Sequence record: NC_061448.1
Reading direction: 5' to 3' (one strand)
Length of the DNA stretch: 64,000 nucleotides
Positions 1 through 64,000 of this stretch are shown one piece after another. A program made the translations under genes and the position numbers. The notes beneath the pieces are model-generated. The model saw only the letters and a list, made by a program, of their open reading frames with translations, ran no database searches and was not told where the DNA came from. Each line of letters opens with the position of its first letter. The first letter of the stretch is position 1.

Positions 1-362
1 GTACCGGCAACGGGCTCAGGCCACAGAATGATTGTGGTGTCAGCGTCTTGTGCGTGAATAGAGGACGGCATAACAACATCACCATTCTCGTCGTAGCACT
101 GAACGAGCGGCGTTGCGATGTTCATGTTGTGCTTCACTTCCCAGCGTGAAGATGCGGACGCTTGTGCGTAGCGGTACATCGTCATCTGTTGAGTCAGTGG
201 AACCCAGATAGGCAGGTCACCTAACTCTACACAGAACATCAGGCGCTTGTCCATGAAGATAGCCATACCCGGTTGCGGGTTTTCAGGCCAATCTTGAACT
301 TCTGCGAACTTGAAGTTCTTGATCGAGCCAAACTCTAAATCGAGCGTCCCGAGGACTTTCAT
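1..362 (-). CDS. Small virion fibre-associated protein, 3' end runs off the window (manually translated; absent from the ORF track)
   Basis: ATG at 362 with AGGAG RBS; MKVLGTLDLEFGSIKNFKFAEVQDWPENPQPGMAIFMDKRL...WEVKHNMNIATPLVQCYDENGDVVMPSSIHAQDADTTIILWPEPVAGT; both ends resemble the 430..2058 protein. Confidence 0.75.
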   Translation of the reverse strand, partial: MKVLGTLDLEFGSIKNFKFAEVQDWPENPQPGMAIFMDKRLMFCVELGDLPIWVPLTQQMTMYRYAQASASSRWEVKHNMNIATPLVQCYDENGDVVMPSSIHAQDADTTIILWPEPVAG

Positions 363-381
363 AAATCTTCTCCTGAAAGGT

Positions 382-410
382 AAAAAGGGCAGGCAGATGC
401 CCACCCCTTT
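382..410 (-). terminator. Intrinsic terminator
   Basis: Minus strand GGGGUGGGC-AUCU-GCCUGCCCU followed by UUUU, just after the 542-aa gene. Confidence 0.7.
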
Positions 411-429
411 ATTATGCTACTTAATCGAA

Positions 430-2058
430 TTACGCTTCTGGTTCAACGTAGGCGTTAGTACCAGTTACGAATGCGATTGCGACTTTCTTCGCAGTAGTCA
501 GCTCGACACGCAGGCTGTTAGCGTCGATGAACACGATTTCATCAGGGATGATCTGATAACCAGTGTCATCAACAACGGTAACAGTACCGTACTTAACGCC
601 AGCGTTGTGTGTGAAGGTGTGCGCAGTCGCAGCAGCATCACCAGCAGCAGTCTTATCGTACTGGTACAGTTTAGCAGCAGCGCCACCAGTAGAACCAGCG
701 ATAGCGTCGTCAACGTACTTCTTGCTCACAGCAGAAGTGTCGGTCAGCGGGTCAGTACCAGTCAGGTTCAGCGCTTCAACATCACCGCCAGTTGCGTCGA
801 TGAAGCCACCAGCAGTTTTAACCGCAGCAACGTCAACGATGATTTTGCTGTTATCGACGTCCTGTTTCAGGCCAGTGCCGAGGGCAGCAGGAGAAACTTC
901 TGCGTAACCAACACCGCCTTCTGCGATTGCGATACCGTCAACGGTACGAGACAGACTAGAGCCGTCCAGTTTAACGCGAGTAGAACCGGCATTATCTTCC
1001 AGACCACCAGCAGCATCTAGCTTCGCAGTAACAGCGTTGCTAACGATCTGAACACCAGCGCCAACTTTAACGTTAACGACGTTGCCAGCTTTTTCCAGAC
1101 CGTCACCAGCGTTAAACTCAGAAGCACCGCCGAAGGTAGTCCAGATAGTACCGTCGAAGCGACGATATTCTTTGATCGCTTTAACCCAGGTCACAGCACC
1201 GCCAGCTTCGCTGTCAGTCGGGTCGAATACGATTTCGAACGCTGTGCCGTTGTAGCGCACGATCATGTTGTCAACCAGACCGGTGATGCTACCGAAGTTC
1301 GGGTTGATCTGGTCAGCGGCCAGAATGATGTACTGCTTGCCAGCTACCAGCTCTGGGTCGAGAGTACCGTCTTCCTGAATCGCGTCAGAGTCGTGCAGCC
1401 AGTCGATGCCAGCGATAGCGTTGTCAATATCGATCTTACGCGCAGCGTCGTTCGGGTTAGCAGGAGCAGCCAGGTTAGCAATGGTATTGCCGTCTGCGTC
1501 GAGGTCACCGGTCAGCTTGCCATTAGCAGCGTCCAGTTTACCCGCCAGCGCAGTTTCGTTCGCGTTAGCTTTGTTGCTAACAGCGGTGATCTGAGACTGG
1601 ATGTTAGAGCTTGCGCCGGACAGATAACCCAGTTCAGCAGCAGTAACGTTGGAGGTTTGCAGTTCGCTATCAGCGCCAGCAATCACAACGCCGTTCTCAG
1701 TCAGGCCGGAGATTTTGTCTTGCTTGGTAGCAACAACAGTCTCAACGTGTTTCTTAGAGACAGCAGCGTTATCACCAGAAGCAGACTGGTCAGGACCAGA
1801 CAGTTCGAGGTCAGCAGTCATCGCCACGGTACCGTCAGCAAGGATTGCACCTTCTACTGAACCGCCACCAGCGCCGAACTCTTTGATTTCAGTACCGTCG
1901 AAGTATTTGTACTTCTTATCGACGCTGTTGTACCAGATACGGGCTTCTTGCGATGCAACCAGATCGCCAACAGCCGGGTCGGCAGCCAGAACTTCTGGAC
2001 GGAAGTTCTTAATCTGAGCGCCGAGCATTAAATCAAGATTACCAGTACGCATTGTCAT
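430..2058 (-). CDS. Virion fibre/whisker structural protein (542 aa)
   Basis: Gly/Ala/Asp-rich; fibre-type A(A/V)xK..(I/V)D motifs (AVSKKHVE, AARKIDID, AVSKKYVD); C-terminal HN..V..VD..G....PDEI module; AGGAG RBS. Confidence 0.7.
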   Translation of the reverse strand: MTMRTGNLDLMLGAQIKNFRPEVLAADPAVGDLVASQEARIWYNSVDKKYKYFDGTEIKEFGAGGGSVEGAILADGTVAMTADLELSGPDQSASGDNAAVSKKHVETVVATKQDKISGLTENGVVIAGADSELQTSNVTAAELGYLSGASSNIQSQITAVSNKANANETALAGKLDAANGKLTGDLDADGNTIANLAAPANPNDAARKIDIDNAIAGIDWLHDSDAIQEDGTLDPELVAGKQYIILAADQINPNFGSITGLVDNMIVRYNGTAFEIVFDPTDSEAGGAVTWVKAIKEYRRFDGTIWTTFGGASEFNAGDGLEKAGNVVNVKVGAGVQIVSNAVTAKLDAAGGLEDNAGSTRVKLDGSSLSRTVDGIAIAEGGVGYAEVSPAALGTGLKQDVDNSKIIVDVAAVKTAGGFIDATGGDVEALNLTGTDPLTDTSAVSKKYVDDAIAGSTGGAAAKLYQYDKTAAGDAAATAHTFTHNAGVKYGTVTVVDDTGYQIIPDEIVFIDANSLRVELTTAKKVAIAFVTGTNAYVEPEA

Positions 2059-2076
2059 TCTCCTGAGTGCGTGGGA

Positions 2077-2820
2077 TTAGAAGTACATGCTATCGCAATC
2101 ATCAAGACTACAACGTAGCTTTTGATATGCGGCAACTCGTTCTTCCGTTAGATTGATATATTTATCATCAATATTGTACTTCACTCTGACAGGCACATCG
2201 TACCCGTCGAGCAAGCCGTGACGTTGATAAACTTCAAGGCGAAGTACCGGAGAACTGACCTGTCCGTGTTCCATGATGTTCAGGTCAATTTTATCTGCAT
2301 AGATGAATGGTCGTTCACGCTTACACATGATATAATCTATCTCGTGTAAATTAAAGAGTGTGAAGTTCATATAGCCAATAATGAACTCCGCAATCAGGCG
2401 GAACGACTCACTCATGTCCTGCCGAAACTGTTGTGTGAGAATCTGATCAACGTGTGGTCGAATGGCCATACGCATCTCATACCAGCTCTCACAAAACAGC
2501 GCGGGAAAGTCTTCAGGGTGATGGGCCATAAGGCCCAACACGTCGTTTTCTGTATCTGCGAAAGAGCTTAAAATGTCCGCAGCGTCAAGGTCCGTTTCGA
2601 CACCACAGCCTGTTGAAATGAATCGACGTTCAATCTCTCTCAACCAAGACTCTGATGCAGATAGGTATTGAAGTAGTGTTTCTCTAGCGGCAGCCGTAAA
2701 CTCATGCCTGTTGGAGTCAAGGACTTCTCCAAGCATGAAGGCTTTCGCTTTGTAGAAATCACAATAGCGTTCGGCAGTGAAGCGTCGAAACCCTATGTTA
2801 TTCCTCAAATAGCCCATCAT
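2077..2820 (-). CDS. Hypothetical soluble protein (247 aa)
   Basis: Long ORF, 4-nt overlap with the upstream gene, no recognised motif. Confidence 0.7.
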   Translation of the reverse strand: MMGYLRNNIGFRRFTAERYCDFYKAKAFMLGEVLDSNRHEFTAAARETLLQYLSASESWLREIERRFISTGCGVETDLDAADILSSFADTENDVLGLMAHHPEDFPALFCESWYEMRMAIRPHVDQILTQQFRQDMSESFRLIAEFIIGYMNFTLFNLHEIDYIMCKRERPFIYADKIDLNIMEHGQVSSPVLRLEVYQRHGLLDGYDVPVRVKYNIDDKYINLTEERVAAYQKLRCSLDDCDSMYF

Positions 2821-3335
2821 CGCAATGCCCTCAAATCATTCAACTCCGTATTGCCTTGAGCATTAGGGGTTGTATAAAGAGAACTGGATATGCTCTGCAA
2901 ACGCAGACCGAGCTTCTCAAGTTCTTGCTGGTTCCCGCCTAACTTCTCAAGAACCTCTCGCATTAACTCGACAGACCCTTGATGGTCACGGGATTGCTGA
3001 GAGATGATTCGTTCGAAGCGCTGCATAGCACGAAGAACAGAGTTCAAGCCCTCTTTCATATCCAAATTATCGACTGGCGCGGAGTCAGAGATTGACTGTA
3101 TCATCCTCATCATCTGCGCCAAGTCGGCTTGCAGCAATTCACCATCAGGATTGATGGTTGATGCCGCTGCTTCCAGCTCTGCGTTCCGCTCTTTCAATTG
3201 CTCCAGTTCTTCAAGCTGAGGCAGTAGCTTCCACCAAACGTAGGCACCGCCCGCGATTAGTAGAACAACAGAGAAGACAGTCGCATAGTTGGACGCGAGC
3301 AACTTGTCTAAAATATCCGCCCACATTATATTCAA
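2817..3335 (-). CDS. Single-pass membrane protein with coiled coil (172 aa); possibly lysis-related
   Basis: TM segment YATVFSVVLLIAGGAYVWW followed by heptad-like LEELEQLKERNAELEAA; 4-nt overlaps at both ends. Confidence 0.65.
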   Translation of the reverse strand: MNIMWADILDKLLASNYATVFSVVLLIAGGAYVWWKLLPQLEELEQLKERNAELEAAASTINPDGELLQADLAQMMRMIQSISDSAPVDNLDMKEGLNSVLRAMQRFERIISQQSRDHQGSVELMREVLEKLGGNQQELEKLGLRLQSISSSLYTTPNAQGNTELNDLRALR

Positions 3336-3616
3336 CCCTTACAGGTGTTATCGTTCAGGTCGACGATGACCCGTTCGGCACCTGGTTCGTTTACGTCAGT
3401 GGTTTTGTACGTGTGCGCCATCCGAGGCTTGAACTCTAAGCAGCTTTGTCCGTAACGTCCATCGACAACACAAATGGCAGACAAGCAGCTAACATCTTCC
3501 TTGAGTATTAAATTTTCAGGAGACTGGTTAACACTCCTAACAGCAGTGATCACGAAACCAACCACAGCGAGAGCAATGACAACCACAATGGCAATCCTAA
3601 TTCGCTTGGCTTGCAT
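3332..3616 (-). CDS. Small N-terminally anchored membrane/periplasmic protein with 4 Cys (94 aa)
   Basis: KRIR then hydrophobic IAIVVVIALAVVGFVITAV, then a Cys-containing hydrophilic domain; GAGG RBS. Confidence 0.7.
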   Translation of the reverse strand: MQAKRIRIAIVVVIALAVVGFVITAVRSVNQSPENLILKEDVSCLSAICVVDGRYGQSCLEFKPRMAHTYKTTDVNEPGAERVIVDLNDNTCKG

Positions 3617-3652
3617 TTCGGGTTCTACCTCATGGGTCCTTTTATATGTCTG

Positions 3653-3660
3653 AAATTAGC
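3653..3660 (-). promoter_or_regulatory. Candidate late promoter motif GCTAATTT
   Basis: Intergenic copy 37 nt upstream of the 94-aa gene start; the motif recurs upstream of other operon starts. Confidence 0.6.
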
Positions 3661-3681
3661 GAACCACTTGCATCTAGGAGG

Positions 3682-4707
3682 TTATTCCTCCAAGACACCG
3701 CTAATCTCCGAGAACATATTCTTGTACACTAAAGAACCATCCAGCTTGTCGAGTCTCTCAGGCAGAACGTAAAGGTGAGGCGATGTGCGCATGTTAGCCC
3801 ACGTCTTCTCGTTACGATCAAGACCGCCAAGCATAGGCACGATGACCATACTCAGGTTCTTATTTGCTCTGACGAAACCAATGTCAATATGTTTCCTGTT
3901 TATGCTTCTGAACAACTTGTTGATCGCGTCCAAACCAACAGGTCGATTAAATTCCGTATCACTAACAGTATTGACAAGACTGATAAGGAAACCTTTATCC
4001 TTACTTTCAATATCGAACAGGTCAGACTTCAAATCACCAACAGTGGATGCAGCGAAGTACGACACGTCATGCCCGTAGTCTTTGAGACAAGCACCGAGCG
4101 CACGAGCGGATTCGATGTGCGCTACGTTGTCATCTCGCAGAATATAAACAGGTGCATCAGCTTGGTACGTGCGCTGCGCCATCATGTTGATAAGATCGCA
4201 AGAGGGCTTGCCGACAGTGGCTAAGCCCTTATTTGCTATCACGAATTTGTCCTTGTACTGCTCGTAAACATTTGGTGGCATGAACTTCATGTAGTCATCG
4301 TCCAGGCTAAGTATCAAACGAGGCTTAGTTAACTGGACGACGAGTTGCATACTGCGAAGCGATGCCTTGTATTCTGTATCTGAAAGCACACGGCTTATAG
4401 GCAGATACTGCACGACAACGAAACGGTCATCAATTGAATCAACGACCGAACGTATCAAAGTGCTACCGAGCGTAGGACCAGCAGAGAACTGAGTAACGAT
4501 CATCAGGCTGTCTTCAACTAAAGGTGCTGTCGAGGACATTGTGATGCCGTTACCCACTTGCTGCACAGAGCGTTCCCACGTTAGGGCTGGCTCTCCTCCG
4601 TTATCGGCATATACATTAATTGCGCTACACCAGAGACAGGCTCCAAGAATGTAAGCAGCAATACGTTGTCTGGATCGGCTTCGGCTGGATTGACAGTTTC
4701 CGGCCAT
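3682..4707 (-). CDS. Exported protein with probable periplasmic-binding-protein (ABC substrate-binding-like) fold (341 aa)
   Basis: GAGGAG 7 nt before the ATG; signal peptide RSRQR-IAAYILGACLWCS-AINVYA; TKPRLILSLDDD and VYILRDDN...ISLVNTVSD resemble ABC_sub_bind strands. Confidence 0.55.
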   Translation of the reverse strand: MAGNCQSSRSRSRQRIAAYILGACLWCSAINVYADNGGEPALTWERSVQQVGNGITMSSTAPLVEDSLMIVTQFSAGPTLGSTLIRSVVDSIDDRFVVVQYLPISRVLSDTEYKASLRSMQLVVQLTKPRLILSLDDDYMKFMPPNVYEQYKDKFVIANKGLATVGKPSCDLINMMAQRTYQADAPVYILRDDNVAHIESARALGACLKDYGHDVSYFAASTVGDLKSDLFDIESKDKGFLISLVNTVSDTEFNRPVGLDAINKLFRSINRKHIDIGFVRANKNLSMVIVPMLGGLDRNEKTWANMRTSPHLYVLPERLDKLDGSLVYKNMFSEISGVLEE

Positions 4708-5405
4708 AGAACTTCTCCTCTCTCGTCAGTGACGTAAGGAATGCCGGCGCCCTTGCCCAATCCATGTCGCAAGGCCCATACGGTGTCGGCATTCTGTTGC
4801 ACGAACACTAACCCTTTCACTGACGCTTCATCAGTCGCTTGCTCAAGCACCTCAACACGAGATGTTAAGAGCTGGGCATCCGACTGGAGAGTACGAATAG
4901 CAGCAAGGTTAGAGTTAACGCGCGAGTTCATGTTGTTGAACATGGTGAAGAACGAGTTGTTCATCGCCGTGCGAACGCCGTCCGTATAGGACTTAGGAAT
5001 AAGTTCATCGTTGTCGAAGACTGTTACGCCTGTACGAGTCAGAACTTTACCGGTAAGACGTCCACCACTTGCGCTGATAATCTGAGGGGCTGGCAAATCA
5101 GCCTCATCCCAGACTTGAACAGTGGTCATCACCGTATTGTAGTCAGTTTCCTCTTGCCACGTATTCTTGTACGGTGCAGTAGCCGTCTTAGACTTACGAC
5201 GCATGACTTTCTTATAGCCAGCGTTCGCACCATCTGCGATGATCCAGAGACCGTTCAGCGGGAATACGTGAGTGACAGGTTCGACGAAGGAGAGAATGAT
5301 TGTAACATCCGCTCCTACCTTGTACGCAATATCATTCGACGCTGACAGACCTTGCTGTTGTGCAAGACTAATCAACGTGTCCACGTAGTTAGTCAACTGG
5401 CTCAT
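4581..5405 (-). CDS. Virion fibre-associated protein (274 aa)
   Basis: C-terminal W.LRHGLG...PYVTDERGEVLWPE...LLLTFLEPVSG module shared with the 1..362 and 430..2058 proteins. Confidence 0.7.
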   Translation of the reverse strand: MSQLTNYVDTLISLAQQQGLSASNDIAYKVGADVTIILSFVEPVTHVFPLNGLWIIADGANAGYKKVMRRKSKTATAPYKNTWQEETDYNTVMTTVQVWDEADLPAPQIISASGGRLTGKVLTRTGVTVFDNDELIPKSYTDGVRTAMNNSFFTMFNNMNSRVNSNLAAIRTLQSDAQLLTSRVEVLEQATDEASVKGLVFVQQNADTVWALRHGLGKGAGIPYVTDERGEVLWPETVNPAEADPDNVLLLTFLEPVSGVAQLMYMPITEESQP

Positions 5406-5865
5406 CCGAGACTCCTAAGGATTGAAGAACAATGGAACTTTTATCGGAGAAGGCCTTAGCAATAAGTTTGGCAGCAGCCTTATCGACAACGAGTGTGCTG
5501 ATTTTTCCTTTGGTGTTACACACAATAGTTTGTGGTGCATACTGTGCGAGTGCCAAAGCGAATAGCAGATGGTTGCCGAGGTCACCAGTGATACTTACCT
5601 CTACGTCAAGTTCAGGCACGTAGATGTTCTGGTTAATCTCAGCAACGAACTGCGCCAGCGCAACAGGGTCGAACTCAGGAGGCGCTGTATCATAACCCTC
5701 AACTAAGTCAATCTGACCGGTCTCAGGATAGAACTGAAAAGCAGACGGGTCGCTAATGATTCTACCGAATAGCTCGTCACTAACTTCGATGCAATCGTCG
5801 TCTGTCTTCTCACGTACACGACCAACAATGCTGTTAGTCGCGCGATTGATTTTAATTATCGGCAT
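5389..5865 (-). CDS. Putative fibre assembly/accessory protein (158 aa; start revised to MPIIK)
   Basis: AGGTG RBS before ATG 5865; lies directly after a collagen fibre gene; function inferred from position only. Confidence 0.55.
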   Translation of the reverse strand: MPIIKINRATNSIVGRVREKTDDDCIEVSDELFGRIISDPSAFQFYPETGQIDLVEGYDTAPPEFDPVALAQFVAEINQNIYVPELDVEVSITGDLGNHLLFALALAQYAPQTIVCNTKGKISTLVVDKAAAKLIAKAFSDKSSIVLQSLGVSDEPVD

Positions 5866-5866
5866 G

Positions 5867-6688
5867 TTAATCACCTACCGCAGTATACCAGAAGTCCCAG
5901 CCAGCAGTGTTAGTGCCAGTAGACTTGATGGTGAACCCGCCTAACAGGGCGTTCTCATTCATCGCGCTTGTACCGTCCAGATTGTAGAGCTGGAAAGTCT
6001 TAGCTTGGTTGAGTGCAGCGTTCACGAATGTAATCTGAATGCTGATACAACGGTTGATGAATGCCGTGTTGAATACGACGTGAATCGTATCTGTAGTTGA
6101 CGCGTTCACGACTCGACCCATGTTATGAGTAAAGCCAGTGTTCATATCGCGGTTACTACCAATCCACGCGTTCGGGATAACTGCACCGGTCACAGGGTTA
6201 AGTGCTTGTGATACACGATACTCGTCGATAGCTGCATCACGACCAGGGCTACCCGTAGGACCAGTAGCGCCTGTAGGGCCAACAGAACCCGTGTTGCCGG
6301 TAGCACCGACAGGGCCTGTGTTGCCAGTAGGTCCGTTACGGCCACGCGGGCCACGAGGACCCGGGCAGCCGTCTGCACCGTCACGACCATCACGTCCGTC
6401 AGCACCAGGCAAACCACGTAGGCCATCTTTACCCTGCTTACCTTCACGCCCAGATTTGAGCTGGTCAGCAGTAGGAAGTCCTAAGACGCTTGACTGACTT
6501 CCATCAGGCCAGACGATAGTGAGTGTACCGGTAGTAGTATCGAACTCAGCACCCTGAGAGCCGGGAATCTTTGCAGCCTCTGTTGGGTCTATGAACTCAA
6601 CAGCGGACGCCGTCTTCTTACCTAACACCTTGCCGACGGGGTACGAACCGCCGTCGATAAGAGCAGGGCTAATCTTCGTAAGAGACAT
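5867..6688 (-). CDS. Collagen-like fibre protein (273 aa) with C-terminal beta domain
   Basis: 24 consecutive Gly-X-Y triplets after an FDTTTGTL...GLPT motif. Confidence 0.85.
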   Translation of the reverse strand: MSLTKISPALIDGGSYPVGKVLGKKTASAVEFIDPTEAAKIPGSQGAEFDTTTGTLTIVWPDGSQSSVLGLPTADQLKSGREGKQGKDGLRGLPGADGRDGRDGADGCPGPRGPRGRNGPTGNTGPVGATGNTGSVGPTGATGPTGSPGRDAAIDEYRVSQALNPVTGAVIPNAWIGSNRDMNTGFTHNMGRVVNASTTDTIHVVFNTAFINRCISIQITFVNAALNQAKTFQLYNLDGTSAMNENALLGGFTIKSTGTNTAGWDFWYTAVGD

Positions 6689-6699
6689 GGGCTAAACTC

Positions 6700-6903
6700 C
6701 TAACCAGTCAGTGTTGTCCAATCAGGTTGTCCCGATTGTCCGGCTTCTGGGTTTTTGACTTTCGTGTTATTGATTGTCATACGAACCCAACGCACACTTC
6801 CGTCTGCGTCTTGAAACCGAACCTTCGTTCCACCGTATGCTAAATTAGCTACCCACCTGTCTCTTGAAGGGTCTTTGAAAGCTAAACGTGCATATGCTGG
6901 CAT
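6700..6903 (-). CDS. Small virion-associated protein (67 aa)
   Basis: Fills the gap between fibre genes exactly; Trp-rich pattern loosely like the N-terminus of the 672-aa protein. Confidence 0.6.
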   Translation of the reverse strand: MPAYARLAFKDPSRDRWVANLAYGGTKVRFQDADGSVRWVRMTINNTKVKNPEAGQSGQPDWTTLTG

Positions 6904-6906
6904 CGC

Positions 6907-9780
6907 TTACTCCTCAATCTCGTCAGGTTCCCAGCACAGGATAGGTCTACGCCACACTTGGAATACGCCTTGAGGACTCGCAAGCCCATCGAAGCAATCC
7001 ATAGTTGTACCGCCACTGTTTCCGCTTTTCATCAACGTCTGTAGGTCTGCGTACCAAGAAGCACGGCCACCAGAGTCTGCTTCGAACAGTCCTTCCCACA
7101 CCATGTCGAAAGCACCTTTCCATGCGTTGAAGTGATGCGAAGAATACGCACCGTCTTCGGTAGTACACAGCACCATGTACTGATAATCTTTTACGCACGG
7201 TATCATGTAGTTGTTACCGCGAGGCATTGTCGTACTGTTACCGTTGTAGATACACTCCCAACCAGTACGGTCTGATGCGCCTGTCGTCATGAACAGAGGA
7301 CGACGAATGATCATCATAATCCCGTTCTCGGTACCGTGGTTGTTCGACTTCTGACAGAATGCGTTGTGGCGCAATGAACGGTCAGTCGTGAACGTCGTCG
7401 AGTTCGAGAAGTCACGGGTATAATAGTTAGCTCCCCACTTAGGCAGGTACTCAGTTGGCGGTACGAAGAAGTGACGTTCAGCAAGTTCAATCTCACCGTA
7501 ACGGTCATATGCAAACACGATGTACTCATAGCCTGCTGCGATCTGAATGTTATGGCCTTGGGTGCCTACGCCATTCCACTTCCACACAACCTGCCAATCG
7601 TTCGAGTCACGCGTTGCTTCTTCGGTAATGAGCTGATACTTACGCTCATAGATGTGCCACACTTTCCCTTCTTCTGTGGTGTTGATATACAGCGAGTTCG
7701 GGTCGTTGATGTTCCCGTTCTCGGTACCGCAGTAAATCTTATGCGATGCACCAGCAGAGTTATAGATAGTGCCTGACCCGATTGAACCGAACATGTCCCA
7801 GTTCATCATCAGGTGCGAGGTACACATTTCGTTCTGACCACTACCATCCGATGTTGTAATCAGATATTCGCAGAGGTCTTTGAACGGGTACTTAACGTAG
7901 CGGTTGTTCGCTTTGTTGACAACGTGTACCCAGTCGTGCGATTGAATCTTCGGCACAGGGAAGCAAGGGTTAGTAACAGAGACAACGAAGGTCTTTGTCT
8001 CGTACATAGGCAGCTTCTTGAAACGATTATCTCTGATCGTGACGTTATGCTGCATACCCATTGTCGAAGCACCGTCTTGACTGCCCAGAACTTTGTAGTA
8101 GCGCAATTGACTGCTCTTGGTGTTTTCGAACAGACCATTGAGCGCCATGCTCATGTTACCTTCACGGTCAGTGCCTGTAACGTATGGGAAGCCGTTCGTA
8201 TCGAAGTCATAACCAACAGAGAAGTAGCTGTCAGTATCAGACGACTTAGCGCCACGGTACATTTCGTTCCACGCGTTACCTTCACCGATACCGGGTTCAC
8301 CGAACAGTGAGTAAGCAGCACGGTAAACATATTGCGAACCAGCATACACACGACGAGAAGCACCGATGCGATACATCGCTTGAGGCAAGCCACCTTGAAG
8401 TCGGTTAACGTCGGCAGTATCGTAGGACACAACGTAGACGTAATGGTCGGAACCAATCGAGTTCAAGAATGCAGCGCACGCCTGAGCATTCGCTACGCCT
8501 GGGTTAGTACCCTCGGCAGATGCGTGAATGTCGAAGCGTTGACGTTCCACCAGCGCAAGGTCGGACTTACGAATCTTATAAACGTTCCAGCCACGTTGGT
8601 CTGTGTAACGAGTACCGTTGAAGATTGTATAGCCGGTGTCACCTGTGTCGAGATAGCGCTGATAGCCCACAACGTGCGAGAAGATTCTGCTACGTGCTGC
8701 AAGTGACTGCGCATTCTCATTCGACCAAGTGACTGACACATCACCTGCTGCCATACGTGCTGCCCAATCATCAGGCTTGTACGGATAGGTGGTAACGTCG
8801 AAGTCTACCTGATATGCAGAGCCGGGTTCAACGCAACACTTGTCTTTGTAGATGACAGGTGGGTCGATGATAACGTCATCAGGAATATCAACTTGTCCGC
8901 AGTAGAATTGCTTCCACGTTCCGGGCTGACCGCCAATAGAGCCAGGTCCTGCTTGAGTTGTTCCTGTGAACTGATACGCAGCAGCTAGATGGTACGTCTG
9001 CTGGTTGTGCAACTGAGGCACGTTCGTCCAGCTAATGTGATTGCCAAACGTGTTAATGCTTTTGGTCTTCGCGTTAGGCGTAGCGACAACATACGCTTGT
9101 CCGTTACTGCGAATACCGAGCGGGTTGAAGATTGCATTGAAGTTAACGTTCCCTTCGTATGCACCCTTCTGCAATACAATCAGGTTCACACCGTTACGAT
9201 GCGCTTCACGTAAAGCAGTAAGCATCGCAGTAGGCATACTCTGGTTAGTCGCAGAAAGCAGCAACATCACCGAGCTGAACTGTTTGAAATACTTGTAGGT
9301 GCCGTCATAGCCGTAAGCACCTGCGTTAATCTCCTGCCAGCTATGCGCAAGCATGTCGAGAGGGATGCGCTGCATGTAGCTAACAAGCTGTCCCCACGAT
9401 TCCATTGCAGCATCGTCATTCACCGGCGCAAGGTCAGAGATGACAAGCATCGTACTGCCGAGAGTAACGTTCGAGTTATAGCCGCGTTGCGTAAGCAGAT
9501 GACGCAGCACACCCATGTTGTTGATGTTCTTGTTTCGGTAGTTACCCAGCCAACCGTAGTTGCCGTCAACCATAGGGCTACCGTCACGGACAAAGCGACC
9601 GTTCATATAGACAGCACCAAAGCCGCACACGAACGCTTGAGCATGACCATCAACTACAAACGAAGTGAAGCGTGTACCGTCAACGGCCATAGCATCTACG
9701 CTTGCTTGGGAGCCATCACCTGGGCTTCCACTAAATACGGGAGTAATGCCTCTCGCATATAAGCAACTTTGTTGCAGCAT
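6907..9780 (-). CDS. Large fibre/receptor-binding protein with ILEI/PANDER (GG-type lectin) domain (957 aa)
   Basis: GWNVY...RFDI...AAFLNSI...VYVVSYD...MYRIGAS...YRAAYSLFGEPG.GEG..WNE matches the ILEI pattern (about 8260..8610). Confidence 0.7.
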   Translation of the reverse strand: MLQQSCLYARGITPVFSGSPGDGSQASVDAMAVDGTRFTSFVVDGHAQAFVCGFGAVYMNGRFVRDGSPMVDGNYGWLGNYRNKNINNMGVLRHLLTQRGYNSNVTLGSTMLVISDLAPVNDDAAMESWGQLVSYMQRIPLDMLAHSWQEINAGAYGYDGTYKYFKQFSSVMLLLSATNQSMPTAMLTALREAHRNGVNLIVLQKGAYEGNVNFNAIFNPLGIRSNGQAYVVATPNAKTKSINTFGNHISWTNVPQLHNQQTYHLAAAYQFTGTTQAGPGSIGGQPGTWKQFYCGQVDIPDDVIIDPPVIYKDKCCVEPGSAYQVDFDVTTYPYKPDDWAARMAAGDVSVTWSNENAQSLAARSRIFSHVVGYQRYLDTGDTGYTIFNGTRYTDQRGWNVYKIRKSDLALVERQRFDIHASAEGTNPGVANAQACAAFLNSIGSDHYVYVVSYDTADVNRLQGGLPQAMYRIGASRRVYAGSQYVYRAAYSLFGEPGIGEGNAWNEMYRGAKSSDTDSYFSVGYDFDTNGFPYVTGTDREGNMSMALNGLFENTKSSQLRYYKVLGSQDGASTMGMQHNVTIRDNRFKKLPMYETKTFVVSVTNPCFPVPKIQSHDWVHVVNKANNRYVKYPFKDLCEYLITTSDGSGQNEMCTSHLMMNWDMFGSIGSGTIYNSAGASHKIYCGTENGNINDPNSLYINTTEEGKVWHIYERKYQLITEEATRDSNDWQVVWKWNGVGTQGHNIQIAAGYEYIVFAYDRYGEIELAERHFFVPPTEYLPKWGANYYTRDFSNSTTFTTDRSLRHNAFCQKSNNHGTENGIMMIIRRPLFMTTGASDRTGWECIYNGNSTTMPRGNNYMIPCVKDYQYMVLCTTEDGAYSSHHFNAWKGAFDMVWEGLFEADSGGRASWYADLQTLMKSGNSGGTTMDCFDGLASPQGVFQVWRRPILCWEPDEIEE

Positions 9781-9800
9781 GTTATGTCCTTAGATCGATA

Positions 9801-9822
9801 AGAGGGGCCGAAGCCCCTTCTT
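9801..9822 (-). terminator. Intrinsic terminator with UUCG loop
   Basis: Minus strand AGGGGC-UUCG-GCCCCU then CUUAU, right after the 672-aa gene. Confidence 0.75.
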
Positions 9823-9823
9823 G

Positions 9824-11842
9824 TTATGCAAAGACCACGTTCGTGATTGCAATGTAATCCATGTTGATACCATCGCCACGGTCCCAGCCAGAACTAACGT
9901 ACAGCCAAATCTCTTCACCTGCCGGAACGTTTACCGGTATAGTGTAGGTCTGAATAGCTGTGTTGTTCAGCGGGTGGAATACAGCAGATGGGTTAGAGCG
10001 TTCGTACCAGTCGAGGCCACTATGCCATGAACCTTGTTTGCCGCTGTAGCGAATATCAACAGTGATTTGAGTGATGCGACGAGTGAAGAAGTTGTTCCAC
10101 TTGAACCAGCCTTTAGAGCCACCCCAGAGAACACCGTAGTCACCATCAGCAGCACGGACTTGCGACCAGAAGTCACCGAAGCCACGACCGCCAGTGTGTT
10201 CAATCTGATAGCAGTACCACGGGAACGGGTCTGCTTCTGGAGGCTGCGCATTGCCGCCTTCGATTGTCACACAACGATATGGAACAGTGAAGTCACTCAC
10301 ATTGATATGTGGAGGCTGAATCGGACAGTACACATAGTACGACCAATCACATCCGATAGGTGCTGTCACGCGAACTGTGATGTTAGCGCGAAGCACATGC
10401 TCAGGGTATTTCCAAAATTCGAGTGTACCAGTTTTCCCTGCTGCAACGATAGACGTATCAAGCAGAGTCATGTTCTGGTCGAACACTTCGAACTTGGTAT
10501 CAAACGAGTTCGCTACACAAACAACAAGCTCGGCGCGAATATCCGTTTGAGTTCCTAATGCAAAATTATCTTCTGTGGTTGGATGACCGGCAGAGTACAC
10601 GCTGTAGCTCTGGCATGGGTGCATGTATTCACGCGCTCCACGTTCACCTGGGCAGTAGAGACTATAGAAGCAACTCGCAAGCGATGCGGCATTGCCGAAG
10701 TCTTTACTGACCACACGCACCATAATGTCACACGCAACGCCTTTAGGGTCAAAGTAGAAATACAGATAACCCTCGCCGGTCTTAGCATCAAGCGTTGTAG
10801 CGATACGTTGCCCGCCTTGGTAGACCTCAATGAAGTCGAACGTTTCCCATGACGTGTAATCGAGATACATCCAGCCTGCAATCCAACCGATGAAGTGATA
10901 GTATTCAAAGGCGTTAGCGTTCTGAATACGTTCAGTGATAGGCCAGACTGTAGCGTGACACGGTGCAGGGAAGATTGGGCTGCCGATATAATCAGGGTGA
11001 ATGACGTCAGGGAAGTTGATAACGTCGTATGCAGCTTGACTATCGAGCGCTAATCCACCACGGTCAGATGGTGCAGCAAGACGAGGCGGATATACTTCGA
11101 GACTCCAGCCATACCCTTGCGTTGTACGCACACGCACCATGATACGCATATCAGACGCGTCAGGGTCGAACTGGAATTTGATTCGAGAACGTCCTGCCAG
11201 TTTGCCACACGTTGAAGCAACACGCGCACCCATGTGATACACATCGACGCTTGCACCGCCGGGCGCATACGACGCAATCATCAGCTCGACATAACCTTCG
11301 ATAGCTGGCATTGCATAGTACGTTTCGGTGATAACAGCACCACGTCCGTGAACAGACGCATACGGTACGTTAGGGTTAGCGTAAGTGCCTAATCCTGCGC
11401 GAGAAGCAACCCCAGTAGGGTCGTAGGATTCGATGGCCTTGATGCCGGGTCTGTTGATAGATCGACCAGTAGGAGGAGCGAAAGAGTTAACAAGACCGAA
11501 GCCAGTGCGACCAGCATCAGGCAAGTCAAACCCCGCAGGATAGCCTGTAAGTATATCATACTTCTCACGGCCGCCACTCCCTATGCCATTGCCTGAGCCT
11601 TTGGTTGTTGACGTAGGACCGCCACCACACGCGCCCGTTTCGAGATTCGAACACGGGTCATCGTATGTGGGGTCAAACGAGTCATCAATGAGATGCCAAC
11701 GCTTGCCCCACTGGTTACGCACACTAAACTTCTCTGGAGTTAAAGGCGTCCAGTCTCCCTGTTGTGTGCGTATGAACATGGGCGTGTCCACACAGTCATG
11801 CCAACCGTTATTCGCAGCATTACGAACGCGAAAACGAGACAT
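9824..11842 (-). CDS. Virion fibre-tip/adhesin-like protein with three repeated beta-sandwich domains (672 aa)
   Basis: Three repeats of about 80 aa ending I.VRV.......W/FS...Y(C)P. Confidence 0.65.
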   Translation of the reverse strand: MSRFRVRNAANNGWHDCVDTPMFIRTQQGDWTPLTPEKFSVRNQWGKRWHLIDDSFDPTYDDPCSNLETGACGGGPTSTTKGSGNGIGSGGREKYDILTGYPAGFDLPDAGRTGFGLVNSFAPPTGRSINRPGIKAIESYDPTGVASRAGLGTYANPNVPYASVHGRGAVITETYYAMPAIEGYVELMIASYAPGGASVDVYHMGARVASTCGKLAGRSRIKFQFDPDASDMRIMVRVRTTQGYGWSLEVYPPRLAAPSDRGGLALDSQAAYDVINFPDVIHPDYIGSPIFPAPCHATVWPITERIQNANAFEYYHFIGWIAGWMYLDYTSWETFDFIEVYQGGQRIATTLDAKTGEGYLYFYFDPKGVACDIMVRVVSKDFGNAASLASCFYSLYCPGERGAREYMHPCQSYSVYSAGHPTTEDNFALGTQTDIRAELVVCVANSFDTKFEVFDQNMTLLDTSIVAAGKTGTLEFWKYPEHVLRANITVRVTAPIGCDWSYYVYCPIQPPHINVSDFTVPYRCVTIEGGNAQPPEADPFPWYCYQIEHTGGRGFGDFWSQVRAADGDYGVLWGGSKGWFKWNNFFTRRITQITVDIRYSGKQGSWHSGLDWYERSNPSAVFHPLNNTAIQTYTIPVNVPAGEEIWLYVSSGWDRGDGINMDYIAITNVVFA

Positions 11843-11851
11843 GCTTTCTCC

Positions 11852-12343
11852 TTACGGTCGAACCCAGATTGCGCCGGGTGCGATTTCCTGATCGATAGCA
11901 GGGTCGGTGTCTTGCACGAAGACTTGTACTGTGCCTGGGTTACCCGGAGCACCTGTAGGACCAGTCGGACCTGTAGGGCCAGCAGGTCCACGATTGCCTA
12001 CGTAACCCTGTTTGCCTTGCTGACCATCAGTACCACGAGGGCCAGGGCAACCGTCTGTGCCTCGACGACCATCAGTACCCATCAGACCGTCAATACCATC
12101 ACGACCAGCAGGACCAACGCCACCAGCAGGACCGTAGCCGATGCTGTGAATAGTAGGCAGACCCGCGATTTGCAGCTTGCCGATATTAGGGATATTGATT
12201 GCCAACACACCAGTAAGCGCATCGAACGCACCGTTTAGAGTGCTATCGTCTTCTGACGTGTCAACAGTAATACCACCTTGTGTCGCTACGACAGGACCAG
12301 AAGCATTAGCCCCGACGAGCGATATATCAACCTTCGATACCAT
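11852..12343 (-). CDS. Collagen-like fibre protein (163 aa)
   Basis: 23 Gly-X-Y triplets; FDALTGVL...GLPT N-motif; VQDTDP...GAIWV C-motif. Confidence 0.85.
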   Translation of the reverse strand: MVSKVDISLVGANASGPVVATQGGITVDTSEDDSTLNGAFDALTGVLAINIPNIGKLQIAGLPTIHSIGYGPAGGVGPAGRDGIDGLMGTDGRRGTDGCPGPRGTDGQQGKQGYVGNRGPAGPTGPTGPTGAPGNPGTVQVFVQDTDPAIDQEIAPGAIWVRP

Positions 12344-12352
12344 GATTACTCC

Positions 12353-12985
12353 TTACGGCCAGGTTGTGCCTTGATCTTTTGTAGGGTCTACCCAGATAGT
12401 TCCGGCTGCAACGTTGCCCGGTTGGGTAGCACTTACGATGATAGACAGACGACCAGCAGGACCCGCTGCACCAGTAGGACCGGTAGGGCCTGTAGCACCA
12501 GTTGCGCCAGTAGGACCCGTGCCACCACGAGGGCCAGTAGGACCGGTAGGCCCCATAGGACCCGTGCGACCATCTGGGCCAGTAGGACCAACAGGACCAG
12601 GCAGACCATCACGTCCATCAGGACCCGGTAGACCTTGCTCACCGTCAGGCCCCACTTCGCCGTCACACCCAGGCTCACCCGGATTACCATCTCGTCCATC
12701 ACGACCGTCTTTACCGTCAGCGCCTGTCTCACCTCTGCCGCCTTGACGGCCTTCTGGAATATCAGACGCTGTGGGGAAGCCGCCGACTTTTACTGTCTCA
12801 CCGTTAGCGAACTTGAGAGTAAGAATACCCGAAGTCGCATCGAACGATGAATCAGCAGTAAGCTCTGCGGGTACGTCAGAATCAGCGGGGTCTATAGCAA
12901 GCACACCAGACTGAGCGCGAATCGCAGTAGCGGTAGTCGTAGAGCCAGCCTGAATGAGACCGGTCTTAACTTTAATCAGACTCAT
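12353..12985 (-). CDS. Collagen-like fibre protein (210 aa)
   Basis: 34 Gly-X-Y triplets; FDATSGIL...GFPT; VSATQP...GTIWV. Confidence 0.85.
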
Positions 12986-14427
12986 TACTTTTTCTCCGCT
13001 TTCGCAACAATATCCGTGTTGTGTACGAGCACATCACCAACGAAGTAGCAGTCAAATGGATCGACGTCAATATCGACTGTCTTCACATGAGCATCGACGC
13101 GGCGGAACTCGTAAATTGACACAGCTCCTTTGCGGCCTAAAACAGTTTGTCCTGCTTGAACATCACGCGCAGGAACATAGCGCCACACGCTGTCATCGTA
13201 AATCAAGACAGGGTGTTCGTGCGTGAACTTCTGACCGTTGATAACGAAGTAATGATCTTCTTCACCGTATTTAAGAGCAGTCACAGTAGCGTTTACCAGA
13301 TTGCCTTTCAGACTTTGAGAAGACCACTGACGGAAGTTCTTCGGTTGATTAGAGAAGCCAAGCAGACTATCGCCGACGCGCACGTCTTCGACAGCTTTAG
13401 GCCCTGTAATCGTTTCTACCTCAGAACCAAACACGATACAACCAGAAGTTGAAGTGTTCGTAGGGTTACGTGCTACGACTGTCAGAGCAGAACTCACAGT
13501 GACAGTTGGACGTGACGTTTGCCCCATGTCAGTTACTACGCAACGGATAGTGCCTTTGATTGTACGGTCCGCACCGAGCCCAAGACGCAGATAGAAGTTA
13601 ACGATACACGTTGAGGATGTTGTAGCATCGAGCGTTACACCCTCAGTAGTTGTGATAGACCACTGATACTTATAAGGGCCTACACCACCACGCGCGTTGA
13701 CAGGCAGATACGCAAGCGAAGTAAACACATCAGAACCCTGTACTGCACGTTGACCGACCATGTACAGACTTGATACTGACGCAGCAAGAGGTGTTATCGT
13801 AGGCAGAGGCGGAGCTGGGGTAACGTTGTTCGTCGGATATAACCAGACAAACACTTTACCATCTGTAGGCTGCGTACTCGACAGCACAGCAGTAGTGATA
13901 GGCGCTGGGCCTGTAGGACCTGTTGCGCCGGAGATACAGCTCGGTCCGTCGTTTCCGCGAGGGCCTATTGGACCCGTAGGACCATCAGGACCATCTGGCC
14001 CCGTAGGACCATCAGGACCCATTCGACCAGTATCGCCCGGAGGACCGTCTTCACCGTCGCGTCCGGGGTCACCGACAGGACCTGTCTTGCCTCTATTGCC
14101 AACCTTACCCTGACAGCCTTGACGACCTGTTTCGCCGTCACGACCATCTCGTCCATCACGACCGGGGGAACCCGGAGCGCCTCGACGCCCAGGCTTCCCT
14201 TCGCCAAACATAGCGACAGTCGGAAGTCCGGGAACGTTTACCACATCCCCGTTCTTCTTGATGAACACTAACACACCTGTCTTGCTGTTAAATCTTACGC
14301 TTGCGAGTTGTGTAAGAGCAGCAGTATCAGATGATTCAAACTGAGCGCTACCACCAACACCAACCAGCGACTTACCTTCATCGTTGGCGGTTGTTTCGAT
14401 TTGCGAAAGTTTTAACTGTGTTGTCAT
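12985..14427 (-). CDS. Collagen-like fibre protein with C-terminal Hint (intein-like) domain (480 aa)
   Basis: 29+3 Gly-X-Y triplets, a beta domain, then C330...TxxH...LVHN470-T471. Confidence 0.85.
13018..13440 (-). other. Hint / mini-intein domain (141 aa, no homing endonuclease)
   Basis: Block A CIVFGSEV, block B FTHEHP, block F VDIDV..FDCYF, block G LVHN followed by Thr. Confidence 0.85.
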
Positions 14428-16763
14428 TTCGGTTCAACCTTAATGCACAAGTTACCAGACAGCTTCGACCCATAGCTTGTGATCTGCGAATCAGTGATAC
14501 GCACCTTAGCTACAATGTCGATGAAGCCCTGAGGCTGGTTCTCAATGAGCACGGTATACATCTGCGTCAGGCTAACGTTTGAGTAAGCAATCACTTCTGT
14601 CAGACTTGCATCCGACGTGACGACGTTGAACCCTGCACTACCTGTACCCTTGAGTCCACGACCGTATTCAGCTTCGGCTGTGCCCGGAACTTTAAACGAC
14701 AGGACGTACTCGATATGCTCTTTACCGCTGGTGGCTGCAAAGCCTGGGCCCAGTTGACATTGGAAGTCAGCGATACACGTAAGCATAACACCCTTGGTAA
14801 AGTCGATGCGTTGAACGATAGTCAGTTCTTCCGAATCTTCTACTACCTGCTGGATGTTGTACATGTTCTTCGGATCAGCTTCTTCGGCGAGTGCCTGAGT
14901 GTTGCTAATCGTAATCTCAGGCCACGTACCTTTAATCTGAATACCTTCGCCCTGAATGATCTCAGGAGTAGCGATAGGCACGTCGATAGGAGGCAGACCC
15001 TGACGCTTGAACATGTAACCGGTCGGTGTAGGGATAGCATCAATGATGACACCATCAACTGAACTGTCTTTCGAACCCACAGCCATAACGTTCTCGAAGA
15101 TTGTGATCTCAACGAGTGTATCAGCAGGGATAGGCGAAAGCGTTTTCAGTGTGTTACCAGCAACCGTAAACTCTTGCGTGTGAACTGTCAGACCACTCAT
15201 TGCTACAATACAGTGCGACTTGCTCAGTGGTGTAGTCGGCAGAGTAAATGTATCAGCATCATAAGGCTGGCGATACTGAGCAACACGAATGCGAGTAGAC
15301 CAGTTGGCGCGTTCTTCATAGCGAGCTACATAGAATGTGTACTTCTGACCAGAAGGAATTGCTTCGGTCAGTGTGACGCTGTTACCGTTCGTGAGTTTGT
15401 ACACGGTGGTAGGCTGCCACGTAGAGCCGACAACACAGAACACCATGTCAACGCTATCAATCGGTTTGTTACCGAGTTTGAACAGAGCAGTCTGACCGTC
15501 ACCTACACCTTCGTATGTTTCGAACAGGACAACGTGACCTTGCGACGGTTCGATACGGAACTGACGCATATCAAGCTGCATACGCTGTTCAGGGTAAGAC
15601 GAAAGCAGAAGCTGATCGTCTACAACGCTATACGCAGTGCGCGGTTGAAGCACACCAGAAGTACCGAGCAGCAAGTCAGTCGAGCTATCGAGAATCTCGG
15701 ACAGCGTGTAACGTAACTTGTCAGGTGTTGCTGTAGTCACAACAGAACTAAACAGCATCTTGCCCGGAGGAACGAATAGCGTACCTTGTGTCTGACGTGT
15801 GCCACCAGCAACAGGTCCCCAATACGGCTGCAAGTCTTTACCACGATACAATGCCCATGCTTCTGGTACATCGTTATTCAGCGGCCACGGAATGCCAGCA
15901 GACGGAGTTGTTGGGTTAGTGATGCGTCGCCACACAGCAATCGAGGTCTGAGCACTAACGAAAGGAATCGCGCTGTCCATGTTGACAAGCTGACCGTTCG
16001 TGTACTTGAAGTGACGACAAGCACCAGCACCTGTGCCTGAGATTGTTTGAACAAGCACAATCTCGTTCGCTTTAAGACTGGTGATTGACGCAATCTTAAA
16101 GGTGTTCGCGTTGATAAATCCAGCAGCAGTAATCTGCCCGCTGAAAATACGGTCATGCTCACTGAAAGCCCAGTAATACGAACCTTGACCATAGCGATAC
16201 GCAGTGCCCGGAGAGCGTGTGCCGTCAGAGTTAACGTGCATGTCAAGGACAGACACAGCGTTGAACACGTTATCGTTCAAGCTCGGAAGGTTTTGCAGCG
16301 TTGCCACACTCGGTATTGAAGTGTAGTCGGCCATCTTAACAGCAAGAATCTTTTGAATGTCCTGCTGGATATGTACGAGAAGACTAACACGGCTGATAGA
16401 GTTCGGCACAGCGATGATAGGCTCTTCCAAGACAACGTGACCGAAAGGTCTGTTATCTGAGAGCATGATCAACAGCTCACCTACTCGTTTAAGCGTTTCA
16501 CCTTCAACGTATTTGACTTTAATATCAAAGACGAAGCGAGCGCTGTTCTCGGTAAGAACCTGAACATATGACAATGCGCCCGACGCAAGCTCGTTGCCAA
16601 GTAACTGCTCTGGAACCACTGATGGGTTTGAGCCTACAAAGTCACCTGCTTTGAATGCTACTGGGGATATTGCAAGTCCACCAGCATTCGCGTTCGCAAC
16701 GGCCTGTTCTCCCTGAGGCGTTAGACGCAGAGCGTTAACGTAGATAGATTCAGTGGCCATCAA
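14424..16763 (-). CDS. Baseplate-attached tail fibre / tail-collar protein (779 aa)
   Basis: N-terminus LTPQGEQAVANANAGGLAISPVAFKAGD resembles the phage tail-collar fibre N-domain; repeated GDG...F.L beta units; follows the wedge genes. Confidence 0.65.
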   Translation of the reverse strand: MMATESIYVNALRLTPQGEQAVANANAGGLAISPVAFKAGDFVGSNPSVVPEQLLGNELASGALSYVQVLTENSARFVFDIKVKYVEGETLKRVGELLIMLSDNRPFGHVVLEEPIIAVPNSISRVSLLVHIQQDIQKILAVKMADYTSIPSVATLQNLPSLNDNVFNAVSVLDMHVNSDGTRSPGTAYRYGQGSYYWAFSEHDRIFSGQITAAGFINANTFKIASITSLKANEIVLVQTISGTGAGACRHFKYTNGQLVNMDSAIPFVSAQTSIAVWRRITNPTTPSAGIPWPLNNDVPEAWALYRGKDLQPYWGPVAGGTRQTQGTLFVPPGKMLFSSVVTTATPDKLRYTLSEILDSSTDLLLGTSGVLQPRTAYSVVDDQLLLSSYPEQRMQLDMRQFRIEPSQGHVVLFETYEGVGDGQTALFKLGNKPIDSVDMVFCVVGSTWQPTTVYKLTNGNSVTLTEAIPSGQKYTFYVARYEERANWSTRIRVAQYRQPYDADTFTLPTTPLSKSHCIVAMSGLTVHTQEFTVAGNTLKTLSPIPADTLVEITIFENVMAVGSKDSSVDGVIIDAIPTPTGYMFKRQGLPPIDVPIATPEIIQGEGIQIKGTWPEITISNTQALAEEADPKNMYNIQQVVEDSEELTIVQRIDFTKGVMLTCIADFQCQLGPGFAATSGKEHIEYVLSFKVPGTAEAEYGRGLKGTGSAGFNVVTSDASLTEVIAYSNVSLTQMYTVLIENQPQGFIDIVAKVRITDSQITSYGSKLSGNLCIKVEPK

Positions 16764-16789
16764 AGAACTCCTTGGGTTTTAACTGTCAT

Positions 16790-16797
16790 AAATTAGC
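16790..16797 (-). promoter_or_regulatory. Candidate late promoter motif GCTAATTT
   Basis: Immediately after a terminator and 27 nt upstream of the 779-aa gene. Confidence 0.65.
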
Positions 16798-16804
16798 GTA
16801 AATG

Positions 16805-16843
16805 AAAAAGGGAGCCAGGAACATATAGCTCCGGACTCCCTTT
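16805..16843 (-). terminator. Intrinsic terminator
   Basis: Minus strand AAAGGGAGUC...GGCUCCCUUUUU after the 1511-aa gene. Confidence 0.75.
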
Positions 16844-16846
16844 ATT

Positions 16847-19800
16847 TTACTGGTAACGCACAGTGATAACAGAGGAACCGAACGCTCGCGCATTGGTACG
16901 ATAGATCAAGACGTTTTCTGTCAGGTTATCATACACAATCTTGCCAACGATAGGACCCTTCTTACCGTTATCGCCAGTGACAGGCCACTGAGCACCATCA
17001 AACCCAAGCCACCCTTTGTTCACTGTCCCCGAACTGTCTGCGGCTGCTGCGAACACAGCATTACCGTATGACTGTCTGACAACGAAGTAACCGTACTCGT
17101 CTTGTTTTGTAGACAACACGAACTGGCCACCTGTCTTAGAACGTAAACGTGTCGGCAACTGAGCAAGTGCAATACTCACACCAGTGATACCGAAAGGTGC
17201 AACACCGAATCGCGGATAAGATGACATGGCTTTCATGAAGTGCGTCTGCGTAAGCGTCTGCTGTCCTTCACTGTAGATTGCCTTAACACCAAAGTCCGTG
17301 TCGTTAAGCAACAGGCCGATAGTCAGTCGTCCCGTCTGAGCATTGATAGAGATGCCTTGCACGTCTACCACATCGCCCTTACTGTTCGTAATCTGCCACA
17401 GGCACTTAGCGCTCACATCATCTTTCACGAACGTACCGGTACGACCGAGCAATGCGTTCATCTGCATTGAACTATCGTCACGCACATTCGTGTAGCCACC
17501 AACTGTCAGGTCTTGTGGGAAACCAATGCCTGGGCATGTGATCTCTTGTACGAGACTGATAGTGGTGCGCTGCTCGGTGATGATACATTCAACCTTAACT
17601 TTCTGCGGGTCTTTCGATGCAGGGAAACGGAACGTACCATCTTGTGCAAGCGTGAACCCACTGACAGATTCAATCACGTTCCACTGGAACTTCACGCTGT
17701 TCGCATCAGGCAAGCGGCTTGAACCAGTTGCACCAGAGCGTCGTGTGTAGAATGCAGTGAAGCGGTAATCAGTGTTAGGGCTGATATTGCCGGGAGGGTT
17801 TTCGATATACCCGTTAAGAATCGTGTTCTGCGTCTGGAGCTGAATCGTGCGCGTACCGATAATTGTTTCATCAGCAAGCGACTGCGGATTCTGCTTGGTG
17901 AACACAGCACGAAGGTTAATAACGCCGTCAGACAACTGAGTCTGTCCGATAAACAGATGACCATTCAGAGGATTGACAGACACACCATCAACGTTAGTCT
18001 CGTCACCGATAGACCAGATAGCGTCAGTCGTCGTGAGTTCTGAATCAGGGTCGATGATAACACGCAGACCATAAGGCACGTACCAGCGTCCGTTCTCATA
18101 ACCGATAGTCGGGTTACGATCAGATACATCCCACACAACGTCAGGACCAGTGATGCCAATCTGACGGAGATACGTGTTTGCCTGAACAAGATAGACAAGC
18201 AACGTCTTCTCAATCTGATACTGGTCGCACGTATAGCGAGCGCGAATCAACACAGCACCGTTAACGTTCTGGCTCGGTGTGAGTGAACCCTCAGCATCAA
18301 TCTCGGCCACTATGTCTGTAGTAGGCACAAGCATCTGCGTATTGTTCGGACCCGGCTGCACGTAATAGTTCTGCACCACTAGCCACTCTGAATCGACTTC
18401 GAGGTCAAACGTCTTCGGCGTTTCCTCAGCATACGAACCGTCCAGAGTACGCATCACGCCACCAGTCTTATACGTGTTGACCAGAGTGTATGACTCGGAC
18501 AGCACATCAGCACTGATTTGCGTTGCACCTTCGATACGGCTGTTAATGATGTTGTTGATACTCTGCTTAGGCTGCGGAGCTACCGTCACGTCAATCTTAT
18601 TGCTCACTCGGAAGAATGAAGCGATAACCTGCGTAGCGGTACTGTAGTCATACTTGCTCTTGCCTGTTTGCAGAATAGCACCATCATAGTATGCTTTGTT
18701 CAGGTCTGCGATACTACCGATAGCATTGAACATCGGCAGCTTACTGACCTTCATCGCACGGAAGTCTTTGTAATCAGTCGGTGTGCGGCCTTCAACGATT
18801 TCAACAACCGCCATGCCACTGTATCGACCCGGCGAGAACTGGAGGAACTTGTACTCGTCTTCGTCTTTCTCAGGCCAGTTGCCAACCCATTCAGCAGCAG
18901 TCACATACTCCTGTGTACCATCGACATAAGTTGCAAGCAGACGGACGAACGTGCGTGACTTCTCGTACAGCAAGTCAGGACATTCGATAGTGATACTGTC
19001 CACCAGCGAGCGCGTAGGTATCAGTTGCAGGTCACGATAGTTAGTGAGATGCGTACCTTCGAACTCATATTCCATGCTGATACGCGCAGAGCCGTGCAGG
19101 TCACCCTGATAGTAGAGCACATACTCTTTCACACTGCGTCCCATGATTGGGTCATACACAGTGTTGTTGCTCAGGCTAACAGTCAGCGTTACCCAGCGAG
19201 CGTAATCAGGATGATCAGGGTCAAACTGACTTGGGTCCTGCCCTTGTTCGACTGCTTGTTGCTGCAATCGAATTGTACGCTGTCTCGCTTCTTCAATAGC
19301 AGACGCAGACGGAACGTACTCAACCTTAACAGCAGCCGCAGCAGCATAAGACAGGCCGTTGTTCCACAGGCAGACTACAGGCAGCATCAGCGTACTACCG
19401 CTACTGATAGTCGGAGAGGAACGCAGGTCAACTGACTTAGGAATCATAATCGTGTCGTTAACGAGAATGATTCGGTTGAACGTTACGGTAGAGCTACCAT
19501 CAATGAACGTGAAGTTCAGCGCATACTTCATCGCATCGCCGCTAACGAGAGGAGCTTCGAACTCACCTGTCTGCGTATCGACACGAGGGATAGCATTGAC
19601 CGCTGTTGCTTTGTCTTCGCTACTGAACCAGATGCCAAACACTTCGGTGTAAGCAACCACGATCGAAGGGTCACGCGCATTAATCTGGGCTTGAGTAGCA
19701 GACGCCAGCACGTAGAGTGCCATTGCTTTCGGTCGGATAATGTCGCGCTCAACCACAGTCTCAGGCACAACGAGGTCAATCGTTGCCAGCTTAATGTCAG

Positions 19801-21382
19801 GCGCTTTCAGCACAACCTGTTTGACTGCTTCGATAGGTGTGACTTCACCGAACACAGCATACACAGAAGTCAGATAGTCAGTGCGCATGACCTTAGACTT
19901 CAACACGTTCTCAACTATCTCGGTGTGCTCGCTGGTGGTACGTGCTTGCGCAGTGCCCAGCTTCGACGTTCCATCGTTGTATGTCACAGCATACTTGATA
20001 GAGACTTCTTCACCCTGAGGGATTTCGTCATCGAGGATGATGCGCAGTTCGGTCGGCACCAAGTCTTTGACGCTGCGATTAACATCAAACTCCTGCGTCT
20101 TGGACATATCGAACTGTCCTTGGAACGCAACGCTAATGTCAACCTTAGAGTCTGCATCAACGCTAGGCAGATTGAGTGTCGTACCGTTGAACGTACCGAG
20201 AGTTGCAGACAGCGCAATCATGCCGCTATCGGTCAGCTCTTTCATCGAACCGGTAGACAGGTACTTACCGTACACTCGGACTTTAGCACTCGCATTGCCA
20301 TACAGCGTAGGGCATTCGATTAACAGTTCGTCAGGGTCAGGCTCAACACCCATAGGATAGATGCGCGACTCAAGGGCCTGCTGAGTGCCATTGTAGCTGA
20401 GAGTCAGGTTGATAACAGAGATCGCAAGCGGTTCGTTGAAGCGCACTGCGTTACCGTCACGCTCTGCAATCCACGTAGAGTCTTCTACCCACACTTCGAC
20501 AGTCTGCTCGGTATTGTCGCTGTATTGGATGACAGCACCGAACGTTGTCCACTCACCGCCACGAATGAACTCAGGCTGAATGAACGCGATAGACTTCTGC
20601 AAAGGCGCACCGACCATGAAGCGTCGAACAGGCTCAACAACAACGTGCGCACCGAGATACAGTTTAGCACTCAGGTTGATTGCGGCATACACGCCCTCTA
20701 ATACTTCTTCGATAGGCGCCCACTGATAGAACAGGTCAGCAATGCGACGATAGAACATTGCAGAACGCGCAGTGTATTGCTGGACGTCGTTGTTGACAGG
20801 CTCGAAGCCGATGTGGTTGTTGAACCAATCTTCTGCCTCTTGCTGTGTCATGCCTACTTCTTGCAGCGCATTAACAACGTCTTTCTCTGCGTCTTTCGTG
20901 ATCGTTAAATCGAGGCCACCATCAATCAGTTGCGCGTCAACTTCGAGGTTAACCTTGTTCGTTTTGTACCACGTACCACCGTCTTGAATCAGAGTACCGA
21001 GCGGTGTAGGCACGAACGTTTGATAGTCAGCAGTGTACAGGCGAGAAGCATCGAACTGCCCACCTAACAACAAGCCCACGAACTTAGGCCACTGAGTTGT
21101 ACCAGATACTTGCTGCCAGTCAGGTAAGCAGTCGATAACACGTTTCAATGAGGGCAAACGATATTGCATCAGGTCGCGCGTGATGTTGATACCGAGCTGG
21201 CGAATACTCGCCTCAGCCAGCTCGTCGTTTGTGTCTGCATTGATGCGACGAAGATTCAACAGTTGCTCAATCACTGTGAGGTTCTGTTCGTCGTTGTGTC
21301 CATCGAGCATCTCGAACAACTCTGCCCATGCCGGGTTGGCTTCAACGAAGTCAATGTTAAAGGCTAGAGTGTTTGATTTCAC
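16847..21382 (-). CDS. Large baseplate wedge protein (gp7/gpI-like N-terminus plus Ig-like repeats; 1511 aa)
   Basis: Follows the gp6-like gene; N-terminal helical wedge domain; repeated I.GP..V....S..Y/F.A...Y.DG Ig-like units. Confidence 0.65.
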   Translation of the reverse strand: MKSNTLAFNIDFVEANPAWAELFEMLDGHNDEQNLTVIEQLLNLRRINADTNDELAEASIRQLGINITRDLMQYRLPSLKRVIDCLPDWQQVSGTTQWPKFVGLLLGGQFDASRLYTADYQTFVPTPLGTLIQDGGTWYKTNKVNLEVDAQLIDGGLDLTITKDAEKDVVNALQEVGMTQQEAEDWFNNHIGFEPVNNDVQQYTARSAMFYRRIADLFYQWAPIEEVLEGVYAAINLSAKLYLGAHVVVEPVRRFMVGAPLQKSIAFIQPEFIRGGEWTTFGAVIQYSDNTEQTVEVWVEDSTWIAERDGNAVRFNEPLAISVINLTLSYNGTQQALESRIYPMGVEPDPDELLIECPTLYGNASAKVRVYGKYLSTGSMKELTDSGMIALSATLGTFNGTTLNLPSVDADSKVDISVAFQGQFDMSKTQEFDVNRSVKDLVPTELRIILDDEIPQGEEVSIKYAVTYNDGTSKLGTAQARTTSEHTEIVENVLKSKVMRTDYLTSVYAVFGEVTPIEAVKQVVLKAPDIKLATIDLVVPETVVERDIIRPKAMALYVLASATQAQINARDPSIVVAYTEVFGIWFSSEDKATAVNAIPRVDTQTGEFEAPLVSGDAMKYALNFTFIDGSSTVTFNRIILVNDTIMIPKSVDLRSSPTISSGSTLMLPVVCLWNNGLSYAAAAAVKVEYVPSASAIEEARQRTIRLQQQAVEQGQDPSQFDPDHPDYARWVTLTVSLSNNTVYDPIMGRSVKEYVLYYQGDLHGSARISMEYEFEGTHLTNYRDLQLIPTRSLVDSITIECPDLLYEKSRTFVRLLATYVDGTQEYVTAAEWVGNWPEKDEDEYKFLQFSPGRYSGMAVVEIVEGRTPTDYKDFRAMKVSKLPMFNAIGSIADLNKAYYDGAILQTGKSKYDYSTATQVIASFFRVSNKIDVTVAPQPKQSINNIINSRIEGATQISADVLSESYTLVNTYKTGGVMRTLDGSYAEETPKTFDLEVDSEWLVVQNYYVQPGPNNTQMLVPTTDIVAEIDAEGSLTPSQNVNGAVLIRARYTCDQYQIEKTLLVYLVQANTYLRQIGITGPDVVWDVSDRNPTIGYENGRWYVPYGLRVIIDPDSELTTTDAIWSIGDETNVDGVSVNPLNGHLFIGQTQLSDGVINLRAVFTKQNPQSLADETIIGTRTIQLQTQNTILNGYIENPPGNISPNTDYRFTAFYTRRSGATGSSRLPDANSVKFQWNVIESVSGFTLAQDGTFRFPASKDPQKVKVECIITEQRTTISLVQEITCPGIGFPQDLTVGGYTNVRDDSSMQMNALLGRTGTFVKDDVSAKCLWQITNSKGDVVDVQGISINAQTGRLTIGLLLNDTDFGVKAIYSEGQQTLTQTHFMKAMSSYPRFGVAPFGITGVSIALAQLPTRLRSKTGGQFVLSTKQDEYGYFVVRQSYGNAVFAAAADSSGTVNKGWLGFDGAQWPVTGDNGKKGPIVGKIVYDNLTENVLIYRTNARAFGSSVITVRYQ

Positions 21383-22842
21383 TGGTTCATTTTCCTTTCG
21401 CTATACAGAATGTTGATGCGAAGGTTACGCAGTGCAACGTATTCGAGTACCGTGTTCGGGATGATATCCTGCACAGGGCTTTCGATGTTGCAGTAGTCTA
21501 CTTCTGGTCTGCGTACAGGCTGATCAGGGTCAATCCAGTCGTACAACACACGGTCTGTAATGTCAGACAGCGCAAGACGTTTGCCCAGCAGTCCCGGACG
21601 ACGCTCAAACAGTTTAAGCACGGACTGTTCGAGGGTAGCCTTGTTCGAGTCACGATCACCAGGCGCGTCAGCATACAGAGACACGTTCAGCGTACAGTCA
21701 ATCTGTAGCTTGTCTGGGTTCCACGATTGAACATCGAGCGGGCTATTGAACTGAGCAAGCCAGTTAAGGAACTTAGTCCATTGCGCAGAAGAAGGGTTAG
21801 GGTTGATGCCTCCCCACGTGCTTGTGTTACGAGGCAACACAGCAACACGCACAACGCCCTGCCACTCTTTATCGTTCGGTGCAATCTCTGCCTGACCCTG
21901 AACAACAACGTCAGCAACGTCAGGATAGAGCGCGATAGCAGCTTTCCATTCGTCACGGCGAATCAGTTTCTTACGACTGCGGCCGACGATAGGACTGTAG
22001 TTGCGGTAGTAGTCAACAGGCGTTTCATCAGAACCGCCAAGCGCAGCGCTCACTGTCTTGCCTTGAAGCTGAGGGTTAGACAGGCACTGCACTTTCAGAC
22101 CGATACTGTCCGTGTTACCGCTTGCGCCTAAAGACTTAATGCCCTGCACACGCAGCGTATAACCTGCTGGTGGCTGTGCTCCCCACTGTTCGCCACCGAA
22201 CTGAATCTCAACGTCACCATCATCAGTTGTCACGTCGAGGAAGATTTGCTGATCAGCATACGCCTCAAACAGACACTTGGTGAAACGCTGGAACTCAATC
22301 TTCGTGCCGGTAGGATGCTCGAACCACACACGCAGATCATCAGTCAGTTGGAAGTTCTGTGTGCCGAGCTTAATCGACATGTAATCGACAGTGTTCGGTA
22401 CAATCTGACTGAACGTAAACACTTCACCAATGATGAAGTCCACGTTCTTCACTTCACCTGGTTCCCACTGAGTTACTTCTGCAAGCAACGCATTGAAGTT
22501 ACCGATAGTGAAAGGCGTGTGCTTATCGTATGACTGTTTCACCGACGTCAGATTAGCAACGGATGCAGTCACGGTTGATACTGACTTACGTCCGATATCG
22601 ACGCCCAAGTAACGAGCGTTAGCGAGCACTGAGGTGTTGCGTCGTGCGAGGCGACTGAATGCCTCACGCGCTGCAATCAAAGACGCATAGGCGTTCGTCA
22701 CACCGAGGTCACCGAGTGCATCAGCAAGCAATGCAGTCAAGGAGCTGACCTGTGCGTCTGTCCAGTAGCTGGACTTGTTAATACGATTCAGGAAGTCTTG
22801 TGCAAACTCCTCATGAGTCGTGTATGTGTTTAGCATGGACAT
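21379..22842 (-). CDS. Baseplate wedge protein, T4 gp6 / baseplate J-like (487 aa)
   Basis: AREAF..LARR.TSV...ARYLG and GGSDETPVDYYR motifs; directly downstream of the gp25-like gene. Confidence 0.85.
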   Translation of the reverse strand: MSMLNTYTTHEEFAQDFLNRINKSSYWTDAQVSSLTALLADALGDLGVTNAYASLIAAREAFSRLARRNTSVLANARYLGVDIGRKSVSTVTASVANLTSVKQSYDKHTPFTIGNFNALLAEVTQWEPGEVKNVDFIIGEVFTFSQIVPNTVDYMSIKLGTQNFQLTDDLRVWFEHPTGTKIEFQRFTKCLFEAYADQQIFLDVTTDDGDVEIQFGGEQWGAQPPAGYTLRVQGIKSLGASGNTDSIGLKVQCLSNPQLQGKTVSAALGGSDETPVDYYRNYSPIVGRSRKKLIRRDEWKAAIALYPDVADVVVQGQAEIAPNDKEWQGVVRVAVLPRNTSTWGGINPNPSSAQWTKFLNWLAQFNSPLDVQSWNPDKLQIDCTLNVSLYADAPGDRDSNKATLEQSVLKLFERRPGLLGKRLALSDITDRVLYDWIDPDQPVRRPEVDYCNIESPVQDIIPNTVLEYVALRNLRINILYSERKMNQ

Positions 22843-22843
22843 G

Positions 22844-23266
22844 TTATTGGCCCTTCATTGCAAACGTAATAGATTGTTTGTCTTCGAGCTTAGGACAGCG
22901 CCATGTGACTACGCACACGTAGGTCTGTTCGAATTGATCGCTCGCTGTACACGCTGTTTGCACGTTCGTTACGTCTTGCGTCAGACCGTTGTTAACGTCT
23001 TCAAGGGCGAGGCGCATGTACGTTGCAATCCAGTCAGCGGTAGTCTGGTCAAACGGTTCAAATAGATATTGATATACGTCTGCACCGAAGTTCTCGCGCC
23101 ACTTACGTGACTTCTTGCGAGTACCGATTACCATCAGAATCTTCTGGACGATGCTGTCCATGTTCTGCACGTTATCACGCGGTTCGAGTTGAATCCACGC
23201 GTTAATATCACAATAGATGCGCTCACTAATGGGCACGTCTATCAGTCGAATCCCGATTCCTGCCAT
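22844..23266 (-). CDS. Baseplate wedge / sheath initiator, gp25-like (140 aa)
   Basis: SIVQKILMVIGT....RKWRENFGADVYQYLFEPFD is a typical GPW/gp25 pattern. Confidence 0.85.
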   Translation of the reverse strand: MAGIGIRLIDVPISERIYCDINAWIQLEPRDNVQNMDSIVQKILMVIGTRKKSRKWRENFGADVYQYLFEPFDQTTADWIATYMRLALEDVNNGLTQDVTNVQTACTASDQFEQTYVCVVTWRCPKLEDKQSITFAMKGQ

Positions 23267-23556
23267 TAGCCAAATCTCACGTTAGAACTTCCGTTCGATG
23301 CAGTATCACCGCAACTGTTTGCATCACCTGCGCGTTGAGCAGGCTTGCCATTGACACGCACACTTGAGCTTGAAGTAGCAACACCTGTATGAGGCGGCTT
23401 CTTGGGTTTCCAGTGTGGTCGATACTTGTCGCCAGCGCGAACACTTCCTTTGCCATTCACGAGCACATTAGACGAGGCTTGTGCCGGAACAACAGGGAAG
23501 TAACCACTGTGACCAGTAGACAGGTCAGTGCCTAAACGAATAGCTTTCTGTCCCAT
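23266..23556 (-). CDS. PAAR-repeat spike tip protein (gp5.4-like, 96 aa; start revised to MGQK)
   Basis: AIRLGTD.STGH, NVLVNGKGSVRAGD, VRVNGKPAQRAGD..SCGD; AGAGGAG RBS. Confidence 0.9.
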   Translation of the reverse strand: MGQKAIRLGTDLSTGHSGYFPVVPAQASSNVLVNGKGSVRAGDKYRPHWKPKKPPHTGVATSSSSVRVNGKPAQRAGDANSCGDTASNGSSNVRFG

Positions 23557-23578
23557 GTTATTCTCCTCTGTTAGGCAC

Positions 23579-23586
23579 AAATTAGC
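23579..23586 (-). promoter_or_regulatory. Candidate late promoter motif GCTAATTT
   Basis: Between a terminator and the PAAR start (23 nt upstream). Confidence 0.65.
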
Positions 23587-23598
23587 TTGTTACGCAGT

Positions 23599-23636
23599 AG
23601 AAACGGAAACGGGCGACCCGAAGGCCACCCGTTTCC
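23599..23636 (-). terminator. Intrinsic terminator with C(UUCG)G loop
   Basis: Minus strand GGAAACGGG-UGGC-CUUCGG-GUCG-CCCGUUUCC then GUUUCU. Confidence 0.7.
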
Positions 23637-23663
23637 TATGCTTGGATTTTGTCGCTTACTCCC

Positions 23664-23822
23664 TCACACCCGAAGCGAGTGCCCGTCAGCCTTCGCTGTT
23701 GAGCCGGAGTGAATGACCGAGAGTGAAGCCGCATTCCACGGCAACTGAAAGTGACTCTCGGACCATGATAGCAAGTGACCAAGCATCACGATTGCTATCA
23801 GCGACACATAGAACAAAAGCAT
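23664..23822 (-). CDS. Unannotated 52-aa small membrane peptide MLLFYVSLIAIVMLGHLLSWSESHFQLPWNAASLSVIHSGSTAKADGHSLRV
   Basis: AAGGAG 5 nt before the ATG, hydrophobic N-terminal segment of about 19 aa, terminator follows; below the 60-aa ORF-track cutoff. Confidence 0.55.
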   Translation of the reverse strand: MLLFYVSLIAIVMLGHLLSWSESHFQLPWNAASLSVIHSGSTAKADGHSLRV

Positions 23823-24895
23823 GTTTGCTCCTTGTGTCTCTACTGTAAGTAAAACATTTGCAAATGTCGATCAAGTTACTTCAAGTTGCCCTTCGCCCGA
23901 CTTCACTAGGGTTTCAACTCTCTTTCTCTCTTTACCGCCTGGGTTGCGGTCGAACCGCACACAAGAGCAACGCTGCAACGATACGTGGGCGGGAAAACAC
24001 GTATCGCATTCACATCACTCCAGCGAAGGAGGTGGCCCATCGGTGATCTGCGGTGGTTGATACACTCTTTAACAATCGCTCTTGTTGTGCATTAGATCGT
24101 GGTAGGAACGCGATTGACCGCTAACAAGTCCTATACGATATTTCACTACCCGGAAAAGTGGGTTTTGCTATGGCAGCACGTCAACGGCAGCATGGCGCGG
24201 ACACACTCCATTGAACATTGTTAAGGGCAATGCTCAACAGGCTGTGAACAGCTTTGACCAAATGCAGAGTCGCTCGTCGCCCAACATCACTTGAGTATCT
24301 CGTCTGCATTCTTTTACTCCCTGAATACCGTGAAAAGGCACGGCACCCATGAGGGTCTGCGGATGTTTATCACATTAAGACTCTTGCAGTTCAATCCTGT
24401 ACGCAGTGTGTTGAGTCGTCCGCTGGATGACACACTACATACCCTCACCGTGTTGTACATCGGTAGGAAAGAGCTGGTGGAAAGTTGTCATGAAGACTGC
24501 GCGCCTGGAGGCTTGCCACTCTTCCCAATGCACACTAGTGCCAGCTAATGTACATCAGGCAGCGTAGGCTGCGATATTGCTATCCCTGAAAGATTGGTCA
24601 CAGCGTTGAGACTTCGCTCCACCAATCTACGTGCCTAGAGGCAATTGCCGTGCGTATGTCTGAAAAGAATGTAAAACACTGGGCCTTGTGAGCGTCAGCA
24701 GCAGAGCAACGGTCTATCACGTGGGTGCCGGGGTTGTCCTCACGATTACAGAGCATAAGCTCAAACCGGCTGGAGGCTCACATGCCGCCAAGAAATACAG
24801 CGCGTGAGTTTGATGGACCAGCAAGATGCCACCCGCGAAGAAAGCATCTTACCGCAACAGTTAGATATTACTATCTGCAATTTTTATTTACAGAT
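23823..24895. ncRNA. Candidate large structured non-coding RNA or very long structured leader (about 1.07 kb)
   Basis: No credible ORF of 60 aa or more in an otherwise wall-to-wall coding window; more than a dozen hairpins plus nested long-range helices; strand evidence is mixed. Confidence 0.5.
24181..24309 (-). CDS. Possible 42-aa small ORF MQTRYSSDVGRRATLHLVKAVHSLLSIALNNVQWSVSAPCCR
   Basis: GGGAG 7 nt before the ATG; the ATG lies in an 8-bp helix; may be fortuitous within the structured RNA. Confidence 0.25.
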   Translation of the reverse strand: MQTRYSSDVGRRATLHLVKAVHSLLSIALNNVQWSVSAPCCR

Positions 24896-26659
24896 TTAAA
24901 ACGCTTTACGTTCAACATTTGAATATAAAGTTTCATACGGCTCAGAGTACAGTTCAGGACCGCGTTGAGCGCGTACAGTCACGTAACCAGTGTGACGGTT
25001 GAACGCAGTGATTTCGACTGTAGGCTGTTTAGGCTTGAGGGTCGCATAAATCGGAGCGTTAAGCGTTGGTTCGTCTGTCTGAATCTTATTTACAGATTGC
25101 AGCGCAGCACCAGACAGCGTTGGCAGCTTGAATCGCAGTTCAGCACGTTTCTGACCGAACGCAGCGCGAATCATACCGTTCTCTAACTGCACACCGTTCT
25201 GCTTGAGATACGCAGCGATGCGACGGCCGATACCAGTAAGCTGATCGCGAGTACGAGGGTCGAACGTACCTTCGAAGCTGATTGCTTCTGCTGGTTGACG
25301 CACAGACAGATGCAGGCCGGTATTGAAGTAGCCTTCGGTCAATAGACGCAGCACTTCTTTAACGACCTCTTTCGTGTTCTGACCGATAGCAGCAACGCGC
25401 AGTTCAGGCACGTCTACTTTCACAGGGTCACGCAGTTCAGTCTGGTTGTCCATGTAGCCGAGAGACACATGCTTCGCGTTGGTGTACGTATGCTGCAACA
25501 CACCAGTAGCGCGAATCAATACAGAGCCGCTCTTAGCGAGGTCATACAGTTCATCGCTGGTGGTTGTGCTGAACAGGTAGTAGTCTGTAGGCACTGCCAT
25601 GCGATTGACAGCTTCGACCGCTTTCGTCTGAACTTCTTTCACAGTCTTACCGAAGACAACACGACTACGGTTAGGCTGAGAAGCAGATACAGGGAAGAAC
25701 GCACCGTAGACAGCCTGCACGTTTTTCTTAATAGGCTGCTCAGAAGGAACCTTCTTGCCGCCCGCCAGTGGAGGCAGCTTAACGCCCACCAGCTTGCCTT
25801 TAACGATGTGCTTGTTCTCTTTGACAGGCTTGAGCGAGTCAACGAGTTTAGCCAGCGACGCACCATCAAGAATCTTCTCAAGCGGAACAACGAGGTTCTG
25901 CGGCAGATAGTGTTTCTTGCGATACGTATAGATGACGGTATCTTTCTTGATCTGCAAAGGCGTTGCCATATTGCGACCAACTACACCGACAGGCTGGAAC
26001 GTGTTTGCTTTGTCATCAGCGATTGAACCAAACTGTTTAGTGAACTCAGTCTGACCAATGATGTTAGCAACACGCAGATGACCACGAACGATAAACACAA
26101 TCTTCGGTTCATCTTTCAGGCGCAGCTCGTAACGGTCACGGTTCAGATAAACCATGCTGTACTTGTCGCCCTTCTCCAGCTCAAGGTCATACTCGTCGTT
26201 AGCATCATCGACAACGACTTTCTTACCCTGATATGTAACGTAAGTGCGAGCACCAGCAGACTCGGACGCAATCTCCATAGCCTTGCCAGTGTTAGACAGT
26301 GACGCTGCGAAGTCACGCACGGCTGGCATCAGATCGAATGAAGACGACACAGCATACGGTTCGCGCTTATCGCCCAGATGCAGATGCACAGCACTGGTGC
26401 TGGACATGAAGACGGTAGTACCTACATCTTCGTGCTTGCCAGCAAAGTTCATGCCGCTGATACGTTCGATGATGTTGGCATTCAGTGATTCGAAGCGAAC
26501 ATCGCTACCAGCAGCGAAGTCAAAGATTTCACCGTGACGCCAAGCATAGGCCACGTTGTTCGAACTAAGTCCGACAAACGCATCACCAATCTGACTGACG
26601 GTTAACGGCATGATACTCAAATCACGAATGATCGAGGACTGCTTTTTAATGAGGTTCAT
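24896..26659 (-). CDS. Hypothetical protein (587 aa), probable head-internal protein
   Basis: Long ORF; internal IASESA motif followed by a domain shared with three other proteins in the window. Confidence 0.7.
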   Translation of the reverse strand: MNLIKKQSSIIRDLSIMPLTVSQIGDAFVGLSSNNVAYAWRHGEIFDFAAGSDVRFESLNANIIERISGMNFAGKHEDVGTTVFMSSTSAVHLHLGDKREPYAVSSSFDLMPAVRDFAASLSNTGKAMEIASESAGARTYVTYQGKKVVVDDANDEYDLELEKGDKYSMVYLNRDRYELRLKDEPKIVFIVRGHLRVANIIGQTEFTKQFGSIADDKANTFQPVGVVGRNMATPLQIKKDTVIYTYRKKHYLPQNLVVPLEKILDGASLAKLVDSLKPVKENKHIVKGKLVGVKLPPLAGGKKVPSEQPIKKNVQAVYGAFFPVSASQPNRSRVVFGKTVKEVQTKAVEAVNRMAVPTDYYLFSTTTSDELYDLAKSGSVLIRATGVLQHTYTNAKHVSLGYMDNQTELRDPVKVDVPELRVAAIGQNTKEVVKEVLRLLTEGYFNTGLHLSVRQPAEAISFEGTFDPRTRDQLTGIGRRIAAYLKQNGVQLENGMIRAAFGQKRAELRFKLPTLSGAALQSVNKIQTDEPTLNAPIYATLKPKQPTVEITAFNRHTGYVTVRAQRGPELYSEPYETLYSNVERKAF

Positions 26660-26667
26660 ATAAATCC

Positions 26668-27102
26668 CTAATACGAAACAATGCGGAAGGCGTTCTGCTT
26701 GAGCAGATTGAGATTGCCCAGCATCAAGCTATACGCAAGAGTACCGTGCTGTTCGAGCAGACTGTCAGGTACAAGTGACCCGAAGTAAAGTGCTTTGTCT
26801 GGTCGAGTGTTAATCTCTTCACCAGTAGACTTCATTGCGTCAGGGACAACGAAGCACCACGGTTCAGCAACGTACTTACCTTTGACGTACTGAATCCTAT
26901 AGCCAACAGCCATGTGTTGGTCTTTGGTCGGGCGGTACGAAAAAACATCCGTGTTCTGGTTGCGAGACTTGCGCACAGCGAACAGCGACATAGTGAGGAA
27001 TCGCTGTTCGAACTGTGGGATGAACGCATTGTCTTCGCATATCTTTTTCAGCACCGCCTCTTGTCGAGCTTTTGGCATCGACGAGAACAGGTTTAGATTC
27101 AT
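26668..27102 (-). CDS. Hypothetical protein (144 aa)
   Basis: ORF coupled to tmk by a 4-nt overlap. Confidence 0.7.
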   Translation of the reverse strand: MNLNLFSSMPKARQEAVLKKICEDNAFIPQFEQRFLTMSLFAVRKSRNQNTDVFSYRPTKDQHMAVGYRIQYVKGKYVAEPWCFVVPDAMKSTGEEINTRPDKALYFGSLVPDSLLEQHGTLAYSLMLGNLNLLKQNAFRIVSY

Positions 27103-27713
27103 GACAGCTTGGCGAGAATTTGACGAACAACATCAGACACAGAATTAACCTCAGTGTCGATAACCAAATCAAAGCCGCCCGGCACTTCGAGATAGCGTTG
27201 GTTGTATTGCTCAAACACTTCCTTTGTCTGACGCTTTTCGATACGGTCTTCACCGCCGATGCGAATCTTCCGACGTTCAACAGAAGTTTCATAGCCACAC
27301 GTCAGCAACACCGTCAGGCGATTCTCAGGAGCAAGCGCTTCCCAAGTATGCTGATAAATGTGTGCGTTAACGTCTGACTCACCTGCCTGATAAACGTAAG
27401 TGGAAGGATAACCGCGATCAGCAATAATGATCGTGTCTGGTTCGTTAGCGAGAATGCGCTCATACGCAGTCATCGTTGAAGAACGTGCCGCGAGAAAGAG
27501 CAGCAGTTCGGTACGCGGGTCCATACCCTCGTTAAGAGAGTTTGAATTGGACAGCAGAACATCACGAATGTGTTCGGCGAGCGGCGTACCACCAGGCTCA
27601 CGTAAGCGCAGAGTCTTCGCGCCACGTTGCGTCAGTATTTCAGACAGAGCAGTACACACAGTAGATTTGCCGCTACCTTCGGGGCCTTCGACTAAGAGAT
27701 AGGTTGAGTTCAT
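27099..27713 (-). CDS. tmk: Thymidylate (dTMP) kinase
   Basis: P-loop EGPEGSGKST, REPGGT, ELLLFLAAR, DRGYPSTYVYQ. Confidence 0.95.
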   Translation of the reverse strand: MNSTYLLVEGPEGSGKSTVCTALSEILTQRGAKTLRLREPGGTPLAEHIRDVLLSNSNSLNEGMDPRTELLLFLAARSSTMTAYERILANEPDTIIIADRGYPSTYVYQAGESDVNAHIYQHTWEALAPENRLTVLLTCGYETSVERRKIRIGGEDRIEKRQTKEVFEQYNQRYLEVPGGFDLVIDTEVNSVSDVVRQILAKLS

Positions 27714-27722
27714 AATGAGTCC

Positions 27723-28214
27723 TTAGGCAAATCGCCCACCACGCCATGCGGCCTTAATGAGCAATTTCGCCACGATTTCGTTCTTCATTGTCTTTCGCTT
27801 GGCGTTGCTTCTGACAAATGCAGAGCCGAACTTATTCACGACAATCAGACCACAACCGAGTTCTTTGATACGCTCGATAATGCGTTCGCCGTGAGATTCA
27901 AACAACTGTTCATCAATGATGAAGTACATACGCATACAGAAAGGCAAATACTTGTGCCACTTCTTATCGGTGTTGAAGTCTGCCCAGCAACTCTTTACCT
28001 CAGTGATAATCATATCGCATTTGGTATTCAGGCAGAACACGTCAGCCCTTAAGTTACCGTGCTTAATCAAACCGAGTTCGACGTGACATGAATAGCGTTT
28101 GTCAATCCAGTAGCGTTGTGCAGCTTCGGTGAGAAATGCCGTCTTATCAGGACGGCTCATTGATTTGAAAACAGCAGTCTGAATGGGTTCAGCTTTGCGC
28201 TGCTTATAGGCCAT
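27723..28214 (-). CDS. MmcB-like PD-(D/E)XK DNA repair nuclease
   Basis: ELGL...LRADVF.L.......EVKSCWADF..DKKW.KYL.FC..MYF is the MmcB-family pattern. Confidence 0.8.
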   Translation of the reverse strand: MAYKQRKAEPIQTAVFKSMSRPDKTAFLTEAAQRYWIDKRYSCHVELGLIKHGNLRADVFCLNTKCDMIITEVKSCWADFNTDKKWHKYLPFCMRMYFIIDEQLFESHGERIIERIKELGCGLIVVNKFGSAFVRSNAKRKTMKNEIVAKLLIKAAWRGGRFA

Positions 28215-28662
28215 ACGAGTCGATAATGTCCAGAGCCTGCTCTACGATAGGACGAAGTTTCTTGTCCACTTTACGCAGAGCTTTATCGGCTTTAAACCAT
28301 TTGCGTTCACGCGTCAGGGCTTCATCGTATTCAGTCAGCATAGTCTTGACTTTCATGATGAACCATTCAACGTGTTGCTCACGGCCGGTTTTGCCTTTGA
28401 CGTAACGCATAATGTCTACGAAGTCTTTCGGCTTACCGAGAACACCAGCTTCTTCCATTGCTTCTTTAAGCGCACTGTCGAGGGGCGTCATTCCTTTTTC
28501 GACTCCGCCTTTCGGCAGACCCCAGTTGCCAGCGTGAGTGGTGCGAATCAGCAGTAGCTCAATCGTACCATCACTTTTCTTTCTGTATGGAATAACGCCT
28601 GACTGCTTGCGAGGTTTCTTCTCGCTAGGCAGCTTGGCAGACAATGATACGTTGATCATCAT
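28204..28662 (-). CDS. NUDIX hydrolase (Ap4A/DIPP-like)
   Basis: WGLPKG and Nudix box GGVEKGMTPLDSALKEAMEEAG. Confidence 0.92.
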   Translation of the reverse strand: MMINVSLSAKLPSEKKPRKQSGVIPYRKKSDGTIELLLIRTTHAGNWGLPKGGVEKGMTPLDSALKEAMEEAGVLGKPKDFVDIMRYVKGKTGREQHVEWFIMKVKTMLTEYDEALTRERKWFKADKALRKVDKKLRPIVEQALDIIDSYGL

Positions 28663-29159
28663 AATGAATCGAGTCCCCGTGGCAGGTCAACATCCCACGA
28701 ACCAGCATTGTCTTTCCACAGGCCCTGATGTTGCAACTCTTTATACGCATCATAGAGAGTCACACGCGCTTGCGGAGAAAGCTCGTTCACGAATCCCGGC
28801 ATGTTGTACGAATACGAACAGCCCGGGAAGTATTGTAGACGACAGGATTCATACGTGTCAAACACGATACGACCTTCTTCGTCTGCAACCACTGAATGCG
28901 ATGCCATGCCACCCTGACCGAGAACAACAATCTCATAGTTAGGATGTTTGTTGTAGACACGTTGAATAAACTCGGCCGCTTCTGCAAACGGTCTTGCTAC
29001 TTGCGCAGCGCGATGACAGTTCTGTTCTACCGCAGACTCAGACAGAGAGCGAGCGCCAGTCAGATTCATAGCCGAGGCAAAGATAAGAGTAGCGAGCGAT
29101 TTAGGCTCGACGGCAGTGGGGAAAAACTTTGTGCCCCACGCTTGAGATAGCGAAAGCAT
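28659..29159 (-). CDS. Hypothetical protein (166 aa), possible papain-like Cys-His-Asp fold
   Basis: QNCH..A, SHSVV and FDT motifs; LSESA motif just before the NCH. Confidence 0.6.
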   Translation of the reverse strand: MLSLSQAWGTKFFPTAVEPKSLATLIFASAMNLTGARSLSESAVEQNCHRAAQVARPFAEAAEFIQRVYNKHPNYEIVVLGQGGMASHSVVADEEGRIVFDTYESCRLQYFPGCSYSYNMPGFVNELSPQARVTLYDAYKELQHQGLWKDNAGSWDVDLPRGLDSL

Positions 29160-29188
29160 GGACGTCTCCTTATACGATAGTCTCAGCT

Positions 29189-29196
29189 AAATTAGC
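29189..29196 (-). promoter_or_regulatory. Candidate late promoter motif GCTAATTT
   Basis: Intergenic, 30 nt upstream of the 166-aa gene. Confidence 0.6.
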
Positions 29197-29197
29197 G

Positions 29198-29488
29198 TCA
29201 GTCGCGCGGACAGTTAAGCACTTGCTTGCGATTCTGCATAAAGTCCTTCGGTGCCGGACCAGAGATAACGACAGCGTGTTTTACACGGTGCTTAGTCGCT
29301 TTCACTGATACATTGCAGCCTGCGTGAGACAGTGCATCGAATGCTTGACGCGCAGCAGGACCGGAAATAACAAGCGTATGCGCGAAGAAGGGCTTACCCA
29401 CCTTCTTCATTGTTCTGCCCATCAGTTCGTAGATATGCTGTGATTCAGCCGCAGTAGGCACTGAACCACACCAGATATCAAACGTCAT
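29198..29488 (-). CDS. Hypothetical protein (96 aa)
   Basis: ORF with a 4-nt overlap to the upstream gene. Confidence 0.65.
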   Translation of the reverse strand: MTFDIWCGSVPTAAESQHIYELMGRTMKKVGKPFFAHTLVISGPAARQAFDALSHAGCNVSVKATKHRVKHAVVISGPAPKDFMQNRKQVLNCPRD

Positions 29489-30210
29489 TTCGTGTTTTCC
29501 TTGATCATAAGGAGACCATTAAAGATACCGAACGTATCAGTGAAATCGCTGAGGACGTTATGGAGACTACCACTATCACCAGGAGCACCGTAAGGATTAA
29601 AAGCTGTGACGTCGATTTGCAGATGCGATGAACTGACGGTATCGCGTCCCTTTTCCGCAAGGAAAATGGTATGGCCAGAAAAACGCTGCTTATCAGTAAT
29701 GAGCACACCCATGTTAGACCACGTACGGGAAGAGGTTTCCAGCACAAAGACAGACGCTTCGAAAAACTCTCGTCCCAGCTCGGGCTTGATGTCCTCAATG
29801 TACTGAGCATCTTCATGGTCAGCAACAACAACGTCCACCGTAATGAAATCAATCGCATCGCGGCGGTTGCGCAGCCAGACTTGCATACAGCGGTCAAAGT
29901 AGTCAGCCAGAGCACAGCAGATGCAGCTATAGTTCGACGGGTCTTTCTTGGCGCGTGGTATGGCTGTAACGCTGCGTTCATTGAATTTCCAACTAATGTG
30001 ATCAGTTACGAGGGTGCCGCCTTGCATCTCAACGTCTTCATCATTAATGAAGAACAGGTTGGTGCGTTGCATAGCGATGTTAGACATTACGTGGAGAGCA
30101 CTGCCCTGTAAGCCCAGCGGATGCTGAATCATAACACGGGCAGTAACCACGCGCGGTACGCCACCATCGAGATATGCAAAATTCATGGTGCGATGTAATA
30201 CAGTGCGCAT
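29485..30210 (-). CDS. Hypothetical protein (241 aa)
   Basis: Long ORF in the operon after the spike gene; AAGGA RBS. Confidence 0.7.
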   Translation of the reverse strand: MRTVLHRTMNFAYLDGGVPRVVTARVMIQHPLGLQGSALHVMSNIAMQRTNLFFINDEDVEMQGGTLVTDHISWKFNERSVTAIPRAKKDPSNYSCICCALADYFDRCMQVWLRNRRDAIDFITVDVVVADHEDAQYIEDIKPELGREFFEASVFVLETSSRTWSNMGVLITDKQRFSGHTIFLAEKGRDTVSSSHLQIDVTAFNPYGAPGDSGSLHNVLSDFTDTFGIFNGLLMIKENTK

Positions 30211-30220
30211 GATGCGTCCT

Positions 30221-31009
30221 TTAGTTCAGGTTGATTGTCTGTCCATTTACAGATACGTCCTGACCCGCTTCAATGCTAACAGCACCTTTCACATCAAGCG
30301 TGTCATCGCCTTTAATCTTGGTAACGCGACTACCACCTATCTCAACAGTCTGATTACCCGTGATTTTCGTATACTGGTTGCCAGCATCGTTCTTAGGCGT
30401 GCCTTTAAACTTGATGCGTTTCTTCGGGTCAGGCTTCAAGTTCTTAGGCGTCATCGTGGGGTCATTCAGAATGTAATCAGGAATATCATTCTTCGAGCCT
30501 GTGATGACCAGCTGTTGGTTGCCAACAATCGTCTGATTAACGTCACCCATGATTGTCATGTTGAAGTCACCAGACGTTACGAGGAAATGCTCGTTAGTCA
30601 TGCGGTCGATAATCAACTGCGTACCTGTAGACAGACGCACACCTATGCGATGCGGGTAGTTGACGAGGAACTCAGGCAGAATGTCTGCTTTCGTCATACG
30701 CACGTTCGTTGTGTACATGCCCTCATGCAACTGACCAGTAGGGAATTTCACGCTCACCTTAGCACCACGAGTAGGGATGAATGATGCACCGAACACGACG
30801 CCAGTTGAACCACCTTTCAGCCCTTCGAGATGACCAACAGCAGGACGAATCCACGGAACCATATCGTCAGCTATGTCGTCATACAGACCCATAACACGCG
30901 CACGAATCTGACCTATTTGCTGAGGGTCGTTATTGTCTATAACGATTGCCTCATACTCCATTTGAGGGTCGATACCTTTCTTGGAGTTAACCGTATTGAG
31001 TGGAATCAT
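30221..31009 (-). CDS. Baseplate central spike, gp5/VgrG-like (OB-fold plus beta-helix), no lysozyme domain (262 aa)
   Basis: VIDNNDPQQIGQIRARV, PW.RP, P.RGAKVSVKF..G; C-terminal I.GNQTVEIGGSR...IKGDD repeats. Confidence 0.85.
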   Translation of the reverse strand: MIPLNTVNSKKGIDPQMEYEAIVIDNNDPQQIGQIRARVMGLYDDIADDMVPWIRPAVGHLEGLKGGSTGVVFGASFIPTRGAKVSVKFPTGQLHEGMYTTNVRMTKADILPEFLVNYPHRIGVRLSTGTQLIIDRMTNEHFLVTSGDFNMTIMGDVNQTIVGNQQLVITGSKNDIPDYILNDPTMTPKNLKPDPKKRIKFKGTPKNDAGNQYTKITGNQTVEIGGSRVTKIKGDDTLDVKGAVSIEAGQDVSVNGQTINLN

Positions 31010-32901
31010 TTGTTCACCCGTGGTAAATACATTTCGAGTTTCTCACCGTCAGGCGTACCGTTCTTACTTGAACCATCGACAGTACCATCACCGAGAGAGC
31101 ACAAGAAGTTACGCAGGTTCTCTTCCTGTTGACGAATGAGTTGCGCGAGGTTAGTGCTAGGTCCCATCAGCTTACTGATAGACAGTGCATCGAGGCACTT
31201 ATCAGGCAGAGCATCAGTCAGCATACGGTTCATGTCATCGATCTTATTCGAGACACAACGCTGATTGATTTGAGGACCATCAAGATACTCTGCTGGGATA
31301 TCACCGTTAGCTATCAGACTGTTCACGTCACCAGTGAATCCACCGAGCATGTTTTCCATAGCGTCGATGCGTCCGGCAAGAGAGCCTAGTATGCTGCCTT
31401 TGTAGTTGATTGCCAGATTGACACTCAGCTTCTCAAGGCTGTTCAGTGCGTTACAGATACCGGTCAGGTACTTGGCCATGTTGAACTCTTGCATCAAGCT
31501 ATTCAGATAGTCAGCACCTTCACCGTACTTAGCAGCCAGCTCAGGGAACTTGAACATCTCGCTATCAGTCTGGAACTGGTCGAGCATTACGTCAAGCTGT
31601 AAGGTGTGTTGCTGTGCAATCCAGTCGATAGGGTTCGAACCGTCAAGCGCCTGTTTGATATTCGCGTTAATCTGGAACGGACGCAGCACGTTAGCGACAG
31701 TAGCCAGAGGCGTTTGAATGATGTTCGAGCCACCACCAATGTTCGACGTACCTTCAACAGGAGTGAAGTTGCGACTCAGCAGGAATGCTTCGCTGTACAT
31801 GCCGCCCACAAACACGCGAGTACGACCGATGACAAGCCACTTGCCTGATACCTTGATATCGGTTTCAACCTGACGCTGACCGTTAATAACACCAGCAGAC
31901 ACGTCAACAATATCGAACAGGTCTACTTCTGGACAGCCACCAAGTATGAGTGCGCGAGCAGTCTCGGTGTACGTCATCGACTGACGCTTGTTCGAGTAGA
32001 ACGCATGAAGATATTTGTTATGCGTGTTGATATCGTTCGAAGGCCGAGCATACTGCTTACGCGTACCTGCAATATCACCGCGTGTGTCGCTGTTAATGTT
32101 CAGAGGGTCAGTGCTCTTAACAGACACAGACGAAAGCTCATTGGTCTTTCCATCAGAGTCTGTCCACAACAACTTCTCGCCGTAGTTCGACATGCCATTG
32201 AACACACCGCTCATGGACTTAGGACGAAACTCGTGCAGGTTATACAGAGGCGTATCGCCAGTTGGCTTGTGGTTGAACAGCCAGTACGCTTTCGGGTCGT
32301 TTTCGAATAGCTTGTTAATGTCACGCACTACCATGCGCTTATCAGCAGTGATAAACATCTTGGGCAGCGCTTCTTCGGACACCCACATGTGCTGTTCGAT
32401 TTCATGCGCGAACTTCTTCGGGCTACACGCAGCAGATACCCAGCTCATTATGTCTGAGGTCTGTATGTCACCGAAGTCAGGCGTTAGACCGCCGAACGAT
32501 GCAACTTGTTTGAGAGCGTCGATAGAAGTACCGCGTATGCTAAAGCTGCGGGTATCGAAGATGAAGGCGGGTGCGTCGAGAATACACAGCACGTTAAGCA
32601 TTGGTGTATTACCTTCACCGTACTCCCTTACTGCGAAGACAGAGAACGTAAGCGTTGACGCTGACTCTTGGTCAGGGCCCATCACCATAGTTATCTTAGT
32701 GCCGTCCACAATCGCGTGAGTGGATCGTAGTACGTTCGTCTGATCAGAGAATACTATCAGAGCGCAGGGTACAGCAAAGGTGTTTTCGTAGACGTGAACA
32801 GAACGAATCAAGTTAGGCATAGACGGCGGTGCTTTGCCGTCCAACAGTAGCCCAAAATAACCTTGATCCTTCACGCCACCAGAAGATGCGTGATCAGACA
32901 T
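31006..32901 (-). CDS. Baseplate hub protein, gp27-like, with C-terminal helical extension (631 aa)
   Basis: Directly precedes the gp5-like gene; SVHVYEN...P.A.IVFSD start and SGKWLVIG strand typical of hub/late control D proteins. Confidence 0.7.
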   Translation of the reverse strand: MSDHASSGGVKDQGYFGLLLDGKAPPSMPNLIRSVHVYENTFAVPCALIVFSDQTNVLRSTHAIVDGTKITMVMGPDQESASTLTFSVFAVREYGEGNTPMLNVLCILDAPAFIFDTRSFSIRGTSIDALKQVASFGGLTPDFGDIQTSDIMSWVSAACSPKKFAHEIEQHMWVSEEALPKMFITADKRMVVRDINKLFENDPKAYWLFNHKPTGDTPLYNLHEFRPKSMSGVFNGMSNYGEKLLWTDSDGKTNELSSVSVKSTDPLNINSDTRGDIAGTRKQYARPSNDINTHNKYLHAFYSNKRQSMTYTETARALILGGCPEVDLFDIVDVSAGVINGQRQVETDIKVSGKWLVIGRTRVFVGGMYSEAFLLSRNFTPVEGTSNIGGGSNIIQTPLATVANVLRPFQINANIKQALDGSNPIDWIAQQHTLQLDVMLDQFQTDSEMFKFPELAAKYGEGADYLNSLMQEFNMAKYLTGICNALNSLEKLSVNLAINYKGSILGSLAGRIDAMENMLGGFTGDVNSLIANGDIPAEYLDGPQINQRCVSNKIDDMNRMLTDALPDKCLDALSISKLMGPSTNLAQLIRQQEENLRNFLCSLGDGTVDGSSKNGTPDGEKLEMYLPRVNK

Positions 32902-32903
32902 GA

Positions 32904-33368
32904 TTAGCCCTCAGCGTCAAGCTCAATCGCAATGGCTTTCAGTTTAGCAGCGAGCAGCTTAATGTCGGCAGACTTCGCTTGCATATTGAAACCACCACGA
33001 CCGGGCTTGATTTCAGAATCGTTTTTGGTGTTGTACCACTTACGCACTTCTACGACACGGTTACCGGCATCATCAGTAGCGAGGTCAACAGACAGGAAGC
33101 CGTGAGCACCAATCTGAATACGAAACATCTCAGGCTCAGAAGTCTCTTTACGAGTTTTCTTCTTAGCTTTCTGAGGCTTCTCTTCTTTCAGATCTTTCTT
33201 GAAGTTATCCCACCCTTCACGGACTGGGTTCTTCTTGGCCTTCTTCGCTTTAGCCGCTTTCAATTCAGCAGCCTGTTCGTCGAGAGGCTTATCACGCTTC
33301 TTTTTCTTTAAGCTGTCTTTGATCTTCTTCGCTTTCACGCCTACGATTTTGCCGTTAACCATTGCCAT
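32904..33368 (-). CDS. PC4-like single-stranded DNA-binding protein with Lys-rich N-terminus (154 aa)
   Basis: FLSVDL.....NRVVEVRKWY......IKPGRGGFNM matches the PC4 (p15) signature. Confidence 0.7.
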   Translation of the reverse strand: MAMVNGKIVGVKAKKIKDSLKKKKRDKPLDEQAAELKAAKAKKAKKNPVREGWDNFKKDLKEEKPQKAKKKTRKETSEPEMFRIQIGAHGFLSVDLATDDAGNRVVEVRKWYNTKNDSEIKPGRGGFNMQAKSADIKLLAAKLKAIAIELDAEG

Positions 33369-33661
33369 TAGATTTGCGTCCTCTTAACTTGTTTTATTGC
33401 AGCAGACGGACGCTTCATGGGTATTGCCATAAGCATACCAGCTTGCATCTCAGAGGGATGCAGCAGGGCGTTAGCGATAAGCAGCAACACCCAGTTAGCG
33501 TTCGAGCCATATTTATTGTGCGACAAGAGTTGAGGGTTTCCCTCCATCGAAGCATCAATGCGCACAGGGTTATCGTAGATAGCCGTGTCAACGTCATCAA
33601 ACACTTTCATGGTCAGAGGGTCAATTCCCCACTTGTCAATCACTGCGATTGTTTCAGCCAT
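33368..33661 (-). CDS. Baseplate wedge protein, gp53/LysM-like (97 aa)
   Basis: PQLLSHNKYG....WVLLLIAN.LLHP.EM.AGM.MAIP. Confidence 0.8.
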   Translation of the reverse strand: MAETIAVIDKWGIDPLTMKVFDDVDTAIYDNPVRIDASMEGNPQLLSHNKYGSNANWVLLLIANALLHPSEMQAGMLMAIPMKRPSAAIKQVKRTQI

Positions 33662-34452
33662 TTCTTCAAGTCCTCTCGCGTTACTGCGAAGTAGCTACTG
33701 ACCTGCAAGATGAAGTCAACGCTGATAGGGTTACCCGTCCCGTCTTCCCATACGTTATCGAAGTTAGCGCTTACGCTATCAATGACGCACGGACTCATTG
33801 AGAAGAAATTACCAATATCAACGAAGAACGCTTCACTGTCCTCGAGGACATTACCGATTGCGGCGTTAGCCGCATCAGCACCCCCGCCACCAGCAGCTAG
33901 TGTCATCGTTTCCATACTGACTGCCTTTAACGGGCTTGGACCCGGAGGCAACAGCAGACCGCCATTCTCAGACGGAGCACACAGCGACAGCAGCGCGATG
34001 GTCGTGTCAACAACTTCGGTCTTCGTATCAGAGTACGCATCAACGAAGATAGGGAGGTCGATTGAAAGATAACTCGGACCTCCCCACACGCGAGCACTCG
34101 CCAGTTTGTGCATTGAACTTGCACCAGCGAAGCGCAGAGCTTTATCAGCAGCCTGAGCAGTGTTAGCAATGAACTGACCGGCAGCACCAGCAGGGCCACC
34201 CATGCCAGCAAGAGCATTACCGCCTTTCTCTGCAAGGTCTGCAACAGTCGTGTTAGCGAACGGTGCATCCCATTGCGAAGACAGGCTGAACGAGAAGTCA
34301 GGCGGAATGAATCCCGTGAACTTGATTGTGCCACTTTTGTTGTAGATCTTAACGCGGTACATGTTATCAACAGAGATAACGTCATCGCGTGATCGTGTAG
34401 TACCAACAGCAGTAGCTTGCCCACCATCGGCGGGCATGAGATAGTTAGCCAC
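33640..34452 (-). CDS. Tail tube initiator / baseplate tube cap, gp48/gp54-like (270 aa)
   Basis: GTG start with AAGGAG; tube-like fold motifs; lies between the tape measure and gp53-like genes. Confidence 0.6.
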   Translation of the reverse strand: MANYLMPADGGQATAVGTTRSRDDVISVDNMYRVKIYNKSGTIKFTGFIPPDFSFSLSSQWDAPFANTTVADLAEKGGNALAGMGGPAGAAGQFIANTAQAADKALRFAGASSMHKLASARVWGGPSYLSIDLPIFVDAYSDTKTEVVDTTIALLSLCAPSENGGLLLPPGPSPLKAVSMETMTLAAGGGGADAANAAIGNVLEDSEAFFVDIGNFFSMSPCVIDSVSANFDNVWEDGTGNPISVDFILQVSSYFAVTREDLKKWLKQSQ

Positions 34453-34464
34453 ACAAACTCCTTA

Positions 34465-37140
34465 TCACATGTAGCCCATAGTAATCATGTTCAGCATCGG
34501 GTCGTCCATGAAGATTGGAATCGAATCGAGTGAGTGTGCATTACTAGGACTAGAGCTGTTTGAACCTTTCGTGCTAGGGCGAGATACTGCACCGCCTTTA
34601 GGTTGATTAGCAGTCTGCGTCGGTGGAGGCGTAGGCGCAATCGGTTCAGGTACTTCTGTGCGAGCAATGTCACCCGGAGTTACGAGTGGCACACGCTCAA
34701 CAGGAGCTTCCGGCTGCACAACAGGTGTGATACGATTGGTATCTTGTGTCATCTCTTTAGGAAGAACATCCGTAGACGGCTTCTTCGTAAATGTCTCAGC
34801 AACGACTTCTTTGCGAACCTGTTTATCAAGTTCCTCAGAGAATGGCGTTCGACTATCAGCGACACCAGAACCGCCCGAAGCAGCGACAATGTCCTTAGAG
34901 GACTGACGCTCAGGAGAAGGTGATTGGTCTGTATTTACAGCTTTCTTCCTGTCGGCTTCTGCAACTTTGAGCAATACATCCTTCTCGTTCTGCGCTCGCG
35001 TAGCAACGGACTGTCGCGTTTGAGCATCAGAAGATTTGAAGTATTTGTCAGTCGTCGCGGCTTTGTAGTCCTGAATCGTCTTAATCAACTCTTCATCGGA
35101 CATGCCATTAACGTCTTTGCCTTGCAGTGCATTCGAGATAACGCTGGTGCCAGCACCGTATTGAACTGCGGTACTATACATCAGCTCCTTCACACCTGCA
35201 CCACGCTTCGTCAAGTCAACACCCACTTCGTTCTGCATCTTCGCAGCGAGAGGTGCGTAGTGAGTACGCGTGATATAGTCAGACTGCGCTTTATCGAAGT
35301 CAGCACCTTGTGACGATGCAACGTCTTTGTACACTGAGTTGAACTGTGCGGTTCCCGGAGCAAGACCACCGAAGCGCTGCAAGAACGGCTTACCTTCAGG
35401 GCTGTTCAGGAAGTTCATCATGCTGCCGTTGTTTGTAGCGAGCTGGTGCTTGCCATAAGACACGCCACCGTAGTCACCACGACCAGTAGACACAGTGCCA
35501 ACACCACGGCCGCCAGATTCGAACTGCTCAGACACAGCACCAAGACCGCCCTCAGCAATTGCTTTGTTAGCGATATCGGTTACTTGCTTGCTGTCATAGC
35601 GACGTGATGGTTGTGCTCGCATCGGACCTTGATACGTGCCACCGCCAGTACCGCCACCCATTCCCATCAGACCCATGAAGCTGAAAGGTGAGACAGTCGG
35701 GCTAGGGAACTTCGCTTTGTTCTCGTTCTCTGCGGTAGTGTCGTTGTACTCGTCCATCTTCTCTTTGCGGTCTTTCTCACCGTCAGCGAGCATCGTGTCT
35801 GTTTCATCAGTAATCTTATCAGCAACGTATTCACCGATAGAGTTACCGAAGTAGTCACCCAAGATGCCACCCAGCAAGCCACCAAGAGCAGCACCAGCAG
35901 CAGTGCCGACAACAGGAACGACTGAGCCTAACGTACCGCCAATCCACGCACCAGCAACAGCACCTGTAGTGCCACCAGCAGTACCGCCAATAGCGCCACC
36001 AGTTGCTTTCTTCTTCTCATGCGCTTTCTCTTGGTCAGTCATTGTTTCGTCTGCGTCGATGTGTTGCATATCGTTCGCAAGCGACAGACCATTACCAAGA
36101 GCAGGACCCACAACAGGAATCTTCTTCGCAGCGCCAGCAAGCAACAATGAAGCGCCAGCTACAGCAGCGTCTTGTACTTCTGACGGAGGCTTAGGTGCAT
36201 CACCCTTAGCAGCTTCTTCTGCGCGTTGTACTTCTGGTTGCTGTGCGACAGGTGCAGGTGCAACAGGCTGATTCTCTGGCATACCCGCGCCAGCGTTATC
36301 TGCGTTGTCCTGTTCGAACTTCTCTTGCGATCTGTTCTTTAACCACAGGCCACCAGCAGTCGCAGCAGCGATAGTACCTAAGCCTAACAGAGCACCCAGC
36401 TTGCCTCTCAGTCGCGGGAATCTGCGTCGAGGAAGGTTTCGTCCTGGCCCGCGACGTGATCCTGCACCACGACCGTAACGTCTGCCACGACGATTACGAC
36501 GACCGGTACGACGACGGCGATTATCATTGCCACTATCACCGAAATCAGGACCGCCATTATCATTTTCATCAGCGCCTCCATCGTCGTTAGCACTGCCTGT
36601 TCCCGGACCACCAGCACCAGGCTGATTGCCATGTGGGTCAGACTTCGCTTTGTTCTTGGCTTTGAACGCTTCTGACTTTTCCCAATCAAGCCATTCTTCG
36701 AGAGCTTTCTGCGTCTTCGTTGAGACTGCATTACCCTCTTTGATTGCCTTAACAATATCGTCACCAGACTTCTCACCTGCAATGAACAGGTCTTCGAGTG
36801 CCGATTCGACTTCACGGGGATTTGGTTGCTGCGCTACAGCACGAGGAGAAGCGGCAGGTGCATCGTTATCATTGACGTAACGCACACGCTGGTTGGCCAT
36901 CTTCTCGCGCATTGCTTTCGCTGCACGGTTCTTAGCGCGTGACCCAGGACCGACGAATACAACTTCATCGTCATACATCTCTGGGTCGTAATCGCGTTCG
37001 TAGTCCACTGACGGAGAATCGTTAGCGGCTTTACGTTTGCGTCGCGCTTTAGGCATACCGGCAACAGAAGGGCTAACGCTGTCTGCATGTTCGATCATAA
37101 GTTCGAGGGCAGACAACTCTTTCTCTTGTGGCTTAGCCAT
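34465..37140 (-). CDS. Tape-measure-like protein with VgrG3-like peptidoglycan hydrolase domain (891 aa)
   Basis: Gly/Ala-rich hydrophobic segments; LGAVSEQFESGG.G.GTVSTG.GDYGGVSYGKHQL...GSM..FL (about 34960..35545). Confidence 0.7.
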   Translation of the reverse strand: MAKPQEKELSALELMIEHADSVSPSVAGMPKARRKRKAANDSPSVDYERDYDPEMYDDEVVFVGPGSRAKNRAAKAMREKMANQRVRYVNDNDAPAASPRAVAQQPNPREVESALEDLFIAGEKSGDDIVKAIKEGNAVSTKTQKALEEWLDWEKSEAFKAKNKAKSDPHGNQPGAGGPGTGSANDDGGADENDNGGPDFGDSGNDNRRRRTGRRNRRGRRYGRGAGSRRGPGRNLPRRRFPRLRGKLGALLGLGTIAAATAGGLWLKNRSQEKFEQDNADNAGAGMPENQPVAPAPVAQQPEVQRAEEAAKGDAPKPPSEVQDAAVAGASLLLAGAAKKIPVVGPALGNGLSLANDMQHIDADETMTDQEKAHEKKKATGGAIGGTAGGTTGAVAGAWIGGTLGSVVPVVGTAAGAALGGLLGGILGDYFGNSIGEYVADKITDETDTMLADGEKDRKEKMDEYNDTTAENENKAKFPSPTVSPFSFMGLMGMGGGTGGGTYQGPMRAQPSRRYDSKQVTDIANKAIAEGGLGAVSEQFESGGRGVGTVSTGRGDYGGVSYGKHQLATNNGSMMNFLNSPEGKPFLQRFGGLAPGTAQFNSVYKDVASSQGADFDKAQSDYITRTHYAPLAAKMQNEVGVDLTKRGAGVKELMYSTAVQYGAGTSVISNALQGKDVNGMSDEELIKTIQDYKAATTDKYFKSSDAQTRQSVATRAQNEKDVLLKVAEADRKKAVNTDQSPSPERQSSKDIVAASGGSGVADSRTPFSEELDKQVRKEVVAETFTKKPSTDVLPKEMTQDTNRITPVVQPEAPVERVPLVTPGDIARTEVPEPIAPTPPPTQTANQPKGGAVSRPSTKGSNSSSPSNAHSLDSIPIFMDDPMLNMITMGYM

Positions 37141-37142
37141 TA

Positions 37143-37985
37143 TTAACCTCTTCGACCTTTCTGCGCCGCTTTAGCAAGCGCTCGCTGCTCTTCGGCTTTG
37201 TTCTTATCGTGAACGTAAGCACTATGCCAGTAAAGCAGTTTGTTGATCGTTATATCGTCCGGCACATAGATGTTCTTAGCCGACGCAAGGTCGAGCGTCA
37301 TGTTCATCATAGAGGTATCGGAGAACACACGGAAGTAACCGAGAATATCAATTGGACTTTTGTACGTGTACGTGCGGAAGCAACGGTTGCACTTATGCGT
37401 GGTCTCCAGTTCGCAACTCACGAACACGTAGTTGCTCGCTTCAAGCAACTCAACAGGGTCAGCATACTCAAGTGTTTGCTCAAGAGGAATATCGCTGTCG
37501 ATATACATCGCATTCATAACCTGAGTACGGTCTTCTGTCTCTGCCAGTAGCTCGGCATCAATCCAACGCTGAACAGTAGGATGGCGCAAGCCTTGTGGAA
37601 GGTCGCGCCATTTGTGCGTCACTATCTTTTGTCGCATAACCTCTTCGGTGTTGAGCAGGTTACATTCTACTTCTACGAATTTGCGACCTCTTGGCCTGTC
37701 GTAATAACGCTCTCCGCGCATATCAACGAAGAACGTTTGTGTGCAACGCCACTCGTAAAGACGGTGCGACTGCGGCCAACTATTTCTGTCGATCATCGCC
37801 AGCATATAACGGAAGTCTTCGAGGTACATATCTCGGACACGAACGTTAGTGAATCGCTGCAACGTATCAACAAAGAGTTCAGGCAGTTTGTGCTTCTGTG
37901 CGTTGTACAGACTCGACATTGCATCAGCAGTTATCTGCATGATACGAACGTCTGACCTGCCTGAGGGGAGATATATCTCTAACAT
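37143..37985 (-). CDS. Baseplate hub assembly chaperone, gp26-like (280 aa)
   Basis: LPS start, CxxC zinc ribbon (HKCNRC); immediately upstream of the tape measure gene. Confidence 0.6.
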   Translation of the reverse strand: MLEIYLPSGRSDVRIMQITADAMSSLYNAQKHKLPELFVDTLQRFTNVRVRDMYLEDFRYMLAMIDRNSWPQSHRLYEWRCTQTFFVDMRGERYYDRPRGRKFVEVECNLLNTEEVMRQKIVTHKWRDLPQGLRHPTVQRWIDAELLAETEDRTQVMNAMYIDSDIPLEQTLEYADPVELLEASNYVFVSCELETTHKCNRCFRTYTYKSPIDILGYFRVFSDTSMMNMTLDLASAKNIYVPDDITINKLLYWHSAYVHDKNKAEEQRALAKAAQKGRRG

Positions 37986-38668
37986 CAGTTAACGAAGATC
38001 GAAGGGTTGAGATCCCATGCGCGTGTACTGTGACGACCACAGCTCGGACACAGGAGTTCAATATCAGTCAGCAGACCATGACGCGATGCGCGTACCCACT
38101 CAGACAGTTCTAACCAGAGTGTCAGGTCAGCCTGTTCTTCAAGCAGTGCAACGTTAGCATCGAAGTTAGGTCCCATGTGCGCTACGTGCCAACTGAACAT
38201 ATCTTCCGACGAGCGCTCATAGTGACGCATACGGGGCAGGTCAAATCGTTCATGCTGTGCGTTAAGCATTGCCACGGTCATGGACGTTTCGTCAATCACA
38301 CCGATGTTGTTAGCAGCGCACGGGAACGTATTGATAACGCCACCGTCAGGACGCAGTTCATTAACGATACCATCGGAATATTCAAACAGCGGTTTATTGC
38401 AGCGCCAGTGTGTTCGCAGCGGCAGTACCGTGTTCATCCACATACGCTGTTGAAAGACGAGTGCGAACGCATCAGGTACAGTCAGTTCTTCGAGCGAGAT
38501 GTTCAGGCACGGAGCGAGAGCATCAAGCAGAATGTACTTCATATCCTTCGCATCAATTGCCTTAGCGATAGCGCGGTTCTCTTTACCTGCAAAACGACGC
38601 ATCTCGAAAACATCAGGCAGCTCTGCTTTGTAGCCACGCGAAGGTAAACTCGCTGTTTGAATTTCCAT
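37985..38668 (-). CDS. Baseplate hub assembly chaperone, gp26-like (227 aa)
   Basis: LPSRGY, EELTVPD...L....R, LLCPSCG ribbon. Confidence 0.7.
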   Translation of the reverse strand: MEIQTASLPSRGYKAELPDVFEMRRFAGKENRAIAKAIDAKDMKYILLDALAPCLNISLEELTVPDAFALVFQQRMWMNTVLPLRTHWRCNKPLFEYSDGIVNELRPDGGVINTFPCAANNIGVIDETSMTVAMLNAQHERFDLPRMRHYERSSEDMFSWHVAHMGPNFDANVALLEEQADLTLWLELSEWVRASRHGLLTDIELLCPSCGRHSTRAWDLNPSIFVN

Positions 38669-38678
38669 AGTTCTTATC

Positions 38679-39191
38679 TCACATCATTGGACGGGAAACA
38701 TCAAGAGCCATTTGCACAGACCACATAGCTCGCCCACCGGTACCGTTAAGCGTAATGCTTTGACCACCGATAGGCCAGCAGTTGCGTAGCTGTTGTTCGC
38801 CAACCATTTGCCCTTGGTTGTCGTATAGCTCAATGATAAGGTTTTTCTTATACACAGACGGCAATCTAAAACCACCAGTGTATGGGTTCTGAATCAAGTT
38901 CTGCCACGCAGTGAAATACTTCATCACTGCGAGCTTCTGGTCGATGCCAAACAGTAATGCGAATCCGTCAACGCTCGAACCATGCGGCCAGTTGATAGTA
39001 ACCGTAGCCACTTCTTTTGATTTCGATTGATAGACGGAGAATGGCAGGTCAACTTCTTCACACGCAAACGGGCTTAACGATACATTACCAATTACAGGAA
39101 AATCTCGCACACGCCACTTGTCTTGCATGAAGGGATCGTCAAGGCCAGGAGCAGAAGAATCATTCAGATCATCAAGCGTTGGCAGCGGCAT
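38679..39191 (-). CDS. Tail tube protein paralog, gp19-like (170 aa)
   Basis: DPFMQDKWRV...EEVDLP, YFTAWQNLI, IELYDNQG.....LRNCWP. Confidence 0.7.
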   Translation of the reverse strand: MPLPTLDDLNDSSAPGLDDPFMQDKWRVRDFPVIGNVSLSPFACEEVDLPFSVYQSKSKEVATVTINWPHGSSVDGFALLFGIDQKLAVMKYFTAWQNLIQNPYTGGFRLPSVYKKNLIIELYDNQGQMVGEQQLRNCWPIGGQSITLNGTGGRAMWSVQMALDVSRPMM

Positions 39192-39193
39192 GA

Positions 39194-39868
39194 TTAGTCC
39201 TCTACAATAACAAGCACAGGTCTAACTGCATCGTCGAACTTGAGGAACGTAGCACCAACCAGATAGCCACCATTCTCTACTTGCTTCACAACGGCTTTCT
39301 CATAGTCCGTTTCCCACTTCTCACGTTGATTAGGCTTGTAGCCCTCGAACGTTTCTGACGCATCGTAGTAGTTATACGTGCCGCCAGTTGGCATTGGGAT
39401 TCGAGCAAGGAACTCGATACGACCAGCGTTCTTAAACTTGGCCTTACGCAGTTCTTGAGTCAGCTTAGTGTTCTCAGCTTTCGAACCGGGAACAGCTTTG
39501 AATGGTTTCTTTGGTTGTGGTTCTTTAGGCGCAGCAGGGAGTTTCTCACGCGCTGGAGTGTTCTTGTCTGTCGCTTTCTTAATGCGAATGCCGGACACTG
39601 TACCAGTGAACGGACGACTGCGACCAAGCAACGAACGTGCTGTAGCAGCATCGACTTCAAACACTACTGACGGGTCATCCTTATGCAACACATAGAACTT
39701 GTTGCGCTTTGCAGCTTTGATACCGAAGACGTCTTTCTCCTCAATATCAGCTTCATGCTCCTTGTTCTCAATGCTTACCTTGCGCTTACCTTCGAAGCGA
39801 TACCAGTCACAGTCGAGTATCGAAGCAACAGGCAGCTTACGTGCGCTTTCGCTCAGTAGAATAAGCAT
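39194..39868 (-). CDS. Hypothetical protein (224 aa), probable head-internal protein
   Basis: Starts MLILLSESA; carries the shared W.(R/K)F.G...DVFGI domain. Confidence 0.7.
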   Translation of the reverse strand: MLILLSESARKLPVASILDCDWYRFEGKRKVSIENKEHEADIEEKDVFGIKAAKRNKFYVLHKDDPSVVFEVDAATARSLLGRSRPFTGTVSGIRIKKATDKNTPAREKLPAAPKEPQPKKPFKAVPGSKAENTKLTQELRKAKFKNAGRIEFLARIPMPTGGTYNYYDASETFEGYKPNQREKWETDYEKAVVKQVENGGYLVGATFLKFDDAVRPVLVIVED

Positions 39869-39883
39869 AGTCTCTCCAAAACG

Positions 39884-39912
39884 AAAAAGGGCCAGAACGA
39901 ATCTTGGCCCTT
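39884..39912 (-). terminator. Intrinsic terminator
   Basis: Minus strand AAGGGCCA-AGAUUCGUUC-UGGCCCUU-UUU after the major tube gene. Confidence 0.8.
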
Positions 39913-39919
39913 GTGTTTC

Positions 39920-40432
39920 TTACGATGCGAGTTCGGCGTAGTCGAAGGACCATTCGATTGATACCGGAACAGCCTGCGCAGCACCAGAGAACTGCAAGTC
40001 AGGAACCTGTTTCGGCCACACACCGTAGATGTTGTACTCAGCAACTACTGAACCGTCCATATCGAAGATACGGAAGATTGCTTTGGTCGCGTAGTCAGCT
40101 TTACGTGCGCCCAGCTGGGTTTGAGTAGCACGAACGAACTCATGCCATTCTTCCAGTTGTTTGTACACCGCCATTTCAGAGTTTTCGTTGTACTCTGTGG
40201 ACAGCGCGTGAGAGAAGATCTTACGACCAGCGTAGTTGAGCTGGTGGCCGAACGCTTCTTTCAGAACTTCTTCCAGAGTAGAACCTGGCTTAACGCCGGT
40301 CTTACAGAACAGACGCAGAGTACGCGCATAGTCTGTGCCACCAACAGGCGGGTTAGGAATCAGGAACTCGAAGTTGTCATCGAGTAACGGATCTTTCGTA
40401 GACGCAAATTCGTCAAGAGTTACCTTTGGCAT
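39920..40432 (-). CDS. Major tail tube protein, gp19-like (170 aa)
   Basis: Directly after the sheath gene; DPLLDDNFEF, LEEWHE, IFDMDG....YNIYGVWP. Confidence 0.85.
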   Translation of the reverse strand: MPKVTLDEFASTKDPLLDDNFEFLIPNPPVGGTDYARTLRLFCKTGVKPGSTLEEVLKEAFGHQLNYAGRKIFSHALSTEYNENSEMAVYKQLEEWHEFVRATQTQLGARKADYATKAIFRIFDMDGSVVAEYNIYGVWPKQVPDLQFSGAAQAVPVSIEWSFDYAELAS

Positions 40433-40443
40433 CTAAAAGCTCC

Positions 40444-42129
40444 TTAGAGTGCACCAGAGTTAATCAGTTGCAGCGCGTACTGGATATCCCCGACAGGCGG
40501 TACGATAGCAGTTACGTGAATGCGTTTAGTGTAGCGAGTAGGATCAAGGAACACGTCGATGATCAGATCGCCACGCGCTTCGTCTTCTGCGGTGTTGTTC
40601 TTGTAGTCACACTGGACTGCATACCAACGCAAACCACGACCGGTCTTAATCGGTTCGAGGATTGCTTCCATCGCAGACTTCTGGCGCTGTTTCAGAATGT
40701 CGTCATTCGGTTCGAAGACAGCACTCAGGTTGTTAGCGCGAGCAGAAGCATGAAGCATTGCCAGCAGACGACGGATGCCGATATCCTGCAGCGGGCTCTT
40801 AGTGGTGTACGTTGTATCAGCACCCCACATGAAGATACCTTCACCTTCGAATACAGCAATCGGGTTAATCTGGTTATCTACCAGAATGTCACGGTCGCCC
40901 TGCTTGAAGCGATAGCGCACGTCAGTAGCGAAGTCGAGCTTACCGCGTTGCAGACCGCCAGGTGCTAACCACGATGCTACTTGGTCAGCAGTCAACATGC
41001 AGTACGCCATACAGACAGACGCTGGCACGTAGTAGTCACGCGCATTGTCATTGTCACGGCTCTTAACGTCTGAGTTTGCAAGCGCAGACCAAGAACCGAT
41101 GATGGAGAACTCTGCTTGCTGATAAGGCTTGTTGCCACGACGATATGCAACAGAGCTATCACGCGCTTGCAGACTGACAGGCACACCGTGAGTAGCGATA
41201 CAGTCCATGCGGCTCTCAGCCAGTTCATCGATCTTGTTCGCAATCACAGGATGCTCAAGTCCACCGGAACACAGAATGCCAGCCTGAACATCTTCCCAGT
41301 CGCGGTAGTTATCCCACGCGCTGAGAACAGCAGACAGACTCTGGTTAGCGATAGTCGCGTCAGAATGGTCTACGTCGATAACAGCACCGTCGCTACCACC
41401 AGTGAACTGACCGTTCGGAGCAGTCGGGTTCGTCGGGTCAGCAGGGCCACCGCCGATGGAGTTGATGACCACATAGTTCGGGTCTTCCAGCAGCTTGTAG
41501 TGGTTCGCATTCAGCTTCACGCGAATGTACTTAGATGCAACGTTGATAACGTCTTCAATGAAGAACTGGTTACCCGCTTCGTCTTTCCAGTAGCGCGTTG
41601 TTACGGTGTGTGACTCAAGAGGAGTCAGGTAGCCGACACGATACACTTTGATGATGGACTTAATGCCCATAGCATCAGTCACGTCAGGTTCGAACGTGAT
41701 GTACATGTCGTTCGCCGCTGCATACTGAGACATTGCATACACGAGGCAAATATCGCGATCAGAGAAAGCAATTTGCTCAGGGTCTACAAGTCCAGCGTCA
41801 CCCAGAGGTCGGCAGGTGGCGAAGTTGTTATAAGTTGTGATATACACACCTGCGTATTTCACGGAGAGAGCGACACGCGTAATGTTCAGCTTGGTTGCTT
41901 TCGTCATCAGAAGTTTTGCGTTCTGGACGTTGTTAGCGTACTGCCCCGTTGCTGGACCAAAAATTGCGTCGATCTCATCCTTAGAGGTAACAGTTGTGTT
42001 AACACCCACAGGTCCGCGAGGGAACGGCAGCACCAGAGTACACATGCCATACTGCACAAGTGACGCTTGGTTGCTACGGTCATTCTCCTGCGAATAGACC
42101 CCCGGAGAGGGGTGATTAGGTTGTAACAT
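40444..42129 (-). CDS. Tail sheath protein (561 aa)
   Basis: HPSPGVYSQENDRS start; WLAPGG..RG, NQINPI....G..MWG..T, IGIRRL, FEPND. Confidence 0.95.
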   Translation of the reverse strand: MLQPNHPSPGVYSQENDRSNQASLVQYGMCTLVLPFPRGPVGVNTTVTSKDEIDAIFGPATGQYANNVQNAKLLMTKATKLNITRVALSVKYAGVYITTYNNFATCRPLGDAGLVDPEQIAFSDRDICLVYAMSQYAAANDMYITFEPDVTDAMGIKSIIKVYRVGYLTPLESHTVTTRYWKDEAGNQFFIEDVINVASKYIRVKLNANHYKLLEDPNYVVINSIGGGPADPTNPTAPNGQFTGGSDGAVIDVDHSDATIANQSLSAVLSAWDNYRDWEDVQAGILCSGGLEHPVIANKIDELAESRMDCIATHGVPVSLQARDSSVAYRRGNKPYQQAEFSIIGSWSALANSDVKSRDNDNARDYYVPASVCMAYCMLTADQVASWLAPGGLQRGKLDFATDVRYRFKQGDRDILVDNQINPIAVFEGEGIFMWGADTTYTTKSPLQDIGIRRLLAMLHASARANNLSAVFEPNDDILKQRQKSAMEAILEPIKTGRGLRWYAVQCDYKNNTAEDEARGDLIIDVFLDPTRYTKRIHVTAIVPPVGDIQYALQLINSGAL

Positions 42130-42171
42130 CGTGAATCTCCATAAGAATGGGCATCGTGTAACGACTGTATG

Positions 42172-42179
42172 AAATTAGC
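42172..42179 (-). promoter_or_regulatory. Candidate late promoter motif GCTAATTT
   Basis: Intergenic, 43 nt upstream of the sheath start. Confidence 0.65.
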
Positions 42180-42185
42180 GAGAAC

Positions 42186-42530
42186 TCAATAGCAAACCAG
42201 ATTAACTCGCTGATCCACGTCACTTACCAGAACGGATTGTGCCATCTTGCCTGTCAGGGTAAACTGCCCTTCGATAACCATTTGACCACCAGCGAACTGG
42301 AGAATGATTGGCTCTGCGGTATCAATGTACAGCAGCCCTTTAATCTCAGGCAGTGCATAGCCTTTAGGACCGACGATGATACTCTGCATCTGATACTCAC
42401 CGTCAAGGGGAATACCAACAGCGTGTGATTGTCGTTTGAGAATAGAGTTCTGGTTAGAAGTGACAGCGCGTACACGACTATCAATGACCAGAGTACGGTC
42501 GAGCTTACGATACTTCTCGCGTGTGTACAT
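42186..42530 (-). CDS. Hypothetical protein (114 aa)
   Basis: TAATG coupling with the upstream gene. Confidence 0.6.
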   Translation of the reverse strand: MYTREKYRKLDRTLVIDSRVRAVTSNQNSILKRQSHAVGIPLDGEYQMQSIIVGPKGYALPEIKGLLYIDTAEPIILQFAGGQMVIEGQFTLTGKMAQSVLVSDVDQRVNLVCY

Positions 42531-43219
42531 TAGTCTACTTCCTCCTCGTCTTGTTCAGCGGCGGCAGAGGCGCGTGGACCTAAGTCCATGTCGATTTCAA
42601 CGTTCTCGGTGATTTCACCGTAGTTGTTAATCTTAGCCTGCTCCATGTTGAAACCAATCTTCGAATGAATCGTGATTGGAATCTCCAGTTCGAAACTACC
42701 CGGCGTACTGCCGTCATCGAGGTCATCAATGTTTGGCATAGGCAGGGAGTCATCGAGTTTGACACGCGCAGTCCACTTAGCTGTAGGCATCTCAATAGAG
42801 AAGCTCATAAGGTCAGTGAGTCCTGCAATCATCGCTTGCTGTATGAATAACAGCGCTTGGTCGATGTTCATAAACTTAACGAACAACGAACCCGTAAGAG
42901 TGACAGGGAAGTAGTAGTTCGTCACGACGATAGCGTTCGTGTCGTCTTTGCCTAACGCCCAGCCACTACCATGACGTGCGATGTTCTTTACGTTGACAGA
43001 CTCGTCACGGTTGAATGCGATGTTAGGCAGTTTGAACCAACCGTACGGATAGTCAGTGCTTTGATTGTTCGTTGCACGAATACCCTGCTTAGGGTTGTTA
43101 TGCACAGACCAAACAAAACGCTTTAACCCGAATCCCTGACGGAACTGGCGTTGAAAGCCAAAGATAGTTGCTCGCAGCGAGGTACTGCTACTGAGCATAC
43201 CTGCAATGTTTGCACTCAT
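42530..43219 (-). CDS. Putative tail completion / neck protein (229 aa; start revised to MSANIAG)
   Basis: GGAG RBS before ATG 43219; the longer GTG start lies inside a terminator; position between head and sheath genes. Confidence 0.55.
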   Translation of the reverse strand: MSANIAGMLSSSTSLRATIFGFQRQFRQGFGLKRFVWSVHNNPKQGIRATNNQSTDYPYGWFKLPNIAFNRDESVNVKNIARHGSGWALGKDDTNAIVVTNYYFPVTLTGSLFVKFMNIDQALLFIQQAMIAGLTDLMSFSIEMPTAKWTARVKLDDSLPMPNIDDLDDGSTPGSFELEIPITIHSKIGFNMEQAKINNYGEITENVEIDMDLGPRASAAAEQDEEEVD

Positions 43220-43238
43220 TTGCGGTGCTCCAGATACG

Positions 43239-43267
43239 AAAAAGGGCAGCCTATTGGCCACCCTTTT
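43239..43267 (-). terminator. Intrinsic terminator ending the capsid operon
   Basis: Minus strand GGGUGGCC-AAUA-GGCUGCCC-UUUUU. Confidence 0.8.
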
Positions 43268-43286
43268 GGTTACCCGTAATCGGGTG

Positions 43287-43688
43287 TTAGTCGTCGAGTC
43301 GTAAACGAATCAATGTAGAAGGGGCAGATGATTCGGATTCAACTGAATCGTCTTCATCATTAAGCTCGTCTTCCAATTCGTCTTCGTCTTCAACTTCCTC
43401 GTCGGAGTTGAGACTAATAACTTCGTCGTCATACAACGACTGTTCTTCCTCGGCATTAAGCTCTAAAGCAGCAGACAACGCGGCGACGGATTCAGCCATA
43501 CCGGACGCGCTACTCACAGAGTTTACCAAGCAAGAAGCCTGGAAGTTATCAGCGAGTTCGCATTCGAGAAAGTCCTCAGTGTCTGGTGCAACAGCCGCTT
43601 GAGCAAGCAAGCGAGCAGCATCAGTCCACTGTCCGTCACGCGCTGCGACGATTGCCAGTGCAGCTAAGGAACCAGATAAAGTCTTCAT
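43287..43688 (-). CDS. Small acidic head-associated protein (133 aa)
   Basis: Follows MCP; E/D-rich tail ending VESESSAP. Confidence 0.65.
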   Translation of the reverse strand: MKTLSGSLAALAIVAARDGQWTDAARLLAQAAVAPDTEDFLECELADNFQASCLVNSVSSASGMAESVAALSAALELNAEEEQSLYDDEVISLNSDEEVEDEDELEDELNDEDDSVESESSAPSTLIRLRLDD

Positions 43689-43705
43689 GCTTGGTCCTCA
43701 GTAGT

Positions 43706-43728
43706 GAGGGCAGCACTAAGCTACCCTC
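43706..43728 (-). promoter_or_regulatory. Stable hairpin after the MCP stop (mRNA stabiliser or attenuator)
   Basis: Minus strand GAGGGUAGC-UUAGU-GCUGCCCUC, 9 bp, no U-tract. Confidence 0.45.
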
Positions 43729-43741
43729 GTTGCACAGTCAA

Positions 43742-44839
43742 TTATCCACGGACCGCTTTTGCGACAGAACGCACGTTCGCCAGAGTGAAGGAGAAGGTGC
43801 TAGACAGCAACCAACCGCGGTCGGTGTTGCCCTGGTTCGCGCCGGAAGTCGGGGTAGACTGGGTGCCGCCACGAGTGGTGTACACTGCGTGGTAGTCCTG
43901 GTCTGCCAGAACGTACAGTTCGCCGTCTTGCAGAACGCGGTGCTCTGGAGCGCGGAAGCCGTCAGTTACCAGTTCCAGACCCAGCAGAGTACCCAGACGA
44001 CCAGTAGTGATCAGGTCGTATTTGCTTACCGGGTCCAGAGCAGAGGAGAACTGATCGTTACCAACGATATCGTTCCAGTAGTCCTGCGCCATCACAGCGG
44101 TGCTAACAGGCAGCGGCCATGAAGACACAGAATTTTTCAGAGTAGACAGCAGACGCGGAGTCAGGTCACCGTGAACCCAGGTGATAGGGTTAGCGATGCC
44201 AACAGCCTGATCACAAGCACGTTTCCACAGACGGTCTTCTGCAACCATGATAGAAGACAGGCCGTCTTGCTGTGCACGGTCCAGCAGGTCACCGTTGATC
44301 TGATCCAGATCCATTTTGCTGACGCGGATGTTGGATTTCAGTTCAAACTCAGCAGGCGTGAACACACGACCGCGGAACTGGCGGTAACCGTAGTCGGTAG
44401 GACCGGTTGCCATGATCGCTTCTGCCTGGTGGATTTTCAGTTCGATACGAGCGATATCGCCTTGACGAACAGTAGCGCCTTTACACACTTTGCGCAGCAG
44501 GCCAGCACGTTCAGCACGGTCTTCGATAGATGCAACGATAGATGCACCCAGGGAAGCCCACTTCTCACCGCTGCTATCAGCAACAGCTTCTTGGAACAGC
44601 TCGATTTTCTCAGCTTCTGACAGCGGGTTCGCAGCAGAGGTAGAGTGAACCAGTTCGCCGGTCTGGAAGCTGGACATCAGCTTGCTGATTTGACCCAGCA
44701 GATCTTTTTGCGAGTAGGCGTTGATTTCGCCGGTGCTTTCGCTCAGTGCCAGATCGCCTTTCCCGCCAAAACGCAGGTCTTCAATAGGCGCGCCGTTACG
44801 CAGAGTTACTTTAGCGCCGCGCATTAAGGAATTGTTCAT
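43742..44839 (-). CDS. Major capsid protein (365 aa)
   Basis: Position after scaffold and decoration genes; HK97-like pattern (RKVC....V.QG, EDRLW, MAQDYWNDI, GRLGTLLGLELVTD); strong RBS; codon usage looks highly expressed by eye. Confidence 0.85.
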   Translation of the reverse strand: MNNSLMRGAKVTLRNGAPIEDLRFGGKGDLALSESTGEINAYSQKDLLGQISKLMSSFQTGELVHSTSAANPLSEAEKIELFQEAVADSSGEKWASLGASIVASIEDRAERAGLLRKVCKGATVRQGDIARIELKIHQAEAIMATGPTDYGYRQFRGRVFTPAEFELKSNIRVSKMDLDQINGDLLDRAQQDGLSSIMVAEDRLWKRACDQAVGIANPITWVHGDLTPRLLSTLKNSVSSWPLPVSTAVMAQDYWNDIVGNDQFSSALDPVSKYDLITTGRLGTLLGLELVTDGFRAPEHRVLQDGELYVLADQDYHAVYTTRGGTQSTPTSGANQGNTDRGWLLSSTFSFTLANVRSVAKAVRG

Positions 44840-44898
44840 TAGTTGCTCCTGAGAATAATCTCGTAAGTTTCAGTTCAAACAGTTACGGTGCGCGACGA

Positions 44899-45621
44899 TT
44901 AGGCGCCGTAAGAGGAAGACATTTCGATGATCAGGTAACCACGTTCAGTGGTAGGTGCCTGTTTGATCACGCAGCCTTTAAGCACAGTACCGGTTCCGCC
45001 GATAGTCAGCAGACCGTTCGGGCCGAGAGTTGGGTGAATCACGTTGTCAGCAGACCAGTCAGCAGTCGGGTCAAACATAGAGGTAGCGATGTTACCCAGT
45101 TTGATGTAACCACAACGGCCTTCAACGTTAGAAGCCAGGCCACCGATAGGAGCATCAGCAGTGTAAGAACGCGCTTCGGTCACAGACAGTTCGTAAGCAT
45201 ACTGGATGCGAACTTTCTTGCCAATGTCGTCAGCGTGGAAGAACAGGTCTGCACCCTGCACACCGACTGCGCCAGCTTCGGAAGGAGCTGCGTTAGCTTC
45301 CTGATCCGCTTTAACGCCGTCGATTTTAACCAGCAGTGCGCCAGCGTCAGGAACGCGGGAAGCAGTGAATTTTTTGGTCGCGTCGATAACGAACTCTTCA
45401 ACACGGTTCATGTGCGCAGGCGGCATAGAGCGAGCCAGGGCGAAACCGGCGAATACTTCGTTAGCAGCACCAGTAGACAGACGCAGGAAAGAGTGACCGC
45501 CTTCGCGAGCCCAAACCAGTGCGACGCCTTCTTCGTGGATTACTTCGCCCGGCAGCAGGTCAGCTTCCTGGGTCTGTACGATATCGGTAGCGTTTTGAAA
45601 CAACATAATCAGTTTCTCCAA
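44899..45621 (-). CDS. Head structural / decoration protein (240 aa)
   Basis: Between scaffold and MCP; codon usage similar to MCP by eye. Confidence 0.55.
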   Translation of the reverse strand: MEKLIMLFQNATDIVQTQEADLLPGEVIHEEGVALVWAREGGHSFLRLSTGAANEVFAGFALARSMPPAHMNRVEEFVIDATKKFTASRVPDAGALLVKIDGVKADQEANAAPSEAGAVGVQGADLFFHADDIGKKVRIQYAYELSVTEARSYTADAPIGGLASNVEGRCGYIKLGNIATSMFDPTADWSADNVIHPTLGPNGLLTIGGTGTVLKGCVIKQAPTTERGYLIIEMSSSYGA

Positions 45622-45658
45622 TAAGAGAGATTAGGAATTAAACTGTCACAGGCCGCAA

Positions 45659-47695
45659 TTACATGCGGCGCAGGCGAGCAAGTTTATCTTCATACGAGGA
45701 GCCAGTGGAAGCTGAACTCTGGGATTCAACAGTGTCGTTACCCTGAGTAAGCAGTTCAGCAGCGGATGCCGGAGCTTTAGGCTGCGCGGTTACAACCTGC
45801 TGTTGAACAACCGATGCGCGTTCAGCACTCACGGTGCCGGCTGCTGCGTCGATTGACTCAGAGATTTCGTTCTGGGCGACTTCGGACTTGCTCATGAGGT
45901 CCATCGCTTTTGACAGCGAAGTAGTCAGGAAGTCTTTGCCGTGTGCAATGAACGCACGTTCAACCAGAGCGCGAGGCTCTTTGATGCCAGCAGCAGACAG
46001 AGAGTTGCACAGGCTATCAACGATTGGGTTGCGTACATCGCCCCAGAAGTTTTTCGTAACACCCAGCTGGGATGCAGACAGGGCAGCGACGAAGCGTTCA
46101 GTATAAGCTGAGGTTGCTTCTTCGATAGTGCCTGTAACGTTCGCGGTAGCTTCGCTAACACGAGCGTCAGACTGCGCAGCCAGAAGTTTTTCGACAGGCA
46201 TTTCGATCTGATACGGCATAAAGCCGAATGCTTCACAAGTACCAGTCACACCAGTCTGATTCAGAGAGTGTGATACTGCACGAATGAAATTATCAGTTGC
46301 GAAGGATTTCACCGCATTTTCTTCGCCAACTGCATTAGATACAGAAGCGAGAGTAGCGCGAGCAATCGGGTGACCGTCGTAATACATGTGAACGGTTTCC
46401 AGCTTGCCAGTTGCGCGGCTCAGAGCTACCAGAGCAGGGTCCAGTGTGCCGTGTTGAGCTTGCGCGGTAGACAGGCTGTCGAAGGTGCGAGAGACAACGC
46501 CGCTTTCAGAATCAATGTCGTCCTCGTCATCGAGGTCGAGATCGTCTTCTTCCAGATCTTCTTCGTCGTCGAACTCGTCGTCTTCGTCAGAGCTGGATTC
46601 AGAGTCGATATCCTCTTCATCGTCCAGGTCTTCGTCATCGAGATCTTCTTCGTCGAAGTCTTCGTCGTCTTCCTCGTCGTCGCCGGAAGCGGATTCAGAA
46701 TCGAAGTCTTCGTCTTCGTCATCTTCTTCCAGATCTTCCAGGTCTTCGTCGTCCAGATCATCTTCATCCAGATCTTCGTCGTCGAGGTCGTCTTCGTCGT
46801 CAATGTCATCATCTTCATCGTCGTTGGACGATTCAGAATCGAAGTCTTCGTCCTCGTCGTCCGAATCATCTTCGTCGTCGAGGTCGTCTTCTTCAATGAT
46901 GTCAATGTCGCTATCGTCGTCGCCGGACTGAGATTCAATCGGCTCGTCGACCAGAGCGGCAGAACAGTGCGCACAGAACACAGGCTCTTCATCAGAGCTT
47001 ACAGTGAACGGCTGGTCGCAGTTAGCGGAGCAGCTATACATGTGCGCTTCGACTTCACCGTCAGCAGAGGACAGCGCGGCCAGAGCTTCTGGAGCTTCCT
47101 GCGCTTCGCAATTCTCTACAGCTTGACCGGTGTACGGGTCGAAGTTTACGGCAGTAGCAGCGTTGAAGCTACCAGTACCAGACAGCGCGGTGAACGCGTG
47201 TGCGTTGCTCAGTGCCAGAGCGAAGTTGCGTTGAGCAGCTTCGGCAGTTTCACCAGTAGCAACCAGACCGGCGTGTTCAATCTGTTCGTCAGCAGAAGCG
47301 GATTCGGCCAGGAACTGAGTTACGCGGTCGTCAGTGATTTCTGACAGGTCAGCAGAGCACGATGGGCAGCAGCCCTGAACCAGTGCAGCAGAGTCAGAGA
47401 TAACGTGGCTACCACAACCATCAAGACAGATGGTGTAATGAGCTTTCACGTCACCGGCAGCAGACTGCGACTGGACTTCGGCGCGCTCAACCAAATCAGG
47501 ATGCTCTTCCAGCAGTTCTTCACCGCCTTTCGGATTGTAGAGGTCTGTGCCACTTTGCGAAGCAAAGCCTACACCATCAGAGGACCCGAAAATCATCAGG
47601 TTCTGACCGGTTGCAGTGCGGCGAAAGTTCTCTACTGCCTGATTATGGTTTTGACCGACACACAGGATACCCGCGAGTTGGGTAATCTTTGGCAT
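45659..47695 (-). CDS. Prohead scaffold-like protein with Zn-binding motifs and a long acidic tract (678 aa; start revised to MPKIT)
   Basis: CLDGC/CPSC and CSANC/CAHC pairs; D/E tract; repeated S-[EQ]-S; position upstream of MCP. Confidence 0.65.
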   Translation of the reverse strand: MPKITQLAGILCVGQNHNQAVENFRRTATGQNLMIFGSSDGVGFASQSGTDLYNPKGGEELLEEHPDLVERAEVQSQSAAGDVKAHYTICLDGCGSHVISDSAALVQGCCPSCSADLSEITDDRVTQFLAESASADEQIEHAGLVATGETAEAAQRNFALALSNAHAFTALSGTGSFNAATAVNFDPYTGQAVENCEAQEAPEALAALSSADGEVEAHMYSCSANCDQPFTVSSDEEPVFCAHCSAALVDEPIESQSGDDDSDIDIIEEDDLDDEDDSDDEDEDFDSESSNDDEDDDIDDEDDLDDEDLDEDDLDDEDLEDLEEDDEDEDFDSESASGDDEEDDEDFDEEDLDDEDLDDEEDIDSESSSDEDDEFDDEEDLEEDDLDLDDEDDIDSESGVVSRTFDSLSTAQAQHGTLDPALVALSRATGKLETVHMYYDGHPIARATLASVSNAVGEENAVKSFATDNFIRAVSHSLNQTGVTGTCEAFGFMPYQIEMPVEKLLAAQSDARVSEATANVTGTIEEATSAYTERFVAALSASQLGVTKNFWGDVRNPIVDSLCNSLSAAGIKEPRALVERAFIAHGKDFLTTSLSKAMDLMSKSEVAQNEISESIDAAAGTVSAERASVVQQQVVTAQPKAPASAAELLTQGNDTVESQSSASTGSSYEDKLARLRRM
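46500..46930 (-). repeat. Low-complexity Asp/Glu-coding tract with four (F/I)DSES units
   Basis: Plus strand tcgtc/tcttc trinucleotide-like repeats; FDSESS, FDSESA, IDSESS, IDSESG. Confidence 0.85.
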
Positions 47696-47740
47696 GGTTA
47701 AAACCCTCATAGAATTTATAGTCGTTGAATCGACAGGTTG

Positions 47741-47748
47741 AAATTAAC
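47741..47748 (-). promoter_or_regulatory. Variant candidate late promoter GTTAATTT
   Basis: One mismatch to GCTAATTT; 46 nt upstream of the revised scaffold start. Confidence 0.45.
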
Positions 47749-47773
47749 GATTGCAGAAAAAATTCAGGTATTT

Positions 47774-48907
47774 TTAAATTTTTCTGCTATCAATGTCAGT
47801 TTGTGGAATATATCTGTTTTCGAAGTATTTCGCTACTACCTCGACGCCGTTTAGCGTATAAACGTTGCGTAAGCTATATCCCCAAACCATCAGTTCGGCA
47901 AGCGTTGCGAAGTGCTCTGCGGGTACTGATTTAATGGTCAACGCGTTCATAGAATCCGGGTGGATTTTCTTACCGCGAATGGCCTGTTCGAACTTCATAC
48001 GGTCTACGTTACGCAGCATCGTATGGTCCACAAAGTGGGCTAATTCGTGCGTAATAACGTGTGCCATACTCAGGCTATTATAACCGCCAAGTAACTGTAC
48101 TAACTGCGCTGGATGGATTGAAATAGCACCATACAGGAAGCCGTGTACGCGATACGTTGCGATGTGACTACCACCACTATCCGAGTTAGCTTTTAACAGG
48201 CCAACATACAGACGTTTAAATGGCAGTTCAAAGTTCAGGCCGATGCCCGGCATAACGTTTTCCTGAATGTCTTTGAGCACATAATCAGGAGGGCTAATAC
48301 CGTTCTTTTCAAGCGTGACGCCCGGAACACGCAAATCATCCATGCCCAGTATTTCGAGATGCACACGACCACACTTAGGAACAGGCTTGGTGGCGTAGTT
48401 ATTAGGCGTACCACCCGGATAGATTGCTGAGGCATACTGCAATGGTTTGAAATTACCAAAATCAGGCATATCCATTAAACGACGCTGTGCCGCTTTCATC
48501 GAGTCAGGCGTGTCTTCCCCAGGACGATCATCGTTGCCAGTTGCTATAGGCGCAGGCTTAGACTCAGGCTCCGGTTCTTTCTCAAGTTTAACAGGCTTGG
48601 GTTCTGGTGCTGGTGGCGCAGGCTTCTTCTGCTTCTCCTCGTAAGGAGTGAAGTCGAAGTCAGGCTTAAAGAGAGCGTCAGGTTTCGCAGTGAATGGGCG
48701 ACTGTTCTGAACGAGCTTGTCACCGTCTTCTCCACTGATTGCATATGCCTGATCGTATTTAGGATGGGCTATGTAGTACAGGTCGTCGCTTACTTTGAGA
48801 AGGCCAATGACCTCGCGCGATTCCATATGGACACCGTTTGAGATCATTGCCGCTTGACCCAGATAGCGATAGTACGTGTAGTCCCCTATAGCTAAACCTT
48901 CTGGCAT
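47774..48907 (-). CDS. Zincin-like metallopeptidase (HExxH) with shared N-terminal domain (377 aa; start revised to MPEGL)
   Basis: VITHELAHFVDH and EHFATLAE; TGATG coupling to the protease stop. Confidence 0.7.
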   Translation of the reverse strand: MPEGLAIGDYTYYRYLGQAAMISNGVHMESREVIGLLKVSDDLYYIAHPKYDQAYAISGEDGDKLVQNSRPFTAKPDALFKPDFDFTPYEEKQKKPAPPAPEPKPVKLEKEPEPESKPAPIATGNDDRPGEDTPDSMKAAQRRLMDMPDFGNFKPLQYASAIYPGGTPNNYATKPVPKCGRVHLEILGMDDLRVPGVTLEKNGISPPDYVLKDIQENVMPGIGLNFELPFKRLYVGLLKANSDSGGSHIATYRVHGFLYGAISIHPAQLVQLLGGYNSLSMAHVITHELAHFVDHTMLRNVDRMKFEQAIRGKKIHPDSMNALTIKSVPAEHFATLAELMVWGYSLRNVYTLNGVEVVAKYFENRYIPQTDIDSRKI

Positions 48908-49686
48908 CAGGCCATCCTTAACAGATGTTCTTTGTAAGTTGCAGCACACGCGAACGCTGGGTCATCTACGCTACTGCACTCGAAGCCGGTAAGCATCTTG
49001 CAGTCACGGTACACCAGACGGCCTGTACGCGCATCGAGGAACGTTGGTTTGTTGAACGCTGTGTGCGAACAGAAGTTACGCATCTTAGGCGTTACCAACT
49101 GACCACAGATACTGCATTTATACGCACGGTACGTTGTGCCTTTGCTGTACGTGTTCAGTTCACCACTCAGGATTCGGTCGCAGCGCTCTTTACAACGCGT
49201 ACGGTCGAATGCAAGCAGCAGAGTAAGACGCGCGTGATCGCCACGGAAGTTCTTGAGCTTGGACAGATTGCTGTCGAAGATCATACCCATAGCCTGACGG
49301 TAGTCTTTGTTGTTGTGCTCGATGAACGTCGGCTTACCAATGAACGTCTGATAAGCAAGACGGCCTTGGTCAGGGTTGAACGTTAACCACTCTTGCAGAC
49401 TAAACGCATCACCGTTAGTGTTCGGCAGTTCAGTGATGTTCACCGGAACCGGAACGATGATATAGTCGCGGATATCGCGTGACGTGTTGTACTGCTCGGC
49501 TGCTTTAGGCAACCACACGTTCACGTCAAGGTTAAAGGAGCCTGTCTGAATACCGAAGCGAGAAGCATCCACACGAATAGATTTAGCTGTACGGCTAACA
49601 TCTTCCTTGTGCATGTCAATCGCGTTCAATCCGACGAGGCCCATGTCTGACGTATCAAACGATTCAGACTTTACTGACTGGGTCAT
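48907..49686 (-). CDS. Prohead (capsid maturation) protease, HK97/assemblin-like fold with Zn ribbon (259 aa; start revised to MTQSV)
   Basis: NTNGDAF, TFIGKPTFIEHN, YSKG...YKCSICG..C.H, FECSSVDDPAF; GGGAG RBS. Confidence 0.75.
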   Translation of the reverse strand: MTQSVKSESFDTSDMGLVGLNAIDMHKEDVSRTAKSIRVDASRFGIQTGSFNLDVNVWLPKAAEQYNTSRDIRDYIIVPVPVNITELPNTNGDAFSLQEWLTFNPDQGRLAYQTFIGKPTFIEHNNKDYRQAMGMIFDSNLSKLKNFRGDHARLTLLLAFDRTRCKERCDRILSGELNTYSKGTTYRAYKCSICGQLVTPKMRNFCSHTAFNKPTFLDARTGRLVYRDCKMLTGFECSSVDDPAFACAATYKEHLLRMA

Positions 49687-49696
49687 CGTGTTCTCC

Positions 49697-50119
49697 CTAC
49701 TGGAAATTGTTGATGTTATCTGGGCCTGCATTAGCAAGACGCACACAACCTTCTTCGACTTGGAAGGAGTTGAGTCCGTCCATAGTGCTCAGCCAATAAC
49801 GTAAGCGTCCATCTGAAATTACTGCATTTTCAACATATGCAGGAACTTCTTTACCACTATCTTTCAACGTGGCAATGACTTCGACGCCTGGGTAGAACAC
49901 GTCAAAGGACTTCGTACTGAATATCGGTTTAACGATATCGGACTCGGACACTGGGTGCTGTGCGTAGCGACTCTCAATCATATAGATAGCTTCATCTTTA
50001 TTGATCAGAATCGAATTGATTGTGCCACGCAACTTGCACCGTATGCCTGACTCGATAGTACGTCCGTGATAGAACGTAACAATGTCACCGATGTTGTACG
50101 CAAAGATGAATTGCGCCAT
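49697..50119 (-). CDS. Hypothetical protein with two SH3/KOW-like repeats (140 aa)
   Basis: YNIGDIVTF...GTINSI and FYPGVEVIA...AYVEN repeats; GAGG RBS. Confidence 0.6.
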   Translation of the reverse strand: MAQFIFAYNIGDIVTFYHGRTIESGIRCKLRGTINSILINKDEAIYMIESRYAQHPVSESDIVKPIFSTKSFDVFYPGVEVIATLKDSGKEVPAYVENAVISDGRLRYWLSTMDGLNSFQVEEGCVRLANAGPDNINNFQ

Positions 50120-50120
50120 G

Positions 50121-50999
50121 TTAACCTCGCAATGCACCACGCGCCCATGACTTAGCGAGGGCCAGAGTCATACGAGCAGGGTTGTGCAACTTGACTTCAC
50201 CTTTATGAACAGCAGTGAATGGTTCATGCGCGTTCTCACTGCGACCAGAGCGATAGGCAGCTTCGTTGAAACCATCGAACAGAGTAACTACCCAGCCCGT
50301 AGATTTCTCAGAGCATTCGCCACACGCTTTATCCCACGCAATCTTACCGCACACACGACCACCAGCATTAACTGCGTAGCTGATTTGCTCAGTGCCTTTA
50401 TAAATGTCAGGGGACTTGATGGTCTTGAACGTAACACGCGATGCAGACTCAGAGCGAGGAACCATCTTCTCTTTCAGGGCTTCAACATCCAGTGAAGACC
50501 AGAACGATTCAAACAGCGCTGCAAACTTTTGTTCGACAGGCAGATTGATTGCATTGATTTGCGCGATAGTGCTGGAGCTATCGTTGAGTACTCGGTTGAT
50601 GAAGTACCCGCCGATAATCACAGGCATCTGTGTGACCTGTGCGCCAGTAGTCAGTCCAGCTTTCTTACAGTAGATTTCAGACAGACCGATAGCAAGACGC
50701 GCAAGAGTCATGAACGTTTGCTTCTCGGTCGAGTTAGCGATCTCCGTGTAGATACGCGCAGCGATTGCAGGGACGACAGTACGCTTTGCCACACTCAGAA
50801 TATCTTCCGGTGTGATTGACTGACCGAGCTTCTTACGCGCGGCCAGTTCGAAGGCGTTAATCAGGCTTGCTTTGTTCGCTGGCGTCAACGACTCCCCTAA
50901 CTTGATAGTCGTCTGCTCGGAGCTGCTCACTATGCTCGGAGCTGGAGCTGTCTTGAGTCTCTTCACCCCCGACGTTGACTTCATTCGCTGTACTGTCAT
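50121..50999 (-). CDS. Hypothetical protein (292 aa; start revised to MTVQR), probable head-associated
   Basis: AGGA RBS before ATG 50999; RSESAS motif. Confidence 0.65.
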   Translation of the reverse strand: MTVQRMKSTSGVKRLKTAPAPSIVSSSEQTTIKLGESLTPANKASLINAFELAARKKLGQSITPEDILSVAKRTVVPAIAARIYTEIANSTEKQTFMTLARLAIGLSEIYCKKAGLTTGAQVTQMPVIIGGYFINRVLNDSSSTIAQINAINLPVEQKFAALFESFWSSLDVEALKEKMVPRSESASRVTFKTIKSPDIYKGTEQISYAVNAGGRVCGKIAWDKACGECSEKSTGWVVTLFDGFNEAAYRSGRSENAHEPFTAVHKGEVKLHNPARMTLALAKSWARGALRG

Positions 51000-52104
51000 T
51001 TGTTTGTTCCTGAGTAACAGGCTGCATGTGTTGCAACAGCCCAGAGTTCTGAATTGCCTCATTCAAATCTTCACCACGATGAATGGTGAGTTGAGCGAGG
51101 TAGTTGAGAGCAGGTTCAACCATACCGAGATTACGACAGCCCCAATAAGCTGTTTCGTAACATAGGTCTAAATTAATAGAGGTCTGGTCAAACAAGAAAC
51201 TTTTTGGATTCTGCTTGGCCGCGTCAATACCCTGAATAGCCATGCCGGTAGCATTAATCATATCGTCATGACGATAGAAGATGTCGGCGAGCATCCCATA
51301 GCACTCAATGCGATCAGGGCGGAACGCTATCGCACGATAACAGGCTGCGATAGATTCCTGAGTGAACCCCTGCTTGAATGTCGCTTTCGCCAGCTCGATG
51401 TTAGCGAGTGCAACGTAGTCAGCCCACTTCGCAATACCAGCAAGGCGATCTACTTCACGACGAGCATCATCCAGCAGGTCAGCACGTTCGTGATAGCTCA
51501 CAGCATAGCAGAGTTCACGCGCATAGTAGAAGCTGCAACGATCATCGTGCGGGTAATCACCCACGTCCTTACCAAGCTCAAGCAGATAACCGCGAGGCTT
51601 TGTGTGGTCAGGGTAATGGTCAGTTGCAAACGTTGCGTCTACAGTACGCAGTTGCTGGCCAGGCTTACGAGAAGACAGGACTTCATGCGCACGATACTTC
51701 CAGAAGTAAGAGCGACGACGATACGCTTTCATCTGCTGGTAGTGACTGTCACCGTTGCGCATCAGAATCCAAACTGCTTCGGCGTGCTTAATGTGTTTCG
51801 TACCGCGTAACGTTTCAACCCAGTTAGGGTCATCGAAGCGTTCATCAATATCGAGCCACACAACGAGGTCGTCCTCGGAGAACGGCGTAGCGGCCAGCTC
51901 ACGACTTGCGCCCAGATTACGTTCTTCTGATACGTCGAACATGTGATACAGGTTAGGGTGCGTGAACGCCGAGATGATGTTCGTGGTCTGGTCTTCGCTG
52001 CCAGTGTCAACGATACTAATCGCATCAGCGCCAGCAACATGCTTCAACCACTCACCGATATTCTTTTCTTCATTACGGTAGATAGCCGCTACGCAGATTC
52101 TCAT
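50857..52104 (-). CDS. Glycosyltransferase family 2 with C-terminal TPR-like repeats (415 aa)
   Basis: ICVAAIYRNEE...IVDTGSEDQT, DXD motif WLDIDE, RAHE, TPR-like FYYAREL and AIAFRPDRIECY. Confidence 0.88.
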   Translation of the reverse strand: MRICVAAIYRNEEKNIGEWLKHVAGADAISIVDTGSEDQTTNIISAFTHPNLYHMFDVSEERNLGASRELAATPFSEDDLVVWLDIDERFDDPNWVETLRGTKHIKHAEAVWILMRNGDSHYQQMKAYRRRSYFWKYRAHEVLSSRKPGQQLRTVDATFATDHYPDHTKPRGYLLELGKDVGDYPHDDRCSFYYARELCYAVSYHERADLLDDARREVDRLAGIAKWADYVALANIELAKATFKQGFTQESIAACYRAIAFRPDRIECYGMLADIFYRHDDMINATGMAIQGIDAAKQNPKSFLFDQTSINLDLCYETAYWGCRNLGMVEPALNYLAQLTIHRGEDLNEAIQNSGLLQHMQPVTQEQTNDSTANEVNVGGEETQDSSSSEHSEQLRADDYQVRGVVDASEQSKPD

Positions 52105-52119
52105 ACATGCCTCATTTGG

Positions 52120-53043
52120 TTATACTAAAATGTTACCGCTATCCCACCACTGCTTGCCATAAATATCAGACAGGCGGTATTCAAGGATAAGAGGTTGGGT
52201 CAGGTCGACTTGTCGCATATACTGCTGCGTGTACGGGTTCCACACTGTTCTTTCCTCAGTGTAGAGTCGTATCTGGATTTCAATGTCGCCCTGAGAGTTC
52301 TTCGGTACGAACGGATGGGAATAGTTACCATCAAAGCCTGCACCGAGAGAGTCATCAAAGTAAGTGTACGCACGAATCTCTTCCGCAGTAGTGATTATTG
52401 TAGGTGCGTACACACGATGGTTGTAGTACGAGGTGTAGTCAGCAACGGTTGATTGCATGACAGTACGACGCTTGAAGATTCGCGTCACACCCTGAGCGTC
52501 AGTCTCAGCACGATACTGGTTGTAGTACCAAGTAAGCTCTGCGAACTTGACAGGCTTCAATTGCTCTTGGCCTGTAGCGTACTTCATGAACGGCTTCGCA
52601 GTGAAACGGTGATACGTCTTCTGCGTGTTCAGTCTGTACACCAACATCTGATACGTGTACCACTGATAAACATCAAGGGTAATCGTACCGCTGTCGGATT
52701 GCTGTGTACCGTTAGTCAGGATGTAAGCGAAACAGTCAGCGCCAACATAACCGCTTCGAGGACTGTAGATAAACGCATCGTTGAAGTTGTTCAATCGCAC
52801 AGTGCCTACCATCGGGTCATTGACCTTAATAGCAGAAAGGCGCCAACCCCTTTGAGCTGGCACCTTATCAAGCACACCCTCAGTTGGGCTATGCAATGTC
52901 ACTTCGTCACGAGCGCCTTGTAAGATCTTTTCGAGCGTTATCTCAGTTTCACCTGAGTTACGCACTCGCACAGTCAGGTTCGGAGCCAGCGGTTTGTAGT
53001 TACGCCAGTAATCGAACGTACAAGGCAAAGAGAGCATAATCAC
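52120..53043 (-). CDS. Virion protein with bacterial Ig-like (Big_9/cadherin-like) domain (307 aa)
   Basis: GTV.L.....FIYSPRSGYVGADCFAYILTNG...SDSGTITLDV. Confidence 0.7.
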   Translation of the reverse strand: MIMLSLPCTFDYWRNYKPLAPNLTVRVRNSGETEITLEKILQGARDEVTLHSPTEGVLDKVPAQRGWRLSAIKVNDPMVGTVRLNNFNDAFIYSPRSGYVGADCFAYILTNGTQQSDSGTITLDVYQWYTYQMLVYRLNTQKTYHRFTAKPFMKYATGQEQLKPVKFAELTWYYNQYRAETDAQGVTRIFKRRTVMQSTVADYTSYYNHRVYAPTIITTAEEIRAYTYFDDSLGAGFDGNYSHPFVPKNSQGDIEIQIRLYTEERTVWNPYTQQYMRQVDLTQPLILEYRLSDIYGKQWWDSGNILV

Positions 53044-54986
53044 TCCAGTTTGTATTTGCTCTTGAACTCCGCAATGCTCATAACAGGAATGCCCTTGTCA
53101 ATCGCTTTCTGTAGCTTCGCGGAACCAGAGCCAGGGTCTTTAGCAATCAGAATCGACGTGTCTGCTTTCATGCCGTCAGAGGCAACGCCACCGAGTTCGA
53201 CGATACGCTTCATCAGGTCACGGTCACGCACACCAGTGAATGCTACGTTAACGCCTTTGAGCTTGGAGCTAACCACTTTCACTTTCTTCGGTGCAACGAG
53301 AGTCACGTCCATCTCAACTGCCATGAGATAAGACTTAATCGCAGCGTCAGCAATCTGAGGCGCGAGCTTATCGACACCGTGCATACTGTTGATCTTGACA
53401 GTCAGGTCAGCAGTCTTCCCTTTCTTCAAATATGATTCGAGGTTAGGAATTGCATCGACAACCTTATCGAACGTTGTGTTAGCGCCACGCATGAAGAATG
53501 AAGCAGTAGCTTTGAGCCACGTATTCATCGGCACGCCAGCTTTCAACGCTTTCAGGTCTTTCGCCAACTGACGTCCACGAGAGTCACCAACGATCTCACG
53601 CAGCGTTGCCATAGGCGTCATGAACAATTGCTGCGGTGTTTTGATACCAGAAGCAACGAGCAGCTTACACGTACTCGGTCCTGTGTTCGCAACGTCAAGC
53701 CCTTTCAAGAACGAGCCAAGCATACGAGAGTCAGCAGCACTGGTCTTCGTCTTAGCAACGAACTCAACGCCATTGATCTTGTACTGTACGTCAGGCAGCT
53801 TAGGCTTCTTAGCAGGCTTGAGGATTTCCATGATGTATGGGATTACCTTGCCGCTTCGAATCAACTTAACCTTAGCGCCTGGTCCAAGAGGACGCTTAGG
53901 TCCCATGACAGCACCTTTCTTCTTCGACTTGAGATAGCCGTGCTCAACGTAGAAGCCGTTGTGCGCAGAAGCACGTTCAACCGTAACACCACCTGGCATA
54001 ACAGTAGGCGGGAAGATTGCAACAGGCGCAAGCACACCGTACTTGGACTCTTGATAGATTACGTCTTTGACAGTCACGATAACAGTGTCTGCCTCAACGT
54101 TCATCTTGAACTTGAAAGCGTGTTTAGGGTTAGACGCAGTTGCTTTAGGCGTAGGAACATCACGGGTCATTACGATACCGTCGAGTTCATACTTCGCTTT
54201 GGCAATGCGCTTGTCCAGCCAAGGAATGAGTTCTTCTTCCGATTCAAAACGCAGAGGACCGAAGTGACGAACCACCTCGAATCCCCATTTCTCTAACAGC
54301 TTGAACTGCGAAGACTGTTTGAGTGTAGCGCCTTTACCTCCGATGATACCGAAGCACACCATGTGGACGTACTTGAACTCTTTCGCTGTCTCAAAGTTAC
54401 GCACCAGACCGGATGCAGCATTACGTGCAGCTTTGAAGCGGCCACCAGCAGATTCATGCAGCTTCGCCATAAAGGTCTTGTACGGAATCAGCGCTTCACA
54501 ACGCAACACGACTTGACCTTTCTCAGAGATTTTCTGAGGGATACGCATAGCAGGTAAATGCTGGGACACGTCTTTACCGTGAGTAGCATCGCCACGAGTC
54601 AGCGCACGAACAGGTACGCCTTTCTCATAAACGATTTCAATACTCAGGCCATCGAGCTTATCAGTGAGAACCCAGTCAACGTCTTCGGCCAGAGCTTTAG
54701 ACAATTGTTTACCGCCGAGAACGAACTGATCAAGACTCGCCATTGGAACAGGCAGCTTAACGTCCGAGTCATCACGCGCACCGACTTTACGCGCCAGCTT
54801 AGACTTAGGCCAGCGCTTGTCGATGTAGTTACGGATGTAGTCGTACACAGCGTCCGATATCAGACCCTCAGAGTCAGTGTGAAACGCATCGTCGAGATGC
54901 GCCACCAGCTTCGTCGCTTGAGTCAGATTAAGCATGTCCAGAACCTTATCAGGATTCTTTTCAAGCCGCTTCAAAGAGATTTGCAT
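53040..54986 (-). CDS. ligA: NAD-dependent DNA ligase (start revised to MQISL)
   Basis: ISDAVYD (domain Ia), KLDG, ALTRGD...G.DV, ELDGIV, AFKFK, LIRSGKVIP, C-terminal BRCT (VAFTG); Zn-finger cysteines absent. Confidence 0.93.
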   Translation of the reverse strand: MQISLKRLEKNPDKVLDMLNLTQATKLVAHLDDAFHTDSEGLISDAVYDYIRNYIDKRWPKSKLARKVGARDDSDVKLPVPMASLDQFVLGGKQLSKALAEDVDWVLTDKLDGLSIEIVYEKGVPVRALTRGDATHGKDVSQHLPAMRIPQKISEKGQVVLRCEALIPYKTFMAKLHESAGGRFKAARNAASGLVRNFETAKEFKYVHMVCFGIIGGKGATLKQSSQFKLLEKWGFEVVRHFGPLRFESEEELIPWLDKRIAKAKYELDGIVMTRDVPTPKATASNPKHAFKFKMNVEADTVIVTVKDVIYQESKYGVLAPVAIFPPTVMPGGVTVERASAHNGFYVEHGYLKSKKKGAVMGPKRPLGPGAKVKLIRSGKVIPYIMEILKPAKKPKLPDVQYKINGVEFVAKTKTSAADSRMLGSFLKGLDVANTGPSTCKLLVASGIKTPQQLFMTPMATLREIVGDSRGRQLAKDLKALKAGVPMNTWLKATASFFMRGANTTFDKVVDAIPNLESYLKKGKTADLTVKINSMHGVDKLAPQIADAAIKSYLMAVEMDVTLVAPKKVKVVSSKLKGVNVAFTGVRDRDLMKRIVELGGVASDGMKADTSILIAKDPGSGSAKLQKAIDKGIPVMSIAEFKSKYKLE

Positions 54987-55025
54987 GATTTTCTCCAATC
55001 GTCATTAACACTGTCATTTACAGTC

Positions 55026-56855
55026 TTAACTGGCGATAGGGTCTTTGTTGACAGGGAAGTCTTCGGTCATGTCGAGCACACGATTGAACAGCTTAGGTGC
55101 CATGTCTTTCACATGTTCCGCATAATCGAAGAGGTTCTGTTTACGCGCACGGTTCACACGCACCTGACGTACTTCATCAGGGCTGTTTGTAATGTCGTAC
55201 AGCGTATAGATGACGATGTTATCAGAGGTCGAGTGCGTACTAACTCGGACGATAACCCAATCACGATTGAGCTTCGCATCTGCCTTGAATTTAAGCACGT
55301 CGCCTTCTTCTGCTTCCTCAGCGCGGTGTTGAGGAGTAGATTTGTTGGCAGCAGCAATCTTCTTGGCAGTCTCTTTCGCTTCCTGCTCTGCGGCAGCAAC
55401 GTCAGAGTCCGTGTCTTCGTCAGCTTCGGTTTCGTCTACAGCGTCAGAGGCGTCAGCGGATTCATCCTCCTCCGAATCCTCGTCTTCTCCATCTTCATCT
55501 TCGCTATCAGCTCCTTCGTCGTCAGCGGCGTCATCATCCACAGATTCGTCGTCTGCGTCTGAATCGGTGTCCCCATCATCTGCATCATCAGCATCTGGAT
55601 CGCTATCGTCAGTGTCTTCTTCTGCATCAGGGTCTTCCTCTTCTTCGACAGGTGCAGCGGCTTTCTTACCGGCCTTAGCACGAACTTTCTTAGGAGGCAC
55701 GTCTTCTTCGTCCTCTTCTGGCTCGTCAATGTCTGACAGGTCCAGAGCAGGTTCGTCATGGTCCTGCGAATCATCGCCACCAAACAGAGAACCTATAGAG
55801 TCTTCGATGTTAAACGCATCGCCAGCGAACGGGCTACGTGCAAGAATATCTTCGAGCTTCTGCTCGTCGAGGTCCGCGTCGATTTCGACTTCTTCGATTT
55901 CATCATCCAAGATTTCTTCCTCGATTACACGAATACGCTTGCCACGTTTATCAACACCGTCTTCGTAGACAGTACGCACTTCTGGCTTATCGATCTCAAC
56001 TTCACCAGAACGCACTTTCTTACGCAGCGAACTAAGCTCGGACTCTCGTTCGTGCTTCTTCTTGTTCGCTTCTTTCTGTAGCTCTTTGCGTTGCTGCTTC
56101 TGCTCCAGAATTTTGGCGTTGTTCGCAAGGCGTTGGGCTTCCTGTTCTTCCTCAGCAGAACGACGACGAGCACGACGCACTACGCGACGATATGCTTTAA
56201 CGTCATCAGCAGTCAGAACACCTTTCGGCCAATCGTTGAACGGCAGGATGTTGGTGTCATGTACAATCAGGTCGTATTGAGCATCATCGACTTTAAGGAA
56301 CATACCCTCAGAGTTAATGACGATACCACCTTTGCCTGGGCGCATGAAGCGCACACCAATCATGTCGTTCTTGTATAGCTTGGTCATACCCTTAGAGGTC
56401 TTCACAGGGTATTCAGGGCTTGCAACCATACGCCACTGATAGTTGTCGAAGTTAACGCCGTACACCGACTCAGATGGAACACGACGCGGCGAGAAGCGGG
56501 CAGCATCGAACTGACTGCGGTTGAGTTGACGTTCCATCGTCTTAGCACCAGCAGTCTTAGTGCGGCCAGCAGTCTCACGATTAACAACGTCAGGTACTTT
56601 GCGCAACTTCGATGCACGTTCCATCAGGAACAGGCCAGCAGCTTTGTCGAGTGGGAAGTCAACATGCGGCATATCAGGGAAAATCAGAGTGTAGCGTCCG
56701 CCATTACGCAGCGGGAGAATACCGAAGATATCACCTTCACGAATCATGCGCTTATGAGTTCGTTGGGATACTTCTTTTCCGCGTGAACCTGTATACTTCA
56801 TCCACGCGTACTTCGATACGGCATCGCTATAGGATGCAGATACGGAAAGTACCAT
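55026..56855 (-). CDS. Acidic protein (609 aa; start revised to MVLSV) with two copies of the shared domain, a coiled coil and a D/E tract
   Basis: ORF track; long D/E-rich region; N-terminal LSVSAS. Confidence 0.7.
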   Translation of the reverse strand: MVLSVSASYSDAVSKYAWMKYTGSRGKEVSQRTHKRMIREGDIFGILPLRNGGRYTLIFPDMPHVDFPLDKAAGLFLMERASKLRKVPDVVNRETAGRTKTAGAKTMERQLNRSQFDAARFSPRRVPSESVYGVNFDNYQWRMVASPEYPVKTSKGMTKLYKNDMIGVRFMRPGKGGIVINSEGMFLKVDDAQYDLIVHDTNILPFNDWPKGVLTADDVKAYRRVVRRARRRSAEEEQEAQRLANNAKILEQKQQRKELQKEANKKKHERESELSSLRKKVRSGEVEIDKPEVRTVYEDGVDKRGKRIRVIEEEILDDEIEEVEIDADLDEQKLEDILARSPFAGDAFNIEDSIGSLFGGDDSQDHDEPALDLSDIDEPEEDEEDVPPKKVRAKAGKKAAAPVEEEEDPDAEEDTDDSDPDADDADDGDTDSDADDESVDDDAADDEGADSEDEDGEDEDSEEDESADASDAVDETEADEDTDSDVAAAEQEAKETAKKIAAANKSTPQHRAEEAEEGDVLKFKADAKLNRDWVIVRVSTHSTSDNIVIYTLYDITNSPDEVRQVRVNRARKQNLFDYAEHVKDMAPKLFNRVLDMTEDFPVNKDPIAS

Positions 56856-56888
56856 GTTATTGTCTCTATGTTGTACAAACACTCGTTG

Positions 56889-56896
56889 AAATTAGC
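56889..56896 (-). promoter_or_regulatory. Candidate late promoter motif GCTAATTT
   Basis: After a terminator, 34 nt upstream of the revised start. Confidence 0.65.
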
Positions 56897-56907
56897 TTGC
56901 GCGAGGT

Positions 56908-56930
56908 AAAGCGGGGATTAACCCCCGCTC
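56908..56930 (-). terminator. Probable intrinsic terminator overlapping the stop of the 1393-aa gene
   Basis: Minus strand GCGGGG-GUUAAU-CCCCGC-UUUA. Confidence 0.6.
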
Positions 56931-59900
56931 AAATATCCTCTCGCGGCACAAGACATAGAGCCACAAGATTCTTCGCACACGGTAATCTGTGCCCACGTCC
57001 AGTAACCGTTAGGCTGCTGGATAGCATAGACCATAGAAGGATCGAAGCCCCAGACCTGCGTAGCGTTCTGCAACGCGTCAAGTTCAGTTGCATAGTAGCC
57101 CTCTTCAAGCGGCTTATCAATCGAACCGTGGTTAGGCTCAACCGTCCATGCTTCGACAACAGGCGCAAGAACAGCGTAAGGCTTGCTGGTGGCTCTGCGT
57201 GTCTTCTGAATCTCTACACGAATCGGTTTAGGCGTAACAGGATTACCTGCCTTACACGCAACAGAAATAACTCTGTCTGTGTTGACCTGACGATTTTGAA
57301 GCTCCTCAGTCTTACCGCTGCGACTCGACTGGATGAACTGACTCTCAATCAAGTGCTTGTACACGGTAGGCGTGTCTACAGTATGCGGGGCAAATGCTTC
57401 GTGATCGCCAGCAACTGCTTTCAGATGATAGAAGTCACTCGGTGCCGGTGCTACTGGGTACTGAACAGGCTCTTTCATCCACTGAGGATCAGACGGCTCG
57501 TAGTGATAATACACAGGAGCAGGCATACGACGCACAAACGGTATTTCAGGAATGAACAGAACAGCAGGGTGGTAGATTGGGTCAACGTACTTCGCAACGT
57601 GAGCACCGACTTGATACGTCACAGTTGCCGGAACCCATTGAGGTCTAGCCCAGCCGATTTGATACACAGCACTTGGTGGAACGTACTGCGCTTCTGTCAT
57701 ATCCTGCTGATACAGGCCACCACCGGATGCTTGACGAGGCAGTGTAGAACCACCGTCATACAATCCTAGGTTATCTACCTTACGTGGAGTGAGAGCGTCA
57801 GCAGGGTAGATGCCTTTATCGTTTGCGAACTTCGGCAGAATCTGATCTGACTTAGCCTTGATAGAAGAACGATACTCAGGGCTACGCAGATCGAAATACT
57901 GAGGCTCGTCGTCCATGTGCTCAACGAAGTTATTAATGAAGGTGTCACTAACAACATACAGAGCTTCGGTGAAGTCAGGCCAGAACGTATCTACAACAAC
58001 ACCTGTACCGTCGATGAATGAAGCACTGAACTCGTCAGATACAACGTCAGCACCAACAGTCGCCTCAAACAGAGGGAACTCAGCGACAGTATCTTCCTGC
58101 CCCACAGTCAGTTCAAACAACGGGAACGTATCGGACGTTACGCTCTCTGTCTTATCGACAAATGCAGGCAGAGGCATTGTCGTAATGACGTCCTTCTGGC
58201 CTTGCGTCAGTTCAAACAAGTCGAACTTGTCGAGCACAATATCAGAACGTGCAATCAGGTCGAACATGCGGAAGTTATCCACAAAGTCCTTCTGACCTGT
58301 ATCGAACTCAGGCCCAGCGATAATCTGCTTATCAACTGTATCACCTGCTTCAATCGTGCGAACCACTGCACCGTCAGTGTGCGTTTGACCTTGTTCGAAG
58401 TCGAACCACTGGAGCTGCACTTCAAGGTCATTGTCAAACTCAGGCTCAAGGTTAACGCTGTGAGTACCTGCACCGATGAACGTCTTCTCGGTGACAGTGA
58501 CTGCCTCTGCCACAGCATCGAGATGCGTAACGTCGAAGATCTGCACAGAGTCAGTAGCGTATGCCGTGTACGACGGATCGACCGTCATATCATACAGCCA
58601 ACCGAACGGCGCATTACCAAACATCAACGTGTGCGGTTGATCATGCGACGGCAGACCGTAGATTTTGAGCATCGTGTCTGCGCACTCGAACGGACCCATT
58701 ACAAGGCCTTGCTCTTTGTACACGCCGCGAGAGTCCAGGTCGACGACGACACGCACACCATCAACGTCAAGCAACATGCCAGCAGGAACAGTGAAGTACG
58801 TCCAGAAGTTATCTGGGATGTTGTCGATGAACAGATCACCGCTGTCGCCCATAACATAACGCTCTGCGCGTTTAGTCGGAGCTGGTGTGCCTAACCATTC
58901 TGCATCTGCCCACACGTACCATTCATAGCTGAACTGATCAGAGTGGAACTTGATCGTGTACTGCTTGTTTTCAGGAGGCGTGAACTTAATGCTGGTCGTT
59001 CCATTCACAGGCACAGTGACAGTCGTACTACCGTTGGCAAACACAGCACCGTCAGGCGAGTCGATAGTCAACGTCAGCGGAATAGTGCCGGTGTTCTTGA
59101 ACGTATCGGATTTGACTTCTTTACCGATAGGCATGTATGCCCAGTGGCGGCCAACATCAATCTGCGCTTCGACAATCGTATAGATACCGAAACGAGAAGT
59201 GCCCTGACCAACATCTACGTCAATGCGCGATGTGTTGTTCTCATGCAGAATTTCGAAGCCGAGCTTTTGATTATTGCGAATGAGCACAGGCATTGCTGTC
59301 TCTACACCATCCACAAAGATCTTAACGCGGTCGTAGTCTTCCTGACCATCAATCAACACAGAGACAGGCACAGCAACGTTAATACCGCTGATGGTTACGT
59401 CTTCGGTGCGATTCCAAGTGTCGTTGTCAACACCCAGAATGTTCTGCCACGAGAAAGCGTTAGGCGTATCGTCAGCTTTCATCTCGAACTGATAAACAGA
59501 ACGCCCGATAGAAATAGGGAACGATGTGCTGGTGATGTACGCATGACTCAACGTGATAGTAACTTCCTGACCGTCGTACACTTTCGTCACAGGCACGGTC
59601 GTGGTAGTAGTGACTTCTTTACCGTCAACAATATCAGTCGTGGTGACGTCAATCGTAGCAGCAACAGTCACACCAGCAGGTGCCGTGATAGGCAGTGCAA
59701 TATCCGGGTCACCTGCATCGACAATCACTTTGAACGTTACAGACGGACCCAAGTTGATGTTGCTCAGGTCAGGCATGTTCACAGTGTAGTCACGAATGGT
59801 CAGGTGTTTCAGACCAGTAGTAGGACGTGCTGCGTAATAGAACAGACGGTCGTATGTATCTTCCTGAGTGTATGGCGGTGTCAGGAGTTCAACATAAGGC

Positions 59901-61099
59901 CAACCAGAGCGTGTCTGAGTAGGCGTGTCAGTCGTAGCGAAGTCGAACAGCGCATTGCTACCGTTCGTGTCCATACCAGAAACTAACTTGCCACCAGCAG
60001 CAGACCAAGCAGCAGTCGTGTTGAACACAACAAGGTCGTTGGCAACAAGAGGACGAGCAGCAACGTTCTGTACGTTATCACGGATGTTGAACTGATAAAC
60101 GTTTGTACCCTCGTGACCGAAGACAAGCAATGAACTCGGTATGAACTGATACCAGAAGACGTTAGCAGGAGCGGCAGCAGTGTTACCACCCACCAGCTTA
60201 CCGTCAAGCGTTGACAGCACATCATAACTATCGGAGCCGTTGACGTAGAACTTGTCAGACTTAACTGACGTTTCAACGAACGAGGCATTCAGGTAATGCG
60301 CACGTCCATCTTGGTCAAACGCAACGTAGCTATCGACAGTGTTTGAACCAACACCAGCACGACGACACACAACACGGTTGACTGTATAGCCAAGCTGTTT
60401 AGGTTCACCGAACTGCGTCATCGCTTCATCAAGCACGTCTACCTGACCGGACTTGTGGAAGACTACTGCGCTGCGCTTTCCGGTTGCGTCGTAACTGATC
60501 TTATAGCCAGCAATATCAACGTTGTACATCGCACCGAACACTTTCGTATTCGACACATCACCGTCAGTGTGGATATAGTACAGGGTACGTGCCACGCGGT
60601 CGTGAACGATTGATATCGGTTTAGTCAGATCAAAGAAGGTGGAATCGAAGTCCGAGAACTTCGCCACGCTACCCTGCTGCATATCCTGCACAGTGGGAAT
60701 ACGAACACCACCGCCAAGGACAAGACCACCATACGTAGGGTTGACGGCAGCGCCAAGAGGCATAGCGTCCATACCCTGAGTAACCAGACGATAGTCCAGC
60801 TCTTTCGTTTGTGGTCGGACAAAGATACGAGACATAGAATGCACAAGCATCCACAAGTCACCGTCTTTGTAGTAAAGCAGAACAGGTTGCGTAGCAGAGG
60901 CATCGACCGTGACAGTAGCAATCAAGCTAACTGGATAGTCAGAACCAGAACTCGGCGCGATATCCTTTTCAGTTGTTGCATCAGCAAACGTACCGCCAAC
61001 TACACGAAACGTCAGCGTGTCAGTGTGACTCTGGATTGTTGCACTACCAGACCACGACTGTGCACCTGTTGCTGATACTACAGGAATCATTTCAGCCAT
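56918..61099 (-). CDS. Large virion structural protein (1393 aa)
   Basis: Beta-rich, Thr/Val/Asp-rich; degenerate internal repeats; Cys-rich C-terminus. Confidence 0.65.
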   Translation of the reverse strand: MAEMIPVVSATGAQSWSGSATIQSHTDTLTFRVVGGTFADATTEKDIAPSSGSDYPVSLIATVTVDASATQPVLLYYKDGDLWMLVHSMSRIFVRPQTKELDYRLVTQGMDAMPLGAAVNPTYGGLVLGGGVRIPTVQDMQQGSVAKFSDFDSTFFDLTKPISIVHDRVARTLYYIHTDGDVSNTKVFGAMYNVDIAGYKISYDATGKRSAVVFHKSGQVDVLDEAMTQFGEPKQLGYTVNRVVCRRAGVGSNTVDSYVAFDQDGRAHYLNASFVETSVKSDKFYVNGSDSYDVLSTLDGKLVGGNTAAAPANVFWYQFIPSSLLVFGHEGTNVYQFNIRDNVQNVAARPLVANDLVVFNTTAAWSAAGGKLVSGMDTNGSNALFDFATTDTPTQTRSGWPYVELLTPPYTQEDTYDRLFYYAARPTTGLKHLTIRDYTVNMPDLSNINLGPSVTFKVIVDAGDPDIALPITAPAGVTVAATIDVTTTDIVDGKEVTTTTTVPVTKVYDGQEVTITLSHAYITSTSFPISIGRSVYQFEMKADDTPNAFSWQNILGVDNDTWNRTEDVTISGINVAVPVSVLIDGQEDYDRVKIFVDGVETAMPVLIRNNQKLGFEILHENNTSRIDVDVGQGTSRFGIYTIVEAQIDVGRHWAYMPIGKEVKSDTFKNTGTIPLTLTIDSPDGAVFANGSTTVTVPVNGTTSIKFTPPENKQYTIKFHSDQFSYEWYVWADAEWLGTPAPTKRAERYVMGDSGDLFIDNIPDNFWTYFTVPAGMLLDVDGVRVVVDLDSRGVYKEQGLVMGPFECADTMLKIYGLPSHDQPHTLMFGNAPFGWLYDMTVDPSYTAYATDSVQIFDVTHLDAVAEAVTVTEKTFIGAGTHSVNLEPEFDNDLEVQLQWFDFEQGQTHTDGAVVRTIEAGDTVDKQIIAGPEFDTGQKDFVDNFRMFDLIARSDIVLDKFDLFELTQGQKDVITTMPLPAFVDKTESVTSDTFPLFELTVGQEDTVAEFPLFEATVGADVVSDEFSASFIDGTGVVVDTFWPDFTEALYVVSDTFINNFVEHMDDEPQYFDLRSPEYRSSIKAKSDQILPKFANDKGIYPADALTPRKVDNLGLYDGGSTLPRQASGGGLYQQDMTEAQYVPPSAVYQIGWARPQWVPATVTYQVGAHVAKYVDPIYHPAVLFIPEIPFVRRMPAPVYYHYEPSDPQWMKEPVQYPVAPAPSDFYHLKAVAGDHEAFAPHTVDTPTVYKHLIESQFIQSSRSGKTEELQNRQVNTDRVISVACKAGNPVTPKPIRVEIQKTRRATSKPYAVLAPVVEAWTVEPNHGSIDKPLEEGYYATELDALQNATQVWGFDPSMVYAIQQPNGYWTWAQITVCEESCGSMSCAARGYLSGG

Positions 61100-61123
61100 T
61101 GTTCACCTCACGATGCGGAAACT

Positions 61124-61147
61124 AAAAAGGGCGCCCGAAGGCACCCT
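61124..61147 (-). terminator. Intrinsic terminator with UUCG loop
   Basis: Minus strand AGGGUGCC-UUCG-GGCGCCCU-UUUU. Confidence 0.85.
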
Positions 61148-61154
61148 GTGAGGA

Positions 61155-62342
61155 TTAGGCTCCGGCGCCTGACTCAGGTTCTTTATAACCTTTAAGGAAG
61201 AATACACGCATACCGGTGTTGTTCGGACTGTTAGCAGTCAGAGCTTTGTAGGTACGCTTCTTCGCAGTGCTGCCATCGTCTTCGGTTTCGTTATACACCT
61301 GCACATCAATCTCAGTGCCGTTGGAGATAACGTCAGCAGACGCATAACCCACGATATCCATTTCGTACGGATAGCTGTAGCGCTGCGTGTTGAAGCCCGC
61401 AGGCAGACGGAAGTCGAAGTGGTTGTCTTCGGAGAACGGAACCATCTGATACGGGTTCAGTACAGCAGAGCTATCTGCACTGTGTACGTGTGCCGGTGCA
61501 GGTACAGTCGGCGCGTTCACATCAGACTCACGCACGGTGTAGCGCATGATCTGGAACGAACCAGGGCTGTTAGTTGCTGGGCGCACTTCAATATCGTTGT
61601 TGATAGAGCCACCACCGTTCACAGAGAACATGCAGAACAGAGGAGCTTTACCGTCAACGACCACAGTACCATCAGAGTTGATAGCACGTTGTACAACCAG
61701 CCACGAAGCGCGGCAACCGTCAGAGTCACGACCTTCAACACCGATATGCAGCGCGAAGCCGTGGTCAGTGAAGGACAGGTGATACGTGAACGGAGTCGCT
61801 TCCGGGTCAGCCCAAATCAGACTGTCCGTGTTCTGCTGACCGGCAGTAGATGTAGTGGCGTTGGTTGGATAAGCCATGGTGCCACCGTAGTACACGGTAT
61901 TGATACCCGCGCCAACGATGCCGCGATGATAGAAGCACACATCGTAGTCACCCGCAGAACCGCCAGTGCTGCCGTTATAGCGAGCGCCAATCTGACCTGC
62001 ATACTCAGGGAAAGAAGTACCGCCAGCAGAGATAGTGCCTGTCTTAGCGATAGTGCCAGTGTCGGAGATCTGCTCAGGCGCTGCGCAATACAGGTTAGTA
62101 CGCTTCTCAGTGCCTTTCATCGCAAAACGCCAGCGTTGCTTGCCAGCACCTGTGCCCGCCAGCGGGTCGATAGCGTTTGTCGCTTCCAGTACGAAAGACG
62201 CAAGGTCCGTCGAAGGGAGAGTAGAAGCGATAGTGCCGTTGTAGCTCACCAGAGAGAAGCCGTTGGCCATCATATCTTCGAGGATAGAACGCCACATTTT
62301 CAGGTTGCTGGTGAAGCCAGATTTCACAATCAGTTTGTTCAT
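61155..62342 (-). CDS. Abundant virion structural protein (395 aa), paralog of the 62361..63347 protein
   Basis: Shared PFTY....TDHG.ALHI..EG.D......SW.VVQR and PLF..FS..GG blocks; followed by a terminator. Confidence 0.65.
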   Translation of the reverse strand: MNKLIVKSGFTSNLKMWRSILEDMMANGFSLVSYNGTIASTLPSTDLASFVLEATNAIDPLAGTGAGKQRWRFAMKGTEKRTNLYCAAPEQISDTGTIAKTGTISAGGTSFPEYAGQIGARYNGSTGGSAGDYDVCFYHRGIVGAGINTVYYGGTMAYPTNATTSTAGQQNTDSLIWADPEATPFTYHLSFTDHGFALHIGVEGRDSDGCRASWLVVQRAINSDGTVVVDGKAPLFCMFSVNGGGSINNDIEVRPATNSPGSFQIMRYTVRESDVNAPTVPAPAHVHSADSSAVLNPYQMVPFSEDNHFDFRLPAGFNTQRYSYPYEMDIVGYASADVISNGTEIDVQVYNETEDDGSTAKKRTYKALTANSPNNTGMRVFFLKGYKEPESGAGA

Positions 62343-62360
62343 GAGTTGTTATCCCCTTAA

Positions 62361-63347
62361 TTAAGCCGCGTCGCCCAGGCCGATAGGAAGCATCAGACGC
62401 ATACCACGGTTGTCTTTACCGTTAGCGTTCATGCCCAGGTATTTGGTTTTGGTTGCTGCTTTCAGAGGGTTCAACTGCACTTCGGAACCGGCAGAGAGAA
62501 CGTCAGCAGACGTGTAACCCAGCATGTCCAGTGTAGCGAAGTACACATAGCGCTGAGTGTTAATCATCTGCGGGAACAGAACGATAGCGCGGTTACCTTC
62601 TGCAATCATAACCTGCTGGAGCGGGTTGATGATAGGAGCAGAGTCAGGCGTAGGCTGAACAGCAGACAGTGGGACCGTAGCAGAGTAGATACCCTCTTCG
62701 ATCACAGTGTAGCGCTGAATAGCTTCCGGCTTGATGGTATCAGGGTCACCGGCAAGACCACCGCCGCAGGAGAAGATAGCGAACAGAGGGCTCTGATCAC
62801 CTGGGTCAGTGTCAGTGGACTGAACGCCACGCTGAACAACGAACCAGCTAAATGCAGTACCGGTGTTGTCGAAACCTTCTGCGTTGATATGCAGAGCGAT
62901 ACCGTGGTCGGTAGTGATGAAGTCATACGTCAGCGGGTATGCAGACATATCAGCAGTCGCGTCCATCTTCCAGTCGTTGGTCAGGTCGATGAAGAAGTTA
63001 GCGATCAGGCCAGACTTAGACATACGACCGACTTCAACGGTAGCAGAGCGTTTCGCTGCGGTGTAATCAGTAGCGTTCACCTGATTATCAGGCAGAACGT
63101 TCACAGCCAGAGTTTTGGCAGCGTTGTCAGCAGACAACATGATGCCCCACTTCTGGTTTTGATACAGCGGGTCAACCGCATCAGAAGCCAGCAGATAGAA
63201 AGTCTTGCCGGTAGGTGTTACGGTAGTTCCTGCTTTGCCGTCAACAGCAATCAGCGAGAAGCCTGCCGTAATCATTTTGCCAACGAGATCGCGGGTCAGT
63301 GCTTCCAGACCTACGAGCTTAGTGGCGTTTACACGTTGAATAGCCAT
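62361..63347 (-). CDS. Abundant virion structural protein (328 aa), paralog of the 61155..62342 protein
   Basis: Same conserved blocks; GGAG RBS. Confidence 0.65.
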   Translation of the reverse strand: MAIQRVNATKLVGLEALTRDLVGKMITAGFSLIAVDGKAGTTVTPTGKTFYLLASDAVDPLYQNQKWGIMLSADNAAKTLAVNVLPDNQVNATDYTAAKRSATVEVGRMSKSGLIANFFIDLTNDWKMDATADMSAYPLTYDFITTDHGIALHINAEGFDNTGTAFSWFVVQRGVQSTDTDPGDQSPLFAIFSCGGGLAGDPDTIKPEAIQRYTVIEEGIYSATVPLSAVQPTPDSAPIINPLQQVMIAEGNRAIVLFPQMINTQRYVYFATLDMLGYTSADVLSAGSEVQLNPLKAATKTKYLGMNANGKDNRGMRLMLPIGLGDAA

Positions 63348-63354
63348 ATGGTTA

Positions 63355-64000
63355 TCACTCCATTACCAGATAGGTTACAGTGAGTTTCGGTTTCGACGGC
63401 GATGTACCGATATTCTTCATACGCCACGAGATAGTGTTCGTATTGTCTTTGTTAGACAAGAAGGAGTATCGGCGCAGCTTACGGACGAGAGGATTGCCTT
63501 CGCTATCCACGTCAGTAAACACACCATCATCTTCGAGAAAATTAGCAGTGGAACGGAATATATACGGGTTTCTGTCGTCACGAAGTGTACTTTGATACGC
63601 AGTCAATTCTACGTCAAAGGCGTTCAGCTTAACAGAAAGCAGCATAACCGTTTTGTTCATTGCCAGATCGAAGTCGAGTTGCTGGCCAGGGGTAATGTAG
63701 TTAGCGGCTTCATACTCTACAGTCTTACGCACACCAGCGCTTTCATTACCACTCATATCAACCCAGAACATCGTACCATTCGCGCCTGACATGAGAGTCA
63801 TACCCGCATATTCAGGTTCAGGCACTTGCTTGCTAGGGTCGAGTCCAACAACTGTCAGACCTGTTTCATCCACAGCAGTGACGAACGGCGATTCGAACTT
63901 ATAGTTGGAACCACCGAACTTCGCTTCTTCCCACGTCACGTTGTCTGTACCAAGCTGATACATCTTCTTGGTCTCAGTGACGTAACACAACATCCCAGGC
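63355..64000 (-). CDS. Virion protein, 5' end outside the window
   Basis: Frame stays open to the window edge (PGMLCYV.E.KKMYQL, a fibre-type motif). Confidence 0.65.
   Translation of the reverse strand, partial: PGMLCYVTETKKMYQLGTDNVTWEEAKFGGSNYKFESPFVTAVDETGLTVVGLDPSKQVPEPEYAGMTLMSGANGTMFWVDMSGNESAGVRKTVEYEAANYITPGQQLDFDLAMNKTVMLLSVKLNAFDVELTAYQSTLRDDRNPYIFRSTANFLEDDGVFTDVDSEGNPLVRKLRRYSFLSNKDNTNTISWRMKNIGTSPSKPKLTVTYLVME

Follow-up and report, generated by a model that had tools for sequence, protein, structure and literature searches.

Bacterial intein-like (BIL) domains were first reported some time ago (known since 2003), but the reviews consulted here suggest for them only a general role, that of adding variability to proteins. 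In type-A BILs, formation of a thioester is combined with Asn cyclization and attack by an amine, and the +1 residue is by definition not conserved; the attacking group in this type was proposed to be an α-amine (PMC4031507). According to reviews, cleavage products dominate for type-A BILs, and one review considers ligation impossible; a ligation step may therefore be minor. For BIL2 of Tetrahymena, an isopeptide bond between the ε-amine of a C-extein Lys and the C terminus of the N-extein was described, and the activity was reported as zinc-linked (PMC8616854).

Here, we analyzed a 64-kb stretch of DNA (64,000 nt; referred to below as the window) from the Erwinia jumbo phage pEa_SNUABM_1 (NC_061448.1). 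The open reading frame (ORF) at positions 12985 to 14427 of the minus strand encodes a 480–amino acid (aa) protein that is 100% identical to gp111 (YP_010302233) of this phage, a collagen-like tail-fiber protein with a C-terminal Hint domain. In RefSeq, it is named “virion structural protein.”

Layout of gp111 and the genes around it

The features of gp111 and of the neighboring genes are as follows.

14424–16763, minus strand: gp112, tail-collar-fiber-like protein, upstream of gp111 (ORF, Pfam)
12985–14427, minus strand: gp111, collagen-like fiber protein with a Hint end; whole coding sequence including the stop codon; predicted precursor of 50.35 kDa
14203–14427, minus strand: gp111 residues 1–75, N-terminal domain common to gp111, gp110, and gp109 (alignment of the three paralogs; PHROG tail-fiber matches)
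13903–14202, minus strand: residues 76–175, collagen Gly-X-Y repeats (Pfam Collagen, alignments)
13786–13902, minus strand: residues 176–214, post-collagen “cap” with a Trp195/Pro198 motif, and Pro-rich linker (ortholog and paralog alignments)
13465–13785, minus strand: residues 215–321, Ig-like β-sandwich domain (AlphaFold2 model, fold matches)
13441–13464, minus strand: residues 322–329, flexible linker up to and including Gly329, which is invariant (pLDDT falls to about 66)
13018–13440, minus strand: residues 330–470, Hint domain of the type-A BIL/PT-HINT kind (Pfam, phmmer, AlphaFold2, Foldseek, alignments)
12988–13017, minus strand: residues 471–480, 10-aa tail with Thr471, Asp472, Lys476, Lys479, and Lys480 (modeled as flexible, pLDDT below 50)
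12994–12997, minus strand: GGAG Shine-Dalgarno–like motif for gp110, inside the Ala477-Glu478 codons (sequence comparison)
12353–12985, minus strand: gp110, 210-aa collagen-like paralog without Ig or Hint domains (ORF, Pfam, paralog alignment)
11852–12343, minus strand: gp109, 163-aa collagen-like paralog without Ig or Hint domains (ORF, Pfam, paralog alignment)

The stop codon of gp112 overlaps the start codon of gp111 (ATGA), and the stop codon of gp111 shares one base with the start codon of gp110. For the “hairs” of this phage group, which still lack an explanation, the three collagen-like genes together are a candidate. The same cluster contains an HNH endonuclease gene about 8 kb away.

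Residues 1 to 75 of gp111 are presumed to form a virion-proximal attachment or registration domain. The collagen part was recognized by the Pfam Collagen model with an E value of 8.9e-15; its Cys105 is invariant and occupies the identical position in all three paralogs. As can be seen from the paralog alignment, the Trp195/Pro198 motif of the cap corresponds to the C terminus of gp110 and gp109. In the Ig-like domain, strands are located at model residues 16 to 122 with pLDDT above 90, and Foldseek returned Ig/PapD-like folds. Weak sequence matches to SprB and Hoc-like proteins were also seen, and a 324-aa protein of Dickeya phage JA13, 41% identical, provides further support for this domain. 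If the Hint domain is removed, the Ig-like domain would be the last domain of the mature fiber. The next linker ends with Gly329, which is predicted to donate the acyl group when the scissile Gly329-Cys330 bond is cut.

An earlier, sequence-only reading of this locus reported a C-extein of only 10 aa with Thr at +1, and this is indeed what the gene encodes: ten residues and then a stop codon. Within the tail, residues 472 to 475 have conserved amino acids in orthologs, with synonymous changes present in their codons. The nine bases GCGGAGAAA around the GGAG motif are identical in eight phages, synonymous sites included. Since it is the nucleotides coding for Ala477-Glu478-Lys479 that are invariant, and since they overlap the gp110 ribosome-binding site, conservation of residues 477 to 479 was rejected as a sign of peptide function.

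The Hint domain, its orthologs, and its wider family

The C terminus of gp111 is a complete Hint domain. The sequence-only reading located it, with all catalytic positions, at 13018 to 13440, and these coordinates are exact: residue 330 begins at nucleotide 13440, residue 470 finishes at nucleotide 13018, and Pfam, phmmer, and AlphaFold2 agree. The match is far beyond chance. PT-HINT (PF07591) was found at residues 337 to 470 (28.3 bits versus a curated cutoff of 27.7; E value of 2.4e-6), and no other Pfam Hint model scored above its curated cutoff on gp111; Hint_2 remained below the threshold, and neither the Hint (Hog) model PF01079 nor the Peptidase_S74 model PF13884 matched gp111. A search of the 64-kb window did not find a second Hint domain.

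Among sequences from the Protein Data Bank (PDB), phmmer aligned the domain end to end with the Clostridium thermocellum BIL (2lwy; E value of 3.9e-7). An AlphaFold2 model of residues 200 to 480 had a mean pLDDT of 92.6, and its Hint part was superimposed on 2lwy with a TM score of 0.82 and a root mean square deviation of 2.2 Å. The five top Foldseek ranks are occupied by two BILs only, that of C. thermocellum and Tetrahymena BIL2 (6y75 and 6tmm), the latter being the second-best fold match with a TM score of 0.72. When the family profile was compared to PDB sequences, E values were 2e-14 for 2lwy, 3.8e-9 for Tetrahymena BIL2, and 1.6e-7 for the best intein, gp41-1 (6qaz). The nearest known relatives of the gp111 Hint are thus BIL domains and not inteins, both by sequence and by fold, and the label “mini-intein” that the domain had been given is not supported. 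The domain also has a His-Asn end, lacks a conserved +1 nucleophile, and is carried by a variable host protein; like its BIL-closest sequence, these are features of type-A BILs.

The catalytic set is conserved. Gly329-Cys330, Thr402 and His405 (the Thr-x-x-His of block B), Asp452/Asp454/Asp459, and His469-Asn470 do not vary among 21 orthologs, and the block F Asp is present. The Hint is 141 residues long and contains no insertion. No endonuclease family match was detected in gp111 in the Pfam search, nor is there an endonuclease domain or its remnant in the Hint, as the sequence-only reading had noted.

Among 59 phage records with the common N-extein, 53 have the Hint domain, and in every Hint-bearing relative, it is located at the identical site. 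The six records without it all belong to one genus and are Salmondvirus JA phages infecting Dickeya. The ratio of nonsynonymous to synonymous changes (dN/dS) is 0.107 for the Hint compared to 0.106 to 0.157 for other gp111 domains. No endonuclease-bearing allele was found among the relatives. The absence of an endonuclease, the fixed site, and purifying selection equal to that acting on the rest of the fiber indicate that the Hint is domesticated and not selfish, which bears out the earlier proposal. On the other hand, too much weight was placed on Thr at +1: in orthologs of gp111, this position is occupied by Ala, Ser, Val, or Met.

The Hint-less allele was detected by synteny only, with gp112 as the anchor in relatives; a search for Hint-less relatives with the N-extein only in a set of 5.8 billion proteins returned Hint-bearing orthologs only. 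Its representative, JA11 gp096, is a 324-aa protein that aligns over the whole N-extein, ends six residues before the Gly329-Cys330 junction, and contains neither a Hint remnant nor the tail. An interrupted gene that has an intein-free allele would show the opposite pattern. With the “C-extein” absent from the Hint-less JA allele as well, there is no host protein that the Hint would interrupt. According to the sequence-only reading, patchy occurrence with endonuclease-bearing alleles would point to an ordinary mobile intein. Patchiness was observed in one lineage, Salmondvirus JA, but endonuclease-bearing alleles were not, and the “C-extein” is missing there too. JA phages and the Hint-bearing phage AD1 have the same virion morphology (PMC6143709).

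The wider family of Hint-tipped phage fibers includes 505 representatives matching at E ≤ 1e-3. Their N-exteins contain collagen, Ig, fn3, PKD, BACON, Calx-beta, tail-collar, or J-like domains. The genes are located in phage tail modules, with two or three cassettes per genome in some jumbo phages, and one of them adjoins a fiber gene with a Peptidase_S74 end. PF07591 matches 44 of 82 family members. The catalytic positions are kept across the family, which has diverged to 20 to 30% identity: Cys1 is present in 72/72 members, His-Asn in 146/149 representatives and in all 82 aligned members, while position −1 is Gly in 54/72, with runs of at least four Gly in 24/72. The sole clearly degenerate copy seen is BN7874_135 of phage NCTB, which has lost block B.

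Fewer than 15 residues follow the Asn in 119 of 170 family proteins examined, and the tails are 1 to 20 aa long after His-Asn. Lys is found in 103/107 short tails versus 33% expected, the counts referring to representatives and not to independent events; the overall tail composition is 13.1% Lys and 1.8% Arg. An effect of A-rich gene ends or of ribosome-binding sites was considered as a source of the Lys excess and rejected, with 96% of tails compared to 28 to 33% of control C termini (phage ORFs at the same loci, 133 in one comparison and 143 in the next). Lys is still present in the tail of the Hint-tipped gene L006, behind which lie a terminator and a gene in convergent orientation. The +1 residue of the 107 tails is Ala in 20, Lys in 20, Ser in 11, Val in 11, and Thr in 3; Ser or Thr is thus found in just 14, and Cys in none. 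Since +1 is conserved neither in orthologs nor in the family, canonical class-1 splicing cannot be the conserved chemistry.

An apparent “stand-alone” Hint of ~150 aa (P0043) was rejected, as the gene call is truncated at a scaffold gap and the frame extends upstream to a Gly-Cys junction. Our literature search turned up neither a virion proteome of these phages nor a paper on Hint-tipped phage fibers; the GenBank notes for phages Y3 and NCTB merely state “contains intein domain.”

Possible fates of the Hint domain and the tail

With about even confidence, we propose that residues 330 to 480 of gp111, at the distal end of the collagen-like fiber, are an autoprocessing cassette of the type-A BIL/PT-HINT kind that is domesticated and no longer moves, makes a thioester cut, and has the acyl group captured by an amine of the tail. 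In this process, Cys330 would attack the Gly329 carbonyl (N-S acyl shift), yielding a Gly329 thioester. Cyclization of Asn470, assisted by His469, would free the 10-aa tail, and the thioester would then be resolved by a tail amine, either the new α-amine of residue 471 or the ε-amine of a tail Lys. The 15.9-kDa Hint would be discarded, and the mature fiber would have a mass of 33.4 kDa, or 34.5 kDa with the tail. Its end would be at or just past the Ig-like domain, as in the Hint-less Dickeya JA allele.

We infer the occurrence of cleavage, the identity of the capturing amine, and the benefit to the phage. The sequence-only reading had named three outcomes, namely a self-removing chaperone, splicing onto the short tag, and transfer to another nucleophile. 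Sequence comparisons lean toward removal with tail capture, on account of the JA11 allele without a Hint and of the His-Asn end and Lys tail found throughout the family, and the short Lys-bearing tails suggest an unusual protein-ligation step. Disorder of the gp111 tail in the AlphaFold2 model counts against the proposal. By analogy with Peptidase_S74, the benefit is most likely that of a transient, self-removing pro-domain for fiber folding or assembly. Hint domains are not known to trimerize, so the chaperone rationale is an analogy only, and gp110 and gp109, whose collagen folds with no Hint present, count against it.

It is possible, if only tentatively put, that the cassette acts as a single-turnover ligase that, without ATP or E1/E2/E3, transfers the terminal-Gly thioester to the ε-amine of a Lys, either in its own tail or in another virion or host-surface protein. 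With a Lys of its own tail, the product would be a branched, isopeptide-capped fiber tip. With such a ligase, isopeptide conjugation of the BIL type would be seen in a virus for the first time, and there would be a biological role for the Hint-tipped phage fiber family and, more broadly, for BIL domains.

Other outcomes share the Gly329 thioester and differ in what becomes of it. The domain could be a pro-domain that is removed by hydrolysis only, leaving a free Gly329 end, with the Hint and the tail departing together; the tail Lys would then serve the Hint itself (tuning of Asn cyclization, solubility) or be incidental. The dominance of cleavage products for BILs, the JA11 allele, which shows that the fiber needs nothing past the Ig domain, and the existence of Peptidase_S74 as the other self-cleaving C-terminal fiber module, once adjoining a Hint-tipped gene, all agree with this. 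Hydrolysis only is nevertheless rather unlikely in our view: it leaves unexplained why His-Asn is nearly universal (146/149) before just 1 to 20 residues and why 96% of tails contain Lys and not Arg. Transfer of the thioester in trans would resemble Hedgehog or BUBL processing, the acceptor being a Lys in a different protein of the virion, an amine or hydroxyl group on the host surface, or a small molecule. BIL2 joins its N-extein to several substrates without ATP (PMC8616854), the Gly-rich junction of the family resembles the end of a ubiquitin-like domain, and the cassette is found at distal fiber ends and on a J-like tip protein, where other surfaces are met. However, a Lys on a flexible tail in cis would compete with an external nucleophile, the Hint is not followed by a sterol-recognition region or any other adaptor, JA phages manage without the domain, and storage of a labile thioester warhead in free virions is without known precedent. 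We regard transfer in trans as distinctly unlikely.

The complete set of Cys1, Thr-x-x-His, block F Asp, His-Asn, and Thr at +1 in pEa_SNUABM_1 and its closest relatives would allow canonical class-1 splicing, in which Thr471 takes the acyl group, Asn470 cyclizes, and a linear fiber ends in the ten tail residues. With Ala, Val, Ser, or Met at +1 in orthologs that are otherwise intact, Thr in just 3/107 family tails, and BILs as the nearest relatives, splicing of this kind appears very unlikely. Nor do we give much more than a slim chance to the view that the Hint stays unprocessed as a permanent distal knob, for example, a binding domain with catalytic residues kept for structural reasons; this would agree with the RefSeq name and with the well-folded model but not with the invariance of all catalytic positions at 20 to 30% identity, with the loss of block B in the sole clearly degenerate copy, BN7874_135, or with complete absence of the domain in JA phages. 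Last, the JA lineage without the Hint and the HNH endonuclease gene ~8 kb away in the same cluster could be taken to indicate an ordinary mobile, selfish mini-intein found near the end of a fiber gene by chance. Yet, the Hint has neither an endonuclease domain nor a remnant of one, the Hint-less allele lacks the “C-extein” too, selection on the Hint equals that on the host gene, and the same cassette ends many unrelated fiber proteins, two or three per genome. Given the position of the domain, the selection acting on it, the missing endonuclease, and the way in which the Hint-less allele ends, we consider a mobile intein extremely improbable and reject it.

Overall, phage host-contact proteins here carry a BIL-type domain as a fixed end-piece that is under selection, and this domain recurs across hundreds of divergent phage proteins. 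If gp111 is processed as we propose, with the Hint removed and the tail amine capturing the acyl group, the cassette would be a second, chemically distinct self-removing C-terminal fiber module beside Peptidase_S74. Annotation would be affected, as the mature product would be about 16 kDa shorter than the ORF, and truncated “stand-alone Hint” gene calls in metagenomes would be explained. The cassette would also offer a compact natural Gly-thioester/Lys system for comparison with Tetrahymena BIL2 conjugation.

Comparison with known systems

Peptidase_S74 resembles the gp111 Hint in its C-terminal place and in the self-removal after assembly that we propose for the Hint. The analogy goes no further: the two differ entirely in fold and in chemistry, Peptidase_S74 acting by Ser-Lys proteolysis, and their sequences are not similar. 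Class-1 phage mini-inteins such as gp41-1 (6qaz) share with gp111 the fold and catalytic blocks A, B, F, and G. However, the typical site of an intein is inside a conserved enzyme, its +1 residue must be Cys, Ser, or Thr, and its intein-free alleles have contiguous exteins, none of which holds for the phage Hint. In Hedgehog/Hog proteins, the Hint is likewise C-terminal; it activates a Gly-Cys junction as a thioester, as proposed for gp111, and the N-terminal product leaves with a modified C terminus. Hog has no His-Asn end and possesses a sterol-recognition region, whereas in gp111, His-Asn is present and no further region follows. PT-HINT (PF07591) of polymorphic toxins is defined by a toxin domain after it, which it presumably releases; in gp111, there are ten residues and then a stop.

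In BIL2 of Tetrahymena thermophila BUBL1, the N-extein ends with Gly-Gly before residue 1, as can be seen from the profile alignment, and gp111 has the invariant Gly329 at this place. A Lys of the BIL2 C-extein is the reported nucleophile (PMC8616854); the gp111 tail contains Lys476, Lys479, and Lys480, with the conservation of Lys479 in orthologs confounded by the gp110 ribosome-binding site. BUBL has ubiquitin-like domains as exteins and yields a conjugate with a signaling role, while the gp111 C-extein is a bare peptide. The C. thermocellum BIL (2lwy), like the gp111 Hint, has Cys1, Thr/His of block B, a C-terminal His-Asn, and no conserved +1 nucleophile. BILs and the phage Hint alike are found in variable, surface-type proteins and not in conserved enzymes. 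In contrast to the described BILs, which are bacterial and internal, the phage family is viral, belongs to fiber modules, and is located at the extreme C terminus, before a Lys-bearing tail of 1 to 20 aa.

The gp111 locus

Window positions 12985–14427 match the Alexandravirus member Erwinia phage pEa_SNUABM_1 (266,939 bp; NC_061448.1) with 100% identity; subtracting 62,000 from a record coordinate gives the window coordinate. It encodes gp111, which lies within a run of tail genes.

gp111 and its neighbours
12985–14427, minus strand: gp111, 480 aa, annotated "virion structural protein"
gp112, preceding gp111 in the tail-gene run: tail-collar-fibre-like
gp110 and gp109, after gp111: a pair of shorter "tail fibre" genes, both collagen-like; two large proteins come next
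Same run, by record annotation: PAAR protein, baseplate wedge protein, and 1,511-aa tail protein

Stop and start codons overlap as ATGA between gp112 and gp111 and as TAATG between gp111 and gp110. The gp111, gp110, and gp109 genes (window 11852–14427, minus strand) are three tandem collagen-like paralogues. They have in common a 75-aa N-terminal domain, a cysteine at one and the same site of the collagen (gp111 Cys105), and a post-collagen Trp/Pro cap, and the trio is kept from Erwinia phages to NCTB and PaBG. Instead of three homotrimers, the products might assemble into a single C1q-like heterotrimer. Phages of this clade have the "hairy Myoviridae" morphology (PMC6143709), and the trio may be the source of these hairs. 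The tail-fibre cluster also contains an annotated HNH endonuclease gene, gp103 (window 4581–5405, minus strand; record 66581–67405), which overlaps the preceding fibre gene at its end; it lies ~8 kb away from the gp111 Hint and shows no sign of being associated with it.

Identity of the Hint domain

The sequence-only reading placed a complete Hint domain with all catalytic positions, and without a homing endonuclease, at the end of gp111. This reading is confirmed, and its boundaries are exact, with the first base of residue 330 at 13440 and the last base of residue 470 at 13018. Pfam detected collagen repeats and PT-HINT (residues 337–470, E 2.4e-6; at 28.3 bits, barely over the curated cut-off of 27.7) and no homing endonuclease in gp111. 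The best sequence match among solved structures is 2lwy, a BIL (bacterial intein-like) domain from Clostridium thermocellum (E 3.9e-7), whose alignment starts one residue after Cys1 and reaches the terminal His-Asn. An AlphaFold2 model of residues 200–480, built from a 66-row alignment (mean pLDDT 92.6), contains an Ig-like sandwich (215–321), a low-confidence linker to Gly329, the Hint (330–470), and a disordered tail. When the modelled Hint was searched with Foldseek, 2lwy came first (TM 0.82, rmsd 2.2 Å), followed by Tetrahymena BIL2 and then by inteins. Gly329, Cys330, Thr402, His405, Asp452, Asp454, Asp459, His469, and Asn470 are invariant in 21 orthologues of 476 to 480 aa; block assignments are based on alignments of gp111 to 2lwy, of the family, and of the phage profile to PDB sequences. 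A second cysteine within block F, Cys460 (window 13048–13050, minus strand), is present in at least 90% of Erwinia-phage orthologues and is not kept across the wider family. The gp111 copy is the sole Hint domain in the 64-kb window.

The further label of "mini-intein" is not supported, given the variable +1 residue, host-like selection, fixed presence, and BILs as nearest relatives. The +1 residue (Thr471 in gp111) is Ala, Ser, Val, or Met in otherwise intact orthologues. In eight phage orthologues with dS near 1, the Hint has a dN/dS of 0.107, compared to 0.114 (N-terminal domain), 0.157 (collagen), and 0.106 (cap and Ig-like domain); selection on the Hint is the same as on its host gene. 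Among 59 phage records that contain the Ig-like N-extein, the check proposed earlier, whether relatives retain the Hint at the same site, gave the same position in 53. The other six records are the four Dickeya JA phages (Salmondvirus). The syntenic JA11 gene, gp096, encodes 324 aa that align to the whole N-extein; it ends six residues ahead of the Gly|Cys junction and ten bases before the next gene, and no Hint remnant was found at this locus. Since JA11 gp096 also lacks a "C-extein," the Hint and tail are an add-on that interrupts nothing, and the JA allele is not an intein-free allele. With a profile of the phage copies, both BIL structures outscored every intein. Type-A BILs are defined by His-Asn, the absence of a +1 nucleophile, and occurrence within variable proteins (PMC4031507; PMC7765530), and the gp111 Hint shows these traits.

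The remark "contain an intein domain" is already present in the Y3 and NCTB records. Our literature search returned no paper analysing the intein domain of these fibre proteins and none describing the family of C-terminal cassettes, the Gly junction, or the lysine-bearing tail. The kind of domain is already known; the phage-fibre setting and the architecture vary it in a new way.

C-terminal Hint cassettes and their lysine tails

A phmmer scan over 1.84 billion representatives yielded 505 matches at E ≤ 1e-3. Fewer than 15 residues follow the predicted Asn in 119 of 170 family proteins examined, and tails are 1 to 20 residues long in 107 of 146 non-orthologue representatives with recognisable His-Asn. 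Among the 72 members whose alignment covers the N-terminal block, residue 1 is always Cys; Gly is found at −1 in 54 and at −2 in 34, and four or more consecutive Gly precede Cys1 in 24. Family N-exteins are fibre-type modules: collagen (11/82), fn3, Ig, PKD, BACON, Calx-beta, PASTA, and tail-collar N-domains. Recognisable phage tail modules were present in five of six gene contexts inspected, and BFVD matches agree with this setting; the sixth contig, L021, has no recognisable tail marker.

Tail-module contexts of Hint genes
L006:6541–9089: end of a baseplate/fibre module; two adjoining fibre genes differ in their self-processing C-terminal module, with Peptidase_S74 (weak match) on the first and a Hint on the second
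L019:14632–17527: 329-kb metagenomic jumbo contig, same synteny; a second Hint-tipped protein, 1,304 aa, with Calx-beta
Hint gene after an NlpC/P60 gene, a location typical for a J-like tip protein
L005, phage NCTB: three Hint genes within the syntenic cluster
L002, Alcaligenes phage Afa-NA1: jumbo-phage fibre synteny

NCTB BN7874_132 (L005:3420–7334, minus strand; 1,304 aa) ends with its own Hint cassette; its N-terminus matches gp108 (window 9824–11842), which has no Hint. The free-standing 153-aa Hint-like gene NCTB BN7874_135 (L005:8698–9159, minus strand) is flanked by the gp111 orthologue and the following fibre gene. Its product retains His-Asn and a three-residue Lys-bearing tail, has lost block B Thr/His, aligns poorly at Cys1, and looks degenerate or repurposed. 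A "stand-alone" Hint of ~150 aa, P0043, proved to be a gene-call truncation: at L010:1112–1756, the frame stays open upstream, crosses a scaffold gap, and runs into a Gly-Cys junction and a long ORF resembling a fibre gene. Metagenomic ~150-aa Hint proteins starting with Met-Ala-Asp-Gly include such truncations (one checked). Match statistics are identical for two records of modest genome size with different named hosts: Afa-NA1, at 78 kb, and the Salmonella phage Sen-NF, at 108 kb. Both may derive from a single jumbo phage, as incomplete or wrongly assigned assemblies.

Counted over representatives, which are not independent events, 103 of 107 short tails contain at least one Lys, and 59 of 107 have Lys within the last two residues (penultimate in 39/102, final in 21/107). 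For those two measures, a control set of C-termini of matched length, taken from 143 greedy-called genes at these same loci, gave 33% and 9% (28% and 10% in an earlier, cruder control). Tails contain 13.1% Lys and 1.8% Arg, compared to 5.5% and 6.6% in control gene ends; since Lys is up but Arg is down, the signal is lysine-specific and does not reflect positive charge. Asp or Glu occupies +2 in 35% of tails. Where more protein comes after the Hint, as a tandem Hint or a long C-terminal region, 25 of 39 members carry Lys at +1. Tandem Hints in long proteins (P0031, P0044, P0085, P0105, and others) follow the order His-Asn, Lys, few Gly, next Cys1.

In gp111, Ala477-Glu478-Lys479 are encoded by GCGGAGAAA (window 12991–12999, minus strand), which is identical in eight phages with synonymous divergence near 1. 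The stretch is invariant even at synonymous sites and contains the GGAG located upstream of gp110, whose start overlaps gp111; here a ribosome-binding site mimics amino-acid conservation, and therefore nothing is inferred from these three residues. At residues 472–475, Erwinia-phage orthologues show synonymous changes with conserved amino acids. The L006 Hint-tipped gene is followed by a terminator and a convergent gene, and its penultimate Lys is still there.

Proposed processing and known systems

In the Hint superfamily, Cys1 and the −1 carbonyl form a thioester, and His-Asn cleaves the C-terminal junction via succinimide. In type-A BILs, the thioester is attacked by the amine freed on the C-fragment (PMC4031507), while in Tetrahymena BIL2 a C-extein lysine can be the nucleophile, yielding a Lys-ε to C-terminus isopeptide without ATP (PMC8616854). 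The fold, catalytic residues, selection, position, family architecture, and lysine signal observed here form the basis of the following scheme. gp111 would be synthesised as a 50.35-kDa precursor, the Gly329|Cys330 bond would be broken, and the 15.85-kDa Hint would be lost. The mature fibre would have either a free end (33.44 kDa) or the 1.1-kDa tail (34.52 kDa), joined linearly or via lysine. That a fibre can be viable when it stops at the Ig domain is shown by the natural JA allele. By its parallel to Peptidase_S74 ends, the Hint may be a transient pro-domain for folding or assembly. Trimerisation is not known for Hint domains; gp110 and gp109, collagen-like as well, do without a Hint.

Five rivals to this scheme were weighed. 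Among them, we give most credit to hydrolysis of the thioester only, which would yield the free end, and next to transfer onto a nucleophile outside the chain. Canonical splicing at Thr+1 in pEa_SNUABM_1 comes third; the weight that the sequence-only reading had put on this residue is not supported, as Thr471 is unconserved among orthologues. An unprocessed Hint serving as a structural knob is less credible still, and a selfish intein, in the face of a fixed position and host-like selection, is the least credible.

The phage Hint profile also matches residues 1081–1223 (E 2.3e-7) of PDB 8w20, the solved structure of an "Intein C-terminal splicing domain-containing protein" of 1,368 aa; since the protein extends ~145 residues beyond the match, this is probably a PT-HINT in a toxin setting. 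The gp111 Hint is similar to PT-HINT in sequence, but the toxin module that defines PT-HINT is missing in gp111. By fold and by profile alike, Tetrahymena BIL2 ranks second in closeness among the known relatives of the phage domain; its N-extein, too, ends with Gly-Gly.

Follow-up and report, generated by a model that had tools for sequence, protein, structure and literature searches.

What occupies the long stretch between the gene for a 587-aa protein and the PAAR gene of the jumbo phage Erwinia phage pEa_SNUABM_1? A preliminary description, made from the letters of the 64,000-nt stretch of DNA analysed here (the window; record NC_061448.1), had read this hairpin-rich interval as a large ornate noncoding RNA of a possibly new class, or as an overlapping sense/antisense RNA pair, and had seen no credible long gene in it. 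Our comparative data upheld the absence of a gene for ~1 kb. The last ~190 nt, however, are a structured cistron for a conserved 47-53-aa peptide, and the interval therefore consists of ~1 kb of noncoding RNA, a small gene and a terminator rather than 1.3 kb of pure noncoding RNA.

A conserved minus-strand unit

The gap between the two protein genes was real, as no long ORF was present in 23557-24895. It is located where nucleotide-metabolism genes give way to baseplate genes, and the sense strand of the flanking genes is the minus strand. The 587-aa protein contains a KMPT-N domain only, and a search for a solved relative of this protein found none. Among 46 phage records from three genera, together with metagenome contigs, the gap measured 1085-1456 nt in all relatives examined, and diverged versions of the unit were found in three further, distant genera (Rivsvirus, Yoloswagvirus, and Salmondvirus), giving six genera altogether. 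The host phages of the RNA are jumbo phages of Enterobacterales. A pattern scan of IMG/VR matched 77 stretches, among which only the known phage clade passed nhmmer, and a search of E. coli genomes and plasmids revealed no similarity to the interval. The gap changes far more slowly than the synonymous sites of the neighbouring gene, with identities of 0.92-0.61 compared with 0.85-0.51 at 4-fold degenerate sites of that gene. The interval is a conserved minus-strand unit extending from an invariant promoter-like motif to an intrinsic terminator (Table 1). The spacer that follows was near-invariant in every sequence, and an extra ORF of ~40 aa was inserted in it in four lineages.

Table 1. Positions in the window of the gap and of the features assigned to it
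Feature	Coordinates	Strand	Description
Gap	23557-24895		1339 nt; PAAR start at 23556, stop codon of the 587-aa gene at 24896-24898
5'-edge motif	24864..24896	-	33 nt, A/T-rich; begins at the last base of the stop codon of the 587-aa gene
Structured noncoding RNA, domains D1-D7	23869..24863	-	~30 helices, several long-range closing helices
D2, most conserved core	24443..24776	-	closing helix, 5-bp helix, long bipartite stem
D4	24256..24357	-	copy 1 of the repeated hairpin module at 24260-24311
D7	23869..24048	-	copy 2 of the hairpin module (23883-23920); exposed C/U-rich run 24026-24032
Linker, large RNA to small-ORF domain	23839..23868	-	variable, indel-rich
D8, 3' domain with small ORF	23650..23838	-	tightly folded; start-site hairpin, closing helix, three hairpins
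Small ORF	23664..23822	-	52 aa, ATG to TGA; 47-53 aa in relatives
Intrinsic terminator	23595..23636	-	14-bp G+C-rich stem, 4-nt loop, U-rich tail
Spacer	23557..23594	-	highly conserved; PAAR ribosome-binding site; outside the RNA proper

The 33-nt motif at the 5' edge was identical or nearly so in 24 of 24 sequences, whereas the rest of the gap diverged to ~60% identity. The core of the motif also follows the homologue of the 587-aa gene in three distant genera, and in two of these genera it comes after a hairpin that resembles a terminator and has a U-run. Upstream of the motif in L116 and L117, the terminator scan made no call because the stems are bulged; folding of the same sequences gave stable hairpins followed by U-runs. 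Positions 24873-24895 had earlier been taken for a hairpin, but they belong to this invariant sequence motif and form no covarying helix; pairing between the motif ends showed no covariation and was broken in the divergent contig L034. From its conserved sequence and placement, the motif probably serves as a promoter or start region specific to the phage. A sigma-like factor is encoded by this phage group itself (PMC7412058). The motif was not called by a sigma-70 scan and occurs once in the window, and a role as a general promoter was rejected for the window, where the motif is rare. At the other end of the unit, the intrinsic terminator was called by the terminator scan and showed compensatory and loop changes between clades; its UUCG-loop hairpin (23605-23636), noted in the preliminary description, is a consensus helix with compensatory changes. 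A near-twin of this terminator is located at 43225-43267, between two other minus-strand genes.

A multi-domain, heavily base-paired noncoding RNA

The first ~1,000 nt of the unit are a noncoding, multi-domain, heavily base-paired RNA. A same-phase scan, used in place of a stop-to-stop frame scan that was too lenient to inform, found no sense ORF conserved upstream of 23839, and substitutions in 24863-23839 lacked 3-nt periodicity. Comparison of folding energies with shuffles revealed structure beyond chance, with an MFE z-score of -5.0 for the minus strand and -2.5 for the plus strand; a coding stretch of equal length scored 0.0. The consensus fold comprised 347-350 pairs (94% canonical), of which 142-161 showed two-sided, compensatory changes, compared with 28-53 in slid controls and 38 in the coding control. 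Compensatory changes in the ~30 helices were seen across at least 12 lineages, many junction nucleotides were invariant, and the covariance models of three domains each outscored every slid control and all 500 shuffles. In the single-sequence MFE structure, 60% of two-sided changes were canonical, compared with 43% in coding sequence; wrong pairs dilute the signal of such structures, and we therefore relied on consensus helices with shuffle and slide controls.

Wobble pairing assigned the fold to the minus strand, with 917 G-U pairs compared with 121 A-C pairs, and a plus-strand consensus fold had fewer compensatory pairs and many more A-C mismatches. The plus-strand preference that had been read around 24146-24435 was not borne out, as all helices in this stretch are far richer in minus-strand G-U than in A-C. 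Nearly all of the inverted repeats listed from the single sequence, in contrast, turned out to be consensus helices with compensatory changes in relatives: those at 23717/23754, 23766/23792, 23945/23954, 23979/23998, 24211-24237, 24261/24303, 24328/24339, 24415/24425, and 24591/24621, as well as the GCCGG/CCGGC and GAGC/GCTC helices of the nested domain. The outer GTGAGC/GCTCAC helix of that domain was lost in relatives. The hairpin at 24823/24844 covaried by eye in alignment A1, but RNAalifold made no call for it.

Among the individual domains, D2 contains a 5-bp helix with triple covariation (C-G, U-A, and A-U). In its core (24626-24778), 97.5% of cells were paired and 20 of 36 pairs were compensatory; the covariation score of 0.394 was reached by none of 500 shuffles (0.161), and slid controls scored 0.04-0.05. 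D4 had 92.2% of cells paired, compensatory changes in 19 of 24 pairs, and a score of 0.378 compared with 0.148 for shuffles (0/500). The covariance model of D4 also matched D7 (23876-23975, E 1e-3; relatives down to E 4e-6), whose helices carry 2-8 compensatory pairs apiece. The two module copies have in common a core of ~25 nt between covarying stems, and the module was seen once or twice in Yoloswag, SNUABM_5, and JA29. Pairing of the C/U-rich run of D7 with the ribosome-binding site of the peptide was considered and discarded, as it showed no covariation. The linker between D7 and D8 was poorly conserved, with clade-specific indels, and no supported pairing was found in it. The consensus fold contained no supported covarying helix joining D1-D7 to D8, and a scan for alternative covarying helices returned only short, weak candidates.

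The 3' domain and its small ORF

The last ~190 nt of the unit are a cistron as structured as the RNA upstream, in which the ribosome-binding site and start codon of a small peptide lie inside a hairpin. In D8 (23647-23809), 96.6% of cells were paired and 23 of 41 pairs were compensatory, with a covariation score of 0.362 compared with 0.156 for shuffles (0/500). The D8 model matched Rivsvirus (E 2e-12), Yoloswagvirus (1e-9), and Salmondvirus (5e-7), whereas the sequence of D1-D7 was barely detectable in these three distant genera. One helix of D8 connects the 5' part of the cistron to sequence just beyond the stop codon. The loop of one D8 hairpin and an invariant run immediately 3' of the domain are complementary and may form a pseudoknot; covariation lends it no support because both runs are invariant.

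The conserved 52-aa ORF within D8 had been overlooked in the earlier reading; some relatives carry it as an annotated small CDS. In all full-length sequences the ORF was open in one shared register and its indels were in frame; stop codons numbered 0 in this frame, compared with 77 and 31 in the remaining two. Variation in the N-terminal half was 0.10 at codon position 2, compared with 0.26 at position 1 and 0.28 at position 3; the C-terminal half had no coding signature in codon-position variation. A conserved frame together with periodicity was found only for this N-terminal half. The peptide comprises a hydrophobic N-terminal helix of ~20 residues (Kyte-Doolittle mean, 2.2-2.7) and a poorly conserved tail, which is not basic, so that nothing in the tail points to RNA binding. 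It matched no family in Pfam, PHROG, PADLOC, or NCBIfam, and only three close homologues were found among 5.8 billion proteins. The start site lies within a hairpin in six lineages. In the distant genera, protein genes are located between the structured leader and the small ORF.

Relation to known RNAs and candidate functions

Conservation, covariation, and folding energy, together with the absence of an Rfam match, supported the earlier proposal of a new large ornate RNA outside known families. In Rfam 15, which includes GOLLD, ROOL, OLE, HEARO, group I/II introns, RNase P, tmRNA, and 6S, no match at gathering score was found in the window; a permissive search of 23200-25300 gave chance-level matches only (E 1.5-3.9, far below cut-offs), and five relatives gave nothing at E<=1. 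In the literature that was open to searching, no description of this RNA was found. GOLLD and ROOL, to which the preliminary description had pointed, often adjoin tRNA genes in phage or prophage DNA; ARAGORN, in contrast, found no tRNA or tmRNA gene in the window. Both are large ornate RNAs, often borne by phages or prophages, that form RNA-only multimeric cages (PMC12286853). Our RNA resembles them in its very large size, dozens of helices, conserved junctions, phage-borne location, and modular architecture of a variable and a conserved part. It differs in that neither its sequence nor its structure matches their Rfam models, and in its embedded small ORF, internal duplicated module, and occurrence in Enterobacterales jumbo phages. 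A second comparison is offered by OLE, an RNA of ~600 nt from Bacillota, where the membrane protein encoded by the downstream oapA gene binds the RNA and brings it to the membrane; four membrane helices are predicted for OapA, which also has a basic cytoplasmic cluster (PMC12265935). Here too, a large ornate RNA precedes an ORF of the same orientation with a hydrophobic helix, RNA binding being hypothetical in our case. However, the Rfam model of OLE does not match here, the peptide shows no detectable homology and has a single helix and no basic cluster, and in distant genera the RNA and the peptide gene are separated by other genes.

To our knowledge, very large folded noncoding RNAs are rare: beyond rRNA, introns, and RNase P, bacteria and their viruses have yielded few classes, most of which have no solved function. 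Because the RNA and the peptide gene are conserved across a whole clade of jumbo phages, this element would add a new class to these few, one with unusually clean comparative support. In dozens of deposited genomes, where the region is blank or carries inconsistent small ORFs, the annotation is thereby corrected. The promoter-like motif, the duplicated module, the domain-deletion variant, and the fused cistron for an occluded membrane peptide provide handles on function, and because the phages are cultivable and their hosts laboratory-tractable, transcript mapping, probing, and structure determination are feasible.

Our best guess, a tentative one, is that the unit yields an autonomous structured RNA scaffold in which a binding module is present twice, and that a peptide under translational gating is transcribed along with it. 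The unit would be transcribed from its own phage-specific promoter, and the large RNA would accumulate as a stable, compact molecule working independently, not as a message but as a scaffold made of RNA or ribonucleoprotein; promoter, transcript ends, and RNA stability are predictions from sequence. The paralogous pair of hairpin modules, whose conservation extends to the distant genera, may be the working surfaces, and because the same sequence is presented twice, a single partner would be expected to dock on them in two copies or as a dimer. The peptide would be kept untranslated by its own start-site hairpin until this hairpin opens, and may partner the RNA at the membrane. We know of complexity on this scale, ~30 helices with many invariant junction bases, only from ribozymes and from ribonucleoprotein or RNA-only scaffolds. 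The lack of a supported helix between D1-D7 and D8, the intervening genes in distant genera, and the natural variant L115, in which D3 and D4 are missing and the remaining domains are kept, suggest scaffold autonomy. The position of the 5' motif after terminator-like hairpins in two genera, the 3' terminator, and the sigma-like factor of the phage group point to a separate transcription unit, whereas the lack of recurrence of the motif in the window and of a sigma-70 call speaks against a promoter belonging to the unit. Gating of the peptide is suggested by the start-site hairpins in six lineages. Against the scaffold reading, folding of the Yoloswag leader was no better than that of shuffles (z -1.0). 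In addition, D8 is detectable in distant genera where D1-D7 barely are, so the true functional core could be the domain with the small ORF. It is rather unlikely that the unit specifies a virus-encoded ribonucleoprotein machine, in which the two modules of the ornate RNA would pair with the peptide or another phage protein and the particle, membrane-associated or catalytic, would act during infection; if true, it would be the first large RNA system of an OLE/OapA-like or ribozyme-like kind shown for a lytic jumbo phage.

The main competitor of an autonomous scaffold, possible but doubtful, is that the small-peptide message has the ~1-kb RNA as its 5' untranslated region, a giant cis-acting leader whose repeated modules would sense a protein, a metabolite, temperature, or processing and control the opening of the start-site hairpin or message stability. 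The order of large RNA, small ORF, and terminator, constant in a promoter-to-terminator unit in six genera, suits such a leader equally well. The conserved hairpin that occludes the ribosome-binding site and start codon is also what it would need, and the module copies look like tandem sensor domains, a likeness to long leaders and tandem riboswitches, which lie 5' of an ORF with an occluded start site and contain repeated modules. However, no supported pairing links D1-D7 with the start-site hairpin, other protein genes intervene in distant genera, neither a match to a known aptamer family nor an alternative-pairing switch was found, and size and helix count are far greater than in riboswitches and long leaders; we know of no bacterial or phage cis-regulator that a ~30-helix leader would not far exceed. 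Messages of the hok/sok kind encode a hydrophobic peptide of ~50 aa and have a hidden ribosome-binding site, a 5'-3' closing interaction, and a strong terminator. A peptide of this type I toxin kind, or a holin-like one, silenced and kept on a long-lived message by RNA structure because it is harmful, appears improbable here. The 47-53-aa ORF with its N-terminal hydrophobic helix, a start site occluded by the fold in six lineages, the helix from the 5' part of the compact cistron to just past the stop codon, the strong terminator, and the conservation of D8 across all six genera all agree with it. In contrast, no toxin, holin, or other family matched, no lysis genes are adjacent, and the phage context is lytic. 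Wobble counts and the plus-strand fold gave no sign of a structured antisense partner, tests that an unstructured antisense transcript would escape, and ~1 kb of strongly selected upstream structure, several times the length of any known message of this kind, would be left unexplained.

A role of the RNA, small ORF, and terminator in setting read-through into PAAR and the baseplate genes, as an attenuator or insulator of the baseplate operon, is quite improbable. The short ORF does end 28 nt before an intrinsic terminator directly upstream of PAAR, and the unit lies at the border between the two groups of genes. Nevertheless, no covarying anti-terminator or other alternative pairing was found. 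The terminator stem forms a stable hairpin that is fully conserved and is followed by a conserved spacer with a ribosome-binding site of its own, and 1 kb of ornate structure is more than attenuation needs. The chance that two structured RNAs overlap here, one on each strand, as the preliminary description had allowed, is very small. The plus strand folds somewhat better than shuffles (z -2.5), as does the reverse complement of any structured RNA, and a near-copy of the 5' motif is found on the plus strand at 23843-23858. However, this copy is confined to one clade, the plus-strand fold is the weaker one, and G-U exceeds A-C on the minus strand in all helices, including those in 24146-24435, so that wobble asymmetry, folding energy, and covariation all favour the minus strand. 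It is just as hard to believe that the interval contains no RNA element and is instead tiled by small genes, a decaying pseudogene, or a DNA-level site such as an origin or packaging signal. Various small ORFs are annotated here in some relatives, but they differ in place and strand, and the 52-aa ORF alone is conserved. Codon periodicity was absent, selection was much above that at neutral sites, and the strand-asymmetric wobble pairing indicates single-stranded RNA rather than duplex DNA.

Structure and strand of the RNA

On its minus strand, the gap between the 587-aa gene and the PAAR gene corresponds to a structured RNA. The minus strand folded at -486 kcal/mol against -435 ± 10 in dinucleotide shuffles (z -5.0), compared with z -2.5 for the plus strand and z 0.0 for an equally long control segment from the 587-aa gene. 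In RNAalifold, the 21 unique sequences of our gap alignment (A1) yielded 347 pairs, 94% canonical and 142 with two-sided changes, versus 35-43% canonical and 28-53 such pairs when partners were slid by 1-3 columns; a 24-sequence version gave 350 pairs (93.5% canonical, 161 with two-sided changes), and coding sequence from these phages, used as a control, only 38 pairs with two-sided changes. The fold energy relative to shuffles and these 142-161 pairs bear out the preliminary description, which had read the hairpin-dense interval as a candidate structured RNA. Its preference for the plus strand in some helices was not upheld: on the minus strand G-U exceeded A-C (917 vs 121) helix by helix, there as elsewhere.

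For three domains, pairs were counted with a dedicated tool after covariance-model realignment. Each observed score was reached by 0 of 500 shuffles, and slid controls scored 0.03-0.09; such alignments are biased towards structure, the margins nonetheless being large, and the compensatory changes were also evident in the raw MAFFT alignment.

Features of the gap and its flanks (D1-D7, domains of the large noncoding RNA at 23869-24863; D8, 3′ small-ORF domain at 23650-23838)
Feature	Coordinates	Strand	Description
587-aa gene	24896-26659	minus	function unknown
5′ motif	24896-24864	minus	invariant, 33-nt, A/T-rich; single occurrence in window
D1		minus	variable hairpins
D2	24776-24443	minus	large closed domain, most conserved junctions
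D2 core, re-aligned	24626-24778		97.5% of cells paired; 20/36 pairs compensatory; score 0.394 (shuffled mean 0.161)
D3		minus	hairpin
D4 to D7		minus	helices with 2-13 compensatory pairs each
D4, re-aligned	24254-24359		92.2% of cells paired; 19/24 pairs compensatory; score 0.378 (shuffled mean 0.148)
Linker	23868-23839	minus	variable; joins D7 to D8
D8, re-aligned	23647-23809		96.6% of cells paired; 23/41 pairs compensatory; score 0.362 (shuffled mean 0.156)
Terminator	23636-23605	minus	U-rich tail; 3′ end of unit
Gap	23557-24895		1339 nt, without long ORF
PAAR gene	23266-23556	minus	

A paralogous hairpin module occurs once in D4 and once in D7; the copies have a common core of ~25 nt, and the one in D7 is recognized by the D4 model in the window and in relatives. 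In one relative (L115), ~260 nt corresponding to D3-D4 are missing with all else kept, which argues for a modular fold. The 5′ motif core has an exact 12-nt copy at 25086-25097 (minus), inside the 587-aa gene and ~190 nt upstream, and a 12/16 copy at 23843-23858 (plus), just upstream of the small ORF, the latter copy being conserved in the pEa_SNUABM_1-like clade only. Conserved C/U-rich runs at 24026-24032 and 24772-24776 (minus) are complementary to AGGAG-type ribosome-binding sites of the phage; one of them, predicted to be unpaired in D7, is missing in Sasquatchvirus, and no covarying partner was found for it. A near-twin of the terminator lies at 43225-43267 (minus), between minus-strand ORFs 43287-43688 and 42530-43261, and one terminator type appears to be used repeatedly by the phage.

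Locus, small ORF and selection

The window is 100% identical to Erwinia phage pEa_SNUABM_1, a member of the genus Alexandravirus. All neighboring genes are on the minus strand, with gp25-like and baseplate-wedge genes 3′ of PAAR and thymidylate kinase and nudix hydrolase genes 5′ of the 587-aa gene, for whose product the only matches were a KMPT-N domain, at residues 139-201, and a single PHROG of unknown function; no solved relative of it was found. The earlier reading of the gap as free of credible long genes holds, but it overlooked a conserved small ORF at 23822-23664, the sole sense-strand frame open in register across the family.

The product of this ORF has 52 aa in the window and 47-53 aa in relatives. 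In-frame stops numbered 0 in 21 sequences (77 and 31 in the other two frames), indels were multiples of three, and in most lineages the ATG has an AGGAG-type ribosome-binding site ahead of it. The first ~22 codons, a hydrophobic helix with variability of 0.26, 0.10, and 0.28 at the codon positions, carry a coding signature; the tail (0.30, 0.37, 0.37) is without protein-level constraint, its changes track RNA pairing, and its 3′ end is in a different register in Snuvirus. A stable hairpin (z -1.8 to -3.9), mostly with the AUG in its loop, forms in six lineages between early codons and either the ribosome-binding site or the start codon, a configuration that makes translation look gated. The peptide had no family match in Pfam, PHROG, PADLOC, or NCBIfam, and only three close homologues among 5.8 billion proteins.

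By blastn the gap was found in 46 phage records, from 100% down to ~67% identity, and the flanking genes were spaced 1267-1456 nt apart in every relative fetched. Three genera are represented among these relatives: Alexandravirus, Sasquatchvirus (Y3), and Snuvirus (SNUABM_7). The lineages L114, L034 (partial), and L115 came in addition from IMG/VR, JGI metagenomes, and a scan of GTDB genomes. L115 is a 34.7-kb contig (JAVWLC010000001.1) binned as a Raoultibacter sp. MAG and syntenic with these phages; on it a 587-aa homologue (74% identity) is followed by the RNA and PAAR, as in the phages, and it is most likely a jumbo-phage contig placed in a bacterial MAG. No similarity to the gap was found in E. 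coli genomes or plasmids.

Across phages of growing distance, gap identity to pEa_SNUABM_1 (0.92, 0.91, 0.87, 0.83, 0.72, 0.61) exceeded that at 4-fold degenerate sites of the adjacent gene (only 0.85, 0.71, 0.59, 0.63, 0.61, 0.55), which marks purifying selection on the gap rather than decay of a pseudogene. Substitutions in the gap had no 3-nt periodicity (max-to-mean ratio 1.02-1.17 over most of it and 1.32 in its 3′-most part; coding sequence would give ~2), and Fourier power at one-third was unremarkable. Relatives' records leave the gap unannotated or carry small ORFs inconsistent in position and strand. Annotated ORFs of ≤158 aa antisense to or within the RNA (L009 1298-1774 and L019 1308-1775, both plus strand; L002 2373-2522; L004 1589-1732; L012 1033-1194) lack conservation among relatives and are probably spurious. 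An extra ~40-aa ORF between terminator and PAAR, absent in the window, occurs in L003 (1557-1670), L007/L018 (255-375), L008 (251-375), L114 (about 3826-3950), and L116 (about 6790-6916).

Distant genera

Phages of Yoloswagvirus, Rivsvirus, and Salmondvirus encode homologues of the 587-aa protein (42-52% identity), and the 5′ motif core recurs after that gene, preceded in two of the three genera by a terminator-like hairpin and U-run that a simple terminator scan did not call owing to a bulge. There follow an unannotated leader of 600-1000 nt holding one or two copies of the hairpin module, several small protein genes, and the D8 small-ORF domain, which the D8 covariance model recognized at E 2e-12, 1e-9, and 5e-7 and whose ORF is a small annotated CDS in 2/3 genomes. 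The leader fold was strong in JA29 (z -5.65) and not measurable in Yoloswag (z -1.0), and the D2-core model matched JA29 at the expected site (E 0.005). The promoter-like motif, module-bearing leader, apparently gated small ORF, and terminator thus make up a unit that six genera have in common; in the three closest to the window, its leader has turned into a tightly selected RNA of 1 kb.

Function and novelty

We infer function from sequence alone. Our tentative preference is that D1-D7 would be a stable, structured RNA acting autonomously, its duplicated modules docking two copies of one partner, and that a separately gated membrane peptide would share its transcript. This is favored because, to our knowledge, such complexity is known only from ribozymes and RNP or RNA-only scaffolds, because no supported helices link D1-D7 with D8, and because genes separate leader and D8 in the distant genera. 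The last two points count against the main rival, a giant cis-acting leader for the small peptide, which the gated start would suit and which we consider unlikely but serious. A toxin-like or holin-like peptide module, with the hydrophobic helix on its side and no database family behind it, is improbable, and an attenuator for the baseplate operon lying downstream is quite improbable. The sense/antisense RNA pair raised in the preliminary description faces the minus-strand G-U excess and is hardly credible; ordinary small genes, a pseudogene, or a DNA-level site, set against one conserved small ORF and the lack of periodicity, are equally so. The autonomous RNA may have a non-canonical promoter, which would fit the sigma-like factor encoded by this phage group itself (PMC7412058).

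The arrangement of RNA and small peptide ORF resembles that of OLE RNA, which has the membrane-protein gene oapA downstream of it (PMC12265935), but membership fails because the RNA is unrelated to OLE and the peptide to OapA. Rfam 15 gave no match, in line with the earlier remark that the RNA could not be assigned to a known family; full-text searches covering jumbo phages, the names of these phages, and large ornate RNAs found no description of the element, nor does a 2026 jumbo-phage review mention it. We rate it as a new class among large ornate structured RNAs, unusual for the small-ORF domain fused to it.

Follow-up and report, generated by a model that had tools for sequence, protein, structure and literature searches.

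A probable membrane-peptide gene with a predicted hairpin over its ribosome-binding site, next to a large, putatively structured RNA of Erwinia jumbo phages

Introduction

How translation of a small hydrophobic peptide might be restricted by RNA structure, and what the long stretch of DNA upstream of its ORF encodes, are the questions raised by a locus of the Erwinia jumbo phage pEa_SNUABM_1 (267 kb, genus Alexandravirus). The window, that is, the whole stretch of 64,000 nucleotides from record NC_061448.1 that was analyzed, matches this phage with 100% identity, and its minus strand carries the element inside a 1.3-kb stretch without annotated genes. The preliminary description of this DNA proposed a three-strand switch, in which the Shine-Dalgarno (SD) strand of a 52-codon ORF pairs with a distal upstream strand ("anti-SD"), which can instead pair with a strand lying still farther upstream ("anti-anti-SD").

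The gap is bordered by a gene for a 587-aa hypothetical protein (24896-26659, KMPT-N domain) and by a PAAR spike-tip gene (23266-23556), which is the first gene of a tightly packed baseplate/tail operon. An equivalent gap of about 1.27 to 1.46 kb, with a nucleotide identity to the window of 60 to 92%, was found in 16 further phages, and the comparative set used here consists of 17 phages of the genera Alexandravirus, Sasquatchvirus (Y3), and Snuvirus (SNUABM_7/_34). Further relatives were also sought by pattern scans of IMG/VR and metagenomes, which returned near-identical copies of known phages and nothing else. When an nhmmer profile of the gap was compared with the loci of Yoloswag, SNUABM_5, and the JA phages, only the promoter, the 3' domain of the ORF, the terminator, and some weak blocks in the wrong order were recovered. 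Neither the RNA nor the peptide was mentioned in any paper found in a literature search.

Results

A large structured RNA is predicted upstream of the ORF

The features of the locus are collected in Table 1. The gap is conserved but non-coding: in six frames, the synonymous fraction was at most 0.39 per window of 20 codons and mostly at most 0.3, and stops were frequent. The flanking genes gave values of 0.53 to 0.83 and no stops. On the basis of this six-frame test, we rejected the idea that the gap holds a pseudogene or a gene with a frameshift.

Table 1. Features of the locus in window coordinates
Feature	Position	Strand	Basis or description
Phage promoter-like motif ATCTGTAAATA	24885..24895	-	Immediately follows the stop codon of the gene for the 587-aa protein
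Large structured non-coding RNA body (predicted)	23880..24872	-	Six-frame test, RNAalifold
Proposed "anti-anti-SD" strand	24076..24090	-	Pairing with 23970-57 kept only in the close clade; no conserved partner established
7-codon ORF	overlaps 24076..24090	-	
Branched hairpin domain with the "anti-SD" strand	23934..24044	-	RNAalifold, 17 sequences
Last covarying hairpin of the upstream RNA	23883..23920	-	Helices 23920-15/23888-83 and 23911-08/23892-89
Ribosome-binding-site (RBS) hairpin (predicted)	23800..23841	-	Folding, -17.3 kcal/mol
52-codon ORF with stop codon	23664..23822	-	Open in 17/17 phages
Structured RNA domain over codons 13-52 and the stop codon	23640..23784	-	Covariation
Intrinsic terminator	23597..23636	-	14-bp G+C-rich hairpin, UUCG loop, U-rich tail

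Folding of the aligned gap (24896-23590, 1291 columns) with RNAalifold gave 354 pairs, 151 of which were compensatory as compared with 37 to 48 in six conservation-preserving column shuffles, and a fold energy of -586 as compared with -334 to -355 for the shuffled alignments. The structure is on the minus strand, where G.U cells number 803 and A.C cells 83; folding of the antisense strand reached only -478. An origin or a pac site as a DNA-level cause of the conserved gap was ruled out because of the compensatory pair changes and the strong asymmetry of G.U over A.C. A search of Rfam with E up to 1 over positions 22500-26000 returned no match to any family, models of the GOLLD, ROOL, and OLE kind included, and a tRNA scan of the region found nothing. 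The RNA has the properties that characterize RNAs of that kind, namely a length of more than 500 nt, no coding potential, and many helices supported by covariation. Judging from the comparison of sequences, we suggest that it is a previously undescribed, highly structured RNA of Erwinia jumbo phages of about 1.25 to 1.3 kb, which would be a new family of the ornate kind.

The long RNA presumably starts downstream of ATCTGTAAATA. With at most one mismatch, this 11-nt motif has 33 sites in the 267-kb genome, as compared with one for the reversed control; its strand tracks gene orientation, many sites lie 20 to 30 nt before an ATG, and the 35 nt around the copy at the border of the gap are nearly invariant in the 17 phages. 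These properties point to a phage promoter, which would place the transcription start near 24872. In the metatranscriptome X17, the assembler depth was 61 to 176 over 23874-24945 (13.6 in the bin 24142-24275), as compared with 0 to 3.6 in both flanking genes and zero over the ORF; these are contig data, which prove presence and do not prove absence. Because the ORF part was unseen in X17, the ORF may sit on a separate, rarer transcript. The metatranscriptome X14 showed a uniform depth and is therefore DNA-like.

The upstream RNA ends in a hairpin in which up to nine sequences have changed on both sides of a pair. The linker 3' of it is variable and unpaired, contains a perfect 14-nt palindrome (23861-23848), and has lost 5 nt in the Alexandra clade. 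Because neither this clade nor Y3 retains the weak sigma-70-like site seen at 23870-23842, a conserved sigma-70 promoter for the ORF was rejected.

The ORF very probably encodes a small membrane peptide

The preliminary description had assigned an unannotated 52-aa membrane peptide to the ORF. "Unannotated" is true of this record, and homologues are annotated as hypothetical in SNUABM_17, _35, _2, and _5 and in Yoloswag. The assignment itself was upheld: with its coding signature and hydrophobic N terminus, the ORF is very probably the gene of a small peptide that crosses the membrane once. It is conserved in relatives, being 47 to 53 aa long in the 17 phages, and its homologues (47 to 64 aa) occur in at least five phage genera, among them Yoloswag (gp109), SNUABM_5 (gp115), and the metagenomic jumbo phages L034 and L036, in which the surrounding DNA is unalignable. 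A transmembrane helix is predicted at about residues 2-19, with 14 to 18 of the first 19 residues hydrophobic, and is followed by R, K, or H in most lineages.

Look-ups of the peptide in Pfam, PHROG, and two Atlas resources returned only generic small membrane proteins at chance scores. The 20 clusters found in a profile search of 5.8 billion proteins all belong to this phage group and are named only "hypothetical" or "uncharacterized protein," and a search of sequencing runs limited to the ORF gave nothing above low word shares.

The alternative that survives best is that the ORF is untranslated, the open frame being tolerated in structured RNA and the whole 1.3 kb being one non-coding RNA. 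It is favored by the low synonymous fraction of the whole ORF (0.14 to 0.30), the location of two-thirds of the ORF inside covarying helices, the lack of a protein family match, and the fact that another frame of 62 codons is also open in the window. It is further favored by the C terminus, which ends in …HSLRV in the window and in …AHVRGMWE in SNUABM_34, P0002, Yoloswag, and SNUABM_5, where another frame is used and the nucleotides are conserved. However, the second codon positions vary least, the counts of extra nucleotide states at the three positions being 23/9/23 over the first 21 codons of the 17 phages and 26/13/26 over the N-terminal 19 codons of 11 lineages. Arg16 is encoded by CGC, CGA, CGG, AGA, and AGG in these 11 lineages, and for Leu, Ile, Gly, and Ser, synonymous codons replace one another between genera with unalignable DNA; in the Yoloswag/SNUABM_5 lineage, one-third to one-half of the differing codons are synonymous. 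Of the four indels in the ORF, three (3, 3, and 15 nt) are in frame and one, of 1 nt, lies close to the 3' end, as compared with 23 of the 133 events (17%) in the upstream gap that are multiples of three. The ATG and the AGGAG are kept in 14 of the 17 phages at a fixed spacing of 5 nt, and in SNUABM_34/_7, which have lost this ATG, an 11-nt insertion supplies a new one in frame. In addition, Yoloswag and L034 have a separate copy of the promoter motif, together with a small hairpin, in front of the peptide gene. With this evidence, an untranslated ORF seems unlikely to us, and there is a good chance that the peptide is made.

The codon signature does not extend over the whole ORF. The codons after position 21 gave 41/39/36 extra states by position in the 17 phages, that is, no codon periodicity. 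Selection on the protein thus appears, from substitution patterns, to be limited to the N-terminal transmembrane helix and, in most lineages, the R, K, or H after it.

The 3' part of the ORF lies in an RNA domain followed by a terminator

In the RNA domain over codons 13-52 of the ORF, an invariant closing helix, GCUUGG (23784-79) with CCAAGC (23645-40), encloses five covarying helices. The 36 pairs in these six helices are formed in 97.2% of cells, as compared with 86.6 ± 0.9% after shuffling, and 19 pairs have changed on both sides, as compared with 8.4 ± 1.7; either value was reached in none of 500 shuffles, and slid controls fell to 35 to 47% pairing. The tetraloop hairpins of the domain alternate between CAGC/GCUG, UAGC/GCUA, and CGGC/GCCG, and the stop codon lies inside one hairpin. 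The last two-thirds of the ORF thus evolve as RNA structure, which is probably a stabilizing or functional 3' domain.

The intrinsic terminator that follows lies 48 nt before the PAAR start codon and is conserved in all 17 phages. It is also present in L034, and in the Dickeya JA phages it is the only part that BLAST finds. The position of the ORF before this terminator raises the possibility of a leader peptide, the translation of which would set the formation of the terminator (23636-23597) and thereby gate read-through into the PAAR/baseplate operon. Such a role would fit the distance of 28 nt from the stop codon to the terminator, the short stretch of 48 nt that remains up to the PAAR ATG, and the absence of ATCTGTAAATA-type motifs farther downstream on the minus strand. 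It would also fit the finding that the 48 nt are not a repeated motif; k-mers enriched in them proved to be matches to coding sequences, and a repeated promoter motif was rejected there. However, no antiterminator complementarity above chance was found (49/200 and 15/200 shuffles), a ribosome at the stop codon would fall short of the terminator stem, and the promoter survey was confined to the ATCTGTAAATA-type motif and repeated k-mers. We consider this role of the ORF improbable. Leader-peptide attenuation as raised in the preliminary description fares no better, because the antiterminator pairing is at chance for the 52-aa ORF and the 7-codon ORF is not conserved: its ATG is ACG in three phages and deleted in three, and its frame is shifted in two.

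The ribosome-binding site is predicted to be buried by a local hairpin

The elements at the start of the ORF exist as originally described: an AAGGAG, a 5-nt spacer, and an ATG at 23822 opening the 52-codon frame. Folding places them in a hairpin in which GGAGCAAA (23831-24) pairs with UUUGUUCU (23817-10) and GACACA (23838-33) pairs with UGUGUC (23808-03), leaving the AUG in a 6-nt loop (23823-18). The partner of the SD is thus just downstream, in codons 3-6 of the ORF itself, with GGAG pairing to codons 4-5.

In the 14 of 17 phages that have a canonical SD (all but SNUABM_3 and SNUABM_34/_7), the probability of an unpaired SD was predicted to be 0.01 to 0.25. For the pEa_SNUABM_1 ORF it was 0.106, as compared with a median of 0.43 for 220 long SD genes of the same genome, which corresponds to the 0.9th percentile. 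The ORFs of Yoloswag, SNUABM_5, L034, and L036 gave 0.01 to 0.03 with different sequences that fold in the same way, the AUG again being in the loop, and the register of the hairpin is shifted in Yoloswag. Classical covariation is sparse in this hairpin because its 3' arm is coding. Base composition might account for part of this pairing, since a purine-rich SD tends to match the U-rich codons of hydrophobic residues. Since the SD is buried in a helix, expression of the peptide is probably restricted, and according to the folding model the local hairpin would hold its translation low. Of the gated expression that had been proposed, the buried SD was retained, and the three-strand mechanism was not.

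The distal strands of the proposed switch lack compensatory support

Both complementarities on which the switch was built are present in the window. The SD strand (23837-25) can pair with 23970-59 in 12 bp with one bulged G (duplex energy of -14.5 kcal/mol; helix 1), and 24090-76 can pair with 23970-57 in 14 bp with one bulge and one G.U (-19.5 kcal/mol, or -21.3 when extended; helix 2). Helix 1 is at chance level: when the upstream 1 kb was dinucleotide-shuffled 200 times, a duplex with the SD strand that equaled or beat it arose in 20 cases. Helix 2 is somewhat above chance (4/200 shuffles). Across the 17 phages, pairing in helix 1 amounts to 68.4% of cells, which equals the mean obtained by shuffling the 3' letters among sequences; all 12 pairs form only in the window and SNUABM_32, and nine phages form 4 to 7. 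For helix 2, the share of paired cells is 75.7%. The close clade has 13 to 14 of its 14 pairs, SNUABM_3 has 11, and eight phages have 3 to 8, and the helix is broken without compensation in 8 to 9 of the 17. In 11 phages, both helices are weakened by a U-to-C change at position 23959. Neither helix shows consistent compensation or is conserved in the 17 phages, and the anti-SD/anti-anti-SD architecture is not supported.

The upstream strands fall in the 3' third of the RNA body, where the "anti-SD" strand has another partner. In the branched domain predicted from the 17 sequences, 23973-23960 pairs with 24025-24012; the domain also contains an inner hairpin (24007-23998/23987-23978) and a small hairpin (23958-23946) and is closed by 24044-36 with 23943-34. 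Its 34 pairs are formed in 97.5% of cells and 20 have changed on both sides, either value being reached in none of 500 shuffles. The three helices that involve the "anti-SD" strand are paired in 96.5% of cells with 8 of 12 pairs compensatory (pairing level in 0/500 and compensation count in 1/500 shuffles), and their pairing falls to 18 to 75% when the partner is slid by 1 to 3 columns. By this comparative evidence, the "anti-SD" strand appears to form the 3' side of a hairpin that is conserved in the upstream RNA. A covariance model of the region (24047-23931) gave no significant match in distant loci; with this model, even the known Y3 homologue scored only 11 bits.

Yoloswag- and SNUABM_5-like phages bear on the same point. 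In these phages, the 587-aa gene is followed by a gap of about 700 nt (fold energy of -302 as compared with -215 to -238 for shuffles, from four sequences only), then by several small protein genes (five in L034), and then by the peptide gene. With its own promoter motif, a short leader, and five protein genes in between, this ORF lacks the proposed upstream strands. The ORF module thus appears, from gene order, to be separable from the big RNA. Gating by a ligand was also part of the preliminary description, and the Rfam search (E up to 1, 22500-26000) revealed no recognizable upstream aptamer.

A switch confined to the clade of the window, in which the SD strand and 24090-76 compete for 23970-59, would draw on the intactness of both helices in the eight closest phages (9-12/12 and 13-14/14 pairs), the strength of helix 2 (above 98% of shuffles), and the mutual resemblance of the three strands, but we hold it to be the least probable reading because that intactness is mere sequence identity without compensatory change, the change at 23959 and the chance level of helix 1 count against it, the "anti-SD" strand is engaged in its covarying helix, and the local RBS hairpin is more stable (-17.3 versus -14.5 kcal/mol) and the first to form during transcription.

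Discussion

The explanation that we favor on balance is a transcript of about 1.27 kb that consists of a non-coding RNA, a peptide gene with a local RBS hairpin limiting its translation, and a terminator before the PAAR/baseplate operon, with the distal strands playing no part in SD occlusion. The phage RNA polymerase holoenzyme would initiate at the ATCTGTAAATA motif just past the 587-aa gene, and the long RNA, of which about 1 kb is non-coding, would fold co-transcriptionally into the domains supported by comparison. The local hairpin would shut the start site of the peptide within about 20 nt of its synthesis, so that few ribosomes would initiate, as suggested by folding and by the comparison with 220 genes of the same genome. 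The 3' domain and the terminator would end the transcript and probably stabilize it. The analysis showed the covariation and conservation, the coding signature, the statistics of the promoter motif, and the predicted occlusion of the SD; in this scheme, we infer the ends of the transcript, the actual translation of the ORF, and the limiting effect of the hairpin. Lysis timing, exclusion, and toxicity are candidate roles of the peptide.

Two larger roles of the RNA can be considered, both of which we regard as rather remote. The 1.27-kb RNA might be bifunctional, with either co-translational insertion of the peptide or binding by its basic tail bringing the RNA to the inner membrane, which can be likened to OLE RNA working with OapA, or it might be a giant, regulated leader that controls the whole PAAR/baseplate operon by means of its terminator.

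On the favored explanation, 430 bases hold three layers: a membrane-peptide gene, an RBS hairpin made from its own codons, and an RNA domain that overrides the constraint on the C-terminal protein sequence. The covariation support of the adjoining RNA of about 1 kb is on par with that of known ornate RNAs. Several genome records have neither this conserved gene nor the large RNA gene annotated. As the phages are easily grown and the host is tractable, the functions of the large RNA and of the membrane peptide are directly accessible to genetics.

Type I toxin mRNAs, such as those of hok/sok, tisB/istR-1, and zorO/orzO, are highly structured and carry an ORF of some 50 codons that encodes a hydrophobic peptide with one membrane pass; their SD is sequestered, and the primary transcript is poorly translated. 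The locus described here resembles them in its single-transmembrane hydrophobic peptide (47 to 64 aa, against a criterion of less than 60 aa) and its predicted sequestered RBS. However, consensus scans revealed no antisense RNA gene or promoter; on the opposite strand near the ORF, they detected no phage promoter motif, and the sole sigma-70-like match (24114-24142) was more than 290 nt from the ORF. It also differs from type I toxin systems in that it belongs to a strictly lytic jumbo phage and lies next to baseplate genes, in that the SD partner is in codons 3-6 of the ORF, and in that the mRNA is fused to an ornate RNA of about 1 kb, which is far longer than any known type I leader.

A local stem also hides the RBS in early transcripts of T4 gene e and in the MS2 lysis and replicase genes, the products of which are late or scarce. 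A promoter located within the hairpin relieves the occlusion in T4 e, and in MS2 the upstream cistron does so when it is translated. The likeness to our locus is the local stem that buries the RBS of a phage gene, and the difference is that no relieving event was identified here. Staphylococcus aureus RNAIII, which encodes delta-haemolysin, and SgrS/SgrT combine a stably folded RNA with a short ORF, and the peptide of RNAIII is membrane active. The RNA described here is similarly long and stably folded and carries an ORF for a small peptide, but it is about twice as long as RNAIII, and, unlike in such dual-function RNAs, the ORF and the big RNA are split by protein genes in related genera.

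GOLLD, ROOL, and OLE are large ornate RNAs of bacteria or associated with phages (PMC12286853, PMC5737381). The new RNA differs from them in having no match to an Rfam model (E up to 1) and in being carried by an enterobacterial jumbo phage. It is like them in its approximately 1 kb of non-coding sequence, dozens of covarying helices, invariant unpaired stretches, phage-borne location, and abundance in a metatranscriptome, and, as in ole-oapA, the RNA is followed by a gene for a (probable) membrane protein. Two features appear unusual, namely the covarying RNA domain over most of the ORF and the fusion of this ORF to an ornate RNA of about 1 kb that belongs to no known family.

The large upstream RNA and its flanking genes

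The RNA body upstream of the gene for the 52-aa membrane peptide is rich in covariation and contains long unpaired stretches without sequence change, such as the loop CAUCCAGCGGACGACUCA, the closing stem of which is AGUGUGU/ACACACU in some phages and AACACGU/ACGUGUU in others, that is, with the pairs swapped. No Rfam family was matched by this RNA. In SNUABM_22 and SNUABM_16, there is a 76-nt insertion at the start of the gap, directly 3′ of the stop codon of the upstream gene, and a 470-nt ORF, which is not conserved in other phages, is annotated on the opposite strand over the 5′ part of the RNA. The upstream gene itself, coding for 587 aa, is present in 57 jumbo-phage records (Erwinia, Dickeya, and Yersinia) at 42 to 100% identity.

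Coordinates of the features in the window and of the additional ORF in loci (L) of related phages
Feature	Position	Strand	Remark
587-aa gene, annotated as hypothetical	24896-26659	-	upstream of the RNA; KMPT-N domain (PF20294, E 1.9e-18)
A-ATCTGTAAATA, copy 1	24885-24895	-	
A-ATCTGTAAATA, copy 2	25087-25097	-	within 3′ end of 587-aa gene
RNA body	23880-24872	-	about 1 kb; conserved, non-coding
ACATTTGCAAATGT	23848-23861	-	perfect 14-nt palindrome; linker before Shine-Dalgarno
Fold 1	23766-23798	-	local 13-bp hairpin
Fold 2	23779-23784/23640-23645	-	invariant long-range helix GCUUGG/CCAAGC
40-42 aa ORF	L007-L010 (about 1680-1810); L022:6386-6514; L023:6689-6814; L034:3824-3952; L036:3924-4049		relatives

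Alternative folds and haplotypes

The part of the peptide gene encoding the transmembrane helix can adopt two mutually exclusive folds on the minus strand. If the module has a structural switch, this pair is a better candidate than the three-strand anti-SD/anti-anti-SD arrangement that the preliminary description had placed upstream of the ORF. Phages of the close clade keep the palindrome ACATTTGCAAATGT, part of which the Alexandra clade has lost by deletion; at the equivalent position, 3′ of their own promoter motifs, Yoloswag and the metagenomic phage of L034 carry different small palindromic hairpins.

Alternative hairpin haplotypes occur at alignment columns 148-187 (24007-23978) and 504-520 (23679-23663), and their distribution runs against overall similarity: SNUABM_17 has the Alexandra-clade haplotype despite 92% identity to the window. 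This distribution suggests that co-circulating phages have recombined.

The PAAR interval and the promoter-like motif

In the window, the terminator is only 48 nt (23557-23604, minus strand) away from the start codon of PAAR, and no promoter could be recognised there. The window lacks an additional ORF, ending …PAKGPKIP…, that two metagenomic phages as well as SNUABM_33, 2910A, SNUABM_3, Yoloswag, and SNUABM_5 carry between the terminator and PAAR; a matching insertion of ~120 nt is present at this site in AD1.

The motif A-ATCTGTAAATA has 33 sites genome-wide (≤1 mismatch) compared with 1 for the control. The strand of the sites agrees with that of the genes, and a start codon often follows 20 to 30 nt downstream; on the minus strand, no motif of the ATCTGTAAATA type occurs anywhere downstream of the putative promoter of the large RNA. 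By its appearance, A-ATCTGTAAATA looks like a compact phage promoter, resembling the T4 late promoter in style.
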